This document shows, piece by piece, positions 1-64,000 of a stretch of 64,000 bases of DNA. The translations under genes were made by a program, and so were the position numbers. Position 1 is the first letter of the stretch. The number at the start of each line of letters is the position of its first letter. The stretch is from Eledone cirrhosa (taxonomy: Eukaryota), in NCBI GenBank assembly GCA_964016885.1, contig OZ024740.1:363692001-363756000 (forward strand), given 5' to 3'. The notes under the pieces are model-generated. The model did not search any database. It saw only the letters and a list, made by a program, of their open reading frames with translations, and was not told where the DNA came from.

Positions 1-511
1 AGTTTTTTTTTCCTTTTCTCTTTTCTTTTTTATTACTTGTCTCACTCGCTTTTTTTGATGACCAACTGTAAGGAGTACTCGATACTTCCTCGAGTCTGTT
101 GTGGCTTACTAGCTCTATACGGATGTTTAAATTGAATTAATAAATATATATATATATGTATGTGTGTGTGCGTGTGTGTGTGTGTGTAAGCAAAAGGAAA
201 CTGAAATAACAAAGTAGACACAGTACAATGAAGAAATATATTAGTTTTACGCTTGATATAATAGGAGAAGTGTCTTAACATTTTGGACTAATCCTTAAAG
301 AAATGTGTATGTGTGTGTGTATGTGTGTGTGTGGTATAATAATTAGTAACTTTGATTTCTTGAGTCTGAGCTCCAGTCATAACAGCTAATATTCTAATAC
401 ACTCTCAATCGACCTATCAAATTCACTTTCTCTTGCATTAAACCAATCAACTTTCTTGATACATTACTACCACCTTAGCTTTGCTATCACTTAAGCTAAT
501 GCTATGAGATC

Positions 512-815
512 AACACCAACATTCCATTGTAGTGTGTAATTAAGGGACCTTCTATCACCAATGTTAATGCCGTGTTTAATCTTGCCTCAAACATGTTCAA
601 AGGGCAACATCATCATTCCTTGTTATAGTGTGTAATTGAGGGACACACTATCACCTATGGTGAGGTCATGAGTGTCTTGGTTTGCCTAAGAACATTTTGG
701 AAATATCAACATTCCCTGTTGTAGTGTACATCGAGGGACCAGCTTTCACCTGCAGTAGTGCCATAAGTATCTTGGCTTGCCTCAAACATGTTTAGAAGGC
801 TACACCAACATTCCA
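512..815. repeat. Diverged ~97-bp tandem repeat, 3 copies
   Basis: Recurring CAACATTCC..TAGTGT..GAGGGAC..TATCACC..TTGCCTCAAACA; a related inverted copy lies near 16140-16300. Confidence 0.7.
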
Positions 816-1778
816 TTTACTTTCTGATTCTTTTTTTATTGAATTTTTCCTTTTGCAAATGATAAACATTATACAATTTTATACGCACTATTCGCTTGTT
901 GAGTAAAACTTACATTTCCTCCATTTCGAAATTGTTTATAAAGAAATTGTTTTGTGTTGTCGCCATACACTGAAAAGGCTTTTAGCATCTGCAATTTGAA
1001 TTTATGTCTTGGCCAGTAAAAAGTACTACAGTCATCACTTGCAATTGAATATAATTTGGTAGAATGTACCATGCTTTTGCTAAGGGTTTTAGGTACCCAT
1101 GAACTTGCAAGCAGACACAGACATCCTCTCAGCTCTTCCTCCTGTGACCCTTTGGAACATCCAACAGCTGGAGAGAGAGAGAGAGGGGGGGGGCTGCACC
1201 AACATTGGGAAGGTACTTTCTTTATTGATCCTGAAACAATAAATGGTAAACTTGGCCTTAGAATGATTTAAACTCAGAATGCAGAGACCCAGTACAAATA
1301 TCCAATGTTCTAACAACTCTGCCAAATCAACTACCATTGATATATATTTTCAGATCAATATTTCAATGATTATTTTAACAGTGAAGGTGTGTGGCATAGG
1401 GTTTAAAAGGTTGGACTCACAATTAAAATATTGTGTTTGATTCCTGGACTTGGCACCATGCTACAATGTTGAGCAAGACATTTCATTTCAAATTGCTTTT
1501 CATGATAGGACTGATGCCCCCACCCCCCACCCCCATCACTAAAACATCCAAGAAACTTATAAGATACAACTTCTTAGGAGATCAAATAAACCTGTGAGCT
1601 GTTACAACAACAACATGATGTGACTGGGGCCCTTAAAATTAAAACACTCAAGAAACTTTCTATGAGAGGTAACCTTTTAGGAGGCCAGCTAAACCTGCAT
1701 AGTTGTGAGCTGCAAATTTAATTTTAATTTAATTTTCCTCTCATTTTAACAGGTTATAATTTGTCTTTCTTTTTTCAG

Positions 1779-2038
1779 CTAATGGTTTTTATATGAATTT
1801 ACCATCAAAAGCTGATCAAAAAGCTCATCTTCACAGTCCAGTCATCAAACCAGTTGCTGGACATCAAATGTGCCTCTCATTTTGGTATTATATGCATGGT
1901 CCAGATATTGAATCATTAAAGGTGTACATAAGTAAAACCAACTTGAAAGAGAAAACTGTACACTGGATGAGATCAGGCACCCAAGGAAATCAATGGAAAC
2001 AGGGAAAATTATTGATATTACAAACACAACCCTTTAAG
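1779..2038 (+). CDS. MAM gene exon 1 in window (MAM1 core; phase 1-0)
   Basis: tttcag|CT...AAG|gtaaat; NGFYMNL..LHSPVI..MCLSFWYYMHG..GTQGNQWKQG. Confidence 0.92.
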
Positions 2039-2318
2039 GTAAATATTCTACATATCCTAATGTGATTAACATGTTACTCGAGATTCTGGATTAATACCAA
2101 ACTGCCTGAAACAGGTTATGGTTCTATGATACAAAGCTGTGTACTTTAAAGTGTATTTATTCATTTAAAAACCTTCCACTATAATTTTATGCAAAAAACT
2201 TTAAGAAATGCTCAAGATCCAAAATAATAATAAGAAAATTAGTTGCTTTATTAAATCTCTCATTGATTTGAAAACCATTGACAATGTTTTCATTAGAAAA
2301 GGTTAATAATTAGATGGC

Positions 2319-3749
2319 TTGTAGGGGAGCAGTCAGCAAAGTTTAGGATTAGCAATGAGTATAGCGAGGAATTTAGCGTACAGGTTGGTGTCCACCAGGG
2401 CTCTGTTCTTAGCCCTCTCCTGTTCATCATAGTCCTGCAGCCAATAACGGAGGAGTTTAAGACCGTATTCCCATGGGAACTCCTGTATGCAGATGACCTC
2501 ACACTTATAGCTGAATCTATGGTAGAACTAGAGAAGAAATTACAAACTTGGAAGCAGGGACTAGAAAGAAAGGGTCTCAAAGTCAACATGATAAAGACTA
2601 AGGTCCTTGTAAGTAGACGAGAAAACAGAACCCAGATCCCCTCAGGGAAATGGCCTTGCTCAGTATGTAGGAAAGGTGTAGGTAGGAACTCCATTCTCTG
2701 CCCCAAATGCAAACAATGGGTACACAAGAGATGTAGCGGGATCTCAGGAAGCTTAATTAAGAATGTAGGCTTCACATGCAGCAGCTGTGCTGGGACAGCA
2801 AGCAGCAAACAGCCACAGGAAACAAGTACAACCAATCTCTGGGAGGACTCTGTAGAAACAGTAGACAGCTTCTGCTACCTAGGTGACCGAATTAGCAGCG
2901 GAGGTGGGTGTTCAGAAAGTACAATAACTAGGGTAAGAACGGGATGGAAGAAGTTTAGGGAACTACTACCACTGCTAGCTGCAAAAGGCTTCTCCCTCAA
3001 AATGAAAAGCAGACTGTATGATGCGTGTATCCGAACAGCAATGTTACATGGTAGTGAGACCTGGGCACTGAAGGTGGAAGACTTACGTAGATTAGAGAGA
3101 AACGAAGCTGGCATGCTCCGATGGTTCTGTAATAGTAATATACGCGACCGACAAAACATAAATGAATTGAGAGAGAGACTGAGCATAAGAGGAATCAAAT
3201 GCTGTGTGCAGGAGAGGCGGTTGCGTTGGTATGGACATGTGATGCATATGAAGGATGACAGCTACATAAAAAGGTGCAGAGGACTAGAAGTCGATGGAAA
3301 CCGCGGAGTGGGGAGACCCAAGATGACCTGGGATGAGGTGATAAAAGCCGACCTTACCCAATTACACCTCTCCAAGGCGATGACACACGACCGTGACCTC
3401 TGGCGTCACGCAGTAATGCAGAGTACCCGACCTCCCATGGGTACAAGTTGAAGCATATAGACAATATGCCCCCCCCCCCCCACTGCAAGGTGGTCGTGGA
3501 GGTGCCACGGCAAAAAAGCACCCAGCCCACACTGTAAAGTGGACGTGTAGGTGCCACGAAAAAGCAGCCAGCACTCACTGTAAATGAGGTTGGTGTTAGG
3601 AAGGGCATCCAGCTGTAAAAATCAAGCCAAATCAGGTCCTGTATGAGCAAGGCATGGTCAGCCGACCAGACACTGCCCACAACAGGACAACTCGTCTAAC
3701 CCATGCTAGTGTGGAAGAACGGACGTAAAACGGTGATGATGATGATGAT
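2319..3749 (+). mobile_element. 5'-truncated RTE-clade LINE (family A)
   Basis: RT motifs GVHQGSVLSPLLF and LLYADD, a C4HC3 finger, YLG and RRLRWYGHV; ORF 2519-3451; 3' UTR ends in (GAT)n. Confidence 0.92.
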
Positions 3750-4159
3750 ACAAATAACCAAGCAGAAAATACATACATTTAATGTGTGACTACATTTATT
3801 TTGCTTGTGAAATAAATATAAACAGTTTTATAGTTTATTTAATTATATGTAAGATGTAAGGATATAATATTCAGGCAAATATTTTGAAGGGATAAATCTG
3901 TCTCAAATATTCAAGAGTGAAATAGTATTGAATTTACAGTTCTGTTATGGACACTGTGATAAATTCTACCCAGTACTCTCTGTAAAGCAGTTGGCATTAG
4001 GAAGGACATCCAGCTATAGAAACCATGTTAAAATATGGAACATATGAAAGAGGACTCCGATGACACCATTCAATCCATGCTAGTATGGAAGGCGGATGTA
4101 AAATGATGATGATGATGACCCATTACTATGTTTATTCTTTTCTTCACCCACTTATTCCT

Positions 4160-4965
4160 GAGAATTTCATGGAGGCTGAATCCTCAAGCAGTCCTTCCTC
4201 AGGTCCTGTCAAAAGCACTCATTTCCAACTGATCCTGCTGGATCCCCAAGTGAGACCAGCCAAGCTCATGGATGTTATCCATCCATCTTGCTTGGGGTTT
4301 ACATCTGGGTCTCCTGCCAGTTGATTTTGCCCATAAAATCTGTCTAGCCATTCTGTCCTGAGACATTCTAACCACATGCCCATAGTATTGGAGCTGTGAT
4401 CTCTCAATTCAGAGAAATAGTGGCTCTACCTGGGGTGATTCTCTGATCTCCAAACTCTGCATTCTCTCGAGTAACATTACTCCAAAGACTCTTTGAAGGA
4501 ACCCCATTTTGGCCGCTTGTATTCACGATCATATTCTTTTGGTCATTACCCATGTTTCATAGCCATAGGTAAGGGTTAGCACGAATACCTAATTGAAGAT
4601 AGCAAGTTTGGATTTTACACCCACATTCCTTCTTCTGATTACTGAATGCTGAACCTGGCACATTACTGCACCAGCTCCTGCAATTTGTGCACTTAATTCA
4701 GCCTCCTACCTTCCATCACTTGTAAACACAGCCCCAAGATATTTGATATTCTCCATCTGCTTGCGGAAGTCCACTCACATGTAGGGTGCACTGCACAAGC
4801 TTTCTTGAGAGGCAGACCACCCCCTGACCTTGTAATAAGAAGTTCTCTTCCACACCTGCTATCAGGAATGCATCTGGGGTTATCCTCTCTTCAGAGAGAT
4901 GCATCCTCATGATGTTGAGAGAATACCTTGCTGATCTCCTAAACCTGATCAGTTTAGCATCATCA
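4160..4965 (-). mobile_element. Rex3/Expander-type RTE fragment with an internal deletion
   Basis: Reverse complement matches about 45650-45760 and 46590-47000, and 18420-19050. Confidence 0.7.
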
Positions 4966-5033
4966 GTATGTTTTTACTTTGAAATGCTTGTTCATTTCTT
5001 GTGACACTTAAAAGTTACATGTCTAAATTTCAG

Positions 5034-5118
5034 ATTTCATTTGAAGGAAAAGTGAAAAAGTCATCATCTGGTAATATTGGACTAGATGACATTCTTCTTA
5101 TTCATGGCAGCTGTAATG
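5034..5118 (+). CDS. MAM gene exon 2 (MAM1 C-terminus; phase 0-1)
   Basis: tttcag|ATT...AATG|gtaag; ISFEGKVKKSSSGNIGLDDILLIHGSCN. Confidence 0.92.
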
Positions 5119-5339
5119 GTAAGATTGAATTATATCCTCTTCTAGTTGGACCTTTATCACTTCCTCTCACTTTTCCTTGAAGAAATTAGCTATGTTCAGA
5201 CCTAGTGAGGGATGGGCTCTACCAGGTTTAAATGACTAATCCACAGCATTTTTACGACTCCAGACTTCATCAGTAGTTTAGGGTCCATACCATGGCATGC
5301 CATTTGTACATTGTTCATTGTTGATAAAGTAACAAAACC

Positions 5340-6230
5340 TTTTTAAAAGAGAGGATATTTGTTGAAACTGTTTATAAACTTTTGGCAGAATTTCTTTCTG
5401 AAGACTGAGAAAAATATAGAGAAACTTTTTGTGAGACTTTTTTGTGAAATGTTTTCGAAAACATTTTGAAATAATTTAAAAGAAACTTTGATAGAAAATA
5501 TTTTCAAATTTTGAATAATTTGGATTGAAATTTTTGAGAAACATTTAAAGAAAATTTATGATGAAATTTTCAATAAACATTTTCCTCAAAATTTTAAAAA
5601 TATATTCTTGAATATTTACCTTAAAATTTTATTAAAATATCTTCGAAAATTCTCACCGAAAATTCTCACAATGTTTTACACAAAATTTTCACAAAATTTT
5701 CATAAAGATTTTCCTAAATTGAGGAAAGAAATTTCACCAAAATTTTATTAAATATTCCCTCAAAATTATTTACATTTTAGCATAATTTTCTTAGAAGTTT
5801 TACTGAAACTTTTCTCGAAAGTTTTCTGAAATATATCATCTAAATTTTTCCTGAAAGACTTAATGAAAAATTTTCCTTGAAAGCGTTTTTCAAAAATTAT
5901 TCAAAACTTTCCTTAAAGTTTTTCAAAATTTTTGAAACATCTACATCGAAATTATCTTTCAAATATTTTCATCACTTTTGTTTTTTTTAGTTTCCTCAAA
6001 ATGTTTTCTCAAAATTTTCCTCAAATTTCTCAAAATCTTTCTGGGTATGAGTACAAGATAGTTTGACAATGAAACTTATCGATGGAGTCCCAACATTCCT
6101 GGAACTTTTTGAGCATTGGGATACATTTCTCAAAATTATTTGAAAAAATATTTTGAAAAAATTCATCAAAATTTTATAAATTTTTCAAAAATCCTTATTT
6201 CTTGAAAACTTTGTGAAAATTTTGAGCTCA
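5340..6230. repeat. AT-rich low-complexity array of degenerate AAAATTTTC/GAAAATTTT units
   Basis: Dense short A- and T-tract motifs whose orientation switches near 5570 and 6050. Confidence 0.6.
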
Positions 6231-6589
6231 CAATCATGCCTGCATCCCATTTATACTTTATATTATGTTAATTCATTCATTATCATGTTTTTAATAAAAG
6301 ACACTGCCTATTATTTTTTAATAATTTTGAAAATAATCAAGAATTCGAAGAATTGTAAGGATATAACTGACTTTCTCATTATTAAACTGATGTTTGGGAC
6401 ATAACTTAAAGGTTCTTTCCTAAAATTATGATGGAAGATTTTTAGATAAATATAAATAATTTAAAATGAATAATTTTCTGTCATAGAACCATGGGCAGTA
6501 TCAAGTGTTTTGATATCAAAAAAGTTAATGTACTTTTTGTGTTTGCTTTCTTTTACATTTCTGTTTTTTCGTTCTTCTGTCTTTTGCAG

Positions 6590-6775
6590 AACTTACAACT
6601 GAGAAACCTGATGTAGTTATTCCTCTTACACAGCGGAATTGTAATTTTGAAACTAATGACTTATGTGGTTTCTCAGTTCAAAATACTACAAACTTCCACT
6701 GGAGTCATCATTCTGGAAGTACAGATACAATAGGTACTGGGCCAACAAATGATCACACATTAAATTCAATATCAG
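6590..6775 (+). CDS. MAM gene exon 3 (short linker + MAM2 N-terminus; phase 1-1)
   Basis: ttgcag|AA...TCAG|gtaag; RNCNFETNDLCGF..W..GTGPTNDHT. Confidence 0.92.
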
Positions 6776-7192
6776 GTAAGATAGTTTGAGGAGATAACCG
6801 TGTAAACAATTCATCGCTTTGTTTAGTCACTCTCATTCATGGTTTCTATTTGAAATAGTTTTTACTATGTATTTATTCAATTTAGAGAAGGTGCATGGCC
6901 TATTGGTTAAGGTGTTGGAATCTTGATCATAAAACTGTATTTTTCATTCCTCGACTTGGTTTGTGTTTGTTGAATTTTTTACCAAAATTCTTCATTTCAT
7001 ATTGGTTTACATAATAGGAATGGACCCCTCTATTATTAAAACACTTGAGAAACATCTCATAGGAAGCTAACTAAACAGACATAGGTGTCAAAAGTAACTT
7101 GAAATTATTGAACGTATGACTGAAATAGCAATTACATTTTGGAAGACTCCTTTTCTCCTTTTTAAACACACACAAAATCTGTTAAATTGACT

Positions 7193-7270
7193 CTTCTTCT
7201 TCTTCTTCTTCTTCTTCTTCTTCTTCTTCTTCTTCTTCTTCTTCTTCTTCTTCTTCTTCTTCTTCTTCTT
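7193..7270. repeat. (TTC)n microsatellite
   Basis: Perfect trinucleotide run. Confidence 0.97.
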
Positions 7271-7334
7271 TCTCCTTTCTTTGCATTCTATCAAGTAACA
7301 TTACTCAAAAGCCTTAAATAAAAAAGGTATTCAT

Positions 7335-7830
7335 TAGCTGACTTATGTCTTCCAGGCTGCATGAATCTCTGGAAAGGCACATAAGCAATGGTAATCAGGA
7401 GTGAAAATCCCAATTTTCAAAAAGGAGGACAAGAGAGATTGCTCCAGTTATAGATGGATCTCTTTGTTAAGCCTTCCTGATAAAGTCTATGCTAAGTGTC
7501 TGGCAAAGAGATGTAGGGGAATTGTTGAGTTCAAGCTAGTTGATGAATAGTATGATTTTTGCCCTGGATGCAGCACAGCCAACCAAATATTCACACAGAA
7601 ATCATGGGAGTACTGTCAAGAGGTGTATGCTTGCTTAAAGGCATATGCTCACATATCATGGGACCTGCTGTGTAAGGTTCTGCTGGCGTATGGGATTGAT
7701 AGAGAGCTTCTAGTTGTCCTGATGTCTCTATATGAATGCCCTAGTATTTGTGTTTGGATAAATGGTGCTAAATCAAAACCATTCCATGTGGGTGTCAGAT
7801 TCTGCTAAGAGTGTGTATTGTAACGACTCC
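7335..7830 (+). mobile_element. Rex3/Expander-type RT fragment
   Basis: PIFKKEDKRDCSSYRWISLLSLPDKVYAK.. and KAY..W..LLAYGI..SKPFHVGV; similar to 45940-46390. Confidence 0.72.
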
Positions 7831-8249
7831 TATCCACTTTACATTTATCATTTAATTTTTGGAATCAAAACTTTCGTGCAACTCTCAATAAAGATGTCAC
7901 AAAAAGTGGGATGGAAATTTTAGCACCAAAAATAAATTTATAGTAAATTTAATAGAATTTGAATGGCTAAAATGACTCTTCCACGATGTAACTGCTTTAG
8001 TCTCAGATTAAGTCGCGCAGCCAAAATTATAACTCCAAAATTTTGAAGGATTGAAATAGTTGATTGGATAAGATTTTCTGATTTATCTTAGCCACTAAAC
8101 ATATTTATTAATTTCAATAAATAAAAAATAATATTTAAATGAAACGGAAAAAAAAAGAAAGGGAAAGAAGAAAAAAAAAGAAGAATTAAGCAATGAAAGA
8201 ATTGGAGAGGGGAAGGAGGGACAGGCTTTACACCCTACTCTGAGCAGGG

Positions 8250-8960
8250 ATTCAGCTGTGTTCAACACACAATATGGTGAAGGCATTGCCATGGAGAATG
8301 ACCAGTGACACCAACTACAACTTCGACTCAACTGCATGGGGTTCCTTTCTCAGGTGGGCTGCTGTGTTTCCAAATTTGTAGAAGAAATCAGCAGTGCAAG
8401 GATGGAGGACAACAGAGATTTCAATGGCAACTGGTACAAAAAGGAAGTGGTTGGTCAAGCCCTGATATTTGTCTATCTTCCTATCCTTTGCAATGTGGGA
8501 AGTGGTGCATAGGTTTGTAACTGAAGCAACAAGGATGGTGGCATAGAATGGTGTCATACCAGATCGCACCCCAGATGATTTAGCTCCCTCAAATGCGAAG
8601 TGGGTTATTCCATTGGGGCACTTACCATCATCATGGTCAAGGCCAGTTGGCTCAAGTTCTGGCTGAAAGCAAGCAACATCGAGATTCTTCATGATGATGT
8701 CATTCTAAGCAGTATGTTGGGGAAACCAGTCAGCACTAAGTGGGTATGGGAGTGGGTGTAGGCTGATCTTGTCAACAACAGCCCTACAATGGCATTTGTG
8801 TGGCTCGCACATGTGAAAGCTGAGATGCAGGGTTAGACCAATGTGAGTGCATTCATCATCAAGAAGGGTGCAGGTTGATGTAGAGGGCACTGAATTGGTT
8901 GTGAGCCAGAGTGGAGGCATGCAAGATGGTTTTGGTCCAAGGAAGATTGTTCTGTGTTAT
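8250..8960 (-). mobile_element. CRE-like non-LTR retrotransposon 3' fragment (zinc knuckle + restriction-like endonuclease), decayed
   Basis: C-H-C..VD...H.L motif, then EPTGLDHDDGKCPNG (consensus EPxGL..DGKRPDG) and KIDKY..FLFVPVAIE. Confidence 0.75.
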
Positions 8961-9665
8961 CGCCACTATAAAAATGTATTAATACAATTTCATATAGAAT
9001 CATATGACTTCATTCTGATTTCAAACATTTTTAGAAATTTAGTGACCTTAGGTAGTTTGTAGAGTCTTTTGAGATGTTTTTCTTTTGATGGGAATTCAGA
9101 ACGTTTGTTTCATAAAATACTCTAATCGATATTAACTCTTAACATTCAGTAAGGATTTAGCAGAAAATATCTTTAAAAAAAGAGGTTTGTTAATTCAAAT
9201 GATTACAGTATATTTACTCTGGGACAGGTGTAGCAAATTTGCTTTTTTTCTCCCAGGGAAATGATGGTTTTAAAGATAAAGATTATATAAAGAAATGTAA
9301 TTGAATAAAAAATAACAATTATTTTATGAAAATTAAATTTGATTGGCTTGCAGCCTATCTCCTGAGAAATAAATACAAAACAGCTTGTTTTAAAATGTAT
9401 ATTAAAACTTCAGCAGTCTCAGATGGGTTGTTATCAAAAGAGTTAATAATGAGAAATGTAGATATACTGTTAAATCCATCCAATTTTTTGATTATTTAAA
9501 ACGTTATTTGAAAGCAGTGTTTTTCACTATAAATATGGTAATGAAAGGGTTAAAATGAACAGCTTGGTATTGTAGAAGCAGGGGCAGTTTCATTTGGTTT
9601 GAATTGAGAAGTGTCAACTTAATGCAATCATTACTTATTAACTGCTTTCTTCTTATCTTTGAAAG

Positions 9666-9817
9666 GTCATTATATGTATGTAAGTGCAATGGAAGGAACA
9701 TTGACAGCAACTTCATCTCTTATAAGTCCACTTTACCAAGATACTGACAGCGTTTGTCTTCAGTTTTATTACCATATGTATGGAGATGGAATTGGTACCT
9801 TGGATATCTATACACAG
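9666..9817 (+). CDS. MAM gene exon 4 (MAM2; phase 1-0)
   Basis: gaaag|GT...CAG|gttagt; GHYMYVSA..LISPLY..VCLQFYYHMYGDGIGTL. Confidence 0.92.
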
Positions 9818-11441
9818 GTTAGTTACACACTTTTATATTTTAGCTTGTACTGTTACTTATATCGTTCTTCCCTCAGGATGGTTTCAGCCAGCTTCCTCCA
9901 TATCATAAACAAAACTCACCCATGCATAGCAATCACAGGTGTCTAACACAACTATTGTCAGCTAGTCACAGTTGCAACAGTGGTCACCTTATATAGTTCA
10001 AGATCCATCTTGATTGTGCCAACTATACACATTGTCATTTATGTTATTATGGGTGGCAGGGTATGTAATAAACTGAGTAGGAGTTGTTTGAGGCAATCAA
10101 TTTGATAGCAACGATGAATTTTGGAGTTTGGCACACTTTTATACTTTATCAGTATACAACAATTCTCTCTGTGGGTCCTAACTCCCAATGGAGTTGTAGG
10201 AAAACAATTGTTATATATGGAGTTTGAACAGAGTTCATTTCTTCCAGAAAAAATAGACTTAGAAAATGGAAGAATTAATCTCTGTACTGAACTGGTACTT
10301 TATTTATTGACCCCCTATATGATGAAAAGCAAAGATAACCTAGGCAAGATTTGAACTACGAGTACAGGGAGTTGGAACAAATGCTGCAAAACATTTTAGC
10401 CAATGTTCTAAAGGCTCTGCCAATTTGCTGCCATACAACAAATACACAAGTTAAAATGAAATTGCAAGGAAAATATATTCTAGATATATAAACTGTATCA
10501 TCATCATTATCATCATTATCATCATCATTTAACATCTGTTCATCCATGCTAACATGGGTTGGAAAGGTCATCACAGACGAAATCAGTACTTAATTGGCGT
10601 TACTGACTTCCAGTACTTTATAGAGTGTACTGTTTGCATTTTAGTCTGGCACCAGCACTAGAGAGGTCGTCATATGCTTAGCCAGACTGGAGAGCTATCT
10701 CTGCTCAATATTGTCTCTGTTCGATTGTCAACCATTCTACAGATTGAACCAGGTGCACTCCATCATAGGATTAAGTTTATCATATCATATAATAGATTGT
10801 CCTTTGTTTGTATCAAGTACATTATATTGCTTTTGACAAAGTTCTCAAAAGTAAGAGACTGTATAAAATATATATAATATTTACAAATTATCCTTCAGCT
10901 ATCAATTTCATATATACAAAGAAATAGAGTCATATATGTAGGCATATACAATATTTATATATAATAAACAAACCTATTCTTGTTGTGAGTATTTTAAGCT
11001 GTGATCAGCTACCTCTATAACCATATGACAATGTCAAATACATGCATTTTGAGATTGTTAATCCATTATCAGTGATGCTTAGTTACCCAGTTAAGGAAGC
11101 TAATGCCTTTTATTTATAGATCTTATAAATAATATATTTTTGATGATAGCTTATTTCCGTACAGTCTGAGTTTGATGATTAATTATTTAGCAGTAGCATA
11201 ATATATTATTAATTAGCAGTAGAACTAACAGGCATATATGCTACCATATACATCTCTATTCTGAAATGAAATATATATACATATGTATTAGAATTGGTTC
11301 TCTGAAATAGCGATGTATACATGAATGTATATATAGTATATTTGGCAATATACCGTATGTTTAATTAAAAACATTTAGAAGATCATACGCTATCAGTTTT
11401 AAAGTAGTGACTATGTCACTTACTTGTTTTCGGCAAAAGAA

Positions 11442-11502
11442 GGGAGAGAAGCTGACAGTCTGTTTCACACTGGTTCGCGTTCATCAGAGCCATGTACTCC
11501 CC
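11442..11502 (-). ncRNA. Type I minimal hammerhead ribozyme motif (family H1, intact)
   Basis: Minus strand reads GGGGAGUACAU-GGCU-CUGAUGA-ACGC-GAACCA-GUGU-GAAA-CAG-A-CUG-UC-AGCU-UCUCUCCC: full core, stems I, II and III, GUC triplet. Confidence 0.8.
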
Positions 11503-11885
11503 TGCTTTCACCAAAAATTTTAGAAGCTGGATTCTTATAGAATTCCAGTAATAATCAGGAGCTGATTATGCAGAGCGATTGCCAGTCCGTGGCTCTGATG
11601 AATGCCAACCAGTGTGAAACAGACTGTCTCCCTTATTTCGCTGAAAAGAAATAAGTGACATAGCCACTACTTTAAAACCGATAGCGTATGGTCTTCTAAA
11701 TGTTTTAATTAAACATACGATATATTGCCAATATATTACACAAACATTCATGTATACATCGCTATTTCAGAGCACCAATCTTAATACCTAATTTTTGCTG
11801 GACCGGCAATTTCTCTGCATAATCAGCTTCTGATTATTACTGGAATTCTATAAGCATCCAACTTCTATAATTTTTGTCGAAAGCA

Positions 11886-11947
11886 GGGGAGTACATGGCT
11901 CTGATGAACCCAAACCAGCGTGAAACAGACTGTCAGCTTCTATCCCT
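11886..11947 (+). ncRNA. Type I hammerhead motif (family H1; C-C mismatch in stem II)
   Basis: GGCU-CUGAUGA-ACCC-AAACCA-GCGU-GAAA-CAGACUG-UC-AGCU. A further copy 306 nt upstream (11591-11632) lacks the 3' arm of stem I. Confidence 0.72.
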
Positions 11948-12857
11948 TCTTTCGCCGGAAAGAAGTAAGTGACATAGTCACTACTTTAAAACTGATAGCG
12001 TATGGTCTTCTAAATGTTTTTAATTAAACATACGGTATATTGCCAAATATATTACACAAATATTCATATATATATATATAAATATGAAAGTGTATCTTCG
12101 TGGTTAGAGAGTTGGATGTGAGTTTCATTCTTGGACTGAGTGATGTGTTGTTTCCTTGAGTAAGACACTTTATTTCACATTGCTCTACTTTATTCAGCTG
12201 TAGAAATGAGTTGCATCATAACTGGTGCCAAACTGTATTGGCCTTTGCCTTTCCTTTGAATGATATTGGTGGTGTGGAGAGAGGAAGCTAGTATGCATGG
12301 GCGACTTGTGGTCTTCCACAAAAACACCTTGCCTAGGGTTGTTCCTTGGAGGGGAAGTTTCTAGGTACAAATCCCATGGTCATTCATGACCGAAGAGGGT
12401 TTTATATATATCTTGTTTACACTCTTAATTTTCGATTATTTTTCTTTACTTGGACTACCTTTATTTTTGTATCTCCTATGTGATCCTGTCTCTAATTTTG
12501 TACCACTGAAGAAAGGCTAAAGCCCAGCACGTCCAACTTTCTTTCCCCTTTTCCATATAAAACATGAAACTAATAAGACGTTTTGTACCTCTGTTTGTTG
12601 TCTCCTTGAACTTTATATATATATATATATTTATATATATATAGAGAGAGAGATATGTGTATCCCGAGTTCAATCAGGGGTAGCCACAGTAAGTAAGGTA
12701 CTCAATACAGAGTAGAGTATAGAATATTTTATATAGAAATGGCTTCTACAGGACTAGAACTGTTTCATTCGAAGGAAATCATCAGGAAAGCTTTCCTATG
12801 AAGCCGTTTCTATATTAAACAATATATATATATGTTATATAAATCTATCTTTCACAG

Positions 12858-12968
12858 ATTAGCAATACCACCAACAACATTTATCATATTTCTGGAAACC
12901 AAGGTAATAAATGGCAAGTAGACACAGCAACAATTGATATCTCAACAAGATCAAGAAATTCCTACAGA
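12858..12968 (+). CDS. MAM gene exon 5 (MAM2; phase 0-0)
   Basis: tcacag|ATT...AGA|gtaagt; ISNTTNNIYHISGNQGNKWQVDTATIDISTRSRNSYR. Confidence 0.9.
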
Positions 12969-13837
12969 GTAAGTAAACAATTTTATACTATTTCTATTTA
13001 GGCTTTTCGTTCTACATTCATTTAAGTAAGCAAGTATGTATATTACAATTAAATATTTGAATGTTTTATTGAAACATATCTTTACAGTCAAATTAATTTC
13101 ATAGCTGCAAGTACTTTATCGGAATATGGCTATACTATTTGCTGTCTGCATAGGTATCATATATATTCATGTAAAAGTGCCCTCCCTCTAGTATTTTTGG
13201 CCCAAAATTTGAATGAAACTATATTTGACAGGAAATGATACATTTTAAAATTCAATAGTTAAAATGCACTTATATTTTAAAGATATATTTTATAATTTCT
13301 TCATAATGGTAAATAATTAATATACATTTTAGTGTCAAGAAAACATTGTGATAAATGTTTGGCTACCTTTAGAAATAAGAGATGGGAAAGTATGAGAGAG
13401 AGATAGCAGAGATTGATCAGAGAGGATAAGATTTTACATTTCTTTGAATTTCAATTACCTCAGTCCATTACCAGGTCCCAAGGTCAAATCATGAAAAAAG
13501 GAGAGGAATGGTCATTTTGTAAATACACACATGAGCATATAACCACACATGCAAACACACAAATATATATACACACCAAGCACCATCATTGATATAACTA
13601 TACATACATATATACATATATTCATACTCATAGTCACTACCTTCTCTTACTTTTCTCAACTGGTGTCACTAAAGTAAAGAAATTTTGATAAATTGGCACA
13701 AAAGTTATACAAATTACATTGTTAAAATCATACTCTTTAAAAAGATTAAATTATCTTTTACAACAGGTTCTGTTTCTAACACTTTTTTTAAAATGTAGCA
13801 ATTCCATGAACTATAAATGAATTCTGATTTGTTTTAG

Positions 13838-13928
13838 GTGATATTTAAAGCAGTGAAGGGTCCCAATCAACGTGGAGATATTGCTGTTGATGATATTTCA
13901 TTTACTCTTGGACCTTGTTCATCAAAAG
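13838..13928 (+). CDS. MAM gene exon 6 (MAM2 C-terminus; phase 0-1)
   Basis: ttttag|GTG...AAAG|gtaacc; VIFKAVKGPNQRGDIAVDDISFTLGPCSSK. Confidence 0.92.
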
Positions 13929-15701
13929 GTAACCAAACCTTCAAGTAATTTTTATTTATAACTTTTCATTACCAATTTTGGTTGAACCTCCAGTTCTAGA
14001 TGTTTGATCAACAGAAAAATCTGCGCATAAAAATAACATGCAAATGACTGAGCATTTCACAGATACATGCATCCTTAGTGTAGTTCTCGGGGAGGTTCAG
14101 TGTGACACTAGAGTGTGACAAGGTTGGCTCTTTGAATTGCAGGTACAGTCCATCATGTGTAATTTGCTGAGCATTCCACAGTTGGTGGTCCTGTAACTCC
14201 TGATAGAGTCATAGGGACGCTGTATTGATATACAGCGTTTCTTGGGCATTTTAAGCCTAGCAGAGCCCATCCCTCTCCAGGCCTGAGTAATGCAGATATC
14301 TTCTAGAGAGAGGAAGAATCGCCTCTAGTACTATACTGGTACCTTTTTTTATTGCCCTCGCATTGATGAAAGGCAAAGTTGACCTCGGTGGGATTTGAAC
14401 TCAGATAGCAGAGAGCTGGAACAAATACCATAAAGCATTCTATACAACGTTCTAATGACTCTGCCAATTCGCCACCTGCTACAAGCCTGTTACAATTTGC
14501 CACAGTTACGAGCTCCATTAATATTGTTCTCAGGAAGATTCAGCAAGAAAGTGTGTGTCCAGTCTGGCTCTTGGAGTTACAGGTACAGCTCATTTTTCCT
14601 AGCTGAGTGGACTGGAGCAACATGAAATGTCTTACTCAAGGACACAATGCACCAACTGGTCCATAAATTGAACTCAAAACATTACAGTCATGGGTCCAAC
14701 ACCTTAATCACTAAACCATGTGCCTTTACTTAATAGTTCTACAGAGTGTTTATTTCCAATTGAAGAAATAATAATAAAAGTCCTCAATATTCCTGAACTT
14801 TGAAGCATGTTGAAAACAATTTAACTTTGCAACTATATGGCTCCAGGTTCAGTCCTGTTCCCCACTATCTTGAACCAATGTCTTCTATTACAGCTTCAAA
14901 GTTCTAAACCTTACAGGCTATGCTGGGTTAGTTTTCTGTGAAACTAACACTACCACTTTTCAGAGTCAACTGGGTGCATTTTATCAAGGTACCAATACTA
15001 GAGAGGCTATCACATACTACGTCCGACTGAAAAGTCCTTTCAAATCATATATTGTCTCTGTTCAATTTTGATTTAATAAAAGTTGTAAAGACTGATAAAG
15101 AGGATAATGAAAATATTTCGATTATAATTATAAAATTTTATAATTATAAAATGTATATAAACATATGCACATGTTAAGCCTTTTAATACCAAATTGTTTA
15201 AATCACCTTCGATTCTACAATACAGAACTGCTTATTTTTAATAGTTTATATTTATCTAAAAGCTTTGTATAATAATATTTAAGAACCTTTCACCCTTAAT
15301 GTCCTGATCCACAGAAAACAGATTTGCAAAACATTCTTTCAATGTACAAAACAGCACTATGACTACTTCAAATTAAATATTAATGTCTTTACTCTAATGA
15401 TACAAATTTTCACAATGATCTGTCTTCTATCAAAGGTACTGTAAACATTTGAATTAATAAATCCAGTTTTAGACATTTCCTCATAAATCATTACAGGATT
15501 TTAAGAGTTACGTTCTAAACACAAGCTTCATAATAAGAAAGTTATTCATATTATCAAATCCACCCAAATGTTTTACTATTTTCAGAATTTATTTGAAAAC
15601 CATAGGCAATGTATTTCGTTAGAAATATCATAATGAAAGGATTTTAATAAGATTTATTGACAAGCCAACTGATAAAAATTTTAACTTTATTTTTCTCACA
15701 G

Positions 15702-15845
15702 GAGATTGTGACTTTGAAGACTCCAATTGTTTGTGGACAAATGTTCAAAATACTGGAGATAATTTTGATTGGATAAGAACGACTGGCTCAACTTCAGGAA
15801 CCAACAACGGCCCAAAAGTTGACCACACAAAAAATAGGCCAAATG
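15702..15845 (+). CDS. MAM gene exon 7 (MAM3 N-terminus; phase 1-1)
   Basis: tcacag|GA...AATG|gtattt; GDCDFEDSNCLWTNVQ..FDW..GPKVDHT. Confidence 0.92.
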
Positions 15846-16861
15846 GTATTTTTTCTTTTTTTCAATTACAAAAAAGTAATATCAGGACAATGTTTCAGGG
15901 ATTCCTTTCAGATTTATGTTTAAATATATTATTCCACTCTGTGTTATATCTGATGATTTTAGTTGATGTATTTGTGTAGTAGCTGTGATATTATCAGCTT
16001 ACATTCTATTTACATAAATTATCAAAAGATAACAATTTGATGAAAGAAAATAATCAAATATAAAGAAAAATAAAGAAAAAACAAAAATAAAAAGAAGGAA
16101 GAAGCTATGTATACTGAATTACAAGCTCCAATATGAGGTGCTAGTGTTTCTAATAATTTTTGAGGCAAGCCAATGCATAGCATTACCTCAGTTGATAGTA
16201 GGTTACTTAATTACACACAAAAACAAGGAATGTTGGTATTTTCCCCCTAAATATAAGTGAGGAAAGCCAAGAGACTTGTGGCATTGCCACAGGTGATAGT
16301 GAGGCTAAGGAACTGGAATAACCAATCACCCTTATGAGTATCACTTGATTCAATAGTATGGCCTGATGATTGTGAGGCAAATAAGCAAGCACTCTCATGA
16401 GCATCCCTTGATATGTCAGTAACGTGAGCCCACCAACAATGACAAGAACCTTGCTGTCACTGCCCAAGCTCCCCCAGATATCTCAAATACCACAGCCTTG
16501 AAAAATATTTTACCTAAAAAAAATATATATTTTGAAAAATTGGACTTTCACCTGAGTGTATACGGTATGCATTTATACAAGTGTATATACAGCATGTGTG
16601 TCTGCAAGAGTATATATGATTTTTATGTCTGTACATGATATGTGTCTATATATGAGTATATACAGCATGTGTGTATACATGAATATTTATGAATATATAT
16701 GGTATGTGTATATACATGGTTATATACATAATGGTCTATACATTATATATGAGGTATATGTATATACATGGATATATACAGTATGTATATATACATAGAT
16801 ATATATGGACATGTCATAAGTATATATGGTGTGTACTTAAATAATTTAATATTTATTTCAG

Positions 16862-17020
16862 GTTACTACCAATATATTAAATCATCAAAAGGAACTAATT
16901 CTGGCCGAGCCTGGTTAGCTAGCCCTCTATTCCAACCACTGACAACTGACATGTGTTTGCAGTTTTGGTTTACTATCAATGGGAACGACACAACAAGACT
17001 GTCAGTAGTAACTGTTGCAG
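16862..17020 (+). CDS. MAM gene exon 8 (MAM3; phase 1-1)
   Basis: tttcag|GT...GCAG|gtttgt; GYYQYIKS..RAWLASPLF..MCLQFWF. Confidence 0.9.
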
Positions 17021-17928
17021 GTTTGTAGAATTCATCATCATCTTCATTAAATGTCGGTTTTCCCTACTAGCAGAGTCACAGACCAAGAGGGCCTGCATCT
17101 CACTTGCATGCATTCCTACACTCTACAGAGTGTAACTAGTGTATTTTATCATGGCGCTAGCACTGGGAAGGTCAGCATGTGTTTGATACAACTGAAGGGT
17201 CCTTCCAATACTTTGTTGAGCAATTTTTCTATAGCTGGATGTCCTTCCTATAACCAACTACTTTATAGGGTGTACTGGGTGCAGATATCATGTCTCCAGC
17301 ACTAGAAAGTATGTTATGCCCTTCACACAACTGAAGACTCCTCTCAACCCTTTTTTTATATGGTCTCCACAGCTGGATACACTTCTTATCACCAATTACC
17401 TTACAAGGTATACTGAGTGCATTGATAACTATTAACAAAATAACTAGATAGTTGCATGAAACCATTATTATTTAGTTGTATGATGCATGCATACAAAGTT
17501 TGATGTTGCATGGTAGTATGGCATGGACATTAAATGTTGAGGCTACACAAAGACTGGAGAGATATGATGCAAGTATGCTTTGATGGATGTAAGATGTTAG
17601 TGTGCATGAAATTTGAAGCATGGATAAATTGAGAGAAAAATTGCGTATAAGAAGAATCAGATGCTGTTTGCAAGAGAGAAGACTGCACTGATATGGACGT
17701 ATGATGTGTATGAATGATGATTGATGAAGAAAACAACCTGTGGCCTGGTTCAGGAATCAAACTCACAATTTTATGATCATGTGAACAACACTGTAACCAT
17801 TAGGTCATTTTTATGTACACCATTAAATTTATAAATTAATGTACTTTCATTGATACATAATTGAATTACATGTAATTCCAATACATTTCTTATTCTTTTT
17901 AATATAATATTTTCCTTCTTTAATTCAG

Positions 17929-18108
17929 GTACAAGGAACATTACAATCTGGCAGTTAAAGGGAAATGTAGGAAACCAGTGGATGCAAGGCCAAATATCTC
18001 TGCCTAGGATAGATAAGCCATATACTGTTGTATTTGAAGGTAGCAATGAGAATGAAGAAGGCATTATAGCTCTTGATGACATTACTTTCACCAATGAACC
18101 TTGCATAA
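17929..18108 (+). CDS. MAM gene exon 9 (MAM3 C-terminus; phase 1-1)
   Basis: attcag|GT...ATAA|gtaagt; IWQLKGNVGNQWMQG..VVFEG..IALDDITFTNEPC. Confidence 0.92.
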
Positions 18109-18154
18109 GTAAGTCTCTCTCTTCTGATTATATTGATATTTTATTAGAGATGTA

Positions 18155-19050
18155 GCAAGCCATTCAATGTGGGTGTCTGACTCCACAAAGGATGCATACT
18201 TTCAACTCTCCTGTTCATAATCTTCATGGACAGAATTGACATGCACAGCTGGGTAGGAAGTGGTGTCATGACTGGCAAGATCAGTTAGCTGAAATTTGCA
18301 GGCAGCATGGTACCATTTAACTTATCAAAAGTGATCTCTGGTACGCACTTGATAGTTTGCTGCTGAGTGCTGCATGGCAGGAATGAAAATCAGTACTGTG
18401 AAAACTGAGACACTCGTCCTCTCAAGGAAACCTGCACAGTGCACTCTACATGTGAATGGAGTTCCACAAGCAGGTGGAAAAGTTCAAGTATCTCGGGACT
18501 GTGTTCACAAGTGATGGAAGACAGGAGGCTGATTTAAATGCAAGAATTGCTTGAATTGGTGCAGTAATGCATCAGCTTCATCACTTGTTATTCAGAAGAA
18601 GTGTGGTAAGTGCAAAAGCCAAACTTGCTATCTTCAATTCAGTATTCATGCCAACCCTTACCTATAGTCATGAGTCTTGGATAATGACCAAAAGAATATG
18701 ATCACAAATACAAGCAGCCAAAATAGGTTTTCTCTGAAGGGTCTTTTGAGTAATGTTACTTAATTTGGAAATCAGAGAGTTGGTCTAAGTAGAAATGCAG
18801 CTTCTCTGAATTGAGAGATCACAGCTCTGATATTATGGACATGTGGCTAGAATGTCTCAGGAAGGAATCACTGGACAGATTTTATGGGCAAAACCAATTT
18901 GCAGGAGACCCAGGGATGGACTTCAAGCAATATGGTTAGATAATATGAGCTCAGCTAGTCTCATTTGGGTATCCAGCCAGATCACTTGGGGACCTGCTGC
19001 AAGGCGTGCTGCAAGGCGTGCTTAAGGTCTCTGCCCCAATGATCCTCCCA
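18155..19050 (+). mobile_element. Rex3/Expander-type RTE 3' half ending in (AAG)n
   Basis: Collinear with 46335-47000; KFKYLG and YGHVARM motifs; (AAG)n at 19050-19085. Confidence 0.75.
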
Positions 19051-19214
19051 AGAAGAAGAAGAAGAAGAAGAAGAAGAAGAAGAAGGAGGAGGGGGAAAAG
19101 AAGAAGAAGGTGGCAAATTGAGAATGCTTCGTTATACATTTCAGCTCTTTCTCACTGAGGTAGACTTTGCTTTTCCTCTTCTTTCTTCCTTTTCCTTTTT
19201 TTTTTGCTTTTTCT

Positions 19215-21660
19215 TTTTTTCTACATGGACAGCCAGTTTTAAAATCCTCTGTTTTGACCTGGAGAGCTATGATGAACAACAGTGGTTTAAGAACCAAACC
19301 TTGAATAACTCATACCTGTACCTTGAATTCCTCATTAAACTCACTTACTACACTCCCTTTACTGACAATTCCTCTATACATGGCTTGCACTGCTCTCACA
19401 AACAATTCTTCTACACCTAATTTCCTTAAAGACCACCATATAGATCAAGCTAGTCTGTCGAAAGATATTTCTAGATCAACAAAAGCTACATATAGGGGCT
19501 TATTCTTTGCTTGGAACTTCTCTTGTAGTTGCCTCATGAAGAAGAGGGTGTCTGTAGTACTTTTTCCAGTCATGAAACTAAATTGCATCTCATCTAATTT
19601 GATTCTCTCACTAATTAGTTGCGCTATAATTCTTTCCGTCACTCTCTTAACTTAGTCCATTAATTTATTCCTCTGTAGCTGCTCCTTTCGAGAGCGTCAC
19701 CTTTACCCTTGTAGCAATTTATTATTGTACTGCTGCATCAGTCATTGGGTAAAATTCCATCTTGTATTACCTGATTAAACTAGTTACTAGTTCAACTCCT
19801 ACTTCTCCTAATGCTTTTAGCATCCCAGCAGCTATCTCTGATGGTCCCATTGCTTTACCATTCTTTATGTTTTTGATTGCTTCTTTGACCCTATAACTGT
19901 CAACTTCAATAGCTTGTCCTTCTGTTGGTTAAGTTGTGGTTAGTTTCTTTTCCATCCATTTATGGCATCAGTGGTGCTAAGTTCATCAGCATCATTTCTA
20001 ACACATTTTCCACCAAGGACATCTCAATTTATACTAACACACTGCTTTGCAATGCAGAAGACTTCATCGCTCTGGTCCTCATGTCTCAAGATATTGGCAA
20101 ATTTTCTTTTTCAGCCTCTCTTTGAGCTGTGTATACCTGTTGTCTACCTTCTCTCTTAGCTACCTGGAACTGGTGTCTGCTACCCCCATTTTTACAGTCT
20201 TTCCATGTTTGTCTGTTAAGTTTAATAGTTCTATCCACTGTACTGTTCCACCCCTAGGTCACGCTCTCTTTGGCTGGTGCTTTGCCCCAGCCATAGGTCT
20301 CTTCAGTATTTTGCAAGAATTTCCAGATGTCCTCTATGTTATATGTACCTAGCTCATCACCCTTCTACTGCATCATGTAGGGCCTTTATAAACCGATATT
20401 TAACTGAAAGGTCCTTAAGTTTCCAAACACTCTATCTCCATATTTTCTTGTGTATCTAGTTCAGTTTTGTGTTTATTTTGATGTCAATTATAACTAACTT
20501 TTGTTGGGCAATGTATTCTTCCTCAGTGAAGACCTTAGTGTTTATTAAAGTCCGTTTATCTCATTGTCTTACGATTTAGTAATTAATTTGGTGTGTGTGT
20601 TCGTCTGATTGATATGAGATCAGTTGGCTGGCCAGTTTCCTGAAAGTTGTGTAGCAAATGATTAGTTCATTTATGTCACAGATTTACAGGAGCCTCACTC
20701 CTTCATTTCTTGAACCATAACCATAAACATAGCCCCATAACCTCCACTGAATTCATCCTGGTACTGTCCCACATGTCCTTTGAAGTCACCTAAGATGATG
20801 AGGTTTCTTTCATCAGTACCTGAAGTTGTCTGTAAAAGTTTGCTACAGAACCTGTTCTTTTTTTTTTACTCAGTCCTGCCTGTGGAGTGTATCATCATTC
20901 TATTTGCTGCAGCTATTCTAAGCTTGATGATTCTTTCATTTTCTTTAACTACCTCTATCATCTTATCTATCCATTTTTCAGCTAGTAAGGTGCCTACACC
21001 TCTTAACCCATAATCATTTCCTACCCAGTAGAGTTTATATCTCTGTTTTTTTTTTTGCTTGTGATTAGTCTTGCAGAGGCAGCCCTCTATCTCAAGTATG
21101 CTGTATACTTCTCTTCTCTCTAACAGATGCACAATTTCACCTGATTTATCTTTCAGATAAAGGGTGACCGTCCTGAAATGTGAACCTTGACAGTTGTTGT
21201 TACTTCCTTGGGTAAATGATCTATGTACCTGAAATGGAAAAAGGCTGTAAGATTGCTTGATGATGGTTGAGGGGTTCTCGCACATGGCTACTCTAGCCGA
21301 CTATTACCATGCACCACAGCACTACCATCACTAGTGTTAGGCCTATATACTCAATTAGTGAGAATCATATTTGTCATGTTTGTTATATTTTTGGCAGGGT
21401 TTTTCTGGCTGGATGCCCTTTCTATCACCAATCACTTTGCAGCATGGACTGGGTGCATTATTCGTGCCACCAGCACTAAAGAGGCTGTCTTACTGGACTC
21501 AAGAGTCCTCTCCATCCTGTATTAGTTCTTATTTGGATTGACTACTCTCTTAGATGGGTTGCCTCCACTACGGCTTACAGAACCCTATGTTTGCTTTGAG
21601 CTGTCATTATTGTTGGAGTCACTGCTCTTCTAGATAGGTTGCCTTCACTAAGGTCTATGG
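19215..21660 (-). mobile_element. Decayed RTE LINE (family C-like), APE to RT
   Basis: Fragments MCENPSTIIKQS..YKLYWVGN..GVGTLLAEKW and MQFSF..LYVAFVDLE, collinear with 26394-30160. Confidence 0.85.
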
Positions 21661-21928
21661 GGTCAATGATATTCTGATATCATAGGCAGCAAAGTAGCAG
21701 AGTTGTTAGAACATCAGGTAGAATGTCTTGCCCTATTTGTTCCTGTTCTCACATTTTATATGCCTCAGACAGCACCCACATGACTTCCCCAGAAGACACA
21801 AGTTTGTTGATGGATAAGCTGCTATCTTTTTTATTTTTTGGTAAAAATTCACAAAATTACCTGCATTATCACTACATTCATAACAGTTTAAAAAATATGT
21901 TGTTGATAATAATACTTTTATATTTCAG

Positions 21929-22120
21929 CACTACCAAACAATGCTAATGTAAATCATGTAATAACAACTGATAAACCAGTAGGAAGTACATCTCCTATTA
22001 CTACTACAAGTTTGTGCACCTTTGCAAACAATTTGTGTGGCTGGAGTCAAGATAAATCAGATGATGGCGACTGGAAAATAGGATCAAAATCTAATGGACC
22101 CAAATCAGACCATACTGGTG
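21929..22120 (+). CDS. MAM gene exon 10 (Thr-rich linker + MAM4 N-terminus; phase 1-1)
   Basis: tttcag|CA...GGTG|gtaag; LPNNAN..STSPITTTSLCTFANNLCGWSQDKSDDGDW..GPKSDHT. Confidence 0.92.
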
Positions 22121-22643
22121 GTAAGAAACTCTAATTCTTGCACTGCTATAGATTTTGTAAAATTTACATTACTAATGGTTAAGTATATATTTGTGAGTGA
22201 GATATGGGTGATGAACACGGAACAGAGAAAGCTGGAAAGAATGAAAATGAGAATGGTCCATTGGATTATTACTAAGAGAGAAGACATACAATGAAATGTA
22301 GAGGAAGATGAGAATAGAGCCAGTGATGAATGTTGAGGAGAGAAATGGAGTGAGATGGTTGGGCCATGTGTTGAGTGAAGATGAAAATGACTAGGTGGGA
22401 AGAATGATAGAAAGTAATATGGAATTAAATAGAGGAAGAGGAAAGACAACAAAATTTATGGATAAAGATGTTTAACAAGCATTCTGTGCCATTCCTATCA
22501 TAAAGCACTTTTTAAGAATTCATTAGTAGGTGTAAAGAAAAGAAATAATATGATTATTGGGAAAATAGTATTTTGTTCTACATGTCTTTGTTACTACATA
22601 GAATATATTTATATTAATTATTTTCTTACATTTTCTATTTCAG

Positions 22644-22900
22644 ATGGCCATTATATTTATAGTGAAAATTTCTATTTTGTCAGTAAAACATTCCGGCTGA
22701 TCAGCCCAGATTTTCAGGCTACAGGCCCAAGTTGTGTGACATTTTGGTATAACAAATATGGATATAGTTCAAATCCTCTCAGAATGTACATAAAAGAAGG
22801 CCTTAATATGCCATCTTCACCTGTATTAGCTCTAAATGAATATCCAAATACAAGATGGGAAAAAGAGATGTATACCATTCATATTAACAACACATTCAAT
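22644..22900 (+). CDS. MAM gene exon 11 (MAM4 core; phase 1-0)
   Basis: tttcag|AT...AAT|gtaag; DGHYIYSE..RLISPDF..SCVTFWYNKYG. Confidence 0.92.
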
Positions 22901-23050
22901 GTAAGAAAATATGTATAGATATACATTTAAATATTTTATTACCTTATTTCCATTGAAGAACACTACCCATGATTCTTAAATAATTTTTTAAATAATCCAG
23001 AATTCAGAAGGATATAGTAATATAATTAACTTTCTCATTATTATGCTTAT

Positions 23051-23238
23051 AAGGCGGTGGATTGGCAGTATCGGTAGAGAGTCGGACACCATACTTTGCA
23101 GCATAGAGTTACGTCCCTTTATGATCTGAGTTCAAATCCCGCCAAAGTTAACTTTGCCTTTCATCCTTATGGGGTCGATAAAATAAAGTACCAGTAATAC
23201 ACTGGGTAATTGCTGGCCTTGTGCCAAAAGTAGAAACA
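23051..23238 (+). mobile_element. tRNA-derived SINE (family S1) with 14-bp TSD
   Basis: Head with B box GAGTTCAAATCCC; core GCCTTTCATCCTT..GGGGTCGATAAAATAAAGTACCAG; TSD ATTATTATGCTTAT at 23037-23050 and 23239-23252. Confidence 0.85.
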
Positions 23239-24067
23239 ATTATTATGCTTATGTTTGGAACATGACTTAACAAAGTTTCTTACAAAAATCTATGGAGGAA
23301 GGTTTTTAGTAAATATAAACTCTTAAAATTAATAGCTTTGTATCATAGACTCAGAAGCATTTTTAGACTATGTCTTTCATTAGAAATATGGTAATGAGTG
23401 TGCTAAGCAGTTTGTATTTGATTTTTATCTACATTTTAAATAAGTCTGGTGGTGAATTGGCAGAGTCATTAGCATGTCGGATAGAATGCTTTAGTAACGA
23501 TATTAGAATGTCAAATGTACCATCTTCATCTTCATTTAACATAGAAACTGTCAATAAGGGTTGAGAGGACTCCTCACACTTTAGTGAAAGTGATCTACAT
23601 GATAAATGCACCCAATACACTCTGTAAAGGGGTTGATAATAGGAAGAGCATCCAATCATAGAAACTTTCAAACCAAGGTTCAAGAAGACTACAGTTGTGT
23701 CAAAGACATGACAACCTCTCTTGTACTGGTGCTAAGGTAAAATGTACTAGGTAGAGTGCAGGAATGTATGTAAGCTAGAAGCTCCCCCTACCTATTTGAT
23801 GGGTCAATAGCTCTGATTAAGTACTGACTTGGTTTGTGATTATCCATTCAGCTGTTGTCAATAGGGAAAATGGTTAAATGATGGTGATGATGATGGTTAA
23901 ACAATGAGAACTCAATACTAAGTTAATACAATTAATGTATATTTCAGGTAAAAATGTTAATGTAACATATTTTCTATTCTGAGTTGTTCACTGAGAGCAC
24001 TCTTTAGATAACTTAATTCACAAGGTTTTGTTTGAAATTACAAATTCATTGAATTATTTCTTTTAAG

Positions 24068-24146
24068 GTTATTTTTGAAGCTAAAAATTATTTGGGTGTT
24101 ACAGCTATAGATGATGTTTCCATAACTCCAGGAACTTGTAAGAATG
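24068..24146 (+). CDS. MAM gene exon 12 (MAM4 C-terminus; phase 0-1)
   Basis: tttaag|GTT...AATG|gtgagt; VIFEAKNYLGVTAIDDVSITPGTCKN. Confidence 0.92.
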
Positions 24147-24329
24147 GTGAGTAAACAATAGTTTTTCAGTAGCTACTCTTGTTTGTGTTACATTTATATC
24201 TCAGATGGATTAGCGGAATTGATAAAAAGTGGAATGGGATACTATACTGTATCTGATCTGGTTCTGTGCATTCAGAATTTAAATCCTGCCTCCTTCTGAC
24301 ATGAATTGTAACCAACAAATAGAATCACC

Positions 24330-26175
24330 AATGGAAAGAGAGCTTCATTGGTCCTTAGCCTTCTTTTTACAGTTATGCTAAATATCAAGAAATCTTTATA
24401 AATTTTGATGAATTTTGATAAATAGAAAAAAGAAAGTTTGCCATGTCTTGACTTGAATTGTTCTTCGCATTGCAAGGCAGAGTGTCAGTGAGTATCAGAA
24501 TGTTGTTGGGGCAAAGTGTGTTAGAAATGACACTGATGCACGTAGCACCATTGATGCTGGAAATGTTACTATGAGAGGCTGAGGAATGCAGAGAATGAAT
24601 GGGAGAAGAGACTACCCCCAACTTAGCCAAAAGGAAGAGCAACCATTGAAATTGACAGTTATAGGGTCAAACAGGCAATTCAGGACATGAAGAATGGTAA
24701 AGCTACAGGACCATCAGAGATAGTTGCCAAGATACTAAAAGCATTAGGAGAAGTAGGAATTGAACTAGTAACTAGCATAGTCAATCCCAATGACTGGTAT
24801 AGCAGTACAATCATAAATTGCTACAAGGGTAAAGGTGATGTTCTAGAAAGGAGCAACTATAGAAGAATAAAACTAATGAACTTATGAAAGTGATGGAAAG
24901 AATTATTGCACAGTTAATTAGGGAAAGAGTGAAAATAGATAAGATGCAGTTCAATTTCATACCTGGTTAAAGTACTACAGATGCAAGAGACAATGCAAGA
25001 GAAGTTCCTAGCCAAAAATAAGCCACTATATGTAGCCTTTGTTGATCAAGAGAAGGCCTTTGACAGAGTATCTTGATCTATTATCTAATGGCGACTTCTG
25101 AGAGCAGGGTATGCCATGTATAGAGGAGCTGTCAGTAAATTGTTCATCATAGCTCTCCAGGCCACAACAGAGGAGTTTAAAACTGGCTGTTAATGGGAAC
25201 TTCTCTATGCAGATGATTTATCCTTATAGCCAAATCTAGAAAATAAGTTCGACTATGGAAACAGAATTTGGAATCAAAAGGTTTGAGAGTAAACTTAAGC
25301 CAAAACTAAAGTACTTGTTTGTAGAAAAGAAGATAGGTCCCTGATTCCTTTAGAGAAGTGGCCATGCCCAATATTTAGAAAGGGAGTAGGCATAAACTCT
25401 ATGCGTTGAATACACAAAAGCTGTAGTGGTATATCAGGTAGACCAATGGGAAGGGAAGACTTTGTATGTAAAAGATGCACAGGAATAATCGATGGGAAGA
25501 GCATAAATACTATAAACGTTTTCCAATCACATGAAGGATACATAGAAGTGTTTGGTAGCTTCTGCTATCTAGATGACATAATTAGCAGTGTAGGAGGGTG
25601 CCTCAAGATCATATTAGCTAGAATAAGGATAGGATGGAAGAAATTTAGAGAGCTTCTCCCGCTGTGGACAATAATAGGTTTCTCCCTATGTACAAAAATA
25701 CAGCTGTATGAGATCTGTGTGCAATGTGCGATGCTAGTGAAACATGGGCAGTGACTTCAAAAGACATGCGTAGGGTAGAAAGAAATGAAGCAACCATGCT
25801 TCATTGGATGTGCAATGTAAATGTGACAGAATGGCAGAACTATGACGAACTGAGGAAAAAGCTAGGCTTAAGAGGAATTTCAGATGGTGTACAAGAGAGA
25901 AGACTGCATTGGTATGGACATGTGTGTGATGTGCATGGATGAGGATTGTTGGGTGACGAACTTCCAGGAAATTGCAGTAGAAGGAAGCTGCAATAGAGGT
26001 AAACCGAGAAAGACCTGGGCAGAAGTGATGAGAGCTGGTCGCAAATCACTGCTACTCACAGAGGAAATGACGAAGGAACATGGTAAGTGAGAGATGTTGT
26101 CCTGAAAAGGGCCTGTCAAACCCATGTGTTTGAGAAAAAAATGGACATAAAAAGGATGATGATGAGGATGATGAT
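24330..26175 (+). mobile_element. Decayed RTE LINE (family C-like), RT to 3' tail
   Basis: MKNGKATGPSEI, LLYADD, GWKKFRELLP and RRLHWYGHV fragments; (GAT)n-like tail. Confidence 0.85.
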
Positions 26176-26393
26176 AATAGCTGGATTCCTGATGTATATT
26201 GAGAGGTGACTACAATTAAAGAAGGTACTCAATATGGTAGTAGAGGTACTCAATATGGTAGTAGAGTTTTTTTTTATATATATATTAATGGCTACAGGAC
26301 TAGGACTGTTTAATTCATAAGAAAGGATTTTCTGATGATGCCTTGTGTCCTGTAGTAATTTATATAATACACACACACACATATATATATATA

Positions 26394-29300
26394 TCATCAT
26401 TATCATCATCATCATCATTTTACGTCTGCTTTTTTCTGCTTGCAAGGGTTGGACGGGTCCTAATCAGCACAGCATTTGTCCACTTGTTATGGTCCTTCGT
26501 CATCTCCTCCGTGAGTTTCAGTGATCTGCGGTCTGCTCTCACCACCTCCACCCATGTGTTTCGTGGTCTACCTCTACTGCATCTTCACTCCACTGGGACT
26601 TCCTGGCATTTCTTCACCCAGCAGTCATCCTCCATGCACATCACATGTCCATACCATCTCAGCCTTCTCTCCTGCACACCACAACATATCCCTCTTATAC
26701 CCAGTTTCTCTCTCAACACATTTATGCTGGGTCGTTCATGCACATTTACACTGCACATCCGACGGAGCATACTTGCTTCATTTCTCTCCAGCCGTCGCAT
26801 ATCTTCTGCAGTTGCTGCCCATGTCTCACTACCATGCAGCATCACGCATCTCACACAGGCATCATATAACAGTCCTTTCGTACGCAGAGAGAAACCGTTC
26901 TTTGTCAACAGAGGAAGCAGCTCCCTAAACTTCTTCCAACCCGTCCTTATTCTAGATACTATTGCCCCAGAACACCCTCTCCCATGCTAATCTGATACCT
27001 AGGTACCAGAAGCTATCAACCACTTCTATAGAACCCACCTGCATTCGAAAAATGAGTCTATCACAGTGATTACAACTGCCAACTTTCCCTGTACATCTAC
27101 TGCATACGTAGTTTTACCTACCTGTTAGTTTGCCTGCTATCTCACTACATCTCTTGTGTACCCAAGATCTGCATTGCGTACATTTTATGGAATTTATGCC
27201 AGTTCGTTTCCTTCATATCGAACATGGCCATTTCCCTGATGGAATCAGAGTATTGTCCTCTCTTCTACTTATCAAGACTTTTGTTTTAGCTATGTTCACT
27301 CTCAGGCTTCTTGATTCCAACTGCTGTTTCCATAGCCAGAATTTATTCTTTGGCTCCTCTACTGATTCTGCTATAAGAACCATATCATCAACATAGAGAA
27401 GGTCCCATGGGCATCCAGTCTTAAACTCCTCTGTTATGGCTTGGAGGACTATAATGAACAAGAGTCGGTTGAGGACCGAACCTTGATGTACACCTACTTG
27501 TATCTGGAATTCCTCGCTAAACTCCATTCCTATTCTCACTTTGCTGACAGCACCCCTGTACATAGCTTGCACTGTCCTCGCAAGCCATTCCTCTACACCT
27601 AGTTTCCTTAGGGACCACCAGATGACAGATCGGGGTACCCTATCAAAGGCCTTCTCTAGATCAACAAAAGCTAAGTATAATGGCTCATTCTTCTCTAAGA
27701 ACCTCTCTTGTAGTTGCCTCACTAAGAAGAGGGCATCTGTTGTACTTTTCCGAGGCACAAAACCAAATTGCATCTCATCTAAATTGACCCTTTCTCTAAT
27801 CAGTTGCGCTAATATTCTCTCTGCCACTTTCATAACCTGATCCATCAGCTTTATGTCCCTATAATTGCTCCTCTCTAGAGAATCCCCATTACCTTTATAG
27901 CAATTTATGAGAATACTGCTGCACCAGTCTTTGGGTATGACACCACCATATATAGCTCGATTAATGATGCGTGCAACTAGTTTAGTGCCTACTTCTCCTG
28001 ATGCCTTCAGCATCTCAGCAACTATCCCCAATGGTCCAGAGCCCTACCATTCATTATTTCCTTAATTGCCTCTTGTACCCTATATTCGTCAATCTAAATA
28101 GCTGGTCACTCTGTCGGGTCTTCTGGGGGTAAATCATCTCTGTCCCATTTGTTCTCTACATTCATCAGTCTTTCATAATGACATTTCCAGGCCTCCTTCT
28201 TTTGATCATTCGTGACACTAAGTACACCAGCATTCCGGACATACTTATCTCCAACAACATCTTGATTTGCACTGACACACTGCCTTGCAATGCAGAACAC
28301 CGCACATCCCTGATCTTCCCATTGCAGAACATCAGCAAACCTCCTACTCTCAGCCTTCCTGCATGCTAAGTACACCTGATGTCTAGCTTCTCTCTTAGCG
28401 GATGTGTTTCTGTCTCTACTCCCACCATTTTTCCGAGCTTTCCATGCCAGTCTTTTGTCTCTAATGGCCCTATATACCATGCTGTTCCACCACCAGGTCA
28501 CTTTCTGTCTGGTTGAAGCTCTGCCCCAACCACAAGTTTCTTCTGTAGCCTGCAATAAGTTGTCATGCAAGAAATTCCAGTTATCATCTATGTCATACGA
28601 CTCTAAATCGTCTTTGTTTTCGTTGTACACATCTTGAAGGGCTTTGCTAAATTTATATTTTAATGAAAGGTCTTTTAGCTTCCAGACCTTTTTTTTCCAC
28701 ACCTTCCTGTATGTCTCATTCTTTCTCTTGCTTACTGAAATGTCACTAATGACTAACCTATGAACATAAGGTACATTTTTCCCCAGGGTATACCTTAGTA
28801 TTTGACACCATCCATGATGTCAAATACATCACTGTCTAACTAGCAGGAAGTCAATCTGACTTATGTGCTCGCCTGATTTGTAGGTTATTAGGTGGTTGGT
28901 AGGCTTCTGGAAGTTAGTGTTGCAAATGGTTAGTGCATTTGCATCACAAAATTCAAGAAGCCTCACTCCTTCTTCATTTCTTGAGCTGTAAACGTGCCCA
29001 CCATGTACCCCAGTGTATCTATCCTGGAGCTGTCCAACATGTCCATTGAAGTCTCCTGCTAGCATAACGATGTCTCTGTCCTCTATCATTGAGGCTGTCT
29101 GTAAAAGTTGCTCGTAAAAGGCATCTTTCTCTTCTTTACCTAGGCTTGCCTGGGGAGCATAGGCACAGATAATTGTCACTAGTCTCTTGCCTACAACTAA
29201 CCTAAGCTTAATTATTCTATTACTAACTCTAACTACCTCTATTGTCTTATTGATCCATCTCTCAGCCAGTAATATGTCCACCCCACCTAACCCATCATCA

Positions 29301-30160
29301 TTACCCACCCAGAAAAGCTTATATCTACGCTGTTTGCTTGCAATTAGTCTTGCAGAGGTATCTCTCCATCTCACCTCTTCCACACAGCACACATCCACAT
29401 GCCTTCTCTCCAGCATCTCTGCTATCTCACCAGATCTACCTGTTAGAGTGCCAACATTAAGTGTGGCAACTCTGAGATGCGACGTCCTGTTCTTTTTCCT
29501 GTTTGGCGATTGCTTGATGATGGTCGTGGGGTTCTCACACATGGCCACACTAGCCACCCCACTACCATGTGCAGCCTTAACATGGTTAGTGTTATTGCTG
29601 TTTATGCAGTTGTTTTGTGCGATTGCTTGATGACGGTCGGGGGTTCTTGCACATGGCCACACCAGCCACCCCACTACCGTGCACAGCCCTAACACGGTTA
29701 GTGTTATTGCTGTTGACGCAGTTGTTGCAATTCTTATTTGTTGTGCTCATAATTTTGGCATTTATTATACTGGTTGGATGCCCTTCCTAACACCAGCACC
29801 ACTTTACAGCATGGACTGGGTGCTTTTATTCGTGCCACCAGCACTCCAGCACTAGAGAAGTTGTCTTACTGGACTCAGGGGCCCTCTTTACCCCTCCATA
29901 TTACAGCATGGAATAGATGCTTTTATTCATGCCACCAGCACTAGAGAGGTCGTCTGACTGGACTTAGGGGCCCTATCCACCCCTCCATTTTACAGAATGG
30001 ACTGGGTATTTTTATTCGTGCTACCAGCACTAGGGAAGTTATCTTACTGGACTTAGGGTGCTTCTCTACCCCACACCAATTTATTCGGAGTGGTAGCTCT
30101 CCTAGACGAGTTGCCTACATTGCGGTTTACGAAGCCCCCGTCCGCCCCTTGTCTGTTCTA
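26394..30160 (-). mobile_element. Near full-length, frame-disrupted RTE LINE (family C): 5' UTR, AP endonuclease, RT, tail
   Basis: ORF 28829-29695 has APE motifs (ATLNVGTL, CAYAPQ, GDFNGHVG, SQIDF). ORF 27213-28031 has RT motifs (QFGF, AFVDLEKAFDRV, GVHQGS, YVDD). ORF 26585-26908 is the C-terminus. (CAT)n tail at the left end. Confidence 0.92.
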
Positions 30161-30500
30161 TGATATATTCACGAGGGAGTGGTTAGCATACAGCATCGGA
30201 GAACCATAATGCCTGATACATAGAATTTTTAACACAGTTGCAAGTCACATACACACAAATATAAATAACAAATATACAGCCATCTTTACGAAAAGTGAGA
30301 GCCGTAACGACTTCCACTTTTCGTACAAACTGTTGTTACACATAATATTTGAACATAATTTTGTAGATATGAAAAAATGTCTAATCTCAACATAATCAGA
30401 CATTTAGTTGTAAATATTTTAAGCTGTATTAATTTGCAATAGCACTAACACAGCATGACTCGACTCAGAATACAAGGGTACATGGACCCATGTGTATATA

Positions 30501-31232
30501 TCATCATCATCATCATCATCAACGTTTAACGTCCGTGTTCCACGCTTGCATGGGTTTGGACGGGGGTTTTCCCACTTGAGGCAAGAGTGATTGTCTAGCT
30601 CGCATAGAACTGTCTGGCAGGTTTTCTACAGTTGGATGCCCTTCCTAACACCAACCACATTTACAGTGTGGGTCTGGGAGGTTTTTACCATGTTGCCTAC
30701 ACGGCCACATTACAGCGTGGACTGTGTGTTTTTTTGTCGTGACACCTACACGATCTCATTTGTTTCGGCCTGGATGGTGTGGCACCAACATAACTTTACA
30801 TAGAAGGGGGCGGTGTGGATGGGGTGGGGGTGGTGGGACGGGGGTGTATTTTGTTAGAGATGCCTACTGACTGTAGTAGGTTTTACTTTGTATTTAGGTA
30901 AGGCGGGTCTTCTCTATTACTGAGTACCGCCAAAGGTCTCGGTCCAGTGACATTGTCTTGGTGAGGTGTAAGTGTGTGAGGTCGGAGTTTATCAGCTCAT
31001 CCCAGGTTTTTCTGGGTCTGCCTATTCCGTGGCTACCGTCTATCTTTATTGCCCTGCACTTTGTTATACAGCTATCGTCCTTCATGCGCATTACGTGACC
31101 ATACCAACGCAGCCTTCTCTCGAGTAGACAACATCTGATCCCTCTTATTTTTAATTTTTTCCTTAGTTCGTTTATGCTTTGTCGTTCACGTATATTACTA
31201 TTACACATCCAGCGGAGCATGCAAGCTTCGTT
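30501..31232 (-). mobile_element. RTE LINE 3' fragment (family B)
   Basis: ORF 30894-31220 RRLRWYGHV..GRPRKTW; (CAT)n tail; near-identical to the two copies below. Confidence 0.9.
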
Positions 31233-31398
31233 TATATATATATATATATATATACGTATATGCTAGCATGGAAAAATGGACGTTAAACGGTGATGATGAT
31301 GATATATATATATATATATATATTGTGGATCATGCTATGTTAATGCTATCACTAAACAGCTTTTCTTTATAAACTGATTTCTTTTTTTTTCTCTGCAG

Positions 31399-31554
31399 AT
31401 TTTAATTCAACAATATCCTGTGATTTTGAGGATAAAGGCATTTGTGGTTTCAAACCAAATTCGCATTTGAAGAAAACCTGGGTTTGGCATCAAGGCAGTA
31501 CACCAAGCTTCGAAACAGGACCTTTGTTTGATCATACTTACAAATCTAACAAAG
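31399..31554 (+). CDS. MAM gene exon 13 (MAM5 N-terminus; phase 1-1)
   Basis: ctgcag|AT...AAAG|gtattt; ISCDFEDKGICGF..W..GSTPSFETGPLFDHT. Confidence 0.92.
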
Positions 31555-32046
31555 GTATTTCACTTAAATTTATTGAGGCTAAAAGCTATTATATGTAAAT
31601 ACAATAAATTTGTCTTATCAGGCTTAACTCCCTTCTTTATCGATTTTCAAATGTCATCGAGTAATTTTCTCATCATATTACTTTTACAGTCTTAATTATT
31701 AAAGCAATTTACTTTATTAGTTTTTGTGAACTGATAATTTGTAATCACCCTTATAGTTGAGTGTATTGGTATTTCATTTAATATATACACTATGCACACT
31801 ACAGTTGAGTATGTTGGAATTTCCTTTGATATATATACTTAATGTACACTATTATTTCCCAGTTTGGATTCTTCTCCAACTCAATTTCCTGGGATTTTTT
31901 CAACAAATAATGCCAATGTCTTATATAATGCCAATGTCTTATATAAATATGTTGTTGTTGTTGTTGTTATACCTCTGTTGGTTCTAAGGCTGAGTGTCCC
32001 AGTTGTTTGAACAACAGACATATCTGCTCATGAAATTAACATGTAA

Positions 32047-33370
32047 GTCCTGCAGGCAATAACGGAGGAGTTTAAGACCGGATGCCCATGGGAACTCCTG
32101 TATGCTGATGACCTCGCACTCATAGCTGAATCTATGGTAGAACTAGAGAATAAATTCCAAACTTGGAAGCAGGGACTAGAAAGAAAGGGTCTCAAAGTCA
32201 ACATGACAAAGACTAAGGTCCTTGTAAGTAGACGAGAAAACAGAACCCAGATCCCCTCAGGGAAATGGCCTTGCTCAGTATGTAGGAAAGGTGTAGGTAG
32301 GAACTCTATTCTCTGCCCCAAATGCAAACAATGGGTACACAAGAGATGTAGCGGGATCTCAGGAAGCTTAATTAAGAATGTAGGCTTCACATGCAGCAGC
32401 TGTGCTGGGACAGCAAGCAGCAAACAGCCACAGGAAACAAGTACCACCAATCTCTGGGAGGGCTCTGTAGAAACAGTAGACAGCTTCTGCTACCTAGGTG
32501 ACCGAATTAGCAGCGGAGGTGGGTGTTCAGAAAGTACAATAACTAGGGTAAGAACGGGATGGAAGAAGTTTAGGGAACTACTACCACTGCTAGCTGCAAA
32601 AGGCTTCTCCCTCAGAATGAAAGGCAGACTGTATGATGCGTGTATCCGAACAGCAATGTTGCATGGTAGTGAGACCTGGGCACTGAAGGTGGAAGACTTA
32701 CGTAGATTAGAGAGAAATGAAGCCTGCATGCTCCGATGGATGTGTAACAGTAATATACGTGAACGACAAAGCATAAATGAATTGAGAGAGAGACTAAGCA
32801 TAAGAGGAATCAAATGCTGTGTGCAGGAGAGATGGTTGCGCTGGTATGGACATGTGATGCGTATGAAGGATGACAGCTGCATAAAAAGGTGCAGAGCACT
32901 AGAAGTTGATGGAACCCGCGGAGTGGGGAGACCCAAGATGACCTGGGATGAGGTGATAAAAGCCGACCTTACCCAATTACACCTCTCCAAGGCAATGACA
33001 CACGACCGTGACCTCTGGCGTCACGCAGTAATACAGAGTACCCGACCTCCCATGGGTACAAGCTGAAGCATATAGACAATATGCCCCCACACCCTCCACC
33101 ACAAGGTGGTCGTGGAGGTACCACGGCAAAAAAGCACCCAGCCCACACTGTAAAGTGGACGTGTAGGCGCCACGAAAAAGCACCCAGCACTCACTGTAAA
33201 TGAGGTTGGCGTTAGGAAGAGCATCCAGCTCTAGAAATCAAGCCAAATCAGTTCCTATATGAGCAAGGCATGGTCAGCCGACCAGACACTGCCCACAACA
33301 GGACAACCCGTCTAACCCATGCTAGCGTGGAAGAACGGACGTAAAACGGTGATGATGATGATGATGATGA
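32047..33370 (+). mobile_element. 5'-truncated RTE-clade LINE (family A), close paralog of 2319-3749
   Basis: ORF 32134-33066 is nearly identical to 2519-3451; same 3' UTR and (GAT)n tail. Confidence 0.92.
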
Positions 33371-33841
33371 AGTAGCTGAGAATTCCACAGACATCTTTTC
33401 CCTTTACATTGTTCTCTGGGATACTCAGCATGACACAGTGTGTGACAAAGTTGTGACAGTCTAACTTGTATAATAATGTAAATGGCTGAGTATTCCACAG
33501 ACATCTTCACCCTGAATGTAGTTCTTGTGAAGATTCAACATGACACAGTGTGTGACAAGCTGGCTCTTTGAATTACATGTACTCATTTTTAACTAATGTG
33601 ACTGGAGTAATTTGAAATAAAGCTTCTTCTTCAAGAACATATTATGCTGTCAGAAATCACTCATGACCTTATGGCTAGTGAGCCAAGTGCCCTAACCACT
33701 AAGCCACACACCTTCACACGAATAAATATATCTCTATCCTTATCTAAAGAGAAACAACAAATACTACTTTTAATTACTTTGGTTACATAGTGCCTTTTTA
33801 CTCCAGAAACATTAAACTGAACTTATCTTTTACTATTGCAG

Positions 33842-34024
33842 GTCATTATATGTTTGTTGAGGGTAGTAATACAAAACCAAATTCCAAAGCACAACTCTTA
33901 TCACCAGTTATCAATCTAAACAGTTCTTCATGTGTTCAATTTTACTTCAATATGAGAGGAAATGTTGGAATGCTTACACTTTATCTCTTGGCAGGAAAAA
34001 AATCATTTCTTTGGAATAGATTTG
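33842..34024 (+). CDS. MAM gene exon 14 (MAM5; phase 1-1)
   Basis: ttgcag|GT...TTTG|gtaagt; GHYMFVEGS..AQLLSPV..SCVQFYFNMRG. Confidence 0.92.
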
Positions 34025-35276
34025 GTAAGTAAGAATTTACAGTTGTTATCAAAAGAATTAACTTTTTTGATGTGAAGACATGTGGTCTAATGGTTAAGAA
34101 GTTGGCCTCATGACCATGAACTCATGGGCTCAATTCCTGAACCAGCCAGTATATTGTGTTCTTGCACGAAACACTTTATTTCACATTGTTTTTCACAATA
34201 AGACTGGGACAATATCATTAGAACAACCCCAAAACATTTCCTATGTTGCACTCTAAATGTAACTAAACCTTATAAAGGGCGCACTATAAATTTCATTTCA
34301 TTTTTTCAACACTACACAATCTGAAATAGCGCCTGGTTCCACGATACATATCTATTTATTTTAAAGTGATTGTATTTATTCAAAAATCTTCCACAATAAA
34401 CACCAGCTTGTTAATAAGAAAATATATTATATTACTAAATCTTTCCAAATTCTGTATAATTTTCAAAATTATTTGTAAATCATAGGAACTTTTTTCATTA
34501 TAATTTTATGTAGGAACTATTTTTATTTTCTAAACACCAGCATAATAATGAGAAAGTTAGTGATATTATTAAATCTCTCTAAATCTTGTATTATTTTCAA
34601 AGTTATTTGAAAATCATAGGCAGTGTATTTAATCAGAAAAGGGTTAAAGAATATAGTCTATTATTCTTTTACTGGTTTTAGTCATTAAACCACTACCATG
34701 CTGATACACAGCCTTAAATGGATTTAGTTGGTCATATCAACTCCAATATTTATTTTTTTCAAATTTGTTACATACAGTATTTGATGGCATATCTTATATG
34801 AAAGATTGAGTTGTCGGGTATACTAATGTATTTTTCCTAATATTTCCTGATGAAATGAGGTAAGTAAGGGAGCGGGGGTCTTGTATGTGTATGCAGCATG
34901 GCTGAATGGTTAAGAAATTCACTTTGCTATGATTAGGTCCTGAGTTCAATCTTTCTGTGTGAATTCTTGTGCAAGTATCATTTACCATGCTTTGTGAGTG
35001 AAACTGGGTAGACGGGAATTGTTTGGAAGCTCATTGAATAGATTGAACTTGAAATTCAATTGTCCAGCATGGTCAAACACTGTCACACTAAATCTCACTG
35101 AGAGAATTACATTAAAGTTACACGTGTCTGTGGAAAGCTCAATCACTTAACCATTCATTTCACAAACAAATGGAACACTCATAATTGAAACCAATGAAGT
35201 TCTATCAATCAATTGATCAAATACACTATATTATCAATCTCTTTTTTAAATTTTATCCCGGTTTTATTTATTCTAG

Positions 35277-35429
35277 GACATCAACATTCGAACTGGCAGC
35301 TAACATCAGTTCAAATAAATACAGATCAGCATTATCAGATTATTTTCCAAGCCATTATTGGTGGTAAACATGATGGAGATATTGCCATAGATGACTTTAA
35401 AGTACATAGTGGTCAGTGCAAAAAGCAAG
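35277..35429 (+). CDS. MAM gene exon 15 (MAM5 C-terminus; phase 1-1)
   Basis: ttctag|GA...CAAG|gtaatt; GHQHSNW..YQIIFQA..GDIAIDDFKVHSGQC. Confidence 0.92.
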
Positions 35430-35719
35430 GTAATTTTTTCGTTTAGTTTTTAATATTTCTAATATTTTCTAAAAAGTCCAAAATATATATAAAAGAGAGA
35501 AAAAAATGTTATTCATTGAAAATGTCATATTCAGTTATATATATTTACAAACAGGAAGAAAAAAAAAAAGAAAAAATAACAAACAAACAGGGGGATGAAT
35601 AAAAAAAGGAATGCAATGGTGTGAATTTAATATATTTTTCCCTACCCCAAAATTGTTGGCCTTATGCCAAAAGTAGAAACAATTATGATTTTGTTATCCA
35701 ATTGTAAATATCATTTCAG

Positions 35720-35851
35720 GAAACTGTAACTTTGAAGATGGAATTTGTGATTGGGAAATGTCAAGTGAAAATGATTTTGATTGGATTATTCAGAAAGCTA
35801 CTAGACTTTCACAAAGATCAGGCCCTATCACAGACCACACACGGAAACAAG
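35720..35851 (+). CDS. MAM gene exon 16 (MAM6 N-terminus; phase 1-1)
   Basis: tttcag|GA...CAAG|gtaagt; GNCNFEDGICDW..DFDW..SGPITDHT. Confidence 0.92.
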
Positions 35852-36319
35852 GTAAGTTAATAGCAATATTTAATATATCAAACCTTATTACAGACCATAC
35901 AGAGACACAAAGTTAGTTTATTTTATGGGTGACCCTTAATTGGACCCACACAACACATGCCAGAACTGCTTATTATCTCCATCAATGGAAAATGAAAGAC
36001 AGCCCAGCATGTGACTGTGGGGACCTTGACCAGGAAGTGCTGCATGTTGTATGGTATTGCCCCTCAGACATTTTCTTGGCAGCCTAGAGGCAATCCAGAA
36101 TACTACAAATCATGCCTTTCTGGCTCACTGTCCTTGAAGAGATCAGTGAGCCAGACTAAGGCATATAATCCATTTTCTGCTGTTTTCGTAGTGTGTAGCC
36201 ATCTGAAGATGTTCTATTGTTTGCTGTTGCTCAATTTACATGACTTCTTAGTATTGAAGTAAGGACTTGATTCTTCCAGGATTTTCCATTTAATGGAAAA
36301 ACATGCCTAAATATGAAAG

Positions 36320-36321
<2 letters not shown>

Positions 36322-36374
<53 letters not shown>

Positions 36375-36445
36375 ATGTATGTATGTATGTATGTATGTAT
36401 GTATGTATGTATGTATGTATGTATGTATGCATGTATGTATGTATG
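36322..36445. repeat. (TA)n + (TATG)n compound microsatellite
   Basis: Read directly from the sequence. Confidence 0.97.
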
Positions 36446-36602
36446 CCATCCAGCCAAGGGTATAAAGCTTGCCCTCTTCCCCATTTCTGCCCTTTGATAC
36501 TATGATATTATATATGTATTTTAAAAATACCATCCAAACATAAAATGACTAAGCAGATTCCATTTTTAAGTTAATTAATAATTTTCTAAACTATTTCTCA
36601 AG

Positions 36603-36853
36603 GTCACTATCTTTTGGCCAAATCCAACAATGACCAAGCTGGGAGTGTTTCTAAATTAGTCAGCACAGATTTTGATCCAACATCGGTGAACTGTTTACAT
36701 TTATGGTATAATATATATGGTAAAACTCCAGCTACACTGACAATTTATAAACAGGCAGAAAATACAAGTATTTTGTGGCAGCTTAGAAATGAGTATGAAG
36801 GCAATTGGAAAGAAGCACGTGTTCCAGTATCAAATACTTCCGAAGTGTTTTCA
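36603..36853 (+). CDS. MAM gene exon 17 (MAM6 core; phase 1-0)
   Basis: ctcaag|GT...TCA|gtaagt; GHYLLAK..KLVS..NCLHLWYNIYG..GNWKEARV. Confidence 0.9.
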
Positions 36854-37867
36854 GTAAGTTCTTGTCTTCTACTTTCACTTTAACCCTTCTGATACAAGCC
36901 TGCCTAAGAAGGCCCCAAGTTCTATCATACAAAGCCTACTGTTTTAACATATTCATATTCAAATTAAAACCTTCCAACAGCATAATTTTCTAACCATCAG
37001 ATTAATAATGAAAACATTAATTATTTTATTAAATTCCTCCAAATTATTGATTATTTTCAAAATTAATACATATAGAAATGCTGTGTATTTCAGTAGAAAT
37101 ATGGTAAGGAAAAAGTTAATGAAACAAAACTTCATTCACTGTCATACAAGTCATGAATCGGACAAATCAATGTAGCATTTACCTTTTATATTCATGTAAA
37201 AGATGATTCCAAATTTTGATTTTTACTTGTATCTCATGCAAAAATTGACCCTAGTTATTCATGGACAACAGATCAATATTTGGGAATCAAGGTTTTATCT
37301 TAAACATAAATGTTATGATGAGGAAATTGATTTTTCTACTTTATGATGTACAGGAATGAAAATAGTTATAAGAGCTACATGGTCTTATTTGATAGTATGA
37401 AACGTATTTTGTTATGCAGAAACATTGGTATTATTACTGTAATTCATTGCTTTACTTTTATTTTGGGCTTCTACTTATTGACACAGTATTGGGATTGTAG
37501 TGTAAATTTCAGCCCATTGAAAGTAATATCTGTGAAATTGTTAATCCCATAGATTTAACTTTAAAATATTGTAAAAAAAATAATCAACTTTTACATGAGT
37601 ATATATAGTATATGTCTATATATGACTATATATGATATATATGTTTATGCATGAATATATGCAGTATAAGTATATACAGGAGTATATATGGTATGTGTAT
37701 ATATAGTATTTATCTATAGATAAGTAAATTCAGTATGTGTCTGTTCATGAATATATATAGTGTTTGTATATATATATACAACCCATGCAAGCGTGGAAGA
37801 TGGACGTTAAACGATGATGATGATATATATAGTCCCACCCTTGTAAGAAGGGAAAAGCGGACGTAAA

Positions 37868-37902
<35 letters not shown>

Positions 37903-38142
37903 ATACATTAATGCATATGGTATGTGCCTATACATGTGTATAAATTTTATATGTCTATACAAAAGTATATATGGAATGTGTATATACATGAGTATTTAGC
38001 AGTAGCACTAACATAATATGATTCATAATAGAGGTGTATATAAAAGCTTATACAATGTGTTTATGTATAATAAATATATAAATGCCTTGCTACAAATATT
38101 TTAAGTTGTGAGCCTGCCTCAGCTATCTCAGTAGCTGTGTGA

Positions 38143-38193
38143 AAATACCAGACGCTAGCATTTCAGGATTTCTATCCATCATCAGTGATGTTT
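38143..38193 (-). ncRNA. Type I minimal hammerhead ribozyme motif (family H2)
   Basis: Minus strand reads AAACAUCA-CUGAUGA-U-GGAU-AGAA-AUCC-U-GAAA-UGCUAGCG-UC-UGGUAUUU; stem III is near-palindromic. Confidence 0.78.
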
Positions 38194-38468
38194 ACTTACT
38201 CCATTCTGTGACTAGGATAAGCTGTAGCTTTAATACTTTTTACAAATGAAATATGTGTTGCTGATGCTCCATCTGCCTATAGTTTGAAAAGCTAGAATTA
38301 ATTATCAGCAACAGTAATGTATCATAATAGAATCATAGTGAATCATAATAGAGGTGTATATGAAGGTTTATATAAGTTTATGTATAATAAATATTCTCAT
38401 ATATTTATTTGTTAATTATTCGAATTATTTATTCATTCAATAAAAGCTTGATTTCTTTATCTATATAG

Positions 38469-38550
38469 ATTGTAATTGAAGTTACATCTGGCAAATCAAG
38501 TTATGTGGCTATTGATGACACACGTTTTGACAAGATGCATGACTGTCCAC
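38469..38550 (+). CDS. MAM gene exon 18 (MAM6 C-terminus; phase 0-1)
   Basis: atatag|ATT...CCAC|gtaagt; IVIEVTSGKSSYVAIDDTRFDKMHDCP. Confidence 0.88.
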
Positions 38551-40314
38551 GTAAGTAATTTTAATATTTCATGTAGAGCAGGGATTTTCAAACTGCAGAT
38601 CCCAACACATTAATGCATTGCAAAATAAATAAAAGGAGTTATGGTACATAAGTATATTGAGTCACAATACAAAATGCTCTTACTGGGGGTTACAGTAAAA
38701 GAAAAAGTATGAAAAACACTAACTTAAATCATTTCCTCTCTTAACATAACTTACATAAGCCAATAAGAATATCATTAAAAATAACAGCCAAATCACCTTC
38801 AAATCACACCCCACTGTCCTTAAAAAGGAATACATTGCATAATGTAGTCCTGGATACATTGTCTGAAAAAATAAGCAGTGTAGTCATAACAAGAAAATCT
38901 TTGATCATAAGGTTGATATATCAGGGATTAAACAACCAGACCTTTGCAAAAATAACAGCAACATCATACCATCAACACATTGAGCTAAAAATGCATCATC
39001 TACAAAAGATCTTTATTTATTTCCAGTACATAGTAATTGGTTAGTATTCTTTACTTCACTCTTTTGATACTAATCCACCTTGGTCTAATACAAAGATATG
39101 TCTAGTGAAGTTATTATATTTATCAAAAACCCTTTCATCATAATATTATTTAAAAAAAACCCTGTTAAGCTATATTCTAAACACCAACTTAATAATAAAA
39201 AAGTTAGTTCATCATCATTATCATCATCATTTAACATCCATTTCCCTATTAGCAAGGATTAGATGGATCATCACAGACCAAGTCAACACTCAAGCAGAGT
39301 TACTGACCTCTCAGATTGGATGGGGGCCTACATCTTTCTTCCACACGTTCCCATGCTAATACTGTTTACATACATTACTTATATTTTTTCTAAATCCCTC
39401 AAAATTCTTGAATTTTCAGAATTATTTGGAAATCATAGGGAATGACTTTTATTAGAAATATGGCAACAAAAGGGTTGGTTAAAACTCTTCCACCACAATT
39501 TTATAAAAAATCCTTTGTTAGGTTATGTCCCCAAATAATGAGAAATTTAGTTGTATTACAGAATCCCTCCAAATTTTTTATTACTTTCAAAATTATTTGA
39601 AAATCATCGGTAGTGTCTTTTATTAAAACTATGGTAACAAAAGAGTTAATAGGTAATTCTATACCTTATTGAAGTTTATCCAACTGCTTCATTATTGATG
39701 AATAATTTTGTAAAATACAAAACCAAATTATTCATCAATTAATTAATAAATGTATTGTTGTTGCAGCATTCACTCATCATGATATATCAACACTACTTTA
39801 ACCCTTTTGTTCCTATATTTCTAATGATATTGCATATGATTTTCAAATAATTTTGAATATAATCAGGAATTTAGAGGGATTTAGTAATATAACTAACTTT
39901 CTCATTATTAAGCTGGTGTTTGGAACATAACTTAAAGATTCTTGCAGAAAATTCTTATTATTGGTTTTCCAGCATGGATAAAATGGATGTTAAATGATGA
40001 TAGTGATGAAAAACATTTTAAAATAAACAGCTTTGTATCATAAAACCAGGGAGGATTTCTGGCAGTTTGGCATCAAAAGGGATACTATTTTTGTTCTTCA
40101 ATAAATTCAAAGTAGGTGTGCTGATGTCATGATAAAATGCACCCAGTAAATACTGTAAAGTGGTTGGTATTAGGAAGGTCATCTAGCCCTAGGAACTATT
40201 ACAGAAGGAAGAATATGAATGAGACATGATTTTCTGACCTGTCTAGTCTCTGAACATGAATGACAGTGATGATGAGGATGATATTCCTTAACTAATTATT
40301 TTGTATGTTCTCAG

Positions 40315-40395
40315 GTAAACCAAGCAGTTCCTTTGTTACTCACTCTGTTGATAAGAGAGCATTTACTACAAAATTACCAACACATCCTGTGACAG
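40315..40395 (+). CDS. MAM gene exon 19 (Ser/Thr/Pro-rich linker; phase 1-1)
   Basis: tctcag|GT...ACAG|gtaaaa; open in the correct frame (RKPSSSFVTHSVDKRAFTTKLPTHPVT). No MAM motif, so support comes only from splice sites, phase and composition. Confidence 0.68.
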
Positions 40396-40451
40396 GTAAA
40401 ATACACATTTTTTCCTTATGAAGTATCAAAGCACTGAGTGATTTGAAATTT

Positions 40452-40718
40452 GAAAATGTGGGAATCCCAAAGGCAGATAATAACTGTAACAATAGTCAAC
40501 TACTATAAACAATAGCTTAGAAAATTGGATAAAATATCTCTATATATGGAAAAAAGTGGTGAGCAGCCATTACATAGATAGGGAGTTCAATTCTTCTTAG
40601 CGGCTGCTGGTCACATTTTTCTGTTTATAGAGGCATTTTGCCCAATTTTCTAAGTCATTATTTATAGCAATCGATTGTTTTTACAGTTATTTCTGCATTT
40701 GAGATTCCCACATTTCCA
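40452..40718. repeat. Degenerate foldback or MITE-like hairpin (arms ~115 bp)
   Basis: GAAAATGTGGGAATC..GCAGA..CTTAGAAAATTGG..GCAGCC pairs with GGCTGC..CCAATTTTCTAAG..TCTGC..GATTCCCACATTTC. Confidence 0.75.
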
Positions 40719-41509
40719 CATTTTTTTATCATATAGGAATGACTAATTTGTATTTGTTGAACTATATTACCTTAAGTATTATTTCACACTATTACAGCAT
40801 ACTAGATTGTTAAAGATTTAATATAAACAGTTTAAAATAACTTAGTTTTGTGATATTATTTGAAATGAATTACTGTATATACAAGAATATAAGTCACTAT
40901 CCCTATTTTTTGGCAGTGAAATGGGCAAAAATCCAAACCCTGCTTATGAGCCATGGCAGCTAATCAACACATTACAGCAATGTTTAGAAATTCTCATGAA
41001 TAGAGGAAATAAAATAATAAGTGTCGTTTAGAGTATAGTTTTTGTTTCCACTACAGAATAGAGATATATTTTTTAGTTTTAGGCATTATTTTAGAAAATA
41101 TAGATTTACTGTAATGGAGATCATTAAACGCACTAGGGGGAGATAGAAATGAACAGGGAATAGTTGAAAGCGATCAACTAAGAGAACACTGTATAAGGAT
41201 TCAGAGTAGAAGGGGGAGGAAGAAACAGCAAGCGAAAGAGCGGAGAGGCAGAGTGAGAAAAAGAGAGGCGGAGGGTGAGAGAAATAAAACAAAGCAAGAT
41301 TGAAAGAAAAGGTTTAGGTATGAATTTATGTATAGTATTTATGTATGTATCTATACATACATTCATACATACATGGCTATTTCAGAGCACTGATACTAAT
41401 TCCTAATTTTTGCTGGACCAGAAACTGCTCTGTTTATTCAGCTCTTATACATCACTGGAATTTTATAAGAATCCAGCTTCTATAAGTCTTGGCAGAAGTA
41501 AAAGGATAT

Positions 41510-41554
41510 GCAATCTTGATAACCACTAACGAGCGAGAAACAGCTGTTGGTTGC
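41510..41554 (+). ncRNA. Hammerhead motif with U3-A8 core variant (diverged family H1 copy)
   Basis: GCAAUC-UUGAUAA-CCACUAACGAGCGA-GAAA-CAGCUG-UU-GGUUGC: 6-bp stem I, palindromic stem III, weak stem II. Lies at the homologous position of a unit related to 11590-12068. Confidence 0.6.
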
Positions 41555-41676
41555 TTCCCTTTGTTTTTGCCGAGACTAAGTAAGTGACATAGTCACTACT
41601 TTAAAACTCATAGCGAATGGTATTCAAAATGTTTTTTATTAAACATACAGTATATTATCAAATATACTATACATAC

Positions 41677-41749
<73 letters not shown>

Positions 41750-42434
41750 AATATTTTGGAGGGTCATGTTGTTATAATATTGCCAGAAATATATAATAAA
41801 ATACACTCACTGTTTGGTTTGGGTTGGTTTTTGCTTCCATATATTTTATATCCCTATAGGTTGGCAATCAATGTTTATCATATATATATATATATATATG
41901 ATGGGTGCAACTTGATTTCAACTAATGCCATCGCTTGATACTTAAGCATGAGCATTACAGACATGGCTTTAAAGTCCTGCTAGGGACTTGCTTATGGCCA
42001 TCAATACCATACATCGCAAAATGTGTCACGTATGAAGTGATGCCTATGCTTGAAGCTTTTTTAAGTGATGAAAGTCTTTGCACGAGGCCAATCCCATTCT
42101 CTGAACATCAAATGCATTTGCCCAAAAAGAAAAACTGGTCTACATCATTGGATGCAAACGAAGTCACCGGTTTTATATCAGTGTGACTTTCTCCTAGAGA
42201 GAAGTCTTAATGAAGTCTAGGAGTTTCTCACTCCACAAACAAAAACAAACAAAATTTACTTTATTGGTGTAACCCAGTACAACTTGTGTATCGTCAGGTC
42301 GTCGGCGACTAAACCAGCAATCCCACCAAGTTTGCTTGGTGAGGAGGGTTATTTTGGACACCCTGCGGGATGAAAATCAAAACCTCTCAAAGGGCAGAGG
42401 AACTCAGGATAGTCAACGGCCATCCAATAAAGTA

Positions 42435-42471
<37 letters not shown>

Positions 42472-42666
42472 TGTTTATGCCTCATAACTTAGTGGTTTGA
42501 TAAAAATGAGTACTTGGATAGATATAATCAACGAAGCCAAGGTGATTCACCAGCATAACTGCAATCTAATGACTGAAATCAGTAAAAGAATAAAAGAATA
42601 TAAAAACAGTATTTCAAATCATGTTTTTAAACTGGAGTCTGCTTTGTTTCTACTGTATTGTTTCAG

Positions 42667-42804
42667 AAAACTTTAAATCCTGTTCATTTACAAATGGATT
42701 CTGTGGGTGGCAGCAACTGTCTGGAAATAGGATCAAATGGAAACTAAAGAAAGGAAGCACAAGTACAAAAGACACAGGACCAATACGTGATCACACCACT
42801 GGTC
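42667..42804 (+). CDS. MAM gene exon 20 (MAM7 N-terminus; phase 1-1)
   Basis: tttcag|AA...GGTC|gtaagt; KSCSFTNGFCGWQQ..W..GSTSTKDTGPIRDHTTG. Confidence 0.92.
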
Positions 42805-42812
42805 GTAAGTTT

Positions 42813-43059
42813 TAACCCTTTTCATATCAAACTATCTGGAACTACCTCTAGTTCTGTAATTCAAACCTTTTTATGTTTAGATTCATCCAAAAAACTTCCT
42901 TCACAATTTTATATAAGACCCTTTATGTTCCAAACATTAGGTTAATAATGAGAAAATTAATTATATTACTAAATCCCACTAAATTCTTGATTATTTTCAA
43001 AATTATTTGAAAATTATAGGCAGTCTCTTATATTAGAAATATGGAAATGAAAGGATTAA
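42813..43059. mobile_element. Non-autonomous DNA transposon (piggyBac-like ends TTAA-CCC...GG-TTAA); representative of a dispersed family
   Basis: Starts TTAACCCTTT and ends AAAGGATTAA. The internal block AATAATGAGAAA..TTATTTTCAAAATTATTTGAAAA recurs near 6270-6530, 15180-15650, 22920-23410, 34390-34650, 36880-37120, 39060-39650 and 39800-40085. Confidence 0.55.
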
Positions 43060-43820
43060 AATGTTTATTTATATCTAAAGCACTAATAAAAAAAAAAAAA
43101 AACTTTATTTATAATAAAAGAAATCATTTAGCTAAATCCCTTCCTTCATAATTTTATGTAAAACATTTTTCAAAATTATTTGAAAATCATAGGCATTATC
43201 TTTCATTAGAAATATAATTATAAAAGAATATGTAAATAAACAGTAAACATATAATACCTTGATTCCAACTATTATGAGCGTTAATATGGTAACATCATCA
43301 TCATTATCATCATTTCTACACAGGTTGGATTGGACATCACAAAAAAGTCACTATTCAGTCGGAGCTACTGACCTATCATACAGGCAGGGGACTGTATTTT
43401 GTTTGCATACATTCTCTGCCGGGGCTGTGGGTAGGCCCCATCGCATACCGTTGTAGTTGTTGTAGAAGAAACAGGAAGACAACAAGTGATGACTTCGTTA
43501 TATGTGTGTATTTGAATATATATAAGAATGTGTTTTATTGTGGTACAAATACAAGGGAGGTTATAATGTCTTTGAAACAACTGAGGTGTCTTCTCAACCC
43601 TTTGCTTGGCAAGTTTTCAACATTCAGATACTGTTCCTAGCATCAACCACTTTATAAAGTGTATTAGTTGCATTTTATCATAGCACCAGCTCTAAGGGAG
43701 TAGCCATACTCTTGAAACAACTAAAGTTTCCTCTCAACCTTTTGTTTGTCAAGTTTTCTATAGCTGGATGCCATTCCTGACACATTCATTTATTTCATAC
43801 ATCTTATGAATTCTTTACAG

Positions 43821-44083
43821 GTGGAGCATATATTTATATTGAAACATCGAATCCAATTAAATCAGGAGACAGCACTCATCTTATCAGTCCTACTTTCAAA
43901 GTACCAACATCACAGGAATGGTGTCTTAGCTTTTGGTACCATATGTATGGTGTTGGCATAGGTACATTGTCTGTGGTGTATAGAAGCAACTCTGTTGATA
44001 CTGTTGCCTGGCAGAAGAGGAAATCTCAAGGAAGGAAGTGGCTGCAGGGAAAAATAAACATCAAAGGATCACAAGCACATCAG
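43821..44083 (+). CDS. MAM gene exon 21 (MAM7 core; phase 1-0)
   Basis: ttacag|GT...CAG|gtatat; GAYIYIETS..HLISPTF..WCLSFWYHMYGVGIGTL..SQGRKWLQG. Confidence 0.93.
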
Positions 44084-44169
44084 GTATATTAATAATAGAA
44101 ATCTCTGATGAAATCTATAAATAAATATTTTAGAAAATTAACTTTAGAAATTGTTGTGATGAGGTGAGT

Positions 44170-47005
44170 AAAGGCCGCTTCTAAGAAAGCCTAACCTGTA
44201 TAGGTCTGAGAAAAGTACCAGACTGGTGACAGGTGCAAATAAGACCAGTCAAAATTGCATTATGGTGAGAGGTAATAAAAAGAATTATACCACATTATCC
44301 TTCTCATGGTTTAACAAGGGACATGTTCAGGTCTTAGGTAAAGGTGCCTGTTCGAAAAATATATTGCAGTCTTCATTTCATGCTGTAAAAACTGGTGATG
44401 GGCCTGTGACCTGTCCTGGGGTGTGTGGGATGGATGCACAAATATTGTGTATCCCACGGCTCTAAAAAGGGGTTTGGAAGGGAGCAAATCATAACAATTG
44501 GAACTTGAAACATCATGACAGGTTAGGAGCAGGAACTAGTGGAGGAGGCTAGATACTACTGGCTAGATATAGTTATTGTTTCCTCAACAAAGTTTTATGG
44601 CTCTGGTACTGTAAATTTGGATGGAGGATGGAAACTCCAGTATTCAGGTATAGCACCAAAAATGATTGCACAGGTGGGAGTGGGGAAACTCACAAGCCCC
44701 CAGCTGTCAGAATGTGTTATAGACTCGATCTCATTAAGAGGGGGATTTACCTCTTGAAGCTTAGGCTAAAAGATAGGCCTCTGTGTGTGATGCAAGTATA
44801 TGCACCATGTCTAAGTATAGATCCTTCCTTGATGAAGTCACTTCAACGTTAGGCGTAGTTAAGACTGTGTCATATATCCTAAAGGAGACTTTAATACATA
44901 TGTTGGCACTGACCACCTCATAGGAAAGGAGTGATTGGAAGAAAGATTGATCCTGATCTAAATATTGAGAGGCCTTATTAGACTTCTGTTCTAGCAATGA
45001 TCACCTTCTTCCAGCACAGAATCCATAAATATACATGGTATAAGGAGAATCAGGGACAGAGATCAATCTTTGATTCTGTGCTGGATGTTCATGTTAAGAG
45101 AGGGGCTGAGCTGTCAACTGATCAACATCTACAATTTAAGACAGCCAAAATAACCAAAAAAGCCTACAAAAGTGTCTAGTCCAGGTTGACCTACAGGATA
45201 AAGTGGGAAGTGTTGGTGGAGAAAGAAGTCAAGGCCAAGCATGCAAATTCTATTTCATCCAAATTTAGAGAACTCCCTGAGCAAACTGTGGACACAGAAT
45301 GGAAATTGTTTGGCTCAGTAGTTTCTGTTTCAGCTGTTAAATGCTGTGGATGAAATCATCTTGGCATGGCATCTGGTGGTAGGAAGACCCCTTGGTTCAA
45401 TCAAATGGTCAAAGATGCAATCCAAGCTAGGAAGGAGGCTTACAAAGCTTGACATGGAAATAAGTCCTTCTTCTTGCACTTGTGGTACAAGAAGGCACAA
45501 AGAATTGCAGCAGAGATAGTAAATGCATCCAAAGTTAAGATATGGGAGGACTTTAATGTTAAGCTGGAATTTGACATCAGATCAGAAAATATAGTATTCT
45601 AGCAGACCATCTGCCAACTTTAATAATAAGAATTCCTCCTCCATACCAGATATCAGGAATGCATCTGGAGTTCTCATTTAATCAGAGAAGTGCATCCTTG
45701 TGAGGTGGAGAGGATACTTTGCTGATCTCACAAACTTGATCACAACAGCATCTGCTGATGTACATGAGGTGCAACTGGGAGTGATGATCAATCTCTCAGA
45801 GGCTGAGATCACAAGAGTAAATAAAGAGCTCAAATGTGGAAAGGCCACTGGGGAGAATGAAATTCAGCCCGAGATGTTAAAAACCATAAATAGAAAAGGT
45901 ACTCTCTGGCTGACTCATGTTTGCTGGGTGGCCTGGATCTCTAGAAAGGTACCTAAGCAATGGCAATCAAGGGTAATAATCCCAATGTTCAAAAGGGAGA
46001 CAAGTAAAGACTCACCAGTAAAGTTTATGCTAAGTGTCTGGCAAATAGATGTAGGGAGGTTGTCGAGTCCAAGCTAACTGATGAACAGTTTAGTTTTTAC
46101 CCTGCTAATAGCACAGCTGACCAAATATTCACATTGTGACAGGTTTTGAGAAATTGTGGAAGTACTGTCAAGAGGTGTATTCTTGATTTGCAGACCTTGA
46201 AAAAGCATATGACCAGTTCCACAGGACCTCCTATAGAAGGTTATGCAGGAGTATGGGATTGATGGATGATGGACAGCCTCTTGTTGCCCAGCTGTTTCTA
46301 TACGAATGCCTAAACATTTGTGTTTGGATAAATTGAAGCCATTCAATGTGGGAGTTGTATTCTGCCAAGGGTGTGTCCTGTCACCTCTCCTGTTCATAAT
46401 CTTCATGAACAGGATTGACTTGTGTAGTCAAGTTGGAAATAGTACCATGATGTAGGATCATTCAGCTCGAATTTGCAGACAACATGGTACTACTTATCTC
46501 CTCAGAAGGTGATCTCTGACATGCACATGATAGGTTTGATGCTGAGTGCTGCATGGCTAGAATGAAAATCAGTGCTGCAAAGAATAACACACCTGTCCTC
46601 TCAAGGAGGCCTGTGCAGTGCACTCTACATGTGAATAGAGTTCACTGAAGCAGGAGAAGTTCAAGAGTCATAGAAGGCAGGAAGCTGAATTAAGTGCAAG
46701 AATTGCAAAAGCTGGGGCAGTAATGTGCCAGCTTCAGCATTCAGTAATCAGAAGAAGGGAGGTAGGTGTAAAACCCAAACTTGCTATCTTCAATTCGGTT
46801 TTCGTGCCAACCCTTACTTGAGGTCATGCATCTTGGGTGATGACTGAAAGAATATGATTGCAAATACAATCGGCCAAATGGGATTTCTTTGACAGGCCTT
46901 TGAAGTAACATTACTTGATAGAGTGTGTGGTTCAGAGAACAGTGAATTACTCCAGGTAGAGCTGGTATTTCTCCGAATTGAGAGATCACTTGAATGGTTA
47001 TACAA
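44170..47005 (+). mobile_element. Heavily decayed, near full-length Rex3/Expander-type RTE LINE
   Basis: APE fragments (GWKLQYSG..AQVGVG, VMQVYAP, TFFQHRIHKYTW) and RT fragments (RWRGYFADL, GKATGENEIQPEMLK, QGCVLSPLLF); many stops and frameshifts. Confidence 0.8.
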
Positions 47006-47577
47006 TACAGTCCTCTCAGTAGAGCTACTTCACACTGTATCTATTATCAGTGAAGTAGTAATAAATACAGTCATTCCCACACTGGAACTACCTTATGTTG
47101 TCTAATATCACTCGGTGTCGGCATCGCCGTAGTAATAGTAGTAGGAGACACCCTTCAGTAACACATGACCATAGTTTTGCACCTAGAATGTGCCTCTCTG
47201 AACACAAGTCTGCACAAGGTGTTTTTGTGGAAGAGCAGCAGTTGCCCATACATACAAGTCTCTCCTCTCTACATCACCTATGTTGTCTAAGGGAAAAGCA
47301 ATGGCCAATATATTTTGGCACCAGTGATGTCGCAACACATTTCTACAGCTGAGTGAACTGGAGCAATATGAAAACCGGTCTGAAAATCAAACTCACAACC
47401 TCCCAATTGCTAGCCTAATGCCCTAACCACTAAGATATGCACCTTCACTAGAGTAATGATATAACAGTCCTTCTCATAGCGAAACTACTTTACATTGTAT
47501 CAAATATTTCTGTAGTAGTAATGTAACACAGCACTTCTCACTGTAAATATACCTATCTCTCTCTTGCTCTCTCTCTT

Positions 47578-47613
<36 letters not shown>

Positions 47614-47659
47614 ATATTGAACATCATTACATAACAATACAATTTCTACATTATTTCAG

Positions 47660-47744
47660 ATAATATTCCAAGCAAACAAGGGAAAAAATTTCTTTGGTGA
47701 TATTGCATTAGATGATATAAAGATCTTAAGTCATTCATGTGCAG
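47660..47744 (+). CDS. MAM gene exon 22 (MAM7 C-terminus; phase 0-1)
   Basis: tttcag|ATA...GCAG|gtaaat; IIFQANKGKNFFGDIALDDIKILSHSCA. Confidence 0.92.
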
Positions 47745-48259
47745 GTAAATTGGTTTTAGCTATTTTTCTAACTTACTATCATTTTTAACTCTTTACAGAT
47801 TCTTTGCATATCTCCTTTAACCTTTTAGCATTTACATTACTTTATATATACTATTGTATTTTCATGGTAAACACTTTATTTCACGTAATTATATCACATA
47901 AAATTGAATCTACGAGATTTTGAAATTATTTATTTTGAGAACAATAACTTAACATAAGTATGAGCAGCCGGTAATGGCTCTTTTAAACAGAAAGAGGTGA
48001 GAGAATTCTGGTCTGATATGGCCGGTTTAAATGTTAAAGCGTTAAAGATTTTTTTCATGTAGCATATGCTAAAATACCTTCTTGATACTCAAAATTCCAT
48101 ATTGCCCACCAAAATTTCTTATCTTGCCACATTTTCTGTTCAGTTGCTCATCACCCAGCCAACAGGATTACTTTATCTGATTTTTTCAACTATTGTCTTT
48201 TGCATGAGAATGACTACATTTTAAATTTTAATATTATTTTGTTTTATCCTTTTATTTAG

Positions 48260-48403
48260 CACCTACAACATCATTGCTGACATTGTGTGATTTTGAGAGT
48301 ACATGTCATCTATTTGAAAATGTTACAAGTTCTTTAAATTGGCAGCTGACTAAAAGCCACCAACGTCCACGGATTCCAGACCATACATATAATTCACTAC
48401 TAG
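48260..48403 (+). CDS. MAM gene exon 23 (MAM8 N-terminus; phase 1-1)
   Basis: atttag|CA...CTAG|gtaac; LCDFESTCHLFENV..LNW..IPDHTYNS. Confidence 0.9.
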
Positions 48404-49299
48404 GTAACAAGGAATTTCTTTCATACTTCTTTACACACACACAAACTCACTTTCACACACACTTACTTTCTCTCTCTTTCTTTTTAAATATCTAATGTAC
48501 ACATAAACACACACACATTTGCACTCTCTCACACACTCACACACACACACACTCACATACACACTCACACATTCGCTCACTCACACACCCACACACATAC
48601 TAGCTTTCACATGCATCCAGTTTCACACACTCTTACTTTTATACATATTCACTTTCACACACACATGCACACACACTCTATCAGCCACTCTGAGCAGGTA
48701 CATCAGGTTCCCATGATCCACCAGAGAAGTTTACTGAGTGGTCACAGTGCATATGTTTAAACATTTCTACGTCTATGGAATTACTAACATCAGTGCCTAT
48801 AAAAAATGATGGGATTGTTAGTAAAAAAAAAAAAAATTAATAATTTTATGTAATGGTGTTGAATCTTTGATTATCCTTGATTTCTTGTCACTTTGGTCAT
48901 TGTTATATATTATTTTCATTTCATTTTCATTTTCATTTCCTTTCATGTCCGCTTTTTCCCTGCTTGCAAGGGTGGGACGGGAACTGATTCTGGCTTGATT
49001 TCTACAGCTGGATGCCCTTCCTAACACCAACCTCATTTACAGTGAGTGCTAGGTGCTTTTTTTGCCGTGGCACCTCCACAACCACTATACAGTGTGGACT
49101 GGGTGCTTTTTTACTGTGGCACCTCCATGACCACTTTGCAGTGGAATGATAGGGACCCCAGTCCCTATCATCTCATTTCTACAGCTGAGTAAACTGAAGG
49201 AATGTGAAATAAAGTGTCTTGTTCAAGAAAACAACACATTCATTTAAATCAATTACAATAATTTTCTTGCATATTTTCATTAGTCATTATCAAATATAT

Positions 49300-49443
49300 G
49301 CTTTCCAGCATAGTTACGTCCCTTTACAATCTGAGTTCAAATCCTGCCGAGGTTGACTTTGCTTTTCATTCTTACGGGGTTGATAAAATAAAGTACCAGT
49401 AATGCACTGGGTAATTGCTGGCCTTGTGCCTAAAGTAGAAACA
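49300..49443 (+). mobile_element. 5'-truncated S1 SINE with 14-bp TSD
   Basis: TSD ATTATCAAATATAT at 49286-49299 and 49444-49457. Other diverged S1 copies at about 52883-53113 (+), 14320-14480 (-) and 10260-10440 (-). Confidence 0.82.
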
Positions 49444-49584
49444 ATTATCAAATATATATCGACTATATTATGATGTCTTTGTTCTAGCAATGAATCTATC
49501 TATCTTCTAACTGTTATTGGAATTTATGGTTTGTTGTTGATGTTAATGATGTTCTTGTTCAAAGATGATACATTGGTAAATATA

Positions 49585-49805
49585 CATAAATAGATAGATA
49601 GGTTAGAAGATAGATGGATTGATAGATAGAGAGATAGATAGGTGGATGGGTAGGTAGGTAGTTACACAGACAGATAGATAAAGATACAGATAGCTAGCTA
49701 GACAGGCAGATAGATAGGTAGATTGATAGATATTACATAACCAGAGAGACAGGTAGGTAGTTAGATATATAGTTGTTGATTTTATTGTCAGAAGATAGAT
49801 AGATA
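49585..49805. repeat. Degenerate (TAGA)n microsatellite
   Basis: Read directly from the sequence. Confidence 0.9.
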
Positions 49806-49815
49806 CATATGTAGG

Positions 49816-50965
49816 TCATCATAGATCATCATCATCAAAGCATTGTTACTCCTGGAAGAGGAGCTCCTCTCTGGACTGCCTTCAATGACATTGGTCACTG
49901 GACAGCCTTGGCCACTCGGGTCCCAAATGAGGAGTGATGTAGGCTCTCCATCTCCATCTTTGTCATCCTCTTGGTCTTGTCCACTTTTGTGGAATCCACT
50001 CCATCACTCTGTTGGTCCACGTGTTGTCCTGCCCCCTGGCAATGTGACTTGCCCAGCAGTGTTTTGATTTCTTGATCGCATTAGCGATGTGAGTCACTCC
50101 AGTCTGTTGCCAGATCCACATGTCGAGCTTCCAGTCATGAAATGTGATGTCTGGCATGGTATGCTCCATTTTCCTCTGCACCACAGCAAGTGTTTTCATG
50201 AGACCAATGGTCAGAGCTCATTTCTCACTGCTATAGATCATCACTGGGAGCACATATGCTTTGAAGATATTTCTTTTGTTTTTATGCTAGCAGTGCAGCT
50301 CTTCATGATGTTATCTACCTTGCTGAAAGCTGCCCATCTTAATCTAATGTGATTCTTGATCTCTAGCTGGAGGACTCAGTCTCATATCACTATCTTACCA
50401 AGGTACACATAGCTGTCTACCTCTTTGATAGTCTTCCCATTGACAATGACTGGAATTTTATCCTACAAGGTTTTCTCTCAGGTTCTACTGCAATAAATGC
50501 TACTGGCGCTGGATCAACATCAGCCACAGGAACTAGTCAACTTCAGATAAGTACTCCGCTGTTCACATCACTGGGAAATCAGTGAGTTAATATTGCCTAC
50601 ATTACCCTACTATGAGATCTCAACAACAGCCCCACATAAACACTAAATCTCCTGAAAGACAGCAATAAGATCAAACTGGAAAGAGGAGCATGCCAAGGAG
50701 ACAACATGTCACTATGACTCTTCACAGATGCATGCAATATACCATAATTCATAAGATTGAGTGGGATGAAAGCGGGATCAACATCGATGGTGAGCAGCTA
50801 TCACATTTGATCTTTGTCAATGACATTATCTTCATGACACAGACACAGCAAGAAATCCAAGACATGCTCACCAACATCCACAACACCAGCAGACCAGTTG
50901 GGCTCAACATGCACTGAGGCAAAACCAAAGTGATGAACAAACTATAAATAGCTACTGCTAAATTA
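49816..50965 (-). mobile_element. BovB-like RTE fragment with a 5' inversion
   Basis: Minus 49816-50458 encodes VDSYVYLG..QRKME..WASHIAR..RPRG plus tail. Plus 50460-50965 encodes the immediately preceding RT part, GINIDGEQLSHL..DII..VGLNM..KTKVM. Confidence 0.78.
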
Positions 50966-51157
50966 CTGACCATTTAGAAGGTGGATATGTCTTGTCTAGA
51001 CTACGTGTGGAAGAGTGAGGTAGGGAGGAAGATATCAAAGCACATACATACTTAAGTTTCCACTTCCCAAACAAATCTTGCACAAAGTGGTTGTCACATG
51101 ATCATGTATTTAAGATGATAGTTAAGGTGTAAGGAAAATGTTTCCATCATCTTAATA

Positions 51158-51798
51158 TCATCATCATCATCATCATCATCAACGTTTAACGTCCGTGTTC
51201 CACGCTTGCATGGGTTTGGACGGGGGTAGTCCCACTTGAGGCAAGAGTGATTGTCTTGCTCGCATAGGACTGTCTGGCAGGTTTTCTACAGTTGGATGCC
51301 CTTCCTAACACCAACCACATTTACAGTGTGGGTCTGGGAGGTTTTTACCGTGTTGCCTACACGGCCACATTACAGCGTGGACTGTGTGTTTTTTGTTGTG
51401 ACACCTACACGATCTCATTTGTTTCGGCCTGGATGGCGTGGCACCAACATAACTTTACGTAGAACGGGGTGGTGTGGATGGGGTGGGGGTGGTGGTGGTG
51501 GGACGGGGTGTATTTTGTTAGAGATGCCTACTGGCTGTAGTAGGTTTTACTATGTATTTAGGTAAGGCGGGTCTTCTCTGTTACTGAGTACCGCCAAAGG
51601 TCTCGGTCCAGTGACATTGTCTTGGAGAGGTGTAAGTGTGTGAGGTCGGAGTTTATCAGCTCGTCCCAGGTTTTTCTAGGTCTGCCTATTCCGTGGCTAC
51701 CGTCTATCTTTATTGCCCTGCACTTTGTTATACAGCTATCGACTTTCATGCGCATCACGTGTCCATACCAACGTATCCTTCTCTCGAGTAAACAACAT
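51158..51798 (-). mobile_element. RTE LINE 3' fragment (family B)
   Basis: ORF 51558-51758; same 3' UTR and tail as 30501-31232. Confidence 0.9.
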
Positions 51799-52175
51799 CT
51801 TTTTAAGAAATAAACAAAGGAGTATTATTAATAACATCTTCTTTGAATTTAAGGTGATGAATTACAGTTCACCAGCCTATCAGGGAGGTCAGTAGCCCTG
51901 CTTCAACATTGACTCAGTCAGTGGAGACCCGTCTAGGGAAGCAGACATTAAATGATGATGATGATAAATTGGCTGAGTTTTTAAGGATGCCTTGGTATTT
52001 GTTCGAGATCACAGTGCACTGAGTTCAAATTTTGCTGAGATCAACTGCCATTCATCCTTCTGAATACAGTACTGGGATTGTTTCTCTCTCCCTCTTTCTT
52101 TCATTATGTTAAACATAATCTCCATCTTCATTTTAAAGTTTGACCCATATTTCAGCTTCTGCCTACTTATTCCTT

Positions 52176-52207
<32 letters not shown>

Positions 52208-52602
52208 TTAACATCCATTTTTCAACACTAACAAAGGTTGGATGGGTTGTCATATACCAAATCAATACTTACCCAGAGCCATTGAGCCCTCAGCTGAGCT
52301 GGGGACCACATTTCATTTACATATATTCCCAATTTATACCAAGTGCACCAGGTGTATTTTATCATGACACCAGTACTAGGAAGATGGTCATGTCATTGAC
52401 ACACCAAAAGAGTTCTCTCGCTCTTTTGTTTGGTAGGTTTTCTATAACTGGATGCCCTTTCTATCACCAACCACTTTATAGAGTGTACTGGGTGCATTTA
52501 ATTATGGCTCCAGCACTAGAGAAGTTGCCATATCGTTAAGACAGCTGAAGTTCTCCCAGTCTTATGTTTCTTATTCCTTATTATCTATATATTTATTTGC
52601 AG

Positions 52603-52853
52603 GGGATTACATATATGTTAAACTTGATAAAAGCAAGAAATATAGCGATGCCAAATTCAACATGCCAATAATCAAAAACAGAACAACCTGCCTATCATTT
52701 TTTCATCGATCTCTTGGCTCTTTCACAGGAAGATTAACTGTTTTCAAAGTAATCAATGATAAAAGAATTGCACTTTTACAGATTGAAAAAGAAGGTATTA
52801 AAAATGAATGGACCTTTGCTGAACTAGAAGTACAGTCTTATACAAATCTACAG
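52603..52853 (+). CDS. MAM gene exon 24 (MAM8 core; phase 1-0)
   Basis: ttgcag|GG...CAG|gttggt; GDYIYV..TCLSFFHRSLG..NEWTFAELEV. Confidence 0.88.
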
Positions 52854-53771
52854 GTTGGTTACTATTATATATATATATGCTTAAGGGCGGTAGATAGGTG
52901 GTGTTGGTAGAACATCGGATACTGTTTTGTGGCATAGAGTTATGGCCCTTTCCACTCTGAGTTCAAATCTCGCTGAGGTTAGCTTTGCCTTTCATCTTTG
53001 CTTTCATCTTTGCCTTTCATCTTTAAAAAAAAGTACCAGTAATGCATTAGGGATGATTTCATCAAATTCCCCCTCCCCCAAAATTGTTGGCCTTGTGCCT
53101 AAATCGGAAACCATTATATATACCTGCTTGGGAAGGCCTAGTGGATAGGGTGTTGGACTCATAGTCAGAATGTATTTGGTGCATTTTACTATGTCGCTAA
53201 TGCTAGAGAGGTTATTATATACTCAGATAGACTGAAGAGACTTCTCTAACCTATATTATCTCCATTCCACAGAGTGTACTGGGTGCATTATATTATGACA
53301 CCAACACAAGAGAAGTTATATAACCAGCCAATGGTTAGGGTGTTGGGCTAATAAATGTGACTTTGATTCTTGACCAGGTATTGCATTATGTTCTTGAGCA
53401 AGGTGCTTCATTTCATGTCACTTTTCATGATAGGACTGAGACCCCCTTTTTTTTTTACAACACCCAAGATACTTTCTATGAGATGTAACCTCATAGGAGG
53501 TCAGCTAAACCTACATAAGTGTGAACTGCAACATGATAGGATTGGGGACCCTATCATTAAAACACCCATGAAATTTCCTTGTAAGAAGTTAGCTAAACAT
53601 ACATATGTCTGAGCTATAACACCAACTACATGATAAGACTAAGGCCCTTATTTAAATACCTGAGAAAATTTCTATGAAATGCAAACTTATGGGAGATCAG
53701 TTAAACCTGTATAGTGAGGAGCTATACAAAATATAATGAAAAAATAATAATAAAGAAATATTCTTTTGCAG

Positions 53772-53862
53772 TTAAAGTTTTATGTTTTGAGTGGTTCAAA
53801 ACCAGAAGGAGGTATTGCCATTGATGACCTTTCTCTGAAGAATGGCCACTGTAATCCACCAA
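53772..53862 (+). CDS. MAM gene exon 25 (MAM8 C-terminus; phase 0-1)
   Basis: ttgcag|TTA...CCAA|gtaagt; LKFYVLSGSKPEGGIAIDDLSLKNGHCNPP. Confidence 0.9.
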
Positions 53863-53954
53863 GTAAGTAAAGACAGAATGTCATTTCTAGTTGGGTTCTG
53901 CAAATTTTTATAAGCTTTAAAAGGAAGTTTTTAATTAAATATAGTCAATTTATT

Positions 53955-54397
53955 AATAAATATAATAATAATTATAACAATAATAATAATGAAATTATTG
54001 TTACAGTGCTCAGGTGCACTACAACTCATCAAAGGTGCAAGTATAGTACATAAAATAATGTACGAATGTCAGAAAAGTGAACAATGTATGAGTCATGATA
54101 TACTCACAAATACATGCGTGCGTGTGTATGGAGGGGGGATATCAGGTGTAGTTTTGGCGAATTTCAGGAAGCATGGAGGTTGTAAAGGATGCAGTGTCCT
54201 GGCAGCTAACAACTGATGCAGGTAGTTTGTTCCATGCTTCAGCAACTCTGAGCATGAAAAAATGTTTCCGAAAATCATGGGAGCTGTGCTGTTTTCTGAC
54301 TTTGTAGGCATGCCCATGGGTTTTAGACACATGGAATTCAAAAAGGTGCTCAAGGTTATTGTTGGCAAGATGGTTAATAATTTGCCCATCCAGTTAA
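53955..54397 (-). mobile_element. CR1-like LINE 3' end
   Basis: ORF 54142-54330, THGHAYKV..RKHFFMLRVAEAWNKLPASVV, matches the CR1 C-terminal signature TRGH..FF..RV...WN.LP..VV; (TTA)n tail. Confidence 0.82.
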
Positions 54398-55284
54398 TAT
54401 GTTTACCATATATACTCATGTAAAGAAACATACCATATATACTTGTGTAAAGAAATATACCATATATACACATGTAAAGAAATATACCATATAAACATGT
54501 AAAAGTTGGATGGTTTTATAGGTATAACTTATGTGGTTGACTATTACATAGTTACTAAGAGCTGAAATTCACACTACAATCCAAAATACTGTACCAATAA
54601 GTAGAAGATTGAATAGACTCTAGATGAAGCAAAAGTGAAACAATAAATTACAATAATAATACCAATATTTTTACATATCAAAACACACATCTTCCTACCA
54701 GAATACATAAATATGGTTACATAGCTCTTACAAATATTTCCCTGGATGTACACTAGAACATAATAATATATGAAAATTAATTTCCTCAACATAACACAGC
54801 AGCAACAGAAGCATTTCTGAATTGGGGGCCAAATTCAGTTGTAGTGATTATTTTAACTGTTATAAAATATCAACCAAGATATAAAAAAACTTGTAGTACA
54901 TATACAAATAGATGTGTGTTTTGGGTAGTTTGGGGAGAAATATATAATTTTTGGCGGGGGTGACTCCCACCTAAGTTCCACTGCCTCTGTAACATTTGAT
55001 GTTCAGAACAATATCTAGATTCAACAATATTGACCTGATTTCCATTGGGCCAGGCTTTATACAAGTATATATGGCTAAAACTATTCTTCTTGTAAATTAG
55101 GATTTTTCATCAGAGTATCTTATAAGATATGTTTAAAAGGAGTCACTGTGTAATATCTCAACCTGTATGTATTTTATACCACTAAGTAAATACACACACA
55201 CATATATATATATGTTATATATATATATATATAAGTATGTATACGTACATACATATATGTATACAGACGTACAGTAGTATGTAT

Positions 55285-55975
55285 ATCATCATCATCATCA
55301 TCATCATCAGGTTTAGCGTCCGTGTTCCACGCTTGCATGGGTTTGGACGGGGGTTTTCCCACTTGAGGCAAGAGTGGTTGTCTTGCTCGCATAGGACTGT
55401 CTGGCGGGTTTTCTACAGTTGGATGCCCTTCCTAACACCAACCACATTTACAGTGTGGGGCTGGGAGGTTTTTACCGTGTTGCCTACACGGCCACATTAC
55501 AGCGTGGACTGTCTGGCGGGTTTTCTACAGCTGGATGCCCTTCCTAACACCAACCACATTTACAGTGTGGGGCTGGGAGGTTTTTACTGTGTTGCCTACA
55601 CGGCCACATTTACAGCGTGGACTGTGTGTTTTTTTGTTGTGACACCTACACGATCTCATTTGTTTCGGCCTGGATGTTGTGGGACCAACATAACTTTACA
55701 TTAAAAGGGGCGGTGTGGATGGGGTGGGGGTGGTGGGATGGGGGGGTGTTTTGATAGAGATGCCTACTGACTGTAGTAGGTTTTTACTTTGTATTTAGGT
55801 AAGGCGGGTCTTCTCTATTACTGAGTACCGCCAAAGGTCTCGGTCCAGTGACATTGTCTTGGAGAGGTGTAAGCGTGTGAGGTCGGAATTTATCAGCTCG
55901 TCCCATGTTTTTCTGGGTCTGCCTACTCCGTGGCTACCGTCTATCTTTATTGCCCTGCACTTTGTTATACAGCTG
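55285..55975 (-). mobile_element. RTE LINE 3' fragment (family B) with an internal ~110-bp UTR duplication, inserted in the H3 hammerhead element
   Basis: GRPRKTWDEL..DRDLWR; UTR block repeated at about 55395-55510 and 55506-55625. Confidence 0.88.
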
Positions 55976-56128
55976 TCGTATATATACATACATGCACACA
56001 TATATATATGTACGTATGGATTCACCGAACATTTATTATAATGCTCGGTGTGTTTGTAAACAAACATCCCGAATTAAGCCGTACAGTGTCTAGCAACCAT
56101 CGTTGCTCATTTATTCAACACTGACAAA

Positions 56129-56183
56129 GGAACGCTGTACTAGTTTCAAGCTTATTAGCTATCGTCAGCAACGTATACCTTCC
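56129..56183 (-). ncRNA. Type I minimal hammerhead ribozyme motif (family H3, intact)
   Basis: Minus strand reads GGAAGGUAU-ACGUUG-CUGACGA-U-AGCU-AAUA-AGCU-U-GAAA-CUAG-UA-CAGCGU-UCC, with palindromic ACUAGU stem III. Mutated plus-strand copies lie at 56426-56468 and 56856-56898. Confidence 0.8.
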
Positions 56184-57167
56184 TGCCAGATGATTGAACG
56201 TCTGAACGTATATACTTTCCTTATGCATATTAACGGCTGAGCAGCCTAATTTGCATATCCAGTGAGTTAATTGGCCGGGGTACCGAAAATGAAACGGCTG
56301 TTACTTAAATATAAGTATGTATACATATATACATATATGTATACAGACGTACAGTAGTATGTATATATATATATATACATACATGCACACATTTATATAC
56401 GTTCAATCATCTGGCATGAAGGTATACGTTGCTGACAATAGCTAATAAGCTTGAAACTAGTACAGCGTTCCTTTGTCAGTGTTGAATAAATGAGCAACAA
56501 GGGTTGCTAGACACTGTATGGCTTAATTCGGGATGTTTGTTTACAAACATACCGAGCATTATAATAAATGTTCGGTGAATCCATACGTACATATATATAT
56601 GTGTGCATGTATGTATATATATATACATACTACTGTACATCTGTATACATATATGTATGTACGTATACATACTTATATTTAAGCAACAGCCGTACTAAGA
56701 GTGAGAAATGAAATTTCGTTTCATTTTTTCCATTTATCGTTTTCGGTGCACCCGGCCGATTAACCCACTCGATATGCAAATTCGGCTGCTCAGCCGTTAA
56801 TATGCATAAGGAAAATATATACTTTCAGACGTTCAATCATCTGGCAGGAAGGTATACGTTGCTGACGATAGCTAATAAGCTTGAACCTAGTACAGCATTC
56901 CTTTGTCAGTGTTGAACAAATGAGCAACGATGGTTGCTAGACACTGTACGGCTTAATTCGGGATGTTTGTTTGTTTACAAACATAGCGAGCATTATAATA
57001 AATGTTCGGTGAATCCATACGTACATATATATGTATGTGTGCATGTATGTATATATATATACATACTACTGTACGTCTGTATACATATATGTATATACGT
57101 ATACATACTTATATTTAAGTAACAGCCGTACTAAGAGTGAGAAATGAAATTTTGTTTCATTTTTTCC

Positions 57168-57233
<66 letters not shown>

Positions 57234-57319
57234 GTATATATATATTATGTATGTATATATATATATATAAATTAAGTATGTGTATATATATATTATGTAT
57301 GTATATATATATATATTGT

Positions 57320-57780
57320 ATGTCATCACCATCATCATCATCACTGTTTTACGGCCATTCTTCTACACTAGCATGGGTTAGACGGGGTGTTCTGTTGTGG
57401 GCCGTGCCAGGTCAGTTGCCATGCCTTGCTCGTATGGAACTGATTTTGCCTTGATTTCTACAGCTGGATGCCCTTCCTAACACAAATCTCATTTACAGTG
57501 AGTACTGGGTACTTTTTTACCGAGGCGCCTACACGACCACTTTACAGTGTGGACTGGGTGCTTTTTGTCGTGACACCTACATGACCACTTTGCAGTGGGA
57601 GGGGGCGGTGGCATACTTTTTATATGCTTCAGCTTCGGCTTGTACCCGTGGGAAGTCGGGTCTTCTGTATTACTGCGTAACATCAGAGGTATCGGTCCTG
57701 TGTCATCACCTTTGAGAGGTGCAATTGGGCAAGGTCAGTTTTATTACCTCATTCCTGGTCTTCATTGGTCTCCTCCTCTC
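57320..57780 (-). mobile_element. RTE family A-like 3' end
   Basis: Reverse complement resembles the 3' coding end and UTR of 2319-3749; (CAT)n tail. Confidence 0.75.
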
Positions 57781-57965
57781 CATATATAAATATACATATA
57801 TATAATATGTATATGTATATGTATATATATATATATGTATATTTTATGTATATGTATATATGTATACATATATATATAATATGTATATGTATATATATAT
57901 ATATGTGTGTGTGTGTGCATATATATGTATATACATATATGTTTATCTCTATGTATAAATAAATA

Positions 57966-58022
<57 letters not shown>

Positions 58023-58174
58023 ACATATACATGTGTGTGTGTGTGTGTGTAAGTATGAAAGAGGGAAGGGAGAGAGAGAAAGAGTATCGTAATAGTACAA
58101 ATATTCTGGATTTTATTGTTTTCTGAACACAGAATATTAATAAGAATTTTTTATCAATCTTTGTATTCTCTCAG

Positions 58175-58315
58175 CTGCCTGTACCTTTGAAGAAGAACAT
58201 TTATGTCATTGGAAAAATGCTGATAGTAATATTCATGATTGGACAGTTCACAGTGGAGGAACTGCTTCTTCAAACACAGGGCCAATTGGGGACCACACAA
58301 CAACCGATAAAGCAG
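58175..58315 (+). CDS. MAM gene exon 26 (MAM9 N-terminus; phase 1-1); the gene continues beyond the window
   Basis: tctcag|CT...GCAG|gtaag; ACTFEEEHLCHWKN..HDW..GGTASSNTGPIGDHT. Confidence 0.92.
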
Positions 58316-59289
58316 GTAAGTTTGCTCTACAACTTTTCTTGACAATTTGACTGTAACCATCCTTCATGCTACAATACTAAGCTTTTTATACCACATGAAA
58401 TAATATTAGCAAAATATTCTTGAAAAGTACAAAACAATACTATGATAGCATCACATTAAAAGTCTTTACTCTAATATTGCATAATTAGAAAAAAAGCTAT
58501 CCACTAATAAAAATACTGTATACATATACATTTATCTATATGCATATATACACATATGTATATAAATGTATGGATATATATGTCTACATATATTTGATAC
58601 AATTTCAAGTGATCAGCAGTCTTTAGACTCACCAGATCAATGAAACAATTGTTAATACTGCAAATAAAACCCTTTTTGTACAACCAACCATGTTATTCTT
58701 CACTCTTTCACTATATATATACTATATATATAATTTTATAGATATATATATTTATATACATAGATATAATATAGATATATATATATCATCATCACTGGTA
58801 TACATCTACTTTTCCACGGTAGCATGGGTTAGACGAGTTGTCCTTTTGTGGGCAATGCTAGGTCAGATGACCATGTCAGGCTCATACAGGACTGATCATT
58901 TCATTTCATTTCATTTCATTTCATTTTACGTCCGCTTTTCCCTGCTTGTATTTATATCATATATACATATATATATATAATATTTCATAGAGCCAGATGT
59001 CACAGTTCTGTGTGATCACTTTAGTGAGGTGTAATTGAACAAAGTCAGCTCTTATTACCTCACCCCAGGTCTTTCTAGGCCTGCCCATTCTATGGGTAGC
59101 ATCAACTTTGAGCGCTCTGCACCTTTTTATACAGCTGTCATCCTTCATATGCATCACATGTCCATACCAATGCAATCTTCTCGTTTGCACTCAGCATCTG
59201 ATCCCTCTTATGTCTAATTTCTTGTGCAATGCATTTATGCTTTGCTTTTCATGTATGTTGGTATTGAACATCCACCAAAGTATATATAC

Positions 59290-59338
<49 letters not shown>

Positions 59339-59353
59339 GTATATAAATATATA

Positions 59354-59810
59354 TATATAGAATTCACAAGAATCAAAGCTATATTAAAAGCATTTATTCA
59401 CTTACAATTGTTTCATCCAAACCTAGGCTTGGAGTCTTCGGAGCATTTTTCAATGTTTGTACACATAATTGACCTCCTTTCCAACGCAAGAGACATACAG
59501 ATACATATGTATATATTGATGTACAGTGGAGTGACATATATTATATTATATTATTTCTGTATAGCAATATATACATATATACATATTCTGCTATACAGAA
59601 ATAATATAATATAATATAATATAATATATGTCACTCCACTGTACATCAATATATACATATGTATCTGTATGTCTCTTGCGTTGGAAAGGAGGTCAATTAT
59701 GTGTACAAACATTGAAAAATGCTCCGAAGACTCCAAGCCTAGGTTTGGATGAAACAATTGTAAGTGAATAAATGCTTTGAACATAGCTTTGATTCTTGTG
59801 AATTCTATAT
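59354..59810. repeat. Near-perfect palindrome (arms ~210 bp, spacer ~23 nt) carrying hammerhead-like motifs
   Basis: 59354-59565 is the reverse complement of 59589-59810 with very few mismatches. Confidence 0.9.
59711..59780 (+). ncRNA. Hammerhead-like motif with CCGAAGA core (family H4); mirror copy at 59383-59454 on the minus strand
   Basis: UGCU-CCGAAGA-C-UCCAAGC-CUAG-GUUUGGA-U-GAAA-CAAUUG-UA-AGUG: strong stem II, palindromic stem III, weak stem I, U4C core change. Confidence 0.55.
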
Positions 59811-59851
59811 AACTGCTCTGTAGAACAACTGATGTTATTACATTGAGCTAT

Positions 59852-60041
59852 GGATAGGGCGGTGGATTGGCAGTATCGGTAGAGGGTCGGAGGCCATGCT
59901 TTCCAGCATAGTTACGTCCCTTTACGATCTGAGTTCAAATCCCGCCGAGGTTGACTTTGCCTTTCATCCTTACGGGGTCGATAAAATAAAGTACCAGTAA
60001 TGCACTGGATAATTGCTGGCCTTGTGCCTAAAGTAGAAACA
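59852..60041 (+). mobile_element. tRNA-derived SINE (family S1) with 18-bp TSD
   Basis: Near-identical to 23051-23238; TSD GTTATTACATTGAGCTAT at 59834-59851 and 60042-60059. Confidence 0.87.
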
Positions 60042-60179
60042 GTTATTACATTGAGCTATTTATCTTACTGGTAATAAGGTAGTAATAAATTACTGACCTT
60101 CACTGTTTAGGGTTTAAAATATATATAAATATGAAAAGTTTTAGTATATACATAACCATAAATAGTATCCTTAATATTA

Positions 60180-61130
<951 letters not shown>

Positions 61131-61730
61131 ACTCTGGTGGATGTTCAATACCAACATACATGAAAAGCAAAGCATAAATGCATTGCACAAGAAATTAGAC
61201 ATAAGAGGGATCAAATGTTGAGTGCAAACGAGAAGATTGCATTGGTATGGACATGTGATGCATATGAAGGATGACAGCTGTATAAAAAGGTGCAGAGCAC
61301 TCAAAGTTGATGCTAGCCATAGAATGGGCAGGCCTAGAAAGACCTGGGGTGAGGTAATAAGAGCTGACTTTGTTCAATTACACCTCACTAAAGTGATCAC
61401 ACAGAACTGTGACATCTGGCTCTATGAAATATTACAGAAGACAAAAGTGAGTGCCCAGTCAGTCCTCTAAAGTGATCGTTTAGGTGTCACAACAAAAAAC
61501 ACCCAGTCCACACTGTAAACGGGTTGTGTATGTGTCACAACAAAAAGCACCCAGTCCATGCTGTAAATGTGGTTGGCATTAGGAAGGACATCCAGGTTTA
61601 GAAACCAAGCGAAAATCAGTTCTGTATGAGCAAATCACAGTTCCCTGACTTGATCTCACACAAAGCGACAGCCTGTCTAACCCATGCTAGTGTGGAAGAA
61701 TGGATGTAAAACGGTGATGATGATGATAAT
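61131..61730 (+). mobile_element. RTE LINE 3' fragment (family A-like), partly duplicated in inverted orientation at 58975-59280
   Basis: RRLHWYGHVMHMKDDSCIKRC..GRPRKTW occurs in both ORF 61222-61470 (+) and ORF 58957-59190 (-). Confidence 0.88.
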
Positions 61731-62022
61731 GACATATACATGTATATGCACATATGGAAAAGTACTTGTATGTACTTATGTCCATATACACATGCATCTA
61801 TATGCATTTACATTTATATTAATATATATATGCACACATACACGTATATATATATATATATATATGTGCACATACACGTACATACATACATATATATATA
61901 TGAGTTCAGATCTAGCTGTCGAAATGGTTGGAACTCAGCCGTCGAGGTAACATCTTATTAGAAATATACATAAAGAAAATGCCATTGAATACTGAACAGA
62001 TGTTTCTATATATATATATATA

Positions 62023-62352
62023 TCATCATCATCATCATTTTACGTCCGCTTTTCCCTGCTTGCAAGGGTGGGACGGGAACTGATTCTGGCTTGATTTCTA
62101 CAGCTGGATGCCCTTCCTAACACCAACCTCATTTACAGTGAGTGATGGGTGCTTTTTTGCCGTGGCACCTCCACGACCACTTTGCAGTGGAATGATAGGG
62201 ACTGAGATCCCTATCATCTCATTTCTACAGCTGAGTAAACTGAAGCAATGTGAAATAAAGTGTCTTGCTCAAGGAAACAACACATCACCTGGTCTGAGAA
62301 TTGAACTCACAACCTTTCGATTGCAAGGCCAATGCTCTAACCACTAAGCCAT
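62023..62352 (-). mobile_element. tRNA-derived SINE (family S2) with RTE-derived body and tail
   Basis: A box TGGCTTAGTGG, B box GAGTTCAATTC, central CCTTGAGCAAGACACTTTATTTCAC, RTE UTR block, (TGA)n tail. Truncated twin at about 48913-49240; related heads near 1385, 6888, 12100, 14590-14725, 33600-33715, 34075, 47340-47445 and 53330. Confidence 0.82.
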
Positions 62353-62789
62353 GATCCCCCATGGCTCACAAAATGTCTCACCTCTTTCTGTTTAAATCAG
62401 TTGTAACTGGCCACTCATACTGATGTTAAGGTATTGTTCTCAAGATAGATACCATCAAAATCTCATAGATTCGATATTATATGTGATAATTATGTATGTT
62501 AAAGTGTTTACTACCAAAATACAATAGTAAATATATAGTAATGTGAATGCTAAAGGGATAAAGGACCAGTCTTGACTTAACTCTGCCTTCCTAACAACAA
62601 TTCATCTCCGACTGATCCTTTAAGACCTCCACAGGAACGCTCCCTAGATAATGGGCCTCTAAACCCCAAAATATTTGGGATAATTAAATTTGTTCATGTA
62701 AAATTCTATCGCCATCTCAGCACCTCTTTAATTTTCTAATGCATTGCATGGCCTCCAAAATTATTCAAATTTATATTTCCTATTCAACA

Positions 62790-62816
62790 ATGCTATATAT
62801 ATATATGTATGTATAC

Positions 62817-62859
<43 letters not shown>

Positions 62860-62967
62860 TACACATACATATTCCCACTTGATATATATATATATGTATT
62901 TATATATGTATATGTATACATATGTATATATATATATGTATACATATGTATATATATATATGTATAC

Positions 62968-63049
<82 letters not shown>

Positions 63050-63251
63050 GTGTGTGTATGTATACATATGTATATATATATACATATGTATATATATATA
63101 TATGTGTATATATATATATATATACGTAATATATATATATATATATGTATACATATATGTGTGTATATATATATATATACATATATATATATGTATGTAT
63201 ATATATATGTATATATATATATGTATGTATATATATATATATACAGAAACA

Positions 63252-63305
<54 letters not shown>

Positions 63306-63340
63306 CAGAAACATCTGTATGTATATATATATATATATCA
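62790..63340. repeat. Long (TA)n/(TATG)-type tract
   Basis: Read directly from the sequence. Confidence 0.95.
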
Positions 63341-64000
63341 CATCCACTGATATGGATTCTGAACACATGCACACGCTTAGGTCACATTAAGGTCAACTGC
63401 AGGAATTGGTGATAAGTTACAAAAAAGTGTGATGATCAATGACCTGGAAGTTGGCTTACCATGAAATTAGTCCGAAGAATAAAACCCACATCGTATGTTG
63501 ACGAATATTCGTACTCCCGGCATGTTTATTGTAACATGCCATCTTCGAGAGTAGAGTTTATTTTGTTGATATTTCAAGGTGTTGGATCGTGGGAAGATTA
63601 ACACGAATTAAGATGATGTAACTTCTCCCCCATTATTGACACTTTGCAACAGTGAACGTTACAAGGCCCTCTTTAGGGCCAACACCTCTGATTGTTTATC
63701 TGACTTATTACGGTGAGTTTTCTCAGGTTATGTCTACTATAGGGGGAAAACGGGATTGTTTTATTGAATTGCTTCAGTCATTCGAAGGGCTTTACAAATG
63801 GTGATATACAGGGTGCTTGAACAGTACTCGGTTATAGTTTCTTCAATAATTGCGATGACTTCCTCAATTGTTCTGAGTTTGTTCTTGAGTGCTAAGGCAT
63901 TAAGTTCGCTATTCTTATACATAAGTTTGTTGAATAAGTTTGATACTCTTCGAACTCAAACTTCCCTGGCTTATTCACTCTGAATGAAGAAAGCTGGATG

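Follow-up and report, generated by a model that had tools for sequence, protein, structure and literature searches.

A decayed head-to-head hammerhead repeat in Eledone cirrhosa as a likely non-autonomous Penelope-like insertion

Short hammerhead repeats of animal genomes are known as non-LTR retrozymes, and the available portions of the report that describes them include an example from mussel and propose that Penelope elements mobilise such RNAs (PMC7229834). Support for this proposal came from vertebrates, whose retrozymes were tied to Penelope pLTRs through co-occurrence and pLTR phylogeny (10.64898/2026.07.22.740005). The accessible text of that study samples no mollusc and reports cleavage of one in nine Xenopus dimers. 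For the giant squid, the accessible part of one paper counts hammerhead matches (PMC6962438).

Penelope insertions themselves have a published anatomy. As the available text of PMC8557442 and PMC3846280 sets out, a partial tandem is combined with an inverted 5'-truncated copy and a tail of 30-40 bp. In vitro work, in the available portion of PMC11167929, shows a Penelope protein cutting and extending both strands. It begins synthesis at two internal sites, which define the tail, and can use uncleaved RNA; between the strands no difference in start site was seen. A search of the literature, with most subscription papers and Repbase lying outside its coverage, found no prior description of the Eledone family presented here or of an end-pairing count.

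The locus lies in a window of 64,000 nucleotides of Eledone cirrhosa DNA (OZ024740.1, forward strand, 363,692,001 to 363,756,000; positions below are counted from the first letter of the window). The locus (11270..12080 with its TA-rich flanks; Table 1) represents one old and damaged insertion. The inserted repeat is non-coding, has a 316-nt unit, and contains a predicted type I hammerhead. Read from left to right, and with units numbered from u1 = 11760, a minus arm with its tail is followed by a 5-nt overlap, a partial and then a full plus unit, and (TA)n. The plus array amounts to about 1.55 units (u131-316 followed by u1-309/316), and the inverted arms 11313-11588 and 11800-12075 are 91% complementary over 276 nt.

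Table 1. Features of the locus and related features elsewhere in the window (11,270..12,080 and beyond)
Feature	Position	Strand	Basis
TA-rich target DNA, left side, without clear target-site duplication	11270..11284	.	sequence
28-nt tail (u1-28), 3' end at family site b	11285..11312	-	
Inverted 5'-truncated arm (u41-316), 91% identical to the full plus copy	11313..11588	-	
Head-to-head junction, 5-nt overlap (microhomology)	11584..11588	.	
Partial unit u131-316, upstream portion of the partial tandem	11584..11759	+	
Full unit, 3' end at family site a (about u309; merges into TA to 12075)	11760..12068	+	
(TA)n target DNA, right side	12069..12080	.	sequence
Predicted type I hammerhead, extended helix I; core 11487-11481, predicted cut after 11454	11422..11520	-	
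Broken hammerhead 1; core and GUC (11626-11628) kept, helix I 3' strand deleted (8 nt)	11595..11628	+	
Hammerhead 2; core 11901-11907, predicted cut after 11934; C-C mismatch in helix II	11868..11966	+	
Second family copy, subfamily D (U3-A8 core), 78% identical to the unit, ends in (TA)n	41376..41690	+	
MAM-domain exon upstream (host gene context)	9659..9820	+	
MAM-domain exon downstream (host gene context)	16858..17016	+	

An earlier note on this DNA had recognised CTGATGA cores on the plus strand at 11595 and 11901, 306 nt apart, and on the minus strand at 11487..11481, all of which were confirmed. It had read the plus copies as a tandem of a unit of about 310 nt. The repeat is genuine, as an internal 24-mer has 2,079 exact matches in the genome and its reversed control has none, but the unit measures 316 nt and the array falls short of a full dimer. 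The closer spacing of the cores arises because the first plus copy carries one 8-nt deletion and two 1-nt deletions. The minus copy had been taken for one circular permutation of the unit. As a description this holds, for the copy spans 304 of the 316 nt; yet its parts are a 5'-truncated arm and a short tail that ends at a site used throughout the family.

No open frame of at least 120 aa overlaps the locus, which therefore lacks the RT and GIY-YIG coding capacity of an autonomous Penelope element. No target-site duplication was seen at the locus, and a search for an empty paralogous site from which one might be read found none. The mean divergence of subfamily A copies from the column mode is 4.5%, and the three window copies diverge by 3.9, 7.1, and 5.1%, which indicates that the insertion is old. 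There are no rare variants common to the three copies at this locus.

Because exons encoding MAM domains lie on both sides, the insertion probably sits in an intron of a large multi-MAM gene. Plus-strand MAM-domain exons continue across 363.47-364.07 Mb of C1, and those in the window (at 1775, 9659, 16858, 22640, 33835, 36596, 43817, and 52600) point to a very large plus-strand multi-MAM gene or cluster. This region bears signs of internal segmental duplication, including exon pairs with identical scores. To the left of the locus, an older dispersed repeat lies at 10922-11200 (376 candidates at 70-75% identity); it is also found in close tandem and inverted pairs, and a profile search ruled it out as a relative of the 316-nt unit. 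A very high-copy repeat fragment, with contig depth far above that of the unit, lies directly to the right (12119-12210). Further CTGANGA...GAAA motifs are found in the window at 5398, 12785 (-), 38185 (-), and 56168 (-), the last of which resembles the minimal hammerhead of two other loci (L145 and L218).

The minus-strand hammerhead is the sole copy in the window that passes a strict test of helices I and II, and it runs antisense to the surrounding MAM exons. Cleavage at successive GUC sites had been expected to release a monomer of about 310 nt. The predicted structures make such release from this locus unlikely, because helix I has lost its 3' strand at site 1, helix II contains a C-C mismatch at site 2, and the ribozymes are predicted to become buried through the inversion. 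Since the 8-nt deletion falls directly after the first GUC, hammerhead 1 is unable to close helix I. Read-through RNA is predicted to form a 276-bp hairpin of -455.6 kcal/mol in which the ribozymes are hidden. Even for the best copy by itself, nearest-neighbour folding puts the active helices I and III near zero, and the monomer is predicted to prefer an inactive rod. The two consecutive units with complete ribozymes that mark a retrozyme as active are absent from the locus and occur at 4 of 211 loci. Rfam returned no match over the window at the gathering score; a sub-threshold match to Hammerhead_HH9 lies at 11883-11956 (15.1 bits, E 1.7), and miRNA matches at the locus, far under the gathering score, were dismissed as the long hairpin. 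In itself the locus is an ordinary decayed copy, and probably a dead one.

Five subfamilies (A, A2 with GUU, B, C, and D) can be aligned across the hammerhead motif, and at the family level the core CUGANGA / GAAA / NUH is present together with helices I, II, and III. Over 37 rows, 91.2% of cells are paired in the type I structure, compared with 47-53% in slid controls, and 22 of 35 pairs show two-sided change; these figures count sequences rather than events, the independent events being few across about five subfamilies, and the structure was drawn from the same sequences. The tertiary 3-8 pair is CG in 29 rows, UA in 7, and UG in 1. Subfamilies C and D bear U3-A8 (7 of the 37 rows), and the pattern of a U3-A8 subfamily has 110 exact matches. 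U3-A8 is a known active covariation of C3-G8, according to the available text of PMC4209133 and PMC3088659. On this alignment the hammerhead helices are kept through compensatory changes that include a C3-G8 to U3-A8 switch in the core, and the covariation supports the original recognition of a hammerhead repeat. Helix III is short and near-palindromic, a type that the accessible literature reports to function as dimers.

The genome searched comprises 3.0 Gb in 1,796 contigs. For a map of insertion ends, the first 100 of the 24-mer matches were merged and duplicates dropped, which left 83 unselected loci; segmental duplicates (L112, L116, and L206) and loci present twice were removed before counting. 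Among the 93 runs at these loci, 78 have their 3' ends at two canonical sites about 30 nt apart, 49 at site a (u290-314, merging into TA) and 29 at site b (u18-38, mostly 27), with the other 15 elsewhere. The 5' ends spread across the unit. Spurious 5'-end pile-ups at u191, u200, and u143 arose when other subfamilies were aligned to a single reference, and they vanished with a profile. Collecting copies and plotting their ends had been suggested as a check, and the result is not the picture of a MITE with fixed ends, TIRs, and TSDs.

Variation is limited to the 5' ends, the 3' ends being fixed at sites a and b, and the copies are thus not random circular permutations. This means that differently permuted copies, which the earlier note had offered as evidence for a circular or concatemeric RNA template, do not provide it. 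The template it proposed is favoured on other grounds. More than one unit is present in 26 of the 93 runs, and 64 of 78 runs cross the ribozyme cut (u175/176), where 5' ends show no pile-up (4 of 78 within u172-180). The template was therefore not a cleaved linear monomer, and was presumably a circle or an uncut multimeric RNA.

Dinucleotide repeats follow the end of the run in 51 of 96 runs, TA in 43 of 96 (raw counts). The longest array seen, 7.2 units of subfamily B (L268/L271, G000:C4:169.09 Mb), consists of units 79-92% mutually alike; three evenly spaced copies on C10 proved to be a segmental duplication and no large element. The family has the structure of a non-LTR retrozyme (a non-coding unit whose 316 nt lie inside the 150-450 nt of that class, low GC, and tandem copies) and also the insertion features of Penelope elements, namely a fixed 3' end with an optional tail, 5' truncation, and AT-rich or microsatellite targets. 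The locus adds the partial tandem with an adjoining inverted 5'-truncated copy. On these sequence features, the family would be a member of the known non-LTR retrozyme or non-autonomous Penelope class, with predicted cleavage.

Head-to-head arms are found at 49 of the 83 unselected loci. Over all loci examined there are 74 head-to-head pairs, and 33 with at least one non-canonical end were excluded from the pairing count. The 41 pairs with two canonical ends combine a with b in 38 cases and a with a in 3; none combines b with b. Independence would give an expected a+b share of 0.50 (p 4e-9). Unselected loci alone yield the same pattern (24 a+b, 1 a+a, 0 b+b; n = 25). Arm polarity is not fixed: in 22 of 37 pairs the tail is on the shorter arm (p 0.32). 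The 68 junctions comprise 29 overlaps of 1-6 nt, 4 longer overlaps, 6 blunt joints, and 29 gaps, these gaps being in part an alignment effect in other subfamilies. Rare non-CpG variants are common to both arms in 9 of 21 same-locus pairs and in 576 of 8,573 pairs between loci (p 4e-6), and tandem units share them in 3 of 8; this test was run within subfamily A, the all-subfamily version being inflated by subfamily alleles. A simple test of arm identity was weak, with 11 of 30 pairs beating the best outside copy. The end map and the junctions, together with the anatomy given in the accessible text of PMC8557442 and PMC3846280, bear out the suggestion that the inverted junction is a Penelope-type 5' inversion.

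The locus is very probably an old insertion of a likely non-autonomous Penelope-like retroelement, a non-LTR retrozyme, copied in trans by a Penelope RT/GIY-YIG protein. Such a protein would cleave a (TA)n site on its two strands, after which both DNA ends would prime cDNA synthesis on an RNA that was circular or an uncut multimer, site a serving as the start for one end and site b for the other. Joining of the resulting 5'-truncated cDNAs, often via short microhomology, would yield the arm and tail on one side and the 1.55-unit run on the other. At multimeric source loci the hammerhead would likely have served the family as a means of producing monomers or circles, probably acting as a dimer or aided by protein.

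We infer that the two DNA ends use sites a and b in a coupled manner; in vitro, the strands were alike in their start site. Tentatively, and with somewhat less than even confidence, we propose that Penelope integration couples its two RT start sites, with each end of a doubly cut target DNA using one of them on a single RNA that is circular or multimeric, and that head-to-head insertions are the products of such two-ended priming. The retrozyme family would then carry this signature, and so would directly show that Penelope proteins move animal retrozymes.

The inversions might instead arise by fold-back self-priming of a single cDNA (or from an antisense template), after which the endonuclease trims the tail of one arm. 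Fold-back has been proposed for Penelope inversions in the available text of PMC3846280, and that of PMC8557442 speaks of 'EN-mediated resolution'; the idea accounts for the microhomology, the variants shared by arms, and the single tail per pair. It is at odds with the ability of purified Penelope protein to cut and extend both strands with two start sites, as given in the accessible part of PMC11167929. Nor does it sit easily with the lack of fixed polarity in the 37 pairs, or with the short arm at our locus, which bears a tail absent from the end of the long arm. We regard fold-back as unlikely, but as an account that deserves to be taken seriously.

Three other accounts are far less probable than these. 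The unit could be a SINE-like passenger of an RTE or L1-type LINE, inverted through twin priming. Fragments that we take to be of LINE-like RTs are frequent in the window, which counts for this account, and fixed 3' ends with variable 5' ends suit any target-primed element. Twin priming gives non-overlapping arms, whereas here one 3' region is common to both arms, whose ends lie at a and b; in addition, there is no poly(A) tail, and runs exceed one unit. We consider it very improbable. A DNA element has slimmer prospects still, whether it is taken as a MITE bounded by terminal inverted repeats or as a rolling-circle passenger of Helitron type. Inverted loci appear bounded by TIRs, targets are AT, and site b resembles the CTRR before T with which Helitrons end; but 34 of the 83 loci have no head-to-head arm, the 5' ends are unfixed, two alternative 3' ends are used, one per arm, and covariation at the RNA level extends to the tertiary 3-8 pair. 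The end map largely refutes a DNA element. It is just as hard to credit that the inversions were made after insertion by DNA repair or are artefacts of assembly, as the short palindromes inside the unit and the fragile TA-rich flanks might suggest. The arms are 91% alike rather than identical, the a+b rule speaks against such origins, and contigs from three runs of one sample, which may be the assembly's own, contain the opposite-strand joint 11581/11800 and cross the left junction.

RT and GIY-YIG elements are abundant in the genome (10,597 GIY-YIG candidates), and intact ones exist, also ending in (TA)n. An autonomous partner did not emerge among the loci compared: no sequence linked to the unit was found in 50 of these GIY-YIG loci, and no flanks common to family copies point to an ORF. 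One young Penelope-like family (e.g., G000:C1:147,233,776-147,243,642, L292-L321) has 69 scored copies with 98-100% protein identity. Its members mostly have a 775-aa open frame (RT and GIY-YIG) and show 4.2-kb tandems, head-to-head pairs, a minimal hammerhead, and (TA)n ends, and the family was likely active recently. The unit has no similarity to it at 30 loci. Because the 17 ends taken from 30 loci of this family comprise 15 site-a-like ends, 2 read-throughs, and no tail ends, it provides no positive control for the a+b rule. Elsewhere, an RT and GIY-YIG element with a 938-aa open frame lies between 1.07-kb direct repeats (L208:4309-7122, minus strand); a motif scan of this element found no canonical hammerhead. 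Unrelated hammerhead-like motifs near GIY-YIG loci (L214:103 (-), L215:7986 (+), L130, L210, L218, and L224) suggest that the genome holds further ribozyme-bearing families.

In the available text of PMC7229834 and 10.64898/2026.07.22.740005, no mapping of insertion ends, tails, or inversions was found; the earlier case for a link between retrozymes and Penelope was made there without insertion signatures, and the Eledone family supplies these in bulk. The rule of one tail per pair (38 of 41), in the absence of fixed arm polarity, is the number that separates two-ended priming from fold-back, formerly a matter of qualitative remark. With a template of 316 nt, the two can be tested against each other in the existing in vitro system.

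As far as the accessible text of the cited papers goes, the Eledone family resembles metazoan non-LTR retrozymes (Cervera and de la Pena 2020, PMC7229834; Li et al. 2026, 10.64898/2026.07.22.740005) in its non-coding unit (170-400 nt in those), low GC, canonical type I hammerhead, tandem copies, and co-occurring Penelope elements. Unlike them, it consists mostly of dispersed insertions of 0.3-1.9 units, is known here from genomic copies alone, and has two adjacent intact ribozymes at only those 4 loci. With EN+ Penelope-like elements it shares the partial tandem and adjoining inverted 5'-truncated copy, a tail of about 30 bp at one end, AT-rich or microsatellite targets, and 3' ends that lie 135-170 nt past the hammerhead cut (available portions of PMC8557442, PMC3846280, and PMC11167929); it differs in having no ORF and in bearing a full helix II and long helix I rather than a minimal hammerhead. 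Non-autonomous Chlamys elements such as MRC1 are likewise short Penelope passengers that do not code for protein and that have pLTRs and copies arranged head to tail, but in the available text of PMC8557442 they lack canonical hammerheads and have 3' ends in common with known autonomous families. The U3-A8 hammerheads of S. mansoni PLEs, as presented in the accessible parts of PMC4209133 and PMC3088659, exhibit the same C3-G8 to U3-A8 core covariation, whereas the Eledone family contains both cores inside one alignable 316-nt family.

Follow-up and report, generated by a model that had tools for sequence, protein, structure and literature searches.

An inherited U3-A8 hammerhead core in a subfamily of probable non-LTR retrozymes from Eledone cirrhosa

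The window analysed here is a continuous stretch of 64,000 nucleotides from Eledone cirrhosa (assembly GCA_964016885.1, contig OZ024740.1, positions 363,692,001 to 363,756,000 of the forward strand). Positions are counted from its first letter, and those preceded by an L number refer to loci fetched from the genome. At 41351-41679 lies a single unit of a non-coding repeat (Table 1), with a GC content of 33% and with stop-free runs of at most 52 codons, the longest run having been measured in the tripled unit. A first-pass annotation of this DNA had described a 13-nt repeat at both ends of the unit and a period of 316 nt, and both are found in our analysis. The repeat, CTATACATACATT, occurs exactly twice within the 64-kb window, where 0.01 matches are expected by chance, and none of 100 shuffles reached two. 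We rejected it as a target-site duplication, since tandem copies have these bases where one unit joins the next; the element is therefore simply 1.04 units long. The possible inverted fragment upstream of it sits where members of the family often have an inverted, 5'-truncated neighbour.

Table 1. Features of the retrozyme-like repeat in the window
Feature	Position	Strand	Remarks
Subfamily B copy of the probable non-LTR retrozyme, a 316-nt hammerhead-bearing non-coding repeat	41351..41679	+	329 nt = 1.04 units
13-nt CTATACATACATT, first copy	41351..41363	+	with 41667-41679 marks the 316-nt period of the unit
13-nt CTATACATACATT, second copy	41667..41679	+	at the common 3' end of the family; family form ...CATACATTCAT then (TA)n
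Entire hammerhead arm	41500..41562	+	outer helix 41500-41506 with 41556-41562, small internal loop, helices I, II and III, core
Helix I, 5' strand GCAAUC	41510..41515	+	pairs with GGUUGC
Core box UUGAUAA	41516..41522	+	U3 = 41516, A8 = 41521; compensated form of the C3-G8 tertiary pair
Helix II and loop 2, CCACUAACGAGCGA	41523..41536	+	
GAAA box	41537..41540	+	
8-nt palindrome ACAGCUGU = helix III	41540..41547	+	expected to pair between two copies
U17	41548	+	predicted cut between 41548 and 41549; GUU here, GUC in the subfamily
Helix I, 3' strand GGUUGC	41549..41554	+	
(TA)n microsatellite	41680..41746	.	directly 3' of the copy; usual flank of the family
Possible 21-nt inverted fragment of the unit's end	41315..41335	-	19/21 bases match; weak, low-complexity sequence
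Two head-to-head subfamily A insertions	11282..12068		minus 11282-11588; plus 11584-12068 (1.5 units)
Three CUGAUGA...GAAAC hammerheads	11462-11487 (-), 11595-11620 (+), 11901-11926 (+)		

All positions of the type I hammerhead core (C3 U4 G5 A6 N7 G8 A9, G12 A13 A14, A15.1-U16.1 and H17) were found at 41516-41548, with the published variant U3-A8 standing for C3-G8 and with U as H17. As read at first pass, the core is UUGAUAA and stem I is GCAAUC/GGUUGC (41510-41554), where the reference copies at 11282-12068 have CUGAUGA, GGCU/AGCU and ACAGACUGU. Helix I has six pairs including one U-G wobble, and helix III can be drawn either as two pairs with a 4-nt loop in a monomer or as an 8-nt palindrome between copies. 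In helix II three of the five column pairs are kept, with mismatches at C10.1/A11.1 and A10.3/C11.3, while the subfamily majority keeps four of five. The damage to stem II reported earlier is thus real, in that A10.3 faces C11.3 where the subfamily has a G-C pair.

The homology to another copy in the window, also proposed earlier, was recovered with 78% identity between 41351-41679 and 11735-12068 over 337 alignment columns. The two insertions of this reference locus meet at about 11584-11588 and form a long inverted repeat. An Rfam match to MIR2646 at 11408-11666 (57.9 bits, cut-off 245) is this inverted pair of A copies. In a scan of the window at gathering thresholds no Rfam hammerhead model reaches its cut-off, the sole hammerhead match being a weak one of HH9 to the A copy at 11883-11956 (15.1 bits, cut-off 52, E = 1.2). 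Permissive Rfam matches, of which there are dozens at 55000-63400 and elsewhere (mir-297, mir-3149, mir-1277, mir-466), lie on (TA)n/(TG)n-type microsatellites, and we regard the sub-threshold miRNA-family matches in the window as low-complexity artefacts and not as miRNA genes. Another hammerhead-like motif, CUGAUGA-UUUCCUUCGAAU-GAAAC, is present on the minus strand at 12745-12815, bracketed by GGCUUC...GAAGCC and adjoining a (TA)n tract. It has a close relative at L079 (approximately 488-560, plus strand) and probably represents another repeat family of the same genome.

A DNA search of the 3.0-Gb genome with the copy at 41351-41679 returned 3344 first-look candidates, 40 of which were scored, and the full-length matches listed are 82-92% identical to the query. 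With an A-type copy as query there were 2808 first-look candidates, and the matches listed are 85-95% identical. The copies sort cleanly, those of type A being about 91% identical to the A query and 78% to the copy at 41351-41679, and those of type B the reverse. A third type, C, was first met in L039 and a fourth, D, came out of the pattern census described below. The family therefore has at least four subfamilies, of which only A has C3-G8, and B, C and D have U3-A8. In an unrooted tree of 94 units B and C are each recovered as a clade (support 100%), with long branches of 0.17 and 0.21. Subfamily A is star-like with D near it, and the split (B,D)|(A,C) is weak (support 63). The description of the copy as a diverged monomer is accordingly correct as to its being a single unit of 1.04 repeats, and incorrect as to its being a lone divergent one, since it belongs to a separate subfamily.

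Insertions of the family end 3' at two fixed points, either ...CATTCAT or, about 50 nt further, ...CTAAT, followed by (TA)n in most loci. The 5' ends vary among the fetched loci, many of which adjoin a 5'-truncated copy inverted head to head. In most A and B loci there are 1.0-1.7 units, and C is also found in arrays of at least 10 units (L071, L072). Penelope-like insertions have been described as having partial tandems, an inverted 5'-truncated copy, a tail of 30-40 bp and, in Naiads, a (TA)n bias (the relevant parts of Craig et al. 2021, PMC8557442). The family resembles them in its variable 5' truncation, its partial tandems, the adjacent inverted 5'-truncated copy, a strong (TA)n bias and a short tail, here of about 50 nt, that may be present at one end, and these Penelope-type traits are present across the fetched loci. 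At 41351-41679 itself the (TA)n flank is the only clear one, the inverted fragment matching at 19 of 21 bases being weak. Copy ends, inverted neighbours and flanks fit a Penelope-type insertion of a non-LTR retrozyme, although, unlike Penelope-like elements, the units encode neither a reverse transcriptase nor an endonuclease. In L039:759-2353 a C-type and a B-type composite insertion lie tail to tail with one (TA)n tract between them, and such repeated insertion into one microsatellite fits a strong (TA)n target preference. In L052:1870-2489, beside a B copy, the last 36 nt of the unit (positions 294-329 of the 41351-41679 copy) form a 17-copy tandem array, a minisatellite born from the AT-rich end of the element.

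For an autonomous partner we looked among GIY-YIG loci, of which the genome has 10,597 first-look candidates. The best 30 of these (L093-L122) have no similarity to the units, except for an A copy nested in L094. Thirteen of the 30 contain UUGAUAA-UGCAUAAAAAUGCU-GAAACCGGUA, a minimal hammerhead-like motif with a U3-A8 core and the palindrome ACCGGU, which begins some 700 nt past the point where the endonuclease match starts (for example at approximately 2201-2255 of L094). Others among the 30 have CUGAUGA/CUGACGA...GAAAGAAC motifs.

The 3-8 pair, for which Martick and Scott reportedly provided the crystal-structure basis in 2006, was followed by pattern searches of the genome in which the flanks were fixed and positions 3 and 8 were left free. 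With the B context this gave 105 matches, against two for a control pattern, and the 100 listed read U..A in 94 cases, G..A in two, A..G in two, C..A in one and C..G in one. The C context gave 454 matches (94 U..A and six others in the 100 listed), and the A/D context 494, where the 100 listed comprise 72 C..G, 12 U..A, six U..G, four C..A and six others. All 12 listed U..A copies of the A/D context were fetched. They share A at 11.1, AGCUGU as helix III and AGCCAU as the 3' strand of helix I, and these linked differences place them in subfamily D. Five single mutants of the A/D context were also fetched (three of the four C3-A8 and two of the six U3-G8 copies) and all are ordinary decayed A copies. 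This suggests that there is no subfamily with a mixed 3-8 state and that the single changes are decay. L084, a C3-G8 match of the B context, has no similarity to any unit and was taken as a chance match, the control pattern having two matches.

It could be supposed that U3 and A8 both arose by chance in a single old and decayed copy, as both changes are transitions and the copy at 41351-41679 has other decay mutations. The census refutes this, and we give it practically no probability. Both changes are present in 94 of the 100 listed copies of the same context, subfamilies C and D have them too, and the single-change states are rare and occur in otherwise ordinary copies. The two bases are thus neither independent of each other nor private to this copy, and the suggestion that U3-A8 marks a subfamily is borne out. 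We conclude that the copy at 41351-41679 is a member of subfamily B, from which it has inherited its U3-A8 core. On the unrooted tree a single coordinated event, which may have run in either direction, is sufficient to explain the 3-8 swap. Since only one event is needed, the weight of the evidence comes from the absence of mixed-state subfamilies and from the many compensated pairs in the stems.

These pairs were analysed in a test set of 104 hammerhead segments (36 A, 34 B, 24 C and 10 D; 101 distinct rows). The alignment leaves out two truncated segments (L001:1353-1394 and L087:651-691) and L084-L092, which had been picked by core state. The D copies L073-L083 had also been picked by core state but were kept, and duplicates (L047, L063, L070 and part of L072) were removed by identical sequence. 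The structure tested comprises the outer helix, helices I, II and III and the 3-8 pair, and in the control versions the 3' partner was slid by 1-3 columns. In the 104 segments 82.7% of the cells are paired, against 36.8-50.1% with the slid partner, cells not being independent events. The covariation score is 0.403, compared with at most 0.203 in the slid versions, and 18 of the 23 pairs have changed on both sides, which agrees with the covariation across the family that had been predicted. The 3-8 pair itself reads UA in 62 of these hammerheads, CG in 33, UG in two and other in four, the UA count being inflated by the 10 D rows picked by core state.

As cell counts do not represent independent events, we also compared the majority sequences of A, D, C, B1 and B2. 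Of the 23 pairs, 12 have been fully exchanged for another standard pair somewhere among these five sequences. Helix columns differ more often than the rest of the unit between A and B1 (23/46 against 29/261, p = 9e-9), between A and D (8/46 against 9/260, p = 0.001), between A and C (16/46 against 40/264, p = 0.003) and between B1 and B2 (5/46 against 4/262, p = 0.005). Differences between majority sequences are 3-9 times as frequent in the 46 helix columns as in the remainder of the unit, and pairing is kept. B1 and B2 are distinguished by two fully compensated pairs, 10.4-11.4 (C-G or U-A) and 15.3-16.3 (G-C or A-U). The nine unpaired core positions (U4, G5, A6, U7, A9, G12, A13, A14 and C17) are identical in all seven majority-sequence comparisons, the absence of differences at these nine positions being in itself not significant (p = 0.12 against a background of 61 variable columns in 256).

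A and B diverge in a block, strongly at alignment columns 150-240 and little on either side of them. This raises the question of whether recombination or template switching brought in the B arm from a different hammerhead-bearing element, such as the end of a Penelope-like element. The 13 GIY-YIG loci with UUGAUAA...GAAACCGGUA indicate that U3-A8 cores exist in Penelope-like elements of this genome. However, 20 of the 23 helix differences between A and B1 are transitions (as counted from the majority-sequence table; outside the arm there are 18 transitions to 11 transversions), where an unrelated module would differ mostly by transversions. The loops and bulge, in which an unrelated module would also be expected to differ, have stayed similar (3 of 12 A-B1 loop columns differ), and the units, one nested insertion aside, have no similarity to the 30 GIY-YIG loci. 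The preponderance of transitions and the similar loops favour stepwise change via wobble pairs over replacement by a foreign module, and we consider the latter very unlikely.

Kept pairing might also reflect selection for a hairpin arm, and not for catalysis. The B-type hammerhead, and that of D, would then be a non-cutting structural relic, the folded arm or other parts of the unit being recognised by the retrotransposition machinery. The majority sequences are unpaired at 10.1/11.1 in B (C/A) and D (A/A) and paired in A (A-U) and C (G-C), and Rfam gave no hammerhead match for 41340-41680 at E values up to 10. Naiad elements multiply without canonical hammerheads, and the role of the hammerhead in these elements is described as unclear (relevant parts of PMC8557442). 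A natural monomer from cut site to cut site (L041:1383-1699) folds at -67 kcal/mol (z = -2.8 against 100 shuffles), and its predicted fold has a long helix closed by both halves of the hammerhead arm, which makes a purely structural role conceivable. A mere hairpin, however, requires neither the nine unpaired core bases that are identical in all five majority sequences nor a compensated 3-8 pair as the sole core change. The palindromic helix III and the GUC site are kept as well, and ribozymes with U3-A8 are reported to be active in vitro (parts of Perreault et al. 2011, PMC3088659). A structural relic thus seems to us an unlikely explanation.

Our results support the alternative that the hammerhead fold has been selected in the source elements, and not in this insert. 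The earlier claim that the fold was under selection therefore holds for the source lineages only, as copies of one subfamily have not preserved the hammerhead region better than other parts of the unit. Divergence from the majority of the own subfamily in the arm and elsewhere is 4.0% and 2.8% in A, 4.3% and 3.1% in B2, and 8.0% and 5.8% in C, values that point to neutral decay of the inserted copies. The contrast between lineages suggests either diversifying selection on the arm or strong constraint on the remaining 250 nt. It is possible, if doubtful, that the fast turnover of the helices is diversifying selection which gives each lineage a private pairing address, such that the RNA of rival lineages is neither processed nor poisoned. 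We base this speculation on helix I and helix III forming between molecules in the two-copy active form, and on two fully compensated helix pairs separating sister lineages that differ by 1.5% elsewhere. If it is true, the switch between C3-G8 and U3-A8 would be part of the same turnover. That the source lineages change fastest in the ribozyme arm, and not elsewhere in the element, is a pointer on selection. Passages of Cervera and de la Pena (2014, PMC4209133) note such variability in Penelope hammerheads and do not quantify it against the rest of the element. We regard the fast compensated turnover of the arm as the one lead that deserves to be followed.

Compared with the B1 majority, the copy at 41351-41679 has 15 differences, of which six are CpG-type. 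The arm accounts for five: 41499, 41500 and 41503 belong to the outer helix, and the other two are 41525 (G10.3 to A) and 41548 (C17 to U). At 41525 a CpG-type loss private to this copy has broken a helix II pair, whereas the C10.1/A11.1 mismatch is common to all B copies; the change at the cut site, from GUC to GUU, is also a CpG-type loss. With one hammerhead that has no partner, a broken helix II pair, GUU for GUC and a weakened outer helix, this decayed copy is likely to be inactive and to have been drifting since its insertion. The model of the hammerhead as a dimer is said to go back to Forster et al. in 1988. When two natural hammerhead segments of B2 or of C were co-folded, a double hammerhead with extended helix III was predicted, with gains of -11.3 and -10.3 kcal/mol, respectively. 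For the hammerhead of 41351-41679 the gain was only -5.5 and helices I and II were not formed. The B and D ribozymes in general may be slow or dead, as 10.1/11.1 is unpaired in them and G10.1-C11.1 is called highly conserved in a part of PMC4209133. Among the sequencing runs listed for a near-majority B2 locus there was none of RNA. The three that were listed (one sample, as contigs) were considered at L037:1300-2100 and rejected as RNA evidence. Their depth is like that of genomic DNA, low in the unique left flank and very high in the repeat, and they carry nothing on RNA ends or circles.

Metazoan non-LTR retrozymes were defined as a class by Cervera and de la Pena (2020, PMC7229834), and it has been argued that those of animals derive from Penelope-like elements (Li, Clavereau and Pollet 2026, preprint, 10.64898/2026.07.22.740005). 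The class comprises units of approximately 170-400 bp with a type I hammerhead, low GC, no ORF and no LTR, and the period of 316 nt and GC of 0.33 place our family within it. As in the retrozymes covered by the relevant parts of these papers, the unit of about 300 bp lacks an open reading frame, a copy may consist of one unit or form a long tandem array (such as those of C in L071 and L072), and the architecture of the copies resembles that of Penelope-like elements. Helix III is a short palindrome, a trait shared with the salamander motifs that function as dimers. The family differs in that three of its four subfamilies have U3-A8 in place of C3-G8, the term 'U3-A8' occurring zero times in the main text of PMC7229834, and in that 10.1/11.1 is unpaired in B and D. 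Unlike tandem retrozymes, the single unit at 41351-41679 cannot release a monomer by itself. We consider it very probable that this copy is a decayed B-subfamily insertion of the animal non-LTR-retrozyme kind, with an inherited U3-A8 core. For its source elements we infer a cycle that begins with multimeric transcripts, which two hammerhead motifs, held together by the palindromic helix III, would cut into 316-nt monomers. A host ligase would close these monomers into circles, and a Penelope-like element would supply the reverse transcriptase and endonuclease with which the RNA is copied back into (TA)n sites.

The swap of C3-G8 is less novel than the first-pass annotation assumed. Positions 3 and 8 pair and covary to U3-A8 in several natural hammerheads, and variants of this kind were already active in vitro, as stated in parts of Perreault et al. 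(2011, PMC3088659). The U3-A8 core is also reported, with approximately 1,300 matches, in a Schistosoma mansoni Penelope-like element in PMC4209133, passages of which stress families that are full of compensatory changes. A full-text literature search for the pair names returned no further natural U3-A8 cases beyond those of these two papers. The phenomenon is thus already published, and the locus in the window is an ordinary and probably dead copy. The same compensated swap is seen in the published cases as in our family, but in the relevant passages of PMC3088659 and PMC4209133 these are minimal hammerheads in Penelope-like terminal repeats, or scattered examples in other genomes, whereas here the swap separates sister subfamilies of one retrozyme family in one genome. 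The two states can therefore be set side by side in almost the same background, as only 9 of 260 sites outside the arm distinguish A from D. The family provides a natural test set of four related hammerheads on nearly the same 316-nt background, one with C3-G8 and three with U3-A8. Two of the three also have no 10.1-11.1 pair, and this is material for measuring the cost of the core swap in its native context.

Approximately 35 nt 3' of the hammerhead, at 41584-41596, there is a perfect hairpin, GUGAC-AUA-GUCAC, which is present at the same place in A, B and D units, within the part of the unit that is best conserved (A and B1 differ there in 0-2 of every 29 columns). This hairpin could be a recognition element. 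The C units have GUGAGACUGUCAC in its place.

Follow-up and report, generated by a model that had tools for sequence, protein, structure and literature searches.

The hammerhead-bearing locus at 55228-57170 of the window, a 64,000-nt stretch of the Eledone cirrhosa genome, is very probably a two-armed insertion of an abundant non-coding non-LTR retrozyme, likely copied in trans by a Neptune-type protein that carries reverse transcriptase (RT) and GIY-YIG domains. One arm ends at each of two fixed sites, and copying by a Penelope-like enzyme is therefore likely. Judged by sequence, the element is a non-LTR retrozyme with a Penelope-like layout and tail, and the window copy is an ordinary one: old, partly decayed and probably intronic. 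The family bears on which enzyme moves animal retrozymes, so far a matter of proposal, and on how head-to-head Penelope-like insertions are built. It counts some 29,000 copies of the ribozyme and includes a very young subfamily, intact-looking Neptune-type ORFs occur in the same genome, and its ends keep to a near-strict rule of one tail per insertion. In vitro work thus finds its substrate and candidate enzymes at hand, together with a sharp prediction.

Layout of the locus

The unit is about 434 nt long and is arranged head-to-head and in tandem. The features are as follows:

55200-55228: left (TA)n flank, inferred target microsatellite (TRF row 55202-55263)
55229-55286, minus strand: outer part of the left arm, untailed end at site A (u317-377, 96.7%)
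55287-55978, minus strand: nested 5'-truncated RTE LINE, foreign to the element (ORF end, 3' UTR, ATG-repeat tail)
55979-56402, minus strand: inner left arm, made up of one unit and a 5'-truncated one
56126-56183 (also given as 56132-56174), minus strand: type I hammerhead with intact core CUGACGA/GAAA/UA, predicted cut after GUA at 56138
56249-56256, minus strand: octamer, as reverse complement in the inverted copy
56399-56402: head-to-head inversion junction, 4-nt overlap common to both arms
56399-56737, plus strand: first unit of the right arm, 5'-truncated (u89-433, 94.2%)
56426-56468, plus strand: hammerhead with G8A (CUGACAA, 56437), predicted inactive, predicted cut after 56462
56738-57173, plus strand: full unit of the right arm, tailed end at site B
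56774-56781, plus strand: octamer, conserved in three lineages
56856-56898, plus strand: hammerhead with A15.1C (GAAC, 56886) plus a mismatch in stem I, predicted inactive, predicted cut after 56892
57115-57173, plus strand: tail between end sites A and B, predicted hairpin
57174-57316: right (TA)n flank

The original prediction had treated the whole range as one hammerhead locus. Its layout stands, but 55287-55978 is a separate RTE LINE that had been missed; it interrupts the left arm within the arm's internal TA run. This LINE matches the window copies at 30524-31077 and 51184-51741 at 94-97%, its translation matches the ORF at 30894-31262, and its (ATG)n tail lies on the minus strand. With the LINE removed, the locus reads (TA)n, minus-strand arm to site A, junction, plus-strand arm of 1.8 units to site B, (TA)n. 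The internal unit junction of the left arm lacks part of the tail. No ORF with RT and GIY-YIG was found at the window locus.

The most likely setting of the locus is an intron of a MAM-domain gene on the plus strand: the upstream frame has a Pfam MAM match, and the downstream exon, which has none, appears MAM-like by eye. Exons of this multi-MAM-domain host gene lie on either side, at 52482-52907 and 58175-58318.

An assembly artefact could also produce a tandem and inverted structure. Short-read assemblies are troubled by such structures (PMC8557442), and no public contig spans the whole locus; those from four sequencing runs (organisms A-D) cover parts of the unit. Nevertheless, the three window copies differ from one another by 3-5% around the ribozyme, and dozens of loci, as well as other families, repeat the architecture and keep to its strict end rule, so that an artefact is scarcely credible.

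Insertion ends and the mode of copying

The outer ends of the insertions fall at two fixed sites, A and B, which are 57-60 nt apart depending on TA overlap and lie 220-280 nt downstream of the ribozyme cut site. DNA ends are thus set at A and B and not at the ribozyme cut. The tail between them is predicted to fold as a hairpin (z = -3.1), and past site B the sequence continues straight into the next unit. A partial tandem joined head-to-head to an inverted 5'-truncated copy, with an optional 3' tail delimited by two end sites, is the arrangement described for Penelope-like elements (PMC8557442, PMC3846280).

The end census covered 102 loci, namely 51 position-ordered loci and 29 and 22 best-hit loci, in which 52 end pairs were called. 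Three pairs were removed (L177, whose right end is foreign to the element, and the duplicates L104 and one L145 pair) and three calls were changed on visual inspection, L178 and L015 becoming mixed and L026 becoming A|A. After this curation 42 of 49 two-armed insertions are A|B, two have ends of the same type (L016, L026) and five are ambiguous; the excess of A|B has p about 4e-7 with the ambiguous cases counted as same-type. The position-ordered set gives 18/19, and the window locus is A|B too. The rule also holds in the sister family (of 11 further loci from the relaxed motif list, ten, all of this family, were callable and all are A|B) and in the autonomous Neptune-type elements of the same genome (five of five two-armed copies).

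TA repeats adjoin 118 of 149 automatically called ends, some miscalls included, against 2.7% of window positions, and a clean TA run is missing at the remaining 31/149. The TA-free ends of L002 and L168 show that insertion does not add the run every time, and this speaks for a target already in place; the (TA)n was presumably present before insertion. Empty alleles were not seen, and contiguous flanks were not found in 16 single-armed cases.

A shared insertion mechanism had been proposed for this locus and locus H1 (11282-12075 of the window), and the ends support it: H1 has head-to-head arms with intact cores, B|A ends and a tail of about 36 nt, hence one tailed and one untailed end, as in Neptune-type elements. 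The two are, as had been stated, dissimilar outside the ribozyme core except for TA-rich sequence. A third hammerhead-like motif occurs near H1 (12758-12785, minus strand) and adjoins a TA run. Elsewhere, at L179:2440-2850, an arm of the 434-nt family stands in tandem with an H1-family unit, TA runs bounding both.

The end rule bears on other ways of mobilisation. An RTE LINE might have moved the unit, or host repair might have inserted ribozyme-made circles, the inversions being later DNA rearrangements. RTE copies are abundant and often adjoin units, many copies of the family are cut by deletions, and palindromes are unstable. Yet RTE copies here end in ATG repeats rather than at two sites in TA, the ends of the family are 220-280 nt away from where the ribozyme cuts, and later rearrangement would not yield 42/49 A|B or the same rule in Neptune elements; this origin is very improbable.

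In another reading the first arm is made from RNA and the second is a fold-back copy of the first cDNA, halted at the other fixed site. Exact palindromes do occur at some junctions (in L147 both arms begin at u228), self-priming is proposed in PMC3846280, and the arms are among each other's closest 5% of copies in 18/32 loci, with multiple insertions at some of these loci; the window arms are not. However, a fold-back arm cannot exceed its template, yet either arm may be the longer one (A in L142 and L185, B in L147), which disfavours pure fold-back. Most junctions, moreover, join different unit positions. Although later array growth could blur the evidence from the arms, fold-back is considered rather unlikely.

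Copying from RNA by a Penelope-like enzyme, the preferred reading, may proceed as follows. A multimeric or circularised transcript would be bound near the tail hairpin, and the endonuclease would nick a TA-rich target on both strands. One nick would prime reverse transcription within the RNA at site A, the other at site B; the resulting cDNAs would stop at variable points and be joined head-to-head by short overlaps. The hammerhead would process or circularise the RNA, DNA ends being set otherwise. In the window, an RTE LINE later inserted into the left arm, and the two plus-strand ribozymes decayed. For comparison, PMC11167929 reports nicking and extension of both strands of AT-rich DNA by a purified Penelope-like protein, with reverse transcription starting at two sites inside the RNA, one at each end of the tail, and with no need for ribozyme cleavage. 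Both L142, with 15 units identical across the two arms, and L148, an ABAB dimer, would fit a circular template, but a 32-unit sister-family array is a mosaic. The five-unit array at L148:1840-3780 alternates two variants that differ at ~14 positions. In the sister-family insertion at G000:C1:5738100-5752750 (L238, L239), 31 units stand on one arm and 1 on the other; these mosaic units show a local periodicity of 3-4 units.

More tentatively, and with the odds somewhat against it, each two-armed insertion may be the work of one Penelope-like protein dimer that clamps a single tail hairpin and delivers A and B to separate active sites, a single RNA thus serving the primers of both target strands; retrozymes with an octamer-driven promoter of the snRNA type would parasitise this step, and the rare cross-family chimeras, most of which have same-type ends, would be two-RNA events. 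If true, a rule that can be counted in genomes would link the mobility of animal retrozymes to Penelope-like enzymes.

Cross-family chimeras were considered as proof of co-mobilisation and set aside: 12 head-to-head matches stand against 8 in the control orientation. In nine of these 20 the joint is free of TA and the ends face outward, but they are not counted as evidence because nested insertion plus deletion could also make them. As a separate observation, a Neptune-type 3' end faces an arm of the 434-nt family head-to-head in L188/L170 (G000:C1:13811500-13812300), L174, L190, L191, L193, L196, L197, L198, L200 and L207. The joints are without TA and often at the usual fold-back point of the Neptune arm; by eye, the ends are of the same type in 6/7 cases with both ends readable, unlike those of same-family insertions. 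Either two-RNA insertion or nested insertion plus deletion may have produced them. At L144 (3800-4650 and 5385-6865), a joint between the 434-nt family and another GIY-YIG-like 3' end occurs twice, inverted and ~1 kb apart.

The hammerhead ribozyme and internal sequences

Three copies of the ribozyme had been described in the window, and the account of them proved accurate. The minus-strand hammerhead has an exact core, the two plus-strand copies are 430 nt apart, and their lesions are G8A and GAAA to GAAC, the second copy having a stem I mismatch as well. Selection against sense-strand ribozymes in the host intron was considered as the cause of these lesions and rejected as unsupported: G8A is a CpG transition, and the plus-strand cores of H1 are intact.

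The motif has a CUGANGA/GAAA/UH core and three stems in type I order, which assigns it to type I hammerheads. An Rfam scan (E<=1) gave no hammerhead match; its sub-threshold matches were mostly to miRNA models on TA repeats. The exact core was found in 177/206 sampled copies, a figure biased upward because copies were chosen by near-match to part of the core. Stem I has 6 bp, stem II has four positions with a U.U base and a six-base loop, and stem III consists of one pair under a palindromic tetraloop, the palindrome being of the ACUAGU type. Stems I and II covary, with both sides changing in 7 of 11 pairs across 13 hand-picked variants of related lineages. In these variants 93% of cells are paired, against 15-47% in slid controls, and the shuffle test is not a probability because the variants are related.

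In silico, closure of stem III in the monomer costs about 5 kcal/mol, and the palindrome gives a 6-bp duplex. These energetics fit the dimer model of hammerhead cleavage outlined in PMC4209133, as well as the axolotl variants in PMC7229834, and the hammerhead is predicted to cut as a dimer via its palindromic stem III.

Two internal sequences had been given roles in the original prediction. Pairing of the internal microsatellite with (TA)n targets finds no support: insertion ends lie at two fixed sites downstream of the microsatellite, and the sister family, which has no pure internal TA run, lands in (TA)n under the same two-site rule. The octamer was correctly placed at ~56774 and near 56249, but the second merely repeats the first within the inverted copy and is not an independent site. 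It is present in 161/180 copies and in the sister family, and is contained in TATGCAAATT, the longest invariant run (10 nt) over three lineages that share 44% of columns.

A role as part of an internal promoter is speculative, though the case is strengthened by this conservation and by a newt precedent. The promoter of newt satellite 2 reportedly includes an octamer. That satellite is likewise a tandem unit bearing a hammerhead, and its internal snRNA-type promoter (cited in PMC2220036) may be compared with the candidate octamer here; unlike in the newt, no proximal sequence element or start site was identified with the octamer in the Eledone unit.

The family, its candidate partners and known systems

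Across the 3.0-Gb genome 28,868 sites match an 18-mer of the core exactly and 0 match a reversed control, so the motif is not due to chance. The first 100 of these matches form 55 clusters, from which ~16,000 loci genome-wide are extrapolated; neighbour pairs within 1 kb among the same 100 are tandem in 33 cases, divergent in 12 and convergent in none. The best matches of the window copy elsewhere are 94-95% identical. A young subfamily with a unit of about 475 nt has top matches of 99% identity and an array of 10+5 near-identical units. A relaxed pattern yields 11,783 further ACUAGU-type motifs (control 165), the first 100 of which belong mostly to the sister family, with a unit of about 466 nt and 57-60% identity. 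Typically of retrozymes, the short non-coding unit occurs in tandem with a hammerhead in each unit, and the copies are dispersed and numerous, without LTR structure.

Candidate enzymes are plentiful. The genome holds 10,596 GIY-YIG candidates, of which 150 were scored, and autonomous Neptune-type elements encode an RT, a CX4CX2C linker and, at the C terminus, a GIY-YIG domain. The local Neptune-type families carry palindromic-stem hammerheads, tails and TA flanks of their own. No autonomous element sharing sequence with the unit was found in 58 GIY-YIG loci, and no autonomous partner among the first 100 of the 11,783 other hammerheads. Unit copies beside Neptune ORFs (L055, L071, L074) were considered as a partner and rejected as separate insertions; in L055 and L074 they lie within flanking TA runs. 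Retrozymes have been proposed as non-autonomous partners (PMC7229834, 10.64898/2026.07.22.740005). Against trans copying, PMC3846280 notes no cross-mobilisation between families in a rotifer.

The unit could instead be a decayed pLTR of an autonomous Penelope-like family, its copies being 5'-truncated remnants, with no self-propagating non-coding element at all. Penelope-like insertions are for the most part 5'-truncated, and the ends they leave are tailed and inverted (PMC8557442); short truncated Neptune ends are abundant here, one Neptune hammerhead motif alone having 11,862 matches. This reading is nevertheless improbable, given that the sequence past site B runs into the next unit, that as many as 15 near-identical units stand in one array, that the young subfamily is 99% identical, and that no ORF is tied to the unit in the examined loci. 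A remote pLTR origin is compatible with the preferred reading of a retrozyme copied in trans as well.

The locus had originally been left unplaced among Penelope-like elements and retrozymes, where its layout and dimer-type stem III are published. Indeed the layout, tail, TA bias and dimer-type hammerhead have all been reported for such elements. With metazoan non-LTR retrozymes, as PMC7229834 and 10.64898/2026.07.22.740005 describe them, the family shares a non-coding tandem unit with one type I hammerhead, a GC content under 45%, tens of thousands of copies, dimers to 30-mers and co-occurrence with Penelope-like elements; two axolotl variants (PMC7229834) also share the U.U base of stem II, the 1-bp stem III and the palindromic tetraloop. 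The Eledone unit measures 420-500 nt and so reaches or exceeds the upper end of the 150-450 nt described. The passages considered mention no head-to-head arms, tail or TA targeting, 'inverted' occurring 0 times in PMC7229834 and once in the preprint. Xenopus retrozymes differ in having a pLTR homologue; none was found in the Eledone loci sampled.

Neptune-clade elements (PMC8557442, PMC3846280) share the partial tandem with an inverted 5'-truncated copy, the optional tail at one end, TA-repeat targets and a hammerhead near the 3' end, and their local autonomous members keep the one-tail rule. They differ in that the Eledone unit has no RT or GIY-YIG ORF and no similarity to the local families sampled, and in the tail, which is 57-60 nt here versus 30-40 nt as published (about 40-62 nt in local autonomous families). 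In Poseidon PAc of Anolis, as described in PMC11167929, two internal start sites also bound the tail, both target strands are used and the hammerhead cut does not define the DNA end; PAc is autonomous, however, and of another clade, and strict A/B pairing per insertion does not figure in the passages considered. The non-autonomous Chlamys element MRC1 (PMC8557442) differs as well: elements of the MRC1 type resemble the 3' end of their partner, and most Chlamys elements lack a canonical hammerhead. No report in print was found, in the main texts of the open literature, of the tail signature on a retrozyme or of a one-tail rule counted across families, and supplements of PMC8557442 and PMC7229834 may list the family.

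Two further observations concern neighbouring elements. Another short non-coding repeat with an internal palindrome lies in TA runs beside or inside insertions (L170:2330-2520, L115, L169, L200). In addition, the hammerhead cores of three Neptune-type families, at loci of the L061, L055 and L072 types, combine U3 with A8, which amounts to a swapped core pair; cores with this swap can be active.
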